A stretch of DNA of 57,001 bases, counting the filler, from Sluysia triapertura (Eukaryota), in the NCBI GenBank assembly GCA_046118255.1. It is 4 parts of 4 records of this genome, joined end to end, with 100 filler letters (N's around TTAATTAATTAA, not from the genome) between each part and the next. Parts side by side here need not be neighbours in the genome. Positions count along the whole stretch, not along the records: positions 41,542 to 57,001 come from JBJNIA010227680.1; 3 more parts are not named here. One strand, given 5' to 3'. Below are positions 1 through 57,001 of the stretch, one piece after another (the first letter of the stretch is position 1; each line of letters opens with the position of its first letter). Under the pieces are notes generated by a model, which was not told where the DNA came from, ran no database searches, and saw only the letters and a program-made list of their open reading frames with translations. The translations under genes and the position numbers were made by a program.

Positions 1-662
1 TAAAAAGTAAGTTTATCAATCTATGCTAAAAAAAGTCATCATTTTTGACGGTCTTGTCGAAAAAAACCATGCGTTAAAATTTCGAGTTTCCATCTAGTGA
101 GAGAAATTAAATATTCGACATGTATATATCTAAACTATAAGCGAATGCTAATATTAAATGATAAAAGATTAGAGGTGGTCAAATTTTTATATTCATACCG
201 AATTACTGATCATTTAAAATCTTTTTATAAATTCAATAATACTACAAATTGGTTATTCGAGTACAACACTACAAGATTTCTTTTAGGACAGAACCTTTGC
301 AGTTTTTTTATATTACAAAATTTATTCATAACTTTTAACATTTAATTTTATTTACTTTATTTTTTAACAGTATGGGTTTTTCGGTCTACTCCATTTGCTT
401 CAAGCTACTGCACAAAAATCAAGAATCTTCTCTTCCTTATCTCACTTGTTTTTATTACTGGCTATAAAATTTTTTTATAAGGTTAAATACAAACACATTA
501 TGTATTCCTACTTTTTCACTTCTTCTAATAAGATCTTCAATTAATGTCCAACAACTCTATTATAAGTTATTGAAAAATTGTGACAAGTTATTAAAGCATT
601 TACATAAGTAATATAGCAGAACATATGCCAGATAAAGATCAGTTAAATAAGATAACACAAAT

Positions 663-805
663 TGTTAGACTTCGTAAAATGGACTGACCGGAGATCGAAC
701 CCGAGACCTTCGCTTCGCAATTCGAATGCTCAGCCCCGTCTAACAATTTTATTTTTATTATGTTCAATTATACTAAGTGGCACCTTAGGCCTTTTTACCC
801 CAACA
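663..805 (-). mobile_element. Short TG...CA element containing a tRNA-like cassette (copy 1, D-arm deleted)
   Basis: Begins TGTTAGAC (663) and ends CCCCAACA (805), with AAAT on both flanks. Internal minus-strand GGGCTGA...GGTCTCGGGTTCGATCTCCGGTCAGTCC; colinear with 12893-13048. Confidence 0.75.
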
Positions 806-1933
806 AAATTACAAAATATGTAGAATAAGAAGTTGATTGTTAAATTATACGTTACATGTTATTACTTTTAGTTACAGGCACGTCTGCTGCATATCTAAAG
901 GTGTGTATTGCAGCCGAACATTACAAAAACATTTTTGCCATTGATTTAAGAGAAAGAAAAATCGCATCAAATAATAAATTTAATTTTTACACATATTTTT
1001 AAAAATGATTTTAACTTGAGATTTCAGAATTTAATCAATTTTCGAATATTAAAAACGAATCTTTACTATTACTCGAACAAACCTTTTTTTATAAAAATGT
1101 TCAATCTGAGATTATTCAAATTCATATCACTCAACTTTTACTTGATCCATTTTCGTAATATCATTAAATCTATAAGAAACTTAATAATTTATTTCTGAGA
1201 AATAATAAAAATTTGACTTTGCTCAATATTATGATTTTTTTTCATGAACTTCATCAAGTCACATTTTAATCAAATTTGTACGCAGTTAAACACAGTATTT
1301 TAACATTATTTTATAAAAATTTATTTTCCTTAACTAAGTTAATTAATCTATTTTTAGAATTTTTCATGTTTTATATTGAAAGGTTTTACCAAGGTTCTAA
1401 AGATATTTGTAATTAATAAGGTACTCAAGAGTTTTAGTTGCTTTTACTTCCTCCGGAGTGGCTCCTTTTTTCTACTTATTTACGTTGATTATTAACACAT
1501 CCAATTTATCGTTATTATTAACAACAATTAATTTACCATTTTAACACTATTTATTTGATGCATTGAATAATATGAATCAACAGATAATACATTAGGTTTG
1601 TTATGATTAGTTTTTGGCCATTGTTATTTGGATTGTTTAGTTATTAATAATATTTTAGTTATTAATAATATTTAAATTTCACTTTATTTTGTTATTAATA
1701 ATCAGAAATTTTTTTTGAATAATTAAAAAAATTAATTTACTATTTTTATCTTAAATAAATTTTTGGATGTTTAAATATAATCTAATTTCAGTTTTGTTTC
1801 TAGGCCACAATAAAATATAGAACATTTTTTACTTATAGATTGATAAAAGTTTAAAGAAGTAAAATGAAACACTAAATAGTACGAATAATTACGTTTTGAT
1901 TTATTTATCTATATTTTATTGTAATATCTTTTC

Positions 1934-4900
1934 ATGGATACTGATCAATATGATGAATATGGTAATTACATAGGGCCATCATTAGATTCTGATGAAGAAT
2001 CTAATGAAGAGATTGAAGAAGACTCTGAAGATAATGAAAATTTAGATGATGAGGAAGATGATGTCGATGAAGGTGAAGAACTCGCAGAAGTTCAAGATGT
2101 TGCAAATAACATGGAGGTTGTGCTTCATGAGGAAAAAAAGTATTATCCAACAGCTTCTGAATTATATGGTCCCGGTGTAGAAGTTTTGGTGGAAGAAGAA
2201 GATGAGCAGCCACTGACGCGACCTGTAGTTCAGCCAGTAACCAAGCCATCTGTGGGAATAGCCAAAGATCAAAAAGTACCTCTTATGGAATATAGCATTG
2301 AATTTTTGAAAAACATGATGAATAGTCCAGATAGAATTAGAAATGTTGCTTTATGTGGTAATCTTCATTCTGGAAAGACATCATTTGTTGACTGCCTCAT
2401 TGAACAGACTCACCCTGAAATTCTAGCAGAAGAAGATAAAGACGTAAGTAGAAGTTTTTAATTTATATTCATTTTAGTTGCGGTACACGGATTATTTGAA
2501 ATTGGAAGTCGAACGTGGCTTAAGTGTAAAATCGACACCAATAACCCTTATATTACCTGATGCTAGAGAAAAGTCATATCTTGTTAATATTATGGATACT
2601 CCAGGTTTAAATTATTTAATATTTAATATGCATTAAGGTCATTTAAATTTTAATGATGAAGTAGTAGCAGCTTTTAGGATATGTGATGGTGTAGTTCTAA
2701 TTGTAGATGCTCACGAAGGGGTTACTATGAATGTAGAACGTATTATTCGTCAAGCAATTTTAGATCAGTTGCAAATTGTATTAGTCATCAATAAAATTGA
2801 CAGACTTATATTGGAATTAAAATTGCCTCCAAATGATTCTTATAGTAAATTAAGAGATATAATAGATTCAGTAAATTCAATAATTAGTACATATTCTGAT
2901 TCTACTCCAAAATTTTTAAGTTTGTTTTGTTTTATAATTTATAATATCATCAGAAAATTCAGGTTACGCTTATCAACAAACTAGAATATCCCCAGCAACA
3001 GGAAATGTTTGTTTCGCTAGTTCTTACTATAGATTTTGTTTTTCATTATATTCATTTGCAAAAATTTATGAGACTCAATTTGAAGGAGTTAATCCAAGAG
3101 ATTTATCAAAATTTCTTTGGGGTGACTTTTACTATAATTCTTATGAGTAATTTATTGCTTATATTTTATTGATATTTAGATGTTCATTTTTGAAACGTCC
3201 TCCTAATAGTGAAAGCAAGCGTAGTTTTATTGAATTTGTTTTAGAGCCAATATACAAAATATTTTCAGTATTGGTCGGAGATGTTGATGATAATTTGGAT
3301 TCCTTATGTACCGATTTAGGTATTTATATAACTCGTGCAGAAACAAAAATGAATATGAGACCATTATTAAGATTAATATTTAAAAGGTTTTGTGGTAATT
3401 TTACTGGATGGACCAGTATGATATCTGAACATTTACCAAGTCCACTTGCAAACGCACGAGTTAAGATCAGTAATACATATACAGGTGCACTTGATGATGA
3501 GTTATCCGAAGCAATGTATAAGTGTGAAACTGTTTCTAGTTCTGGGTAAGTTTATTTTAAATTGTTATATCGTACATTTACATACATTATTATTATTATT
3601 ATTATTTTACTTCAATTTTAATAAAAGGTTTTTTAGATATTCTCCATTTGTCACTGATGATAGACGTAGAAGGGTAAATTTGAGTTAAATTAAGTCAAAG
3701 TCTTAAATCCTTCTACTCTAAAATAAATAAATCATTTTAGGGCTTTTAAGTTCCTTTTGAAGCCTCCAAAATTACTAAGATATTTTATTTTCTATGTAAA
3801 AATTATTGTGAATTATTTTAAGTTATTAAATTTATTTCAATCTTCTTATTTGTAATTAGAGTTAATCCACTTATGGTTCATGTAACGAAATTGTATCCAC
3901 GATCTGATGCAGCACAGTTTCACTGTTTAGGTCGAATTTTAAGTGGTTCTTTGAAGCCAGGGCAACCTGTACGAGTACTTGGAGAATTGTACAGTCTTGA
4001 AGATGAAGAAGATAGCCGTGAAGTCACAACAGGTCGTGTTTGGGTATTTAATGCACGATACAAAATAGATTTAGAGCAAGCTCCACCAGGGTCTTGGGTT
4101 TTAATCGAAGGAGTCGATCAAACTATTGTCAAAACTGCTACAATAACAACTCCACAATACAAAACGGCAATGATTTTTAAACAGTTAGAATTTAATTCTG
4201 TAAGCGTCGTAAAAATTGCCGTTGAACCGGCTAATCCTTCAGAATTACCAAAGATGCTTGATGGATTACGTAAAGTGAATAAAAGTTATCCTTTGTTAAT
4301 AAATAGGGCTGAAGGTAGTGGAGAACATATTATTATAGGCACTGGAGAATTGTATTTAGATTGTGTTATGCATGACTTACGAAAAATGTATACTGATATT
4401 GGTTAGTTTTCAAAACTGAATTTTTAAACGTTATTAAAATGTCAAACAAAAGTATTCGAATGAGATTCAAATAATATTAACTGTATTACTATGCTATCAA
4501 TTGACAAAATTCATTTTCAGTTAAAGGTATTATCTCTTATTGCACGATGTTTTGCATAATTGCACTAGTATTAGTAAAGCGGTAACCAATAAAAAACGAT
4601 ATATTAATTATTCCACACTGAATGTGAATAAATAAAATTTTTTACATATATAATAGGTATTTTCAAGAATATAGGAATTCATACTAAAAGTACAGAAATA
4701 GAAAAAGAGTAAAAACTCAGATGATTTTAAATTGTAAAAAATTCTTAGGCATATTTAAGGTTTGATTTTTTTTTTGTATAAATATTGCGAAAAGCTTAAA
4801 TGGCAAAATCTGACTTCATTTTTTAGAATAGTAAAAATTGAAAATGGTGTAATAGCTTACAAAAGAGGAACCCTTATTTCTCAAAAACAGGTATATCAAA

Positions 4901-7900
4901 ACAAATAAAATGAGTGCTTGCAAAAATAACGCAGTAAATGTTTGAATGCATTACGAAAAAAATTCAAAAATTACAAAAATTAAATTTTAGCAATACTTAA
5001 ACAAATGCACGATTAAAAATTAATAAAATCACAAAGAAATCGATAAAAATGTTTGAAAATATGTTATTGGAATTTTATGCGTTTTGTAAATGTCACACTT
5101 TGAACTAACGAAACTAGATGAAAAACGTCATTAAAATATGTAGAAATTGTTAATTAAAATATATGGAATAAATTAAATTCTTAAATATTGCCATTTCTGT
5201 ACCACCTTGAAAGCTGTTAAATCTCTATTTATGCCAAACAAAATTGAAGAAGTATAGGTACGAAATAATATTGTACACCATATCAAGACACAAATGCATT
5301 AATTTCTTATGAAAAAAATTAATTAATAGTAAATAAGGCAAAAGAGTAACTTATACAACTGAAAACAAAACTTATAAAATATATTAAACCTTTATTTTAT
5401 AAATAAACCAATTATTTATAATTTGGATTAAAACGGGAATTGCAGTATATATTATGAAATGACAATAATAAGTCTCACAAATAAACAGTATAACTTTTGG
5501 AATATGAGAATTTTAACTTTTAAGATTAATACTTAATGTCTATATACCTAATTGCCATTATGTAAATTTATTCAATCATTAATATTCTGTAAGTGGCATG
5601 TCTATAGAATACTTTAATCCTATCATCTCTTCTCAGGATGTAACTCTGCTTGTTAAATTGATTTATATGGTTTGCTTATAAGTGTGTATCAATAATTACT
5701 AATATGTAGTCTGTAAATTAAATAATTTTTGTAGAAATTAAAGTGGCAGATCCAGTTGTGTGCTTTTGTGAGACAGTTGTGGAAACCAGTTCACTTCGTT
5801 GTTTTGCTGAGACTCCAAATAAACGTAACAAATTTACTATGATTGCTGAACCATTACAACGTGGAATTGCTGAAGATATTGAACAAGGTAAAGTGAGTTT
5901 AGAATGGCCAGCAAAACGTGTCGGGGAATTCTTTCGATCAAAATATGATTGGGATTTATTAGCAAGTCGTTCAATTTGGGCATTTGGTCCTTCCAATAAA
6001 AATGGTCCAAACATTTTATTAGATGATACATTACCAGCTGAGGTAGATAAAGGTCTGTTGAAGAATGTTCGCGATCTTGTTGTTCAAGGATTTCAGTGGG
6101 GCGTTCGCGAAGGGCCTCTGTGTGACGAACCAGTTCGAAATGTGAAATTTAAAATGCTTGATGCTGTTGTTGATAAGGAAGCTGGATTCAGACCTGATGG
6201 GAATATTATAAGTACTGCTAGACGAGTAGTTTATTCCGCTTTTTTGATGGCGACTCCAAGATTAATGGAACCAGTTTTGTCTGTAGAAGTACAAGCTCCT
6301 GCAGATTGTATTTCTGCAATTTATTCTGTTATTTCAAAGCGAAGGTAAGTTTTATAAAAGTAGCGATATATAATATAAAACTTGATTACATAAATTCAGT
6401 ATTAAAGTCCTTTTTTCTGTATTTTGATTGATAAATTGCTTATGCTTGATTTTATAAGTACAATTTTCGTTTATAGCAACTAAAATTGCTCTGGTTTTTC
6501 TTAAATTTTACCTAGCAAAATTAAATGAACATGGGTTTAAGTTGTATGACTATACTTATAAATTAAATTAAATATAATCCGAGAGTCTGTTTAATTGTAC
6601 AATGATTATAATGCGTAACATTTTATTTTCACCTTTAAGTCGCTCAAATTTGCAAGTGTTTTTCTTTATCTAACTCGTAAAATATAATAACGTTTTATAT
6701 CCCTATGGAAGACGTTTATGTAGGATTTTTTAACGGAATTTAGTCTTGGCTATGGTCTCTACTTACAATCTGAACAAATTGGATTATATTTTTACGTTTG
6801 AATTATAGTTATTAACTTTTCCTTATGTCTCAATCTCTATTAATTTTAAAAGAATTTGGTTTTCTTTGGGCTATTTTAGAATGTCTCAATAACCGTCAGT
6901 TCTAATTTTTTTCTATTTAACTATTATTTTTAAATTACCCCTTTAATTAACAGTAGTTTGCTCTTGAAGACCACACTACATTAAAACGATAAAAGCAACA
7001 AAATATTATACCATTAGGATTTGATTATTTTTAAATTTTAAAATGATTTTATCTTAAGACTTAATTTAGCGTAAGTTAAATTATTTTGCCTAAGGTTTTC
7101 TTCCTTAACTTAATTAAGGGTACAATTTATTAAACAAAACTTACGAAATAAAAAATGAATTCGGAACGTTGGCGAAAATACTTCCGCAAGCATTGTAATA
7201 GGATAAAATACCACTATTGAAGACAGCCAAACAATTACGTTGAACAAGATATCACGTTGATAAAAATATACATCGGATACACTCGGATTGGCCAAAAATT
7301 AATATCTTACCACAAATTATTTACTCTAATTCTGAATTACTTCTCTTGAAGTTTTATTGAGGTTTTATGTACTAATGCTTTACTATTAATTTTAATTTTC
7401 TATTTTAATTATTTGTTTACTATTAATTAATTTTATTTACAAATATAATTCGATTTCAATTAGTCTATTTATAATATAATTTTTTATTTATAATTAATAT
7501 AACTTAATTTCTTTATTTACTCTTCCTATTAATCGACTATACTTATTTAATTAGAATTACAATTCAATTAATTTTTAAAATATTAAAAAATTTTTTAGAT
7601 ACCTAGGTAGTAGTATATGCGTTCCATCAAAGATTAATAAATAGTAATTCCCTTTATGAACAAATGAATGAAACTATTGAAATTAATATTTTGTAGCATG
7701 AAATATAAAAAAGAAAATTTAATAATTATAAATATAATAAATTTCAAATATGAAATCACACAACTTTTTAAAAATTGAATCTTATTTTAATTTTGTTTTC
7801 TGTATTCTATAGGTTAATTAAATAACCCGACAAGAATAAATACAAGATTGAGTAGAATATAGATACGATTAACCAGGCAAAACTTATAAAAATTAGACTA

Positions 7901-10568
7901 ACTATAAAATGTAACAAATATGTAATCAAAGCTCGTGGCAATTTAATTATAATTAATTCTTTGTATTACATGATCAGGAGTGTAATATTAATTACGGTAC
8001 TCTGGAACTAGGATGACTGATTTTTTCAGTGAAACTTGTCGCTTTTATTTTTACTCGTTACAATTACTTTTAATTTTACTATTGATTTCATCTTTGTCTT
8101 TACCGTTACGAGTGGGTTTGGTTAAATTTGAAAGTGATTCGTGAGTTTTACCTAAACTTTTGAAATGAATCTAATGTTTTTGTTTTTATGAAGTAATTGA
8201 TAATGTATCGTGTATTCAGGCCTGTGGCAACTTTCACATCTATGAATGTCTGTCTTACACTTTATCATTTTATTTAAAGTATAATTTGGTCTTGAGCTTT
8301 GGCTTAAGTTTATTTCGATCAGAATAGCAATTGAAACAAGTAGAGAAGCTTATTTCAATTTCTATCTCATATCTAAATGTATAATAACTAATTATTGGAT
8401 TTATTTGGCTCAAGCTTAAAAATTTTTATTAATGTGAAAATTATCCACCCTACAATGGCAATTAAGACGAGCAGCAGTGATTGAATAATAACATTAAAAA
8501 AGTTTAATAAAAATATAAAGCAAATTTAGAAATTGTCAAATCGTGTATCTATTTTAAATGCAGGATTGAAACCTTCCTAAATAAATTTAGTTTAATAATG
8601 AATTCAGAATTTGACATGAATCTTTTAATTCTATGTTTAGATTCGGCCGATAGAATTGTCTAAAAAATGAATCTGAGTTGTCTGAAATAACATTAAAATA
8701 TCGTTGATAATTCATATAAAATAGGTATGTTAGATTAAAATTAACTTCTTTCTTAAAATTATTTTGTGGATGAATTGTTACTAACTCATTCTTTTATTAT
8801 GAATCTTACTTAGCAAAATTACTTTTAGTTAATTCTTATTAAATCTTAACTAAATATTTAAATTTACTCATGTCTGATATAGATGTAAGTGCAATTAATT
8901 TTATGAATTTTAAATTTCAAACTTTCTCTTCTTTTTCGCTTAGTAAAAAAGAATTAACTAAAGCAGAAGTTTATTCACCACAACATTGTATATGTATGTG
9001 ATTATTGAAATAATTCAAAAAATACCACAAGTAATTTTTGTTTTAATTATTCTTGAATTTATATTATCTAGCTTATAATTTTTTCTTCACTATTAAATGT
9101 CAAATTATTTTTAATCACTGAAAAGTTTCTCATTTTATAGTGGTTGCGTAATAAGTTCCAATATTTCATAATTTTAATATTAATTTGATATTATATAATT
9201 TCAATATTAATTTATTATATTTCAATACTTTCCATATTAATTTTCTGTGGTACTAATTTACTATCAATTCTATAATTCTTATGAATAGTATAAATTTAAT
9301 TTTTATAGATTATTAATGTATTGGGTTGATGGAAAGTAATTTCGTTTCTTTTTGGTGAAAATGATAGACGATTTTTTTAGTGCATAAACATTTTAAATTA
9401 TATTCTCCATTTTGGTCCAAAACCTTGTGCCATCTTTCGGGTAGGAGATTGATTCCACGTTCATAAAACTTCTGATCTTTGCTGGCAAAAAACTGGTCGA
9501 AGTGATAATTGATGTTCTGATTTGAAATGAAGTAAAATGTGGTGGGTGTGGTAGTCATGCCATTCAAACTGTAAAAGTTTTGGCGAGTTCAAAACTTGTT
9601 AGAAGTTCCGCATTGTGGTGGTGGAACACTTTTCCTTTTCTATTGATCAATTCTGGCCTTTTCTCTTTGAGTGAATCATTCGATTTGTCCAGTTGATTAC
9701 AGTACTGGTATTGTAAATGACCTGTAGGAAGGCATTATTCAATAAAGAGTTATTTAATAGTTTAAAGTTGAGACGTTAGGAATTAATAGATTGTAGAATT
9801 TGTAAGATTCTGAGTGTTTAAAAGACTCCTAAATGATTTAAGAATATGCGATTTAGGTTGGAGATTTTGTTAAAATCATTACACGTTTATTATTTGGTAT
9901 ATCTTTAGTGAAATTAGTCGTTAGACGAGTTTAAAATTATGATATTTTTAAATAGTAATTTGATCTATTTATGCGGTAATTTCAAAATTTCGAAATATTT
10001 TATTTTTCTTGGAGTTAATGGGTTAATTTAACATGACCAAAATAATTATTGATATAACACGAACTCAAAATGCCAATGAAACCATTATTAAATTCTTCAT
10101 GTTTTGTAATAAATGTTTCTCAAAATTGTGTTTCTAGTAATAATCTTAATTTGTATGTTTTTTTTACATTTAAAATCGATTTAATATTTTTCTGTAGTTA
10201 ACCTGTAATATATTTTTAGAGGTCATGTTACAAAAGATGGTCCTATAAGTGGTTCACCACTCTATATGATGATGGCTTACGTACCAGCAATTGAATCTTT
10301 TGGCCTAGAAACAGATTTGCGTACTTTTACTCAAGGTCAAGCATTTTGTCAGTCAGTGTTTCATAATTGGCAGCAAGTACCTGGCGATCCGTTGGATCGC
10401 TCTATACAATTACAGCCATTAGTTGCGCAACCAGCTACTCATTTGGCTAGAGAATTTATGGTAAAAACAAGACGTCGAAAAGGACTTAATGAAGATGTCA
10501 GTGTAAGCAAGTTCTTTGATGATCCTATGCTTTTAGAATTGGCTCATCAAGACATGTTAAATATGTAA
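1934..10568 (+). CDS. EFTUD2: 116 kDa U5 snRNP component / Snu114 GTPase (EF-2-like spliceosomal GTPase), 8 exons, 992 aa
   Basis: Exons reconstructed with GT-AG introns and consistent phases: 1934-2443, 2478-2604, 2638-2919, 2954-3146, 3180-3545, 3860-4401, 5735-6344, 10220-10568 (2979 nt = 992 aa + stop). Diagnostic acidic N-terminus [15 protein letters not shown]...[11 protein letters not shown]; G1 GNLHSGKTS; DTPGH; NKIDR; domain [27 protein letters not shown]; [19 protein letters not shown]; C-terminal [22 protein letters not shown]. Confidence 0.97.
9321..9720 (-). mobile_element. Mariner transposon 3' fragment (deleted, frameshifted) in EFTUD2 intron 7
   Basis: Minus-strand translation gives [32 protein letters not shown] and [35 protein letters not shown]. 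Mariner-like TIR TTGGGTTGATGGAAAGTAATTTCG at 9321, preceded by TA. The YSPDLAP region is deleted. Confidence 0.9.
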
Positions 10569-10930
10569 AGCGACAGTATAATTTTTTAATGAATCTGTAT
10601 ATACGATATTTTACATCATGTAAACCATTTTTTAATAATGTAGTTATAAATATTGTTTGTTGGTTTCTTAATTTAAGTGAGTTTTATAATAAAAAAATTG
10701 CGAATATATGTTCATTTCGTAATGAAAAAGTATTTAATTGTACTTACTCTAATAAAACATTTTTAATACAAATATTACATAATAAAACATCTATAATTTC
10801 CAAAAGCCTCAGTATTGCCGACGATTATTTGTAGAAAGCACAAATCATGACAATGTGATATTTTTAAGAATTCGTATTGATAAGAAATTAACTTGCTATT
10901 GTATATCTGATTTGAAATGTTTCTGTAATC

Positions 10931-11002
10931 CAGTGGTGTCAAACCTTTTTGCTTTACGGGCCGCATGATTTGCCTCCGCGGGCCGCCACTTTGACACCAC
11001 TG
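10931..11002. mobile_element. 72-bp hAT (Charlie-like) mini-element/MITE
   Basis: Perfect 13-bp TIRs CAGTGGTGTCAAA / TTTGACACCACTG with subterminal CGGGCCGC repeats. The right flank is an assembly gap, so the TSD cannot be checked. Confidence 0.75.
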
Positions 11003-11102
11003 NNNNNNNNNNNNNNNNNNNNNNNNNNNNNNNNNNNNNNNNNNNNTTAATTAATTAANNNNNNNNNNNNNNNNNNNNNNNNNNNNNNNNNNNNNNNNNN
11101 NN
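11003..11102. other. Artificial scaffold linker N44-TTAATTAATTAA-N44 (also at 29154-29253 and 41442-41541)
   Basis: The identical 100-nt construct occurs three times; TTAATTAATTAA places stop codons in all six frames. Confidence 0.95.
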
Positions 11103-11116
11103 ATAATAATAATAAT

Positions 11117-11171
<55 letters not shown>

Positions 11172-11186
11172 TCAATATCAATAATA
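11103..11186 (+). repeat. (AAT)n microsatellite
   Basis: Direct reading; abuts a gap. Confidence 0.95.
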
Positions 11187-11469
11187 TTCCGTAATAACAA
11201 CTATTTAAAATTAAATAACAATTAAAAAATTACATTTTTATACAAATTATACAATACAAATTACTTTTATTTTTAAATTACACATTTATTTTTACATAAC
11301 ACATCAATTAAATAATAAATGAATTAAGATAAAGTAAATGATAAATAAATAATTAGCAATAAATATCATCAAATTTAATGTAATTATTTAAATGAATTTT
11401 ATTTACTATTAATTTAAAATATAAATTTTGCATTTTTTGTTATATTTGTTATAAAGTATTGCCTCAATA

Positions 11470-12160
11470 TTTTATTTCCGTTTTGCAGGTCGAATTTTTA
11501 CTGAGTTCAAGATACTTTTGATGTAACTATTATATATTTTACGCAGAATTGGTAGAATGCCTCTGATTGGATTACCCATTTGTTGGATAAGAATGAACTG
11601 AAGAAGATTTATGGTTGGACAAATGCTTGAAAAGTTTATACAAAGTGATGGACATATATAAGCTAACGTCGTTGGAGTGAGTATGATGAAAATGAAAGCA
11701 TCTATATTCATTCTGAGAATTAAAAATGGCGTACCCATATAATGTCATTAAAGACAAACTCAGTAAATATTTACACTTTCAGTATGTTAAAATAATGTGA
11801 AACTACCACATTATAAAGGACCATAGAACATCTTATTCGAATTCACTTTATTGATATTAATAAGAATCATTAAAATATTGCTCTTTAAGAACCTGATTTC
11901 AGGTATAGGGATAAAATATACTAAAATTTCATAAATATTGGGTAATGTAAATGTTGTTGGAATTAGCTAACTGTTAGATAAGTCATGGAATTTGAAAATG
12001 CAAGAAAAATTTATACTGCAAGTATTTGTACTAAAAATTTGCAAAATAATTCTCTCAAGGGAAGTTTGTTGGGATTTCCCAACTGTGTATCATAAAATGT
12101 CTGAAGAAAGAACTGATACCAAGTGATGGATTGAACATTACAAGCAGCGTTGAAATAAGA
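11470..12160 (+). mobile_element. Possible highly decayed Penelope-like element 3' (GIY-YIG C-terminal) remnant
   Basis: Frameshifted pieces HKYW/NVNVVG, NARK and VCWDFPTVYHK resemble the C-terminus of Penelope endonucleases. Weak evidence. Confidence 0.3.
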
Positions 12161-12892
12161 ATAATAAAAATAAAAACATTTGTAATAATCTTAACAGCTG
12201 AAGAATACCTTAGAGTTTCAAAGACCTCAATAAGCTGTCGAGGCCTTGTGGAAAATTGAAATGGACTTGGAAAACCTTTAAAGGCATTAGAGAAACTTTG
12301 AGCTTTTGAATCTTGAGATCATTTGAAATTTTAATAACCTTTAAGTATTCCTGAAATCCTGATAAGCATATATAATCTCTGGTAATCTTATAAAGTGTTT
12401 ACAATCTTTAGAATATTTGAGAAATAAAATCATTGTTATTGGTATTAAGAATAAATCTAGTGTAGTAATAATTAATTTGAAGAAGTAGAAAAAGGAATCA
12501 GAGAGTGAAAGTGAAAACATCTAGAACCTCTTCAATGTTTTATTAACTACTAAATAACTTTAGAACCTCAATAAAACCTTTAAATATAGAATAAGATTAA
12601 GTGTAAAAACAGATTCATTAATTAAAAACTTAATTAACTTAATTAAGGAAAAGTACGTCTTTGTGAATAACTTTTGAATGCGGAACGCTATGTTGAATTT
12701 GAAACTGTATATGTATTTGTTTTAAAAAGATCTTTCGATGAAGATATTGAGCAAAGTCAAATTTTAATTAATTTTTAATTATGGAATGTTCAATTTTTTA
12801 TACTTAGAGTGATGAAAATATAATAAATGGAATATGAAATTATTGCTATGAAAAAAGAGAATCTATAAATGAGTTCGAAATGTTTGTAGAAT

Positions 12893-13048
12893 TGTTAGAC
12901 TTTATAAAATGCACTGACCGGGAATCGAACCCGGGACCTCTAGCTGCGCAGTTTGATGCTCTACCACTGAGGTATCAGCCCCGTCTAACAATTTTATTTT
13001 ATTATATTCAATTTTACCAAATGGCACTTTAGGCCTTTTACCCCAACA
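12893..13048 (-). mobile_element. Short TG...CA element containing a tRNA-like cassette (copy 2, most complete)
   Basis: TGTTAGAC...CCCCAACA flanked by GAAT/GAAT (12889-12892, 13049-13052). The homologous host repeat at about 24190-24800 lacks the insert (empty site). Confidence 0.8.
12910..12981 (-). pseudogene. tRNA-like sequence (pseudo-tRNA, Ala/Cys-like; anticodon stem broken) inside a mobile element
   Basis: 72 nt GGGCTGATACCTCAGTGGTAGAGCATCAAACTGCGCAGCTAGAGGTCCCGGGTTCGATTCCCGGTCAGTGCA followed by TTTT. Near-consensus A box, perfect B box and T arm, acceptor stem with G3:U70 and one mismatch; the anticodon stem does not pair. Confidence 0.75.
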
Positions 13049-14129
13049 GAATAGTTCGTTTGAGAATAAGAACCTTAAAACATTTTTCATTAGAAAATTG
13101 GGTGTGAAAATCGAAAATCAATTTAAAAGTTAAATTAAATTCATTATTTTTATGTATGTTAACAATATTGTTGATTGTTCTTTTAATGTGAGAATTAATT
13201 TAAGTAAAAATAGATTGAGTGGAGTAAAAGAAAGTGATGGTTGATAATAAATCAAATTTCTATGTTTATTCCTAACGAAGTTTGACAAACTGTACTATGT
13301 AAATGTCAAATTTGTTATTATCGTCTGATTCTCAAAGATGTTTTGATGATTTGTGTGAAAGAGTGTTTGATTGTGAGACTGGGTATTGATTGGATGACGA
13401 GAGAGTATAAAATAAAAATTTTTAAATTTTTCAAACACAATAAAGCAATAATAAAATCTTACCGGTATTGAATAGAAGATCCATGCATACGATAATCTTT
13501 TTTATTTTTTATTTTATTATTTTAAATAAAATAAAATTAAATAAATAATTTTTTGGGGGAAAATATTTAATTGATTATACTTGTTTTTAAGTCATTTCAA
13601 GTTACTTTTAATGGTTTTTACCTTTTGGGGTTATTATTTGGAAATATATATTTAATTATAATTTTAATTATAAGTGATTTTAATTTTTAATTTTTCTTTA
13701 TATATTAATAAATTTGATTTTTGGGAGGATCCCTGCTCAAAACTTTTGACAGATATCAAATTAGGTTAAGATTCTCTGAAAATATTTAAGCAGTATCACT
13801 ATTTTAAACTTTCGATATTTTTAGTGTTTGTTGCGTCACTCCTGCTTTCTTCATTTAGAATGTCATATCCTTGATACTATTTATAAACGTTATTGTTATT
13901 CTTGTAGTTTTATTGTTGTTTAGTAAAGACTTATAACAGCAATTTGTATTTGATTTTTTTAATCATTAAATTATTGAATTGTTGTTTATTTTACTTTAAA
14001 ACTTAATCTTTGGGTTGAATAAATAACATCATCGAAATAAGGAAATTTCTGATAATTTTATAGTTAATTTTATAGATAATTTTAGTGGTTAATTATTGAG
14101 ATTTTGTTAAATAGATTAACTGATATTAA

Positions 14130-14800
14130 TTTGCTCTTATTATTAAGTACAAAGAAGCAACAAATTCACCTAACAGATGCGCCTTATATCTGGTCGAACG
14201 TAGTCTATTAGGATTTGATTTTAAAGAACTTAAAACGAATGCTAGACGATGTCAGTAGTTAAAATGTTCATTTATACTTTGTAAGAATCAACTCTATATC
14301 AAATTCAATAAATTAAAAATAGTTAATTTAGCCGATTATGGTCTAGAGTACAAGTAAAAATAATTTAATTAGGTTAGACGTTGAGCTAGCCTACTTAAGG
14401 TTTAGCAAATAACTAATATTTTGGAGTTACAAGAGAAAAACTGGTGCTTAAAAACTTTATTAAATAAGCAAATAATGACAAATGTAATAAATAACAATAG
14501 TATCAATAAGTATTTAATCATTTAAGGAAGGAAATTCCTAGCAATATTTTAGATTTTAAAAAGAAAATTAAACTAGCCTTTAATGTCTAGTGTTCAAATT
14601 AATAATCTAAGTCTATTTTAATTCTTTATTTAAAACAAGATTTAAAACCTTAAACAATAAGCAAATTACTTGTTCATGGATTTGGAAAACATAAATTGAC
14701 GATTAGAATTTTTCTTCAGCCATTTATATAGCTAAATTTTTACTGAGGTAATCATATTGAAAAGCATTATATTTATTTAGTTAATTTAGAAAAACAAATA
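14130..14800 (+). mobile_element. Decayed Ty3/gypsy-like reverse transcriptase remnant
   Basis: KYKEATNSPNRCALYLVERSLLGF (compare KTAF.TP.GLYE..RMPFGL), MLDDV, and frameshifted AYL/GLAN (compare FLGLANY). Diverged paralogous stretch at about 55550-56200. Confidence 0.5.
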
Positions 14801-16029
14801 TTATAAGAAATGAAATTAAAAATTTTATTTTAAAAGTTTTACTGTTATCACAAAAAATAAAACTATTTTAAAGTTTTTAATTCTTTTATAATAATATATA
14901 ATATTTATAATAAATTCAAGTATAATAATCACAGACAAAAATGTACAAAATGTATAATAAAGCGTAAACATAATAAAATGTTCACGGTCTTATAATACAA
15001 AATGATGAGAAAATATAATAAAATAAAAGTGAGAATTATGAAAATTATGAGAACTGAGGAATACTTTGGAATTCCAAAGACCATTGTGATGTTTTGAAAT
15101 CCTTGAAGAAACTTGAGATTGACTTGGAATTGTTTTGAAGCAATAAAGTACCATTGAACATGTGAATAGTGAGGCAATTTAAGATCTTTTCAACCTTTAA
15201 GAATCTTTGAAACCTTGATTATTTAAAATTTCACGCATAAACAAACATCACTCATTATAAATAATATAAACACCAAACAAATTTCACAAACTTTCGAAAT
15301 GTCTAAACATTTTAACATATTAAATCTTTAAAACTTAAAGTAACACTGTAGTAACTAAGTTAAACGATAACGACATTCTTCTCAAATTACCATTCTGATA
15401 TAGTGCAATAAAAGTCCATTACTTCATGGAGCGTGGAAAATCTATTAGATCCTATTAATATTCAAAAGTTTATTAAAAAGATACCAGAATTAGAAAATTC
15501 ATTAAATCATGTAGAAACAGAAACAAAAAGTTGGAATAATTATAAAAGCAAGAATTGAAAAAATTCAACTTTATATTAAATTACAAAAGCAAACAACTAT
15601 GAAAAAAATAACCTCAGCCACCTGTCTAAAATACAGAGAGAGAACAATAATCAGAACAACCACTTCAACAAGAATTACAAAGAGATGTTCCTAATAATCA
15701 ACAAAAACATGAACAATTAGTTAAACATGTAGAAGAACAGACATCAGCACAACTATGTGAACAAGAATGAGAGAAACATACTGTTAAAATTCAAAAGAAA
15801 TTTGGGAATTATAACAGAAAAAGAAACGAAATCAGAAAGAGATATATTATGAGAGCAAATTTTTATGTAAATTATTCTTTTGTGTAATAATTACAATAAT
15901 TATAATTTTAATTAATAAAAATAAAATACAATTTATAAATAAATTCCAACATGGCTGTTTATGTACAACTATTAATACGGTATTGATACACTTAATCGGT
16001 TCACACTTAAAAACCAAACATCAAAAAAA

Positions 16030-16230
16030 TTTAAAATTATTTCTATTGTGTAATGCGTGTGGTCAACTTGAGTCTCTCTAACTAACGTGTTTCCAACTGT
16101 TATTAAACGGGCTTTACATTTAAATGATTGATGATGTGTGCATCTCCATGAAGTTGTTCCATTTTGATTGTTTTTCTTTAATGTATTCAAAATTGTAGGT
16201 TTACCTTTTGAACTAGTTCCAAATAACAGA
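16030..16230 (-). mobile_element. FLYWCH zinc-finger fragment, probably from a Mutator-like (MULE) transposase
   Basis: GTSSKGKPTILNTLKKNNQNGTTSWRCTHHQSFKCKARLITVGNTLVRETQVDHTH fits the FLYWCH W-R-C...C.AR...H.H pattern. No adjoining DDE domain is visible. Confidence 0.75.
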
Positions 16231-16927
16231 TTAATATTTAGGCGTAAAAAATAACCAAAAAATAAATTTTTATTTAAAAAATGATTATGGTGGCCGGCCT
16301 ACACCAACTACACATCACATAAACCATCTACATAAACCTCCACACAAAAAATTAAACCATGACAAATTTTACACATATCATTCACAAGATTACACTACTT
16401 ATCATTATAAAATCACAAATACCTAGTAAAATTTCTTTTATTAACATTTTTTAATCAAAATATTAACTCAGTGTTCATTGTCATTTTATTATCATTACGA
16501 CGTACTATCATTTTTCTAGTGTCTCCCGATTTTTCATTTTTTTCTTTTTTGCGATTTAAAATGGTCAAAATAGTCGTGATTTTATTAAAGAGCCTAACTT
16601 AAAAGAATTATGGAATCGAGAACCCTACCAATTTTATTTGTCATTGCCAAGGTATCAATACGGTACGTTATTTACAATATCTATTATCCATTGATTTTTG
16701 GAAAGTGAACACATCAGCCGAACGGATTGAAATTATAGTCAGTATTAATGGGAACATTAATGGAACACATTTTATAGATTTTTTTAATTATAAACCAAAA
16801 ATAATCAAATTTTGTGTATCAAACTTTTAAAACAAATTCATCGTAGTGCTCATTGGGCTGTAAATCATCGTAAAGATGTAACAAATGAACAAAAACAACA
16901 AGTCCCAAATTGTTTTTTAGATCATTA

Positions 16928-17420
16928 TCTGAAATAATTGTGTACATTTAGAATTAAAGAAGTGTCGTTAATAAAGAGTACTACCGACACTATATTAGTT
17001 GCGTCCTCTTGCATTGTTACTACTATCTCAAATATGATGAGTATAATAAATTTAAGCATCTGTAATGTCCTTTTAAATATCCTAGTTATGCCTACTTAGA
17101 TCTATATTTGAAATATTTATGTAATTTTAAAATCAGAGAAGTTTTGGTGATAAAGAGAATTGATGACACTACATTACTTATATGTTATTTCTGTTGTAAC
17201 ATCATCTTCAAACATGATATATCAAAAATAAAACTAATTACTGTCGTTCTTTTAAAATTAATATTCGACTGTCTTTATTTTACTTTGTATTTCAAAAATT
17301 GAACTTCATAAAAGCTTTTATATTAATTTCAATTTAAAAGATAGTCATAACTTAAGTAATGTAATCATGTTAAGTTTTAAATCTTATAAACTTGTCTATG
17401 TTTTCCTGGAAAGTATGGCA
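16928..17420 (-). mobile_element. Two tandem decayed copies of a CR1/L2-type RT core segment (about 179-bp period)
   Basis: Minus-strand NIVSVVLFINDTSLILNVHNYF and NVVSSILFITKTSLILKLHKYF (compare LFADDTSLI), with many synonymous differences between the copies. Confidence 0.4.
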
Positions 17421-19121
17421 AATGACTATGATAAGGCATATAAATTGCATCAAAATAACAAATAAGTTGTTATCTACATACGTGAAGGAATTAGATTGTC
17501 AAATTCAAATTCCACTCGGTCGTCAAGCTATCAAGTGTCAGCTAGGTTCATCAATAATGCGAGACGTAAGAATTGTAGTTTTTATATGACTTATTATGTG
17601 TCAATAATGATTAAAATTTTTCTGTCGTGATTAATAAATACAACAACCTTGTATTTTTATATTGCAAACTTTTCATTTAATAATGAAACCGATCCGTGCC
17701 AATCTTTTAATTATAAATATTTAAAACCTTGTAAGAATTTATATAATAGATTTAACGATAAAATTAAATGTAGAGTAATTGATAATGTTAATACAATAAT
17801 TATCAAATATAAATATTATAATTCTCGAATTAATAATAATAAAACCACAATAGTCCTTTTTTCTCTTAGTATTTAATAATTTAGTTTATTTTCTGTACGT
17901 AAAAAAGGTGAATGTACATCTTTCTTGCTTAAGGATTGTTATAATCAAGAAAGAAAATTAATCATGCTTTTTAATTCAAATGATTAAAAATACTTCAATC
18001 GAATAGTCAAAAAATTATTATTGATAATTAATTATCTTCTTCGAATTGTTATTAAAAATTAATTAAATATCATATTACATATAATGTTTTTTGACCATAA
18101 AAATTGTACATACGTTCATCTTTAAATTTATACCACACATTTTAATATAGTTACAAATTATACAACAGATTTTAATACATTAAAATTATTAGTAACATAT
18201 TTTAATATAATTCATATTAATAAAAATTGAATTATAAAATATTTAATTATAATATATTGATTTCGAGGTATAGTAAACCACAAAATAGACATATTTTCAG
18301 GGCCACCTGTAATTATACTGTTCAGTATCTTAAATCAATATTATAATTTTTAGGGTATTTATAGAAGAAATGTTTCTTTTTGTTATTTTGGGCAAATAAT
18401 TCAGCGAAACATGACTTTTTTAATCTATTCTGAATAAATCTTCATCGGTGCATATTTACTTCCTAACTTTTGGCGACTTACTAAAATATTTTAACGACCG
18501 CATTCTCTAACAATGGCAGAATGGTTTGATTATATGATTCAATTGAAAGTATTAATTTTTTATCTTCGTAAAACCAATTTGTTCTGTTAGCCAAGATAAT
18601 ACTATGGTTTTGTTCATTTATATCTATGTAACTAAACAACAATTCATTGAAATAACTTACGGCTGTAATGCTACGCCATTTTACAACAAGTTCTCCAGAT
18701 CCCAGTTTTTCAATTTTCGTAAAAGTGGATATTTGTAATATGGAGTAGGTCATAAGGTTTCTCTTTATTATATTAATCAAAGGTGTAGACTTTAGTAACC
18801 TCTAAGTATTCTTAGAACATCGATGAGCATTTGAGATCTTTTAGTAATTATATAAAGTATCTAAATAGTTGAGAAATAAAATCGTTGTTATTGGTATTAA
18901 GAATACGTTTAGTATAGTAATAATTAAAATAAAGAAGTAGAAAAAGGATTCACAGAGGTGAAGATGAAAACATCTAGAGACTCCTGAATACCTATTATAT
19001 AACTTTATGACCTTAATTAAACCGTTAAACATAAAATAAGATTAAGTCTAAAAATAGATTAATTAATTAAAATCTTATTTAAGAAAATGTACTTTTTTAT
19101 GAATAAATTTCGATGTGGAAA

Positions 19122-19205
19122 TGTTGGAGTAAAGGTCTAAAGTGGCATTGACTACAATAAAAAAAATTGTTAGATGGAGCTGATAACTCAGTAGGTACAG
19201 AATTA
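19122..19205 (+). mobile_element. Truncated copy 3 of the tRNA-cassette element
   Basis: TGTTGGAGTAAAGGTCTAAAGTGGCATT...TTGTTAGATGGAGCTGATAACTCAGTAGGTACAG matches the reverse complement of 12960-13048 and stops after the D-arm. Confidence 0.7.
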
Positions 19206-19229
19206 AAAATCATATGTTAGAACTGTTCT

Positions 19230-22200
19230 TCTTCAATGAAGTGTTGAAGAGCCCTTGTGACTCTGGAAAAGTTTTTCCTTAAGTTCACTATCTATGGCCG
19301 GACACGCAGATGTTTTTGGTTGAGGTACATCTTCCATGATCATACCAAGTGACCTTCTAGGTCAATATGTATGGATTGTACTTCAATTAATGAAAAGTTT
19401 ATGTTATTTTCATCACTTAGCCATCAATTCACTCTTAAGATCCAAAATGATGATGATAATGATGATGATCAAGTTGTGATTAGCCGCCTCTCACTTGTAC
19501 TAGATACCAGATTAAGTTCTGTGCCTAGTCCTAGTGATGCAAATTTTAAGTTCCGGCATCTTAATGATGATGCAGTTAATGTGTTCTGATCCATTAAAGA
19601 CAAATGCTGTCACTGTTGATGACACATTTCCAGAACAGTATCCTCATAAAGTCAATTTGTTGCAACCCATTAAAGTTGAAGATGATGATATGGTAGATCA
19701 AGACATTGGTGATGCTATTCATGATAAACCTGACAGTATTACTGATGCTGATCTTGCTCCTGCTGTTGTTCCTGACAATACTGCTGCTGCCCATACTGCT
19801 GGTTTTGCTTCTGTAGTTCCTGCCATTAATGTTGCTGCTGAGATTTCTGACTCCTGTTAGACCAGTTTATCCTGAGTATTCAAAGAGCCGCCTACCTGGA
19901 TGTTCCTGACAAACAGAATTATCTAATTCATCCCGAATGCTTTACACAGGGCCTGTCCGAAGTTAGGTCGTTGTACTACAGGCATCCAGTAAGCCATTTT
20001 TCTGTGGTTTCTGCTACTAAACCGGTTTGCTCCAGCCAATCCCTTAAGCACCTTGATGGTACCAGTTTGTGTATTTCTTATTTTTCTATTTGTGATCTGA
20101 CCTTTTTCTTGTGAATGCCTGCTCTTTAAATGTGTGAATAATGTTCTGATTTATTATGTAAAATTTATTATATTTTCTATTCTGAATCCTTTCTTTTACT
20201 GGTTAACTCTGGTTGTGGTCCCGACCCTACTGATCTCTGGCTCTATGAAGACGAGATAAAGCTGTATTGTGAGTTTGTCTGTACACCTTGTATCTGCCTT
20301 GTCTCTTTCAAGTCACATCCCTTCCTTAACAATCCGCGACACTTTAAAACATCTATTCTAGGTTACATCCCTGGTGGCAATATTACATATTAGTGCCATA
20401 TTACATAATTCCAATTACTTTTCTATCCTTGTTATGGACTTAAACAAAGGTCAGTCCTATGATCTTGACCCATTCCGTGCCCGTAATAATTCCGCTACCA
20501 ACTCCAATCATTCTCAATTTCCAGGCTCCTAAATCTACTTGATGTTTCATTTCTTGAACACGCGCCACAACCTTTCCTACTCCAGCCAAACCCTTATGAC
20601 TATGGTGTTCTGGTTTGTGGTTACTTGAATGCTCTTTCTTTGGCACGTTCTTTTTCTTCATTTGATCATGTTGATATTCGTAGGTTCCTGCGTCCTCACG
20701 AAAGTAAAAATCTCACTTAGCGCGTTAAAATCACTGTTAAGGGTTTTCACCACTAATAAAATTATGAAGGTTCTACCATTTAATAACCTTAAATTTATTA
20801 AAAAAGCTTCTCCTAGCTCTAAATTTATAAATAAAACTATAAAATTTATAAAATTTACAAATATAACTAAAACTAAATGTCTGGCGTTCCAAGGAGAAAC
20901 GTGTATCATTTCATGGTGATGAATGTATCATTTTACTTGAAAAACCTAAACTTTCCCTTTTCTGGAATTCCACACCTAATGTTTTTCACCTCCCCCGCCC
21001 GAAAGCTTTAAATATCAAACAGGTACTCAATCGGCGCCCTGCCAACATAAAATTGCGTCACAAATCTAAACTAAGAACAGCTAAAACGTCAGATAATCAC
21101 TGTCCCAATGATGTCTCTTCTGCCAAGCTCCATTTCACGGATACAGCAACTCTCCCACGACATTTGGCTTCTCTACTATCCGATGGGAAGACTTTACCCT
21201 CTTCCACATTGCCTACTCGAAAGATCTCGATCCAATTGTCCGTGGAGCAGGCGGTACACGCAATGTTCTCCCCACTATCCCCAAAAACCATGATAAAATC
21301 CTTTATACCGTCATTGACCCCACATCTGTCCGATGTAACTCATGCTGTATAAAACAAAAATTCTACCCCATCAATGCTATCAGTCTTCGCACAAAATCTC
21401 TAGTGCAAAAATTTCTTTAATGTTCCTGCTCAGTTGCCTTTGAGGGTCACTCATACCTTACCCAACATTTTCTTATCCACACCTCTTCTAATAACCTACT
21501 CACTAAAACGATCACTAGGATTTGGATTCAACACATGAATCCGATTGATTAACCCTTGGTACAAACATGACTTTCTTTAACGCGTACATCGTTGATGCTG
21601 ATTCTGTTGCATTGTACCCTATTACTGTCAATTTTGCTATGTTCAATGACGAACAAGAGTTTCTGAACAACTTTCCTTTCTCGAAATGTTCTGTTTGGCT
21701 TCACCTATACTGGATCCTTAATATCGAATCCCACTGGATCCTTGTCGTCATTAATAAACAACAGAATTTCTTCTGCATTATTGACCATCTTGTGTCTTAT
21801 CCACGTCACCTTTTCCTCCTAGGTGACTATTTATCTAACGTCATGATTACGTCAACTTCTCTTCCTGTCTACCAGTCTAAACCTGCGTTTCACATCAAAT
21901 TTATTCCTTACCCAACAGCTGAAGGCCCTATCGACTGTGGCCCCTTTATCTGTGACATTGTGTTACAATATAAACTCAACCCTAACGTCTTTATGTTTTG
22001 TAAGCCTGATATTTGCGGTACTAGAGAGATCCTCTACAATTTTGTTGCTCTTTCATTGGATGAGTCGATTAAGTTTAACAAACCGAAACACCCAAATCCT
22101 TTAGAACAATCTATTTGTCTCAAATTCAGTAAAAAAATCTCTCCCTGGATTAAGCTTTCACTGAATTTGTGACCTGATTTATTGCCTGCATCCTCCAAAG

Positions 22201-23770
22201 TTTCCTAATTTTATATGTCTCAAATTAAATTCCACATTAACGAGTTTCAGAGTGATATTAATCTTAACAAGATCTTTGAAAATAATCAGACCGAAACTTT
22301 CCACCTGGTAACTCGTACTGACCCTCCTTCCATCACTCCTTCTGATGGTAAAATCTGTCTTTACTATAGTTTCGGCGTTGTTCCACCATTAGATTTATCT
22401 AAGATTGGTTTGACACCTTACTTTATGGATTTCTCAACCTGTTCTCCATTTTCTGAAGCTGAAATCTTAATAACCATGAAGAATTGTAAAAAATCACATT
22501 CGAACAAATCAAGAATGTTGATCCCACAGCGAAGTTTCAATAAAATACTTCAAACTCAAAACGTTCCTCAGGCCTGATAATCTTTCAATATAATTTCCTT
22601 CTTATACTTAAACCCAATAAATTCCATCTGGCACATGTAGTTTCTTCCTGGCGTTCTATTGCTGTTCTGGATTCCCAATGATTCTCAATGATCGACTCTT
22701 ATCATGGATTCATTGTGGGAATCTCATCAGTACCCATCAATCTGCTCTTCTTCGATTTAATGGTAACACTGAACATGCCTCCTCTATTCTTTACAGGAAA
22801 TTATTAAGTCCCTTAATCATAAAAAATCCCACAAAATCCAACTCAACATCATCTTTCTTGACTTGGCTCACGCGTTTGGATAAGTACTCCACCAATTAAT
22901 TTGGTACACCTTGTCTTGTATGGCTATTCATCAATCCACCCTTAATATTATCAGAAATCTTTACAATTCTTCGTCGACTCAATATAAGTGTAATAACCAA
23001 TTATTACCAAACAAATATAGAATCAAATAGGGTTGTCCAATATCAATGACCCTGTTCTGAATCTCGATCGACCACTTACTTCACTAAAGAGGATAACATA
23101 TGCGTTTGTGGCTCCTCTTTTCCTCCTTACTTTGCCTATGTTGATGACATAGCCTTAATAGCTACTTCCCATGGTAAGCTTCAACAAATGCTTAATTGCA
23201 TATTTGAAAACGTCAAGTCAGTCAATTTAATTTTCCGTCCCAATAAATGTTTTTACTTTAATAATCTCCGGGAAAGCGAGTTCTCCCAATATATTGATAA
23301 TGTATCTATTCCGGCTATGAAAGATGGTGATAAAATGAACTGCCTTGGGATTCCTTTTGGCGGGGTTCCTTTCACTACAAAAATTGAATATTGTAGTCTT
23401 AGTTGTAAGAACATTGTTTCTTATGAACCGCAACTTTCTTTATTCCCGCCTTCCTTTCCACCTTCGCAACCTTAATATTAATACTCAAACAATGAGTAGC
23501 CCGCATGCGAAGCAATCAAAGAATCTCCGTCAAACTGTAGTTTAAACATTTTCTTGGCCTTAAAATCTTTCCTCTTAATAATTATTTCTTTGCGCATAAG
23601 AACCAAGATGATCTTAATCTCATATCCTCCTACGATGACTATATGTGCCAAATTATAGTCTGTACTTTCGACTCTTCAATATTCGCACTCTTGCGCTGAA
23701 TGAACTGTTGAGAGTCGCTTGAGCACGACTTAACAAGGTTGCCAATACCTCTGATGCCTTTGACGCATCT
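19230..23770 (+). mobile_element. Degenerate NeSL/R5/Utopia-clade non-LTR retrotransposon (Ulp1-like protease + RT), apparently 3'-truncated
   Basis: Higher-GC, pyrimidine-rich island. Protease ORF at 21567-22172. RT motifs in order: PFSEAEIL (about 22446), SWRSIAV (about 22646), IFLDLAHAFG*VLHQLIW (22851), IK*GCPISMTLF (23021), FAYVDDIALIA (23131), FRPNKC, CLGIPFG. Many stops and frameshifts; no REL endonuclease seen. The 5' boundary is approximate. Confidence 0.8.
21567..22172 (+). pseudogene. Ulp1/C48 SUMO-protease-like cysteine protease domain of the retrotransposon
   Basis: SHWILVVIN (His), IIDHL (Asp) and EGPIDCGPFIC (Cys) appear in C48 order and spacing, directly upstream of the RT. 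Confidence 0.75.
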
Positions 23771-24189
23771 CGTAATAATTTTAAAGAAAAATGAAACTTT
23801 ACATTAAAAGAAATTCAAATATCTCCTTAAAAATAATTTAAACATGGAGTCTATAAAAAATCAAAAAATGATTCTAACTTAAACATTTAAATAATAATAA
23901 ATTAATAATTTATCAAATTTTAATACCTTCTTAAAAATAATTTGAACTGACAGGTAATTACCCAAAAATAATTTTAAATAAATATATGGGGACTCCTTAA
24001 AAATACATATTAAAAACAATACGGGGATTCTTTTTGCAATGATAAATAAATAGCTCTTTATAATATAATTTCAGCAAAAATGAAAGCAACATTTAATTTA
24101 TATTTATTTATAATTTTAATTTAGTATTATAAACAAAATTATATTGTGTACTAAAAATATTAGAAATCAAAAATTTTACCATATAATGT

Positions 24190-24800
24190 AATCACCACTG
24201 CATCTCTTCTTGAAATACGGTTGATATTCTTTATCACTATCCAATCACTTGTAAGTTTTACAATCAAACACTCTCACACACCTATTATTATAGTATTCTT
24301 TGAAAATTAAATGGGCATTATTAACTCTGACCGTTACATGGTACGGTCTGTCAAACTTTACTAGATGCAGTAAATTGATTTATGATTATTTCCTTTGCTC
24401 TACTCAACCTACTTTTACTTAAATTGTTTTGAACATTAAAATAACAATCACCAGTGTTGTTAACATGCATAAAAATAATGAATTTAATTTTTGATTTTTC
24501 ACATGCAATTTCCTTAGGAAAAACGTTTAATGTTCCTATTCTCAAATAAACCAACATACAAACATTTCAACTCACTTCTGGATTATCCCCTCCCATAGCA
24601 GTCATCTCCTATTCAATTCAGTAACTTTTCATTATTCTATATACAAAAAATTCAGCATTCCATAATTAAAAATTGACCTTGTTCAATATTAAAGCTTTCC
24701 TTGCATGAATTCCCCCCTCAAACCATACTTTCAATGAAAGGTCTTTTTAAAAGAAATGTATACACAGTTTCAACTTGATAAAAACTTTTAAAACCTTTTA
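24190..24800 (-). repeat. Copy of the same dispersed repeat without the tRNA-cassette insert (empty site)
   Basis: Reverse complement reads GAAATGTTTGTATGTTGGTTTATTTGAGAATAGGAAC continuously where copy 12170-13430 has the 156-bp insert. It also encodes KFDRPYHV, weakly like an integrase GPY/F motif. Confidence 0.7.
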
Positions 24801-39731: not shown

Positions 39732-41599
39732 ATTTCATTTTATAATTCTGTAATTATTATTAACAGGAAATAATTAATTTGTCATTTTATCATCTCTGAC
39801 TATTATAATTATTTAATCTGTATTGGAAATAATTTAAATTAATACTATGGCTATTATAATAATTAATCAAAAATAAGTATAAATATCAACGGTTTTGAAA
39901 TATATTTTGCAATTCGTAACTACACTGGTAATTTTGAAATTTGAATATTCTCAACTCGTAACAACTACACTGCAACGACATTGATAATTTTGAAGTTTGA
40001 ATATTACAAATTTGTAACAACGACGCTGATAATTAATAACAATCCTGGAAATATTGAAATTCATTTACATATAAAAGGTAAGAATTATTTCCAGTTTTAA
40101 GTGAAGTAAAATAAAAAATTTTTTTTACAAATTTTGACTAAATAAAAATAAATTTTTATAATATTAATTATATTAATGCTATTTTTTTGTTGATTAATTA
40201 ATTAAATTTTTGTTAGTTCTTTTAATAAAGGAAAAGAAAGGGTTGCAATTAGAGTCAGGTGAAATCAAGTAACTTTATAAAAGAGGTTAGTAGTTTAAAA
40301 TTAGATATATATTGCGAAGTTAAGTTGAAGTAAAAGGTTATTATAAAGTATATTAAGGAATTAAGACTTTACAAAGCGAATTAGACAAGTTTAGTAAATT
40401 AAAGTCTCTTCAATAATATTAAACAATACAAAGAAAAAATTCGAATAAATAAACCTTAAAAAATTAGAAATTTTGCTAAGTACTTCTATTTCGAATAATT
40501 GAGACGAGTATTCGAGTTCACACTTCCAGATAAGACAAAATATAGATAGAGGAAATTTACGATTATAACTTCAGATAAATTCAAGTAGTAATATAAAGTA
40601 AAGAATATTATTAAAGAAGTTTAGATTACCATCAGAGACTAAAAGTTTATTCATGCACACACAAATTTTATAAGTAATTTTTAAGTACAATCAAGCATAT
40701 ACAAATAGTATAAAATAAAATATAAAGTAATAATACCATAAAATTATTATTATTACTATTAATAATATTATTACTATCACTATTGTTATTACTATTTCAT
40801 TATCACTATTATTATTATATTAAGTATTTAAATTAAATTTATTAATATTATTAAAATATAAAACTTGAAATAATTATTGATAATATTTTAACTAACTTAT
40901 TCCATTAAAATAAAATTGTTTTGACAGAATAAATATCTTTTTACACTGAATTAAAATGATTAAAACTAATAACATAAATAATTAATATTGATTATTATCA
41001 TAATCATAGAATATTTTACAAAATTATTGGCATATTTGCAGTGGTTTTAGTACTATCACTTGTGTGGAATTAGAAAAGAGATAAAAATTACTCATTAAAA
41101 ATTGACTTTAAAATTACATAGTTCTTTATAATCTTTACAAACATATTTATAATCCAAACAGTCTCGTAGTAGTTATTAGTCGATGCATTGATAACTGAAT
41201 TTCTTAGGCTTAAATTCTTCAAAGTTGATTGACGATAAATTGAGTGATGGTGGTTAGAAAATCAGAAACATTTGTAAAAGCATCAAATTGTTTATCTTGC
41301 CAACATAGTCGAACTTAATGGTACACAGAACATCACAATCACAACAATTGGCCAACGCTTTTCATCTTTTCATTGTTCGTTTAAATTAAAGTTTTTTTCT
41401 AATAATATCATATTACATACCGAAAATTAATATAAAATTATNNNNNNNNNNNNNNNNNNNNNNNNNNNNNNNNNNNNNNNNNNNNTTAATTAATTAANNN
41501 NNNNNNNNNNNNNNNNNNNNNNNNNNNNNNNNNNNNNNNNNTATTTTATTTAATTGATATTTACACTTTTTAACAATACAATTAATATTTTCTTCCATG

Positions 41600-41855
41600 T
41601 TCATTTTTGAATCCATATGACAGCCCGTATTTCGTATTTTTCCATTTTAATTGATCTTCTGTTTGACAATTGACAAATTTTATGATATTTTTCCATTTCA
41701 AAAATATACTTCTTCAATTGAATTAAGTTGTGAAGAATACGGTGGAATAAATTTTATTTCATGATTATTCTTGACACACATATATCAGATGCAAGATGTC
41801 ATTTATGTGCATTATCCATAATGATTATCGTATTGGATAATTTATTTTCATCCAC

Positions 41856-41902
<47 letters not shown>

Positions 41903-42010
41903 TAATTTACAATGTTTGTAATTGCTGTACCGCTTTCATATCTTCTTATAATTTCTAGTCTAATTTCATTTGCTATTCTTATATTCAGCATATTTTATTG
42001 GTTAAGAATG
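41600..42010 (-). mobile_element. Internally deleted Tc1/IS630-family DDE transposase remnant
   Basis: SNTIIIMDNAHK* and EIKFIPPYSSQLNSIEEV (second Asp and Glu motifs). N-terminal HTH-like RIANEIRLEIIRRYESGTAITNIV lies on the other side of the microsatellite. Confidence 0.8.
41856..41905 (+). repeat. (AAT)n microsatellite within the Tc1-like remnant
   Basis: Direct reading; it produces the spurious poly-Ile ORF 41761-41958. Confidence 0.95.
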
Positions 42011-43866
42011 ATTCCATAAATTTATTAATTGTTTTAATGTAATGCTTAAATTATTTGACAAGAGGATTAAATTACATGAAAAACCATTCATTTGTTATTA
42101 GATTTAAGTACTTTTAATACTTTTATTTTTAAATTATCAAATTAAAACTCAGTAACAAAATAAATTCAGAATCTCGACACAGTCTTTATAATGATAATAC
42201 AAATTATTCTTTAATAACAAAACGTGTTTGATTATAAATATTTTAATATTCACAAATGTAATAAATATTAAACAGATCACTGATCCTTGTTCCTATATTT
42301 ATAAATACTTATTTTAATCAATTAATAAAGAATAAGCATTAATGTCACCGTTAACCACAGATGAATTAAGGCAGCGTCCCTAAAGCGAGAAAGTTTTGTC
42401 TTCTTTTATTGATCTAAAGCTCCAACTGTTTCCTTTTTTGTGCCTTTTTGTTTTGATTTAAGTATTTTGTTCTTATAATTCATCATAATAATTTGTTATT
42501 ATGAGTCATGACCCTTTTGTTTCCCCTTATCCTTCAATAATCCCAACATAACTTAAATTAAATAAATCAGGTCGAGCTTTCATAAATTGTTATTTTGACA
42601 TTTTTTGTGAAATTGTATTAGCCTAAGTTTTATGCAATTTTATTTTAAATAATAATGAATTTAAAACAACAATGAAAATTTCACTTATAAAGTGTTAGGT
42701 TGTCATTACTACCATCTAAAATCATTTAAAATAACTTTAAAAATATTTATTTTTCAAAAAAGAAAAATAAAATTTCGAAAAAAGAAATTAGCTTCTAAAA
42801 ATAGAACATTCAATCGATTTCTATTGGCTGAAAATCGACATTTGTTAATTGCCATTTTAAGACTTTGTTCACGACATTGCCATTTTTGGATTTTCAGTTT
42901 TGCTTTGACAGTTCTTTTGGAAAAATTATAAATTTAAAATTTGGATAATTTATTGGCATCATAACGTGAGTTGTGTTTTTTAAGGCTCTACTAATTTTAC
43001 TTAAGAAATTTAGAATTATAAAATCCACGTAGAATTTCTTTTTAAAAGAAAAGTTGAGTTTCCCCGCTATATCGGGGGTCAAAATAAAGGTAACATAATC
43101 ATACAGTTTTAATTACAATATTGAATTTTCATCTCTTTTGAATATTTTATCTGCAATAATTTCATAGGATTTAAATCTGACATAACTTTCGGATTTATTA
43201 TTGTTAAATATGTAACTTTTAGGATCTTTTAGAAGTTAACTTATCATGTTACAGGAGCGTCCACTCTACGTTGTAAGTCGTTTGTTGTAACCGGGCCCTG
43301 CTCAAAAATGTTTTGCCGCAGGTTTAGTGTTAAAAAACCACAGCAAAAGAATAAAAAAAGTTCATTGTTATAATTATTACACTTCATTATTATTATTATT
43401 ATAACAATAATAATTATTATTATTATTTATTATTATTATTATAGAATCTTCTATGACTTAAACTTGATTGATATCATTAAACCAGAATAAAATGACGTTG
43501 AAGTATATTATTTATAATAATTTAAAGCTACTGTGCTGCGACCCACCTTACGAGTCCACATTTCTTCACGACCCTTAGGGACTAAAATAAAAATAATGAA
43601 TTAAATTCAAAATATATTTAATAATAACACATTAGAATATACTACTTTTGTTGAGACTGTATCAATAATATCAATAAAATAATAATTGTATTAAAAATTA
43701 TTTAAAATTAGACTTATCATATTTAAAGAATATTTTATTATTAATACTTTATTATATTGAAGAACACTGATTCACAGTTTACAGTTCATAAAAGTACATT
43801 GCCCAGTTTTATTTGGTCTTTTAAAATGATAATTAATGAGATAATAAATAAAAATGAAAATAATAT

Positions 43867-46800
43867 TTATTTATTCGATGTAAAACTGAATTCTTTTTTC
43901 ATTAATTTCCCGGTTTCTGAAAACCAACCAATAATCTCTCGAGATTCAACTCTATCTTTGTCATAATCACTATAATCTTCACTATCTTCACTATCGCCAT
44001 CTTTATATACATTTTCATTGCTATTATTAGTTATGTTCACATAATGCATTAATTTCAAATTTTCACTATTTACATTATTTTTATTTTCATCTTCGTCCAA
44101 TTCATCATCAAACTCTTCATTATATTCGTCTAATTCATACATAACAATACAAACCAAACATCGTCTGTTGAGCTCAATAAAACAAGATCCACAATAACTG
44201 CTATTATCATCCGGACAGATATAAAATCCTTTGGTTTCTTTTTCATTACATATCAAACAATAATACTTTGCAAAAAATTTAGCCCAACCTTTAGTTAATC
44301 CAGGATAATCTTTTCGTAATGTCAAAAAGAAACTGTAATTTAATTCCAAACGATTTAGACGAATTTTTTGAATTATTACATTTTTCCTGGTATCCATATA
44401 ACGTTTTCGATTAAGTAATAATTTATTATACAAAAATACAGTACGTTGTTTTTCACGACTCGGATAAAAATAGCCACAAATCAAATGTCGAGATCGTATA
44501 AAATAACCACTTAATATCACCGATATTAATAGTACAACAATAATAATAACAAACATTGTTCGATAAAATGTACTTGTTCGAATTATATTTGGTGCACACA
44601 AAGCTAAACTATAAGTGACATTAAATCCAACCATTTTTCGAATTTCTGTTAGTACTAAATCTAATAAATATTTAACAACACCTTCACCCGATGTTGTAAT
44701 GTTCCAATGTTTACTACCTTTAATGTGCAACTGAATTTCACTGGCTATTTTGAGAACAATTAAAATTTCGTAAAACAAATCCGATACAATGAAAACAAAC
44801 CCCAATGATAATAATACAATGACTATACGGATAAAATCTTTCACTACTTTACTTAATTCGTCTTTTGTGTAAAACTTTTGCTTATAAATCAGGTGCTTCA
44901 ATTCAAAACTTTTAAAAGGCAACAAATAACTGCGTTGGTCATTTTGTCGTTGTTTATCGATAACTTCAAAATACTTCGTAATATATTTATTGTCGAAGTC
45001 TATGTCAGATAAATATTTCTTACTGTATTTATAAGATCCTAAAATTACTACCATCAATAAAAGACGTAACAATGAAAATAGTATTATCATTAGATCAACA
45101 AACACAACAATGGTATCTGTGATGAACAAGGTAGTTGTAGCAGCACCATGCATAACGTTTTCTGTTGTCAATTCAAAGTTGGGTCGATAAAAGTGCCATT
45201 GGATACCGAAATCAGTCAGATGCATCAATGATGATAAACCATCATCCACACCTCGATGTGCAGCACCGAAACCATCTTTAGCATTGGCGGCTTCGCGTTC
45301 ATTTGCACATTTTTGAGCACGTTCTGTGGCCTTGTTGACACTACAAGCTGATTCCGAGTCTAATTCATCATAACATAATCTACGTAAATCTAAACCAAAA
45401 TAAAACGCAACTAACGAAACAGCATAGAGCGATTCACAAGCTGCTGTTATCAACGATTGACAAATTTTAGTTTTAGTCATCTCAATACTTGAACAACCAC
45501 TGAACATTTTCGTACGCATTTTACTACCAATATCGGCACTTTTATTATCGAATACATTCTTAAATCGTCTAATATCAATCATAGTTTGTTTCAATTGAGC
45601 TTGAAGTTTTTGATATTGACTGTTCAATTTCTTAGATTTATGTTTCAATTTTATCTGTTCATGACGATCTAAATTTGATAATAACTTAATAAAACGATTT
45701 TTCAATGATTGTTCACGTGTTGTTGCATTTTCTATTTTGATTTCACGACGAATTTCTTTGCTACGATTGTCAGCTTCGTTGATATCGTTATTGAATGGTT
45801 GAGTAGCATTATATAAGTCTAATGTTGATGTGCGTAAACTTTCTGATGTTTCTATTGATTCCAATAATAAAGACTTCATTGGATTTAAGCTTAATTTGTG
45901 TACATCGCGACTAATATTCTGTGCCACTGTCATTGAACAATATAGCGACTTCATCACTTCATGAATATTATTAGCTAATGCAGCCATAGGCCCAACGGCA
46001 GTAATTTGAGCTAATTCGGTCATAAAGTAAGTACGTCCACTTTTCATTCCTAAACTAGGTAACAACAAAACAGCAATAGTACGAAATTGTTTAGAAACAA
46101 TAAATGAATAAGAAAACGTAATTAAAATGGTCATATAAATTAGTGTTGTCAAAGTATCACTGGAATTTTGATTAGGATTTTCAATTTTTGTTGCAAAAGC
46201 TAACAAAAACAATTTTCCTATATAATAACCACAAAATGCTTTAGCAAAAAATCGACAAAATACTACAATAAAACTAGGATCATTACCATATAAAATTGCT
46301 TCAAAAACTGGAAAATATATTCGTAGAAAGTGTTGAAATGACGTTAATATTGTATCATCTTTAATCGATCTCATGTAAGGTGTACCGTTAATAACACAAC
46401 CAATTTTAAGTCTATCTTCAATAACATTAAAATGTTTCAATTGATTTGGCAATTCCGATTTAGTAGAAGGCATTAACAATGGTACTCCACGAGATTCCAG
46501 TTCCAAAGCTCTAGTTGACATACTAACACTTAGATCAACTTGACCAGTATCATCTCCGAATATTCCACTTGATATACTTTGAAGTGACGTTTTAGTGGCC
46601 TTCAAAATGATTATTAAAAATAATTGAAATATACAACATATAAAAATCAAGATTAATTCTTTATAAACATTATTTTGAATCAATAAAGCTAATTTTGTTC
46701 TACAACCATCATAATAGTAATGCCTTAAGGGATCTTTATCTTTTAGCGTACAAATAATAGCTTTAGTACGATCACAGCAACTAAATGGAGCCAAATTAAC

Positions 46801-47379
46801 TAATCCCATACGACGGTTATTAGTCTGTGTTAATATATCAATTTCAAACGGTAACCATTTTATGTCAAACCAATCCGAAGGTCCATTGGCACCACAACAT
46901 TTAACTTGTATTTGTATATTATCGATTGTGTCTTTAATTTTTATCGAAGTTGACGTATTACTGTTATATAGCAACATTTTATCGTACATTTTATATTGTA
47001 TACTACTTTTCAAATAACCTATTGGGTCTAATATAAACAATGAACACCAACAATTAATAAATAATAACACTATATTTAGATAATTAAGGGGTGTTAAAAA
47101 TTTCCAAAATTTACGACTTGAATTTATTAAAACTAAAACCGAAAATGTAGCACCATTAATACTGAATGTAATAAATGTTGTAAAAACAACAATAATAACG
47201 TTTTGTAATATAAGATTATAAATATCCAAATTAAGAAATTTGGCGAATTGGAAATGTGTCGATAATAGTGGTATGTGGAAAAATAATAAATAGCAGCAAT
47301 ACATTCCTAAACCAATTGATAAAATAAGTCCACTAAAGATTATAAATTGTTGAATAATTTTGTTCACTTTAAATTTCAT
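43867..47379 (-). CDS. Intronless 1170-aa chimeric membrane protein: N-terminal peripherin/RDS-like tetraspanin fused to a DC-STAMP-domain protein (DCST1/DCST2, sneaky/SPE-42 family) with C-terminal RING-like finger and acidic tail
   Basis: aa 1 to about 265: three N-terminal hydrophobic segments, an EC2 loop IKDTIDNIQIQVKCCGANGPSDWFDIKW...APFSCC...C...GC, then TM4. From about aa 287: DCST motifs LLLPSLGMKSGR...GPMAALANN...SLYC, YLSDIDFDNKYITKYF..ID..R...LLP and RSRHLICGYFYPSREKQRTVFLY. Then CLIC-x10-CPDD...YCGSC...CLVC (about 44148-44259) and a D/E-rich tail. Confidence 0.9.
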   Translation of the reverse strand: MKFKVNKIIQQFIIFSGLILSIGLGMYCCYLLFFHIPLLSTHFQFAKFLNLDIYNLILQNVIIVVFTTFITFSINGATFSVLVLINSSRKFWKFLTPLNYLNIVLLFINCWCSLFILDPIGYLKSSIQYKMYDKMLLYNSNTSTSIKIKDTIDNIQIQVKCCGANGPSDWFDIKWLPFEIDILTQTNNRRMGLVNLAPFSCCDRTKAIICTLKDKDPLRHYYYDGCRTKLALLIQNNVYKELILIFICCIFQLFLIIILKATKTSLQSISSGIFGDDTGQVDLSVSMSTRALELESRGVPLLMPSTKSELPNQLKHFNVIEDRLKIGCVINGTPYMRSIKDDTILTSFQHFLRIYFPVFEAILYGNDPSFIVVFCRFFAKAFCGYYIGKLFLLAFATKIENPNQNSSDTLTTLIYMTILITFSYSFIVSKQFRTIAVLLLPSLGMKSGRTYFMTELAQITAVGPMAALANNIHEVMKSLYCSMTVAQNISRDVHKLSLNPMKSLLLESIETSESLRTSTLDLYNATQPFNNDINEADNRSKEIRREIKIENATTREQSLKNRFIKLLSNLDRHEQIKLKHKSKKLNSQYQKLQAQLKQTMIDIRRFKNVFDNKSADIGSKMRTKMFSGCSSIEMTKTKICQSLITAACESLYAVSLVAFYFGLDLRRLCYDELDSESACSVNKATERAQKCANEREAANAKDGFGAAHRGVDDGLSSLMHLTDFGIQWHFYRPNFELTTENVMHGAATTTLFITDTIVVFVDLMIILFSLLRLLLMVVILGSYKYSKKYLSDIDFDNKYITKYFEVIDKQRQNDQRSYLLPFKSFELKHLIYKQKFYTKDELSKVVKDFIRIVIVLLSLGFVFIVSDLFYEILIVLKIASEIQLHIKGSKHWNITTSGEGVVKYLLDLVLTEIRKMVGFNVTYSLALCAPNIIRTSTFYRTMFVIIIVVLLISVILSGYFIRSRHLICGYFYPSREKQRTVFLYNKLLLNRKRYMDTRKNVIIQKIRLNRLELNYSFFLTLRKDYPGLTKGWAKFFAKYYCLICNEKETKGFYICPDDNSSYCGSCFIELNRRCLVCIVMYELDEYNEEFDDELDEDENKNNVNSENLKLMHYVNITNNSNENVYKDGDSEDSEDYSDYDKDRVESREIIGWFSETGKLMKKEFSFTSNK

Positions 47380-47801
47380 ATTTAAATTGATTTTAATAAT
47401 TGTATATATATTTTAATTTAGCTGTAATGTAATAAGTGTATTGATAGGTAGACTATCAATTACTATAGACCCAGTAATCGAAATAAATCAATGATTAATG
47501 CGGAAACAATAAAGTACCTTTGAATTCGTAAATTTAAGACCTTCGAAAATTTAATAAGATAATGAAAAAATTTAAAAATTATTAAAAAATTTATTTGAAA
47601 TGAAATAATAGCTACTGCTAACAAAGACATTAATATTGATTCATTAATATTTAGTGCGTGTTTATATAAGCACAATAAGATTGTATGAATCTTAATATAA
47701 TTCATAAAGCTCATAAAAATCTTAAATACATCTTTATTTCATATTAATTTCATTGGTTGCCAATAAAAGTAAGATAAGAGCGCAATATAAATTAATATAA
47801 T

Positions 47802-48053
47802 CAGTGGCGGACTAAGGGTAAAGGGGTTCATTGTATTTCAGTCATGACTTTTTAAACACGTGCATAGTAAAGACTCGGGCGCGGATGCATAAGCATGGAA
47901 ACGCTCGTCCACACTTGTCGATTTCATCAATCAACGATTCGGAATAATTTGGATACGTTTCAGCAATATCATGTTTTTCTGTTAAATAAAAATAAAAATT
48001 TAAAACCTAATTTTCGGGCCCTAGGTACGTGCCTAGGCCTTAGTCGGCCCCTA
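47802..48053. mobile_element. 252-bp hAT-type MITE upstream of the tetraspanin-DCST gene
   Basis: TIRs CAGTGGCGGACTAAGG / CCTTAGTCGGCCCCTA (13/16 match). 8-bp TSD AATATAAT (47794-47801) / AGTATAAT (48054-48061). Confidence 0.8.
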
Positions 48054-48898
48054 AGTATAATAATCAAGTTTGGATATCAGTAAAGAAGATTGTAACTCAT
48101 TTGTTAGACTTATTTAATCAGAGTGTTTTTAAATAAATATATTTTATTGTAATTTTATTAAATAGTGTGAATGTTCGCTTAGTTTTGGAGGTTTTTTTAT
48201 TTTATTAAATAATACACATAAACATTGTAATTACAATATTCTGATTAATTTCTAAAACGATTAAGTTATGTATGACAAAATGCTTAAATTATTCGACATA
48301 TGAATTAAATTATTTGTAACAGAAATAATATTAGCAATATGATTATCGTTGAGGAATAAATAAATAAATAATTCGGAGAATGACGATAAACAAAAATTTA
48401 AATAATTTTAATTTTCAAAAATGAAAAGCACAAACACAAAAATCGAAACTGTAGAAATCGAAATAGTTTATAATTTAGTACTTTGTGATGCTTTAGTCTT
48501 AGAAAACGGTTAAAATATTCTGTCCTCCTTTGCGAAAGCAGTCTGTTATTTTCGATTTCAAGTTGTAGCAATATAGTCGATTGCACTTATAATAATTAAA
48601 ATCGACATTTAATAAGTTGATTAATTTATTTCGTGGGTTTTTAAATTTTATCATTGTTTTCTTACAAATTAACTTGTTATTATAATAAAAAAAGGACAAA
48701 AATATTCGAAATTTATTTTTAAACTTTATAACACAATAAAGTGCACAAAAATTACATGAAGTTTGATTTAACATAAATATGTTTGTCAGATATACTGTCC
48801 TCGATAATGTTCCGTTTGTGCCATAAGTTTCGCTACCTAAAAGAAAATAAAAAAATATAATGTCGTTAACATCAATAATAAAATTATTTACTTTGAGT

Positions 48899-49617
48899 TC
48901 ATTGGTCCTTATCGATGTCAGGATCTGATACTCCAAGAGTTCTCAAAACGTTTCCGATTCGAAATAAATGGTGGAAGTATTGTGCGAAGTCAGCATTAGG
49001 AATCACTAGTTCATCGACTGTATGGGCGTCTTTACAACTGCTACCATATCTCATACGATTTCCTTTTTGGTCGGTATTAAAAAAGCATATTCCCTTTTAA
49101 TGCCATTACTAGAACTTGTACATAGCCTGCGAGTTTGAAATAAATTACATTGTAACTGATCTGATGATATTATGTCATTGTCGTTACTATCATTAAGTTC
49201 ATCTTCATTCTTTCCCATCATTTCCAAAACCGTAAAAAATTACATTACCAAGGTGCGAAAAAGATGACAATCATAGAAAGTGATGTGAAGTTCATTACGT
49301 AATTCGAATAGATCGCAAACGACCAATACTAAACCATTTAAATTAATTTCACGAATTTTCTCTTGATGATTAGAAATATTGTCAGAACATATTACTTTGA
49401 ATTGCCCCACATTGCAAATAACGTCGTTCAAGGTAATTTCGCTCAGAATAAATGATGAAAACAAATCATTAATATCTTGAATATATCGTTTAAAACTTTT
49501 AGAAGTAATTTTACATTCATGAATTGAAGTGTTATTTTTTGGAGTCTGACTTTTTATTATCGAATATCGATTTAATTTATTTGATAAACAAAGAGTATAC
49601 ATATTTAGTTGAAACAC
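48899..49617 (-). pseudogene. Disrupted ORF with degenerate CCCH-type zinc finger
   Basis: ORF 49240-49617 continues past one in-frame TAA into an acidic linker, then after a frameshift reads CFFNTDQKGNRMRYGSSCKDAHTVDEL (49022-49087). The second Cys position is CGT (Arg). Confidence 0.5.
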
Positions 49618-50020
49618 TTTTATAGATTGTTATGTTATTATAAGTCAAAGGAATGACGACATATAAACGAGCAACGGTGGGTTTATCATAGGGTTACTTG
49701 TACTCACTTTATCGGTTCTATAATTTCTAGTTAATAATTTTTCATATTTTTCTCCAAAATATTCGCATTTAGGAACTAAAATGGAACCAAGAATTCATGT
49801 AAAATACAAAAATCAAGCCTCCAAGGACAATTAATAGTGATACAATAAAAAATGATAAATTAAATAATTTTTAATTTTTTTGCGTTACAATATTAATTTT
49901 TTTAGTTCAATTAGATCAAACTTTTCAATTTCTATTTTTAGCAGACAAATTCCCGATAATTATTATTGAATAATAATTTAATGATATTTTTCTGCATTGA
50001 ACTCTTTGCTTTGTCTGGAT

Positions 50021-50174
50021 TGGCTGTCCAACCAGAGATATAAAATACTAAGCAGAATCACTCTGGTTGGACAACCAGTAATAAAGTTAATAACAAAATG
50101 AATGAGAGATGAGCCACCATCAATGTTGAATTGAAGTTATACACAGTGATCAGTAATATCAACATTGATGGTGG
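50021..50174. repeat. Two adjacent inverted-repeat hairpins
   Basis: TGGCTGTCCAACCAGAG (50021-50037) / CTCTGGTTGGACAACCA (50061-50077), 16/17 match. CCACCATCAATGTTGA (50114-50129) / TCAACATTGATGGTGG (50159-50174), 16/16 match. Confidence 0.85.
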
Positions 50175-50239
50175 TAATTACTTATTTGTGTAAAAATTAA
50201 TATTTTAAAAATTAAAATGATAAATATAAAACATAAAAA

Positions 50240-50266
50240 TGATAACAATAATAATAATAACAGCAA

Positions 50267-50315
<49 letters not shown>

Positions 50316-50325
50316 GTTATTGCTG
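50240..50325. repeat. Facing (AAT)n / (TTA)n microsatellites
   Basis: Direct reading. Confidence 0.9.
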
Positions 50326-50449
50326 CATAAATTCTTTATTCTCAAATTAACACAATCTTCCTTTTGATTCCTTCAAATATTCTCAACATATTTAAATCTA
50401 GTAAAAATAATTTAAATATCTTAAATATCTTTGATGATGCATGAAGGTT

Positions 50450-51070
50450 AAATGTTATAATGTAGAAACTTAAGATTTAAGTATTTTAAAATAATATAAA
50501 TATTTTAAGTGGATTTAAAATATACATTGATGTTATGAATGGAATAATGTTTCTAGTTGAAGATGTTAATAGATTGTGAGTTGCTAATATGTTATAGGGT
50601 GTAGTATAGTTTATAAAAAGTAGATAAGTTATAGTCTAGCTTTTGTTGTGTTCAAAAGATGATTGTACAGTGTTGAGAATGTGATTTAATTTCATGATGT
50701 TTTTAAATAACCTTGTCTTGTGTGCTGTTAGGAATATGGATTTAAATTGGCTTTAGCAGATGAATTGTTTTAGTGGATGTAGAGGAGATAAATATGAGAA
50801 TGTTAAAATGCTAGAGAGTATGGTTTTATGTACATTGTGCTAATTTAGGTTAATATTGTTTTATGTTGATTTTAGAATGTAATCGTAGATTTCAATTGTT
50901 TTGAAAAATGGAAGTTGGATGTGAAAAGAAATGAGATATAAAAATGGTTGTAAAGAATTTAACAAAGTTGTTGTGTGGTGTTGAAACGGATATGATTTTA
51001 ATTATTTTTGTATTAGTTGTGAGTTGTAGACTTTGGAGGTGAATGTTATATTGAAGGAGACTTATGTAAC
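50450..51070 (-). mobile_element. Possible very old LINE ORF2 3' remnant
   Basis: Strong G+T skew on the + strand; the minus strand has HKTILSSILTFS, like a post-RT YKT.IRS.L.Y motif. Weak evidence. Confidence 0.25.
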
Positions 51071-54000
51071 AAAATATTATTAATGACTTTCTGAAAATGT
51101 GTGATATAAATTTTTAATAACATTTGTTAAGGTAATATGTTGGCCACTACAAGTACGTCGACTGTACCGTCTTTAAACAATAAAACACAAAGACTACTTA
51201 AAATTTTAAATTTGAAATCACGTGAATTAAACACTAAAAAAGTACATGTTTATGAAGTCTTGAAAAAAAAGACTTGTATATTTATGCAACAAACTTTTGA
51301 GCGGTTAGTGAGGTCAGTTAGAGGATACTATATGGTTATGTTTTATTTAGAATCGTTTAAGTTATCAAGCTTTAGATAGTAACTAGCTTATGTGTAAGAC
51401 AGGTGGACTGCTCGGAGAATATATTGGAACCTGTATGCCGTATTGCGCGAGACGTTTGCGATTTCCGCGGCATGACTTTTCAAATTTAACATGGTCTTTT
51501 ATATTATAAAATTGACATTGTTTGTTATTTTATCTATCATTTTCGTTCTATTACTGTTATTTTTACAATTTGCATAATATCTGGAGATTTTTTATATTTT
51601 CCGTATTCAGTTTATATTATCAAGGACCTTAGGTCCACCTTTGTAAAGATAAATATCTTAATACTTTTTAAGTTTAATAATCCTTATTTTGAATTAATGT
51701 TTTGTATCATAATTTATGAAGTACTAAACAATAAACAATTAAATAATAAACCATTAAACATTATAATATTAAATCCTATCATCACAACATTAAATTTGCC
51801 ATGTAAATGTCAAAATTATTATTGTCGGATTGTCAAAGAATGTTGCAGTGATTTGCTTAAGAAAATGTTTAATCAAAAATTTGGGAATGATTGGATGATG
51901 AGAAAATATAAAAAGAAATACCAAAAAATTTTTACCTAATACAACATCGCAACAGTAACAACAACAATTGATAATGTAAATGAGAAGATCCATGCCTTAA
52001 GTAATTTTGAATTTATTTTATAATTAAAAATAATAGTATTTTTGGATGATTTTTAAATAGTTTTTGTTCTTGTACCTTGCTGGAAAATTTATATTTGATA
52101 ATCGTAAATAATAGTTAATATTTTTCTTAACTCTTTTGATAGATTGTTATATCCTTGAGAATATTATAAACGTGATTGTTAATCTCGTCATTTTGATCAT
52201 TTTAGTACTGCTTAATAGGGATTTATAATAATACTAATTTGTAGTTGATTTTTATTTAACCAGTAAATTGTTGTGTTGTTTCCAAGAGCTTAATTTTGGG
52301 GTGAATAATTATTGATATTAAATAAGAGAATTATTGAAAATTTATATTTGATCTAGGAAATACTTAAATAATTGAGATTCTTTTTAAGCTAATATTGATT
52401 TATAGTAATTGATAATTTGTAAAAACGCAACAAAAGCACCAAATGACGAATACAAATTAAGAAACAGAACTGTAAAAAGTCAATATTAAAAGTTAAAACA
52501 CAAATAAAGGATCGTGATAAGCCGCCTTCAGTTCAATGATTAGTTAACAAACAAATAATAATTATGTTAAATGTTCCAACTGCAACACATTTTTCAAAAT
52601 ACGCGTTTCAATAGTAGATGGATTCGAGCTGTTATCCACACAGGAGCTTATGTTTATGGATCCTCAGCAAACAACAATTTATAATGTGGAACGAACACCA
52701 ATACATACGAACGGTATAATAATCTATGGACATTTAGATATATTGAATAAAATGTATATTTACGTTTGATTTAATAATTGGTTTGGATATAATTGATAAA
52801 TTAGACGATATAGTCACACATAATATGGTTTTATAAAATTTCCACAAGGCTCACAAATGTTAATTCCACAAGTTGTTGTTCCGCATAACGGCGATAAAAT
52901 TACTTTATATGAAACTCCGATTCATGTTCCGACACCTAGTCCAGTACTACCACCTTGTCAATTAAAATTTAGCGACGGAAGAGCAATAGAAAAGTACAAA
53001 ACAATCCGAATTAAATGAAAACCTCCATATGATTTATCAAGTCATTTTTCAATTTAATATTTTGAGCAATTAAACTTGTTTTATCTTTCACAAAAATGAC
53101 TTTTTTGTTGCTTTTCATCAAAATTTCATCAATATACATTAAATAACCATTAGATGCATTAATTAAAGATTTATTTTCTAACATATTTTTCAGTAATTGC
53201 AATGATACATTAAATTTCCATTAAATATTTTTGTAATAAATTAAAAATCCATTAAATATTTGAATTTGTTCTCATTAATGGATTTTATATTATTATTTTT
53301 ATTCAAAATATTATTATTATTATTTCTTTTTAATTAAAATTTTAAACGCAGCCAAACAGAGTTTTCTGGTTTTGAATAATTTTCGTGGTTATTCTTTTTA
53401 ACAATAGTGTTAAATTTTCTGGTGATAAAATAAACTTGTAACGAAAAGAAAAATTAGACATAATAAAGTTTACGGCTAATTTTAACACAGAATTAAAATT
53501 CCCAAACAACAAAAGAGGCTTTAATTGATCTATTTAAACACTTTTAAATGTAGCAAAATCCGATTTAAATACATTTAATATTTATGTTAGCTTAAGCTCA
53601 TAATAAAACCAGATTAAAGTCAATAAAAAAGATGCAATAGAAGTATTAGAAAAGTCAGGTCTTCTANNNNNNNNNNNNNNNNNNNNNNNNNNNNNNNNNN
53701 NNNNNNNNNNNNNNNNNNNNNNNNNNNNNNNNNNNNNNNNNNNNNNNNNNNNNNNNNNNNNNNNNNNNNNNNNNNNNNNNNNNNNNNNNNNNNNNNNNNN
53801 NNNNNNNNNNNNNNNNTGCAAATCAAATTATCAGATTCTCATAATAAGTAAGTTAGATAAGTCCTAATAATTTAATATTCAAGTTTGGTTGAATTCAATA
53901 TAAAGGAAGTAGAACAAATTTTTTAGAAAATCCTGACGTAATTAATGAAAAAGAATATTTTGAACTGATTAAAAAGAAATGTTAAATATTGATAAATATG

Positions 54001-55549
54001 TTATTAGACAACAGAATAAAGTGACTATTGAAATTAAAGGAAATTTCTAAAGATACGTCGCCCGTAATTCCAATGTACATAATAGACTGCAGTCGAACCC
54101 TATACTCATTACTCAAAAATAAATCAAGGATATTAAAAAATACTTGCAAACTTATTATAGATTTATGATGTGATATTTACATAGTGAAACTAGGTGTTAC
54201 GAGTTGATCCACCACAACTTCAGGTTATTATAATAGATTTTTTTCTAGATTTTATTCTTTGTCTTAAACAAAGGAACTTAATAATATAAACTTACGAGAT
54301 TTTATAGTAATTTAAGTATGTCGAAGCGACCGAGTTTCACCTTGAATGTGTTGAAAGAATATGCATTTACTTAAATTTATTAGCAATCCGAGGTTACTTA
54401 TACCTATTCACGTTAACTTCTAGTGTAAGGTACATTTTTGTGCTGAGGATATTTTCTCTTTACAGTTAATTCATTTTCCTATCTCCTAAAAATTATCTTC
54501 AAGTTCAAATTTATTTAATATAATAAAAAATAAGTTTTTCCTGAAGAACGTACAAATTCTTTAGGTTATATGTTGAATAAAAATAAAGATATATTCACAC
54601 TTTGGATTTATAATGGAAAATTTTCTTATTTATCTTTGTAACTTAGTTTAGTTTAATTTATAATCTCAATCTCAATTCTTATCTATATAGGCCGAGGGTA
54701 CACTTATGAATTAATTTTCTTATTGTCTGATAGGGTCTTCTAATATTTTAATATTAAATTCGTTAAAATCACTTTATATTAAAATATTTTTCTCCTAAAT
54801 TTATGTTTCCCTTTTATTAACAAGACCTATTTTATGTTTATAATTACGTAACGAGAATAAAATAGCTTTTCTATCTATAAAAAAATTCGTCTCACTTCTA
54901 AATAAAATAGTCAACCCTTTTATAATAAAATTTATCTTCGATTTATCTTAATATTTGATATAGTTCTTTACGAATGTGCTGGATCAACGTTAACAAATCT
55001 GACTTTTTATTTCCAATAAATCTTTTACAAATCTCTTACAAACATTTTACAAATTTTAGGAAAATGTTCTTATCGTTAATGTTTGTGGAATATTTTATGT
55101 TTTTATTATACTTAATAAAATTATAAAATTGTAATTTTTCTTTAACACTAAAAACTTTAAGAAGAAATTTAACAAAAATTTTATTTATTTGTTTAAAAAG
55201 TTTAATAATTAAATTAACAAAGACTTTAAGCTTAATGCCTTTAACAAAGATTAACAAATTTATAACAAACAAATTAACCCAACTAAGAAATATTTTTTAA
55301 TTAAATAACAAAAGAAACAAAATGAAAATATAAAATATAAACGTAAGTAAAAAGGTATTATGACATATTGATGCCTACATAATATAATTTCAGCAATTTT
55401 AATATGAAGTAAATACACCTTTTCCATAACACATCCAATAGCAAACTCATAAGTAATAGGGTTATGTAGAGGAATTGAAAAGGAAACGTACATTATATCT
55501 GATGATGAAGGTTTTCTCTTTTTTGGTAAGATATTAATGTTGTGCTGGT

Positions 55550-56200
55550 ATTTTCTACGAAAGATTTAATTTAACCTAGCAAAAATATCTAGAGGTCAGC
55601 TCGCCTAATAAACACGTCGTATACCTATGAATATGGCGTCCTATTAGGATTTTCTCTAAATTAATCTCGTCATTGTTTAACTGAAAATAGTTATATCGTT
55701 TTAAGTACCTAATTCAATTAATTAAGAAATTACACTCAGTGTGATTTAGCAAATATAGATTAAGTTAGCCCTTTTACGGTCTAGCAAATGATATATTTTA
55801 AAGGCTATATGTGTTATTATTCAATTACAAAATAGAGGAGATTAAAATCCGTATTCACTTAAAGTATGATAGACAAATTGTAAATCGAACACAAATCAAA
55901 AAATATAATATTGATAGTATTTTAAATTGTACTTAAAGAATATTAACAAATCTTTAGTACTGAAGATTTTTAAAATTACAAATTAATCTAGCCGCTAAGG
56001 TTTAGAATGATTATTGTTAGTTTACTTTTGATATTAAGTATTCCTAATTAACATACGGACAAAAAACTTAATAAAAATGACCTTAATTTCAATGACCTGA
56101 TTGAATCGAGAATTTTCCTTGCTGATTATATTGTAAAATATTTTTGCAATATTTTCGGAAATTCAATACATATACTGAAATTTTGGCCACCATATTGCTT
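55550..56200 (+). mobile_element. Decayed Ty3/gypsy-like pol remnant
   Basis: CTATTAGGATTT, GGTCTAGCAAAT (GLAN) and GAGAATTTTCCTT segments occur in the same order as their counterparts in 14130-14800. Confidence 0.4.
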
Positions 56201-56925
56201 GTTTACAACCTATTCAAATTTGATTTAGTAAAACACAAGAAATTAAATTCATTTAAAAGTAATTTAATTTATACAAATTAAAAATTTGATAATAATTAAA
56301 ATTAAATTTTTTTAAAATAACAAAATAAAACAATTGAAGTAAAACCATTAAAAATAAAAATTTATAAACAATTAAAAATATATGTTAATATACTTCAACA
56401 AATACTTTAATGTTCACTACGTTCACAAAATTGCATTATTTGAATAACTAAACTCCGTTTTATAATTAATGTAAAAACTAATTATGAAATATTTCCATGC
56501 TGATTTCAGTATCATATTTTTTATTATTACCTTTTAACTAGTGAATAAATTTATTTACATAAATGTCTATTTATTTAGATCATTCATGAACATGCAATTT
56601 TAATTAAAAATGAAGTAATGTCAATAAAATGATAAAATGGGATATCTATGCAGTTATTTCAATCAAAGAACAAAAATAATCTAATGGACTTTAATGATGT
56701 TATGTACATGTGAAGTGATTCTTGAGTGTACTAGTTTTCCATATTATTAATCTTTAACAGTTATGAATATAGTTCTTTTATTATCAACTTGTTTCAAAAT
56801 TTGAGGTGACAACATACATTTTTACCTTTCCCTTTAAACAATTTAACTTCATATGACATTTAACAAAATCAATAAATTATTTAATAAATTAACCAATTTA
56901 TTTCGACTTTTGTTATTAAAACCAA

Positions 56926-56993
<68 letters not shown>

Positions 56994-57001
56994 TAATAAT
57001 A
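56926..57001 (+). repeat. (AAT)n microsatellite running to the window end
   Basis: Direct reading. Confidence 0.95.

Follow-up and report, generated by a model that had tools for sequence, protein, structure and literature searches.

The Locus and Its Coding Capacity

The window, i.e., the whole stretch of DNA that was analysed (57,001 nucleotides, filler included, from Sluysia triapertura), contains on its minus strand one ORF of 1170 codons, which starts with ATG and has zero internal stops. The following features were distinguished at this locus:

43867–47379, minus strand: complete intronless ORF, 1170 aa plus stop (translation, stop-codon statistics)
46606–47346, minus strand: Tetraspanin domain, residues 12–258, with four TM helices (Pfam PF00335, hydropathy, AF2)
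46666–47025, minus strand: peripherin-2/ROM1-like EC2 loop, residues about 119–238 (motifs, alignments, profile search)
46288–46593, minus strand: linker from tetraspanin TM4 to the first DCST helix, residues about 263–364 (AF2; X1 contig 46265–46634 identical)
44134–46347, minus strand: region homologous to DCST1/Sneaky, residues 345–1082 (phmmer alignments to flatworm and other DCST1 proteins, and their names)
45406–46044, minus strand: two very long helices, residues 446–547 and 583–658 (AF2 model)
45307–45495, minus strand: conserved cysteines C629, C640, C648, C669, C679 and C691 (alignments A1 and A2)
44428–44997, minus strand: DC_STAMP domain, residues 795–984 (Pfam PF07782, E 5.9e-31)
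44432–44436, no strand assigned: run of five A, four in public run X1, with a frameshift at codon about 982 (X1 contigs against the window)
44149–44259, minus strand: cysteine-rich RING-like finger, residues 1041–1077 (near-invariant cysteines)
43870–44127, minus strand: acidic low-complexity C-terminal tail, residues 1085–1170 (translation, alignment, AF2)

The GC content around the ORF is approximately 25%, stops account for about 0.08 of the codons in the piece, and just two other ORFs of at least 100 aa were found there (145 and 125 aa). Taken together, these figures exclude chance as an explanation of 1170 open codons. Thus, the original prediction was right in describing a single uninterrupted ORF against a background of short ones, and also an intronless gene with both domains in one polypeptide, as the ORF and the Pfam matches confirm. 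We conclude that the ORF is a real gene carrying both domains. Its product would be a multi-pass membrane protein of ~135 kDa.

The only near-identical public run, X1, provided contigs identical to the window over 46265–46634 and 46617–46807, so that the domain junction is covered with no differences, including positions 46400–46650, where a search for reads had been proposed. Our search of public runs found no RNA runs holding the ORF sequence, the exact 1170-aa protein was absent from a collection of 15 billion proteins, and scanning the piece for Rfam families and tRNAs gave no matches.

The Tetraspanin Part

The N-terminal part of the protein matched Pfam PF00335 (Tetraspanin) over residues 12–258 with 50.1 bits against a curated cut-off of 32.1. 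Hydropathy revealed hydrophobic segments at about 12–37, 55–82, 98–118 and 240–262, which leave a small EC1 and a large EC2 between them; the helices of the AF2 model (7–42, 51–85, 89–139 and 226–273) agree in place with these peaks. Within EC2, the CCG motif occupies residues 161–163 (46891–46899, minus strand) and the PFSCC motif residues 198–202 (46774–46788, minus strand), accompanied by the extra cysteines C210 and C226, and the EC2 cysteine motifs are kept in flatworm homologues. A complete tetraspanin with CCG, PxSCC and four TMs, as originally proposed, is therefore corroborated by Pfam, motifs and hydropathy.

The AF2 model was of low confidence in its tetraspanin part (pLDDT 50–68), and a Foldseek search with a tetraspanin-only model (pLDDT 56) gave no significant match, its top rows being PRPH2, CD53, ROM1, Tspan15 and UPK1B. 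Comparing the tetraspanin profile with solved structures, we obtained the best sequence matches for peripherin-2 (PRPH2/RDS; E 5.3e-19) and ROM1 (E 3.1e-12), while other tetraspanins scored 1.3e-7 or weaker; in the ESM Atlas, the tetraspanin part met peripherin-2-like clusters at 0.92. Up to an E-value of 0.01, the sequence matches in the PDB did not include CD9 or CD81, for which full-length structures exist. The window protein has in common with PRPH2 and ROM1 the stretch around KCCG-NG--DWF-I-W, the PFSCC motif, a large EC2 and the eight-residue spacing from PFSCC to the next cysteine. Unlike the window protein, PRPH2 and ROM1 are stand-alone proteins of about 350 aa with a C-terminal tail of their own, functioning at the disc rim of vertebrate photoreceptors. 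The residue aligned to PRPH2 position 150 (which we take to be the cysteine of the disulfide between PRPH2 molecules, replaced by Ser in the crystallised construct) is Ile146, so no cysteine is present there. The module had initially been compared with CD9 and CD81, members of the same superfamily with a link to gamete fusion; judging from the profile E-values and the ESM Atlas, it is instead nearer to the peripherin-2/ROM1 type.

The Linker and the DCST Part

Residues 270–318 of the linker are predicted to be disordered (AF2 pLDDT below 50), and L301, G327, L352 and R353 are conserved among homologues in a ten-protein alignment. In the AF2 model, the two very long helices of the following DCST part would form a stalk of the ectodomain, its tip (residues 512–586) being modelled with low confidence. 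The six cysteines between C629 and C691 are invariant or nearly so in alignments A1 and A2. Further downstream, the DC_STAMP profile was matched in full (1–191) with 108.2 bits against a curated cut-off of 25; together with the homology over residues 345–1082, this bears out the proposal of a DCST protein behind the tetraspanin.

The finger at residues 1041–1077 contains seven cysteines in the pattern C-x2-C-x10-C-x7-C-x2-C-x7-C-x2-C, and six of them (C1041, C1044, C1055, C1063, C1066 and C1077) hardly vary across 116 sequences. A cysteine-rich finger is thus present, as anticipated; it may be RING-like, its Pfam RING match being non-significant (E 0.47). Moreover, every residue nearly invariant across the 116 DCST sequences is present in the window protein, whereas the C-terminal tail (1085–1170) has no counterpart among the aligned homologues. 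A sequence search of the PDB left the DCST part without a match, and Foldseek with the full model against the PDB returned long-helix noise only. The standard topologies of both modules fit together, in agreement with the compatible topology expected beforehand.

The Fusion across Flatworms

A full HMMER scan, with the best 150 of 720 matches inspected, revealed colinear homologues in Taenia, Paragonimus, Calicophoron, Schistosoma, Echinostoma, Trichobilharzia, Cichlidogyrus and Macrostomum, plus one public run. Homologue P0001 aligned colinearly over its residues 3–1085 to residues 3–1082 of the window protein (E 5e-102), and the next best of the 150 inspected matches were all flatworm proteins. 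The orthologues are thus fused in several flatworm classes, and the supposed uniqueness of the architecture does not hold, since it is already present in databases for Platyhelminthes. The respective entries bear the name ‘E3 ubiquitin-protein ligase DCST1’ or ‘DC_STAMP domain-containing protein’, without a described function; examples are Taenia solium KAL5966444.1, Paragonimus westermani KAF8572061.1, Echinostoma caproni VDP83715.1 and Macrostomum lignano PAA57369.1. They have the same colinear Tetraspanin and DC_STAMP domains and fall into the same clade, but their identity to the window protein is merely 20–25% over the whole alignment. Beyond the best 150 of 720 matches, a tetraspanin–DCST1 fusion may also occur outside flatworms.

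Both domains scored above the Pfam cut-offs in six of the eight homologues tested; in Macrostomum the tetraspanin match stayed under the cut-off, and in Schistosoma there was none. CCG and the second cysteine of PxSCC (C201) are invariant in 10/10 aligned proteins, Schistosoma and Macrostomum included, and P198 and S200 are nearly invariant in the same alignment. When an HMM of the tetraspanin part was run against 171 DCST-search proteins, its matches were confined to the fused flatworm clade. In Paragonimus, exon 2 codes for residues 149–686, reaching from tetraspanin EC2 and TM4 through the linker into the beginning of the DCST part; such an exon, running across the junction, shows that the fusion is not due to gene models having been merged. 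The Paragonimus and Macrostomum genes have at least 3 and at least 6 exons, respectively, unlike the intronless window gene.

In our tree, one clade (SH-aLRT 98) holds all 18 fused proteins together with six rows lacking the tetraspanin part, five of which are short fragments. In a Schistosoma japonicum model of this clade the tetraspanin part is missing, probably because the gene model is incomplete. The window protein is sister to the parasitic classes (support 87). On the basis of these sequences, the fusion is common to flatworms of several classes forming one clade, and we infer that it arose once, early in flatworm evolution. Our literature search found no paper describing a tetraspanin–DCST fusion, nor any flatworm study on sperm expression of the fused protein or its need in fertilisation. 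While the window sequence thus adds a member to a family with existing database entries, as a functional lead the phylum-wide fusion appears to be undescribed.

Relation to DCST1 and Other DC_STAMP Proteins

Among the best 150 of 720 matches, the nearest named relatives outside flatworms were unfused DCST1 or Sneaky proteins, and the flatworm clade sits among DCST1/Sneaky proteins in the tree. The putative assignment to DCST1 is based on the names of the nearest matches, the tree being built without sequences labelled DCST2 or DC-STAMP. DCST1, Drosophila Sneaky and C. elegans SPE-49 represent the same protein (PMC8055269). Common to them and the window protein are the DC_STAMP domain, the multi-pass TM core, the conserved cysteines and the C-terminal cysteine-rich finger, although the fourth cysteine of the eight-cysteine consensus is missing from the finger throughout the flatworm clade. 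They are also shorter (about 650–950 aa), have no tetraspanin and are only 20–28% identical to the window protein. DC-STAMP and OC-STAMP, vertebrate proteins acting in body cells (osteoclast and giant-cell fusion), have the same Pfam domain but are not the nearest named relatives. Overall, we consider it probable that the ORF encodes a flatworm DCST1 orthologue that gained an N-terminal peripherin-like tetraspanin early and would take part in gamete fusion.

Alternative Explanations

Several other readings of the locus deserve attention. An assembly or sequencing artefact joining two neighbouring genes has become extremely improbable: its sole hint is the homopolymer difference between the window and X1, which lies far from the junction, and it is in practice refuted by the independent X1 contigs matching the junction exactly, by the homologues colinear over it with their conserved linker residues, and by the Paragonimus exon crossing it. 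The same homopolymer difference matters more for the state of the gene. With four A instead of five, the frame would shift at codon about 982 and meet a stop at about codon 1000. This one-base deletion would cost the protein its cysteine finger, and the gene may hence vary, or be in decay, within S. triapertura. Moreover, the summed depth of X1 contigs reaches 500–1370x over parts of the ORF as against 15–50x for the rest, and some contigs directly join high-depth ORF parts, which points to many derived partial copies. (One further X1 contig, joining 43873 to 47561 and seemingly skipping the ORF, was set aside because its shorter side comprises 22 AT-rich low-complexity bases.) Such evidence, along with the absence of introns found in the orthologues, might indicate that the window copy is a recent duplicate or a retroposed intronless copy, dispensable and starting to decay, with the working gene, if any, elsewhere. 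We regard this as very unlikely, given that 1170 codons are still open in DNA so rich in stops and that all nearly invariant family residues are kept; furthermore, no poly-A remnant or flanking duplication was seen after the stop, and a second copy was not found within the piece.

The identity of the protein could also be accepted and its role sought in the fusion of body cells, i.e., in syncytial tissues such as the tegument, instead of gametes; the added tetraspanin could then mark the change of role. The DC_STAMP family does include body-cell fusion factors, as seen with DC-STAMP and OC-STAMP in osteoclasts and giant cells, and among the best 150 of 720 matches the fusion is confined to a phylum in which syncytial epithelia are well known. 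However, it is the parasitic flatworm classes that typically have a syncytial tegument, while Macrostomum and the apparently free-living window lineage also carry the fusion, and the closest relatives bearing a name are DCST1 or Sneaky proteins rather than DC-STAMP or OC-STAMP. A body-cell role thus seems unlikely to us.

Possible Function

Returning to gamete fusion, we propose that the protein would act in the sperm membrane, by analogy with DCST1, a sperm membrane protein needed for gamete fusion, in mouse, fish, fly and worm. A complete N-terminal tetraspanin of the peripherin-2/ROM1 type is followed by a partly disordered linker of ~100 residues, a DCST transmembrane bundle that includes a long helical stalk and six conserved cysteines and, finally, the DC_STAMP domain, the cysteine-rich finger and the acidic tail. 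The tetraspanin module would supply, within the same polypeptide, an oligomerising and membrane-curving scaffold similar to that formed by peripherin-2/ROM1 in photoreceptor discs.

The original prediction went further, taking the fusion as a sign that tetraspanins and DCST proteins work as one complex. Cooperation of the two modules gains weight from the fusion having been kept across flatworm classes. Nevertheless, in vertebrate fertilisation CD9 resides on the egg, opposite sperm DCST1/2, and a preprint places DCST1/DCST2 at the core of the sperm complex that meets this egg tetraspanin (10.64898/2026.05.13.724128). The path from a same-polypeptide fusion to a CD9–DCST link is hence indirect.

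No fertilisation factors are more widely conserved among animals than DCST1 and DCST2, and a conserved fusion of DCST1 with a peripherin-like protein is a testable hint of a tetraspanin scaffold beside DCST1 in the same membrane. It is tempting to suppose that DCST1 in general needs an oligomerising, membrane-bending tetraspanin of the peripherin type in its own membrane to make the sperm fusion-competent; we find this rather unlikely. If true, the DCST1/2 fertilisation machinery would gain a component so far missing from its own membrane, and animals in which DCST1 is unfused should rely on a separate sperm tetraspanin for this job, predictable from the flatworm fusion. Macrostomum, Schmidtea and Schistosoma, being amenable to RNAi, are the places to test the tetraspanin–DCST1 idea. 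With its large extracellular loop, such a fertility factor could also be of interest for transmission-blocking work on parasitic flatworms.

A single reading frame for a tetraspanin and a DCST protein

The piece of the window at 41542-57001 has a GC content of about 25%, and about 8% of the codons are stops whichever strand is read, so that a run of 1170 open codons is not explicable by chance. Three ORFs of at least 100 aa were found in this piece (1170, 145 and 125 aa). The longest carries a tetraspanin followed by a DCST protein, both above the Pfam cut-offs, and in this respect the original prediction was right.

Features of the window protein
43867..47379, minus strand: ORF of 1170 aa (ORF scan of the piece)
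Residues 12-258: Tetraspanin (Pfam), 50.1 bits against a cut-off of 32.1
Residues ~12-37, 55-82, 98-118 and 240-262: four tetraspanin helices (hydropathy and AF2 secondary structure)
CCG 161-163, PFSCC 198-202, C210 and C226: loop between helices 3 and 4 of the tetraspanin part
Residues 795-984: DC_STAMP (Pfam), full profile, 108.2 bits against a cut-off of 25
Residues 1041-1077: cysteine cluster C-x2-C-x10-C-x7-C-x2-C-x7-C-x2-C (RING-like finger)

Every residue nearly invariant among 116 DCST proteins is retained in the window protein, and the ORF is a real gene under constraint. The DNA of the piece was held by a single public sequencing run, X1 (83% of sampled words), whose contigs showed zero differences from the window at 46265-46634 and 46617-46807, independently confirming at the DNA level the domain junction that had been flagged from the sequence. 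The search for public runs turned up no RNA run with this sequence. We are highly confident that the fused gene is genuine. At 44432-44436, the window has A5 and X1 has A4, accompanied by a G>A change at 44441. The A4 variant would shift the frame at codon ~982 and introduce a stop at ~1000, with the loss of the finger; since the window frame is the conserved one, the window sequence is not in error here, and the X1 reading may represent an allele, a paralogue or a mistake in the contig. That this particular copy is decaying seems to us very improbable.

Within the ORF, the stretches 45534-45926 and 46844-47367 reached 500-1370x summed contig depth in X1, compared with 15-50x elsewhere, and displayed fixed differences between X1 and the window. 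Contigs of the same run connect 45857 to 46956, skipping 1098 bases (366 codons); 3 letters separate the two sides, and the join is thus in frame. Such evidence suggests that a derivative of the gene with an internal deletion exists in tens of copies elsewhere in the genome; none was found in the piece at 41542-57001. One further X1 contig links 43873 to 47561, omitting the ORF and 181 bp upstream. It may reflect a chance alignment rather than a gene-less allele, as its shorter side is merely 22 bases of AT-rich DNA.

The fusion in other flatworms

A full HMMER search through 1.8 billion representative proteins returned 720 matches. The best of them, P0001, is a colinear homologue of 1129 aa from a public run (query 3-1082 against 3-1085, E 5e-102, 27% identity). 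All of the next-best matches looked up came from flatworms: Taenia, Paragonimus, Calicophoron, Schistosoma, Echinostoma, Trichobilharzia, Dicrocoelium, the monogenean Cichlidogyrus and the free-living Macrostomum. Most are named in databases as 'E3 ubiquitin-protein ligase DCST1' or 'DC_STAMP domain-containing protein'. Both domains exceeded the Pfam cut-offs in six of the eight homologues tested; the Tetraspanin profile fell below the cut-off in Macrostomum and was absent in Schistosoma. CCG and C201 (the second cysteine of PxSCC) were invariant in all ten aligned proteins, these two included, with P198 and S200 nearly so. An HMM of the tetraspanin part, run against 171 fetched proteins, matched only within the flatworm fusion group. 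Independently, the ESM Atlas lists a 'DCST1 family' cluster of 50 members, of which 100% carry DC_STAMP and 70% Tetraspanin; the only member whose phylum is recorded is a flatworm.

In a quick maximum likelihood IQ-TREE analysis of the DCST region (115 rows), all 18 fused proteins fell into one clade (SH-aLRT 98), together with six rows that have no tetraspanin part, of which five are fragments (477-597 aa) and one is a Schistosoma japonicum model of 929 aa. In this tree the window protein was sister to cestodes and trematodes (support 87), with Macrostomum, P0001 and Cichlidogyrus outside this pair. Such a placement makes a free-living flatworm, nearer than Macrostomum to the parasitic classes, the most likely source, and the AT-rich genome would be in keeping with a planarian. 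The fusion clade to which the window gene belongs spans several flatworm classes.

The Paragonimus westermani orthologue (JTDF01000191.1, 3001-16851) has three exons, the second of which (residues 149-686) extends from the large extracellular loop of the tetraspanin (EC2) and TM4 across the linker and on into the DCST region. In Macrostomum lignano (NIVC01002497.1, 3001-12014) there are at least six, and the exon ending the tetraspanin continues into the linker. These exons rule out a merged gene model in these species. Unlike both orthologues, the window gene has no introns, which indicates that they were lost in its lineage.

The novelty proposed for this architecture did not survive the searches, as public databases hold the fusion for at least eight flatworm genera and one public run. 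Full-text literature searches found no paper on a tetraspanin-DCST fusion, or on any DCST protein in flatworms. The window sequence therefore joins an existing but undescribed family. What appears to be new is the spread of the fusion across flatworm classes and the peripherin-like nature of its tetraspanin, both of modest interest for fertilisation biology.

Identity of the two modules and possible role

Judging from sequence comparisons, the tetraspanin module is peripherin-like and not CD9-like, contrary to the CD9/CD81 context in which it had originally been placed. Against PDB sequences, the query matched Peripherin-2 (E 7.8e-11) and ROM1. A profile of 16 flatworm modules matched Peripherin-2 (5.3e-19), ROM1 (3.1e-12) and CD63 (1e-7), with the remaining tetraspanins weaker and CD9 and CD81 absent from its matches. 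The query shares with Peripherin-2 and ROM1 a long stretch around CCG and an identical PFSCC, and the ESM Atlas led from the module to arthropod 'peripherin-2-like' clusters. Isoleucine aligns with PRPH2 position 150, the cysteine that forms disulfides between PRPH2 molecules.

The best named non-flatworm matches were DCST1 or 'protein sneaky' entries and came from an annelid, a barnacle, an oyster, beetles, bugs, a tunicate and a newt; unlike the flatworm fusion, all of these proteins lack the tetraspanin part. DCST1 corresponds to Sneaky and SPE-49, and DCST2 to SPE-42 (Inoue et al. 2021, PMC8055269). The DCST part is likely a DCST1, an assignment short of proven because the tree contained no labelled DCST2 sequences.

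AF2 with a 116-sequence alignment gave a pLDDT of 68 and a pTM of 0.61. The DCST transmembrane core and DC_STAMP domain scored above 90, the tetraspanin part 50-68, and linker residues 270-318 below 50. A pair of very long helices in this model (446-547 and 583-658) is read as an ectodomain stalk with a low-confidence tip, reminiscent of the 'hydrophobic tip' that the SPARK preprint (10.64898/2026.05.13.724128) proposes for DCST1/2. With the topology that is standard for each family, the modules would fit together, with both tetraspanin ends, the DCST N-terminus and the finger all cytosolic.

We infer that the window protein acts like DCST1, in the sperm membrane during gamete fusion, and that the tetraspanin on the same polypeptide provides oligomerisation, membrane curving or microdomain scaffolding. 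We lean slightly towards this gamete-fusion role; a role in the fusion of body cells, as in syncytial tissues, seems unlikely.

Surrounding DNA

Immediately downstream of the gene, 43700-43830 reached ~7000x summed contig depth in X1, and is thus a high-copy repeat. A 125-aa ORF at 49240-49617 (minus strand) matches the KIDINS220/ARMS SAM domain (PF23307, E 7e-14) and is probably an exon of the adjacent gene, which lies on the same strand. At 50042-51541 the GC skew is strongly positive (+0.43 to +0.45), unlike in the remainder of the piece. Several short tandem repeats occur inside this region, at 50191-50519.
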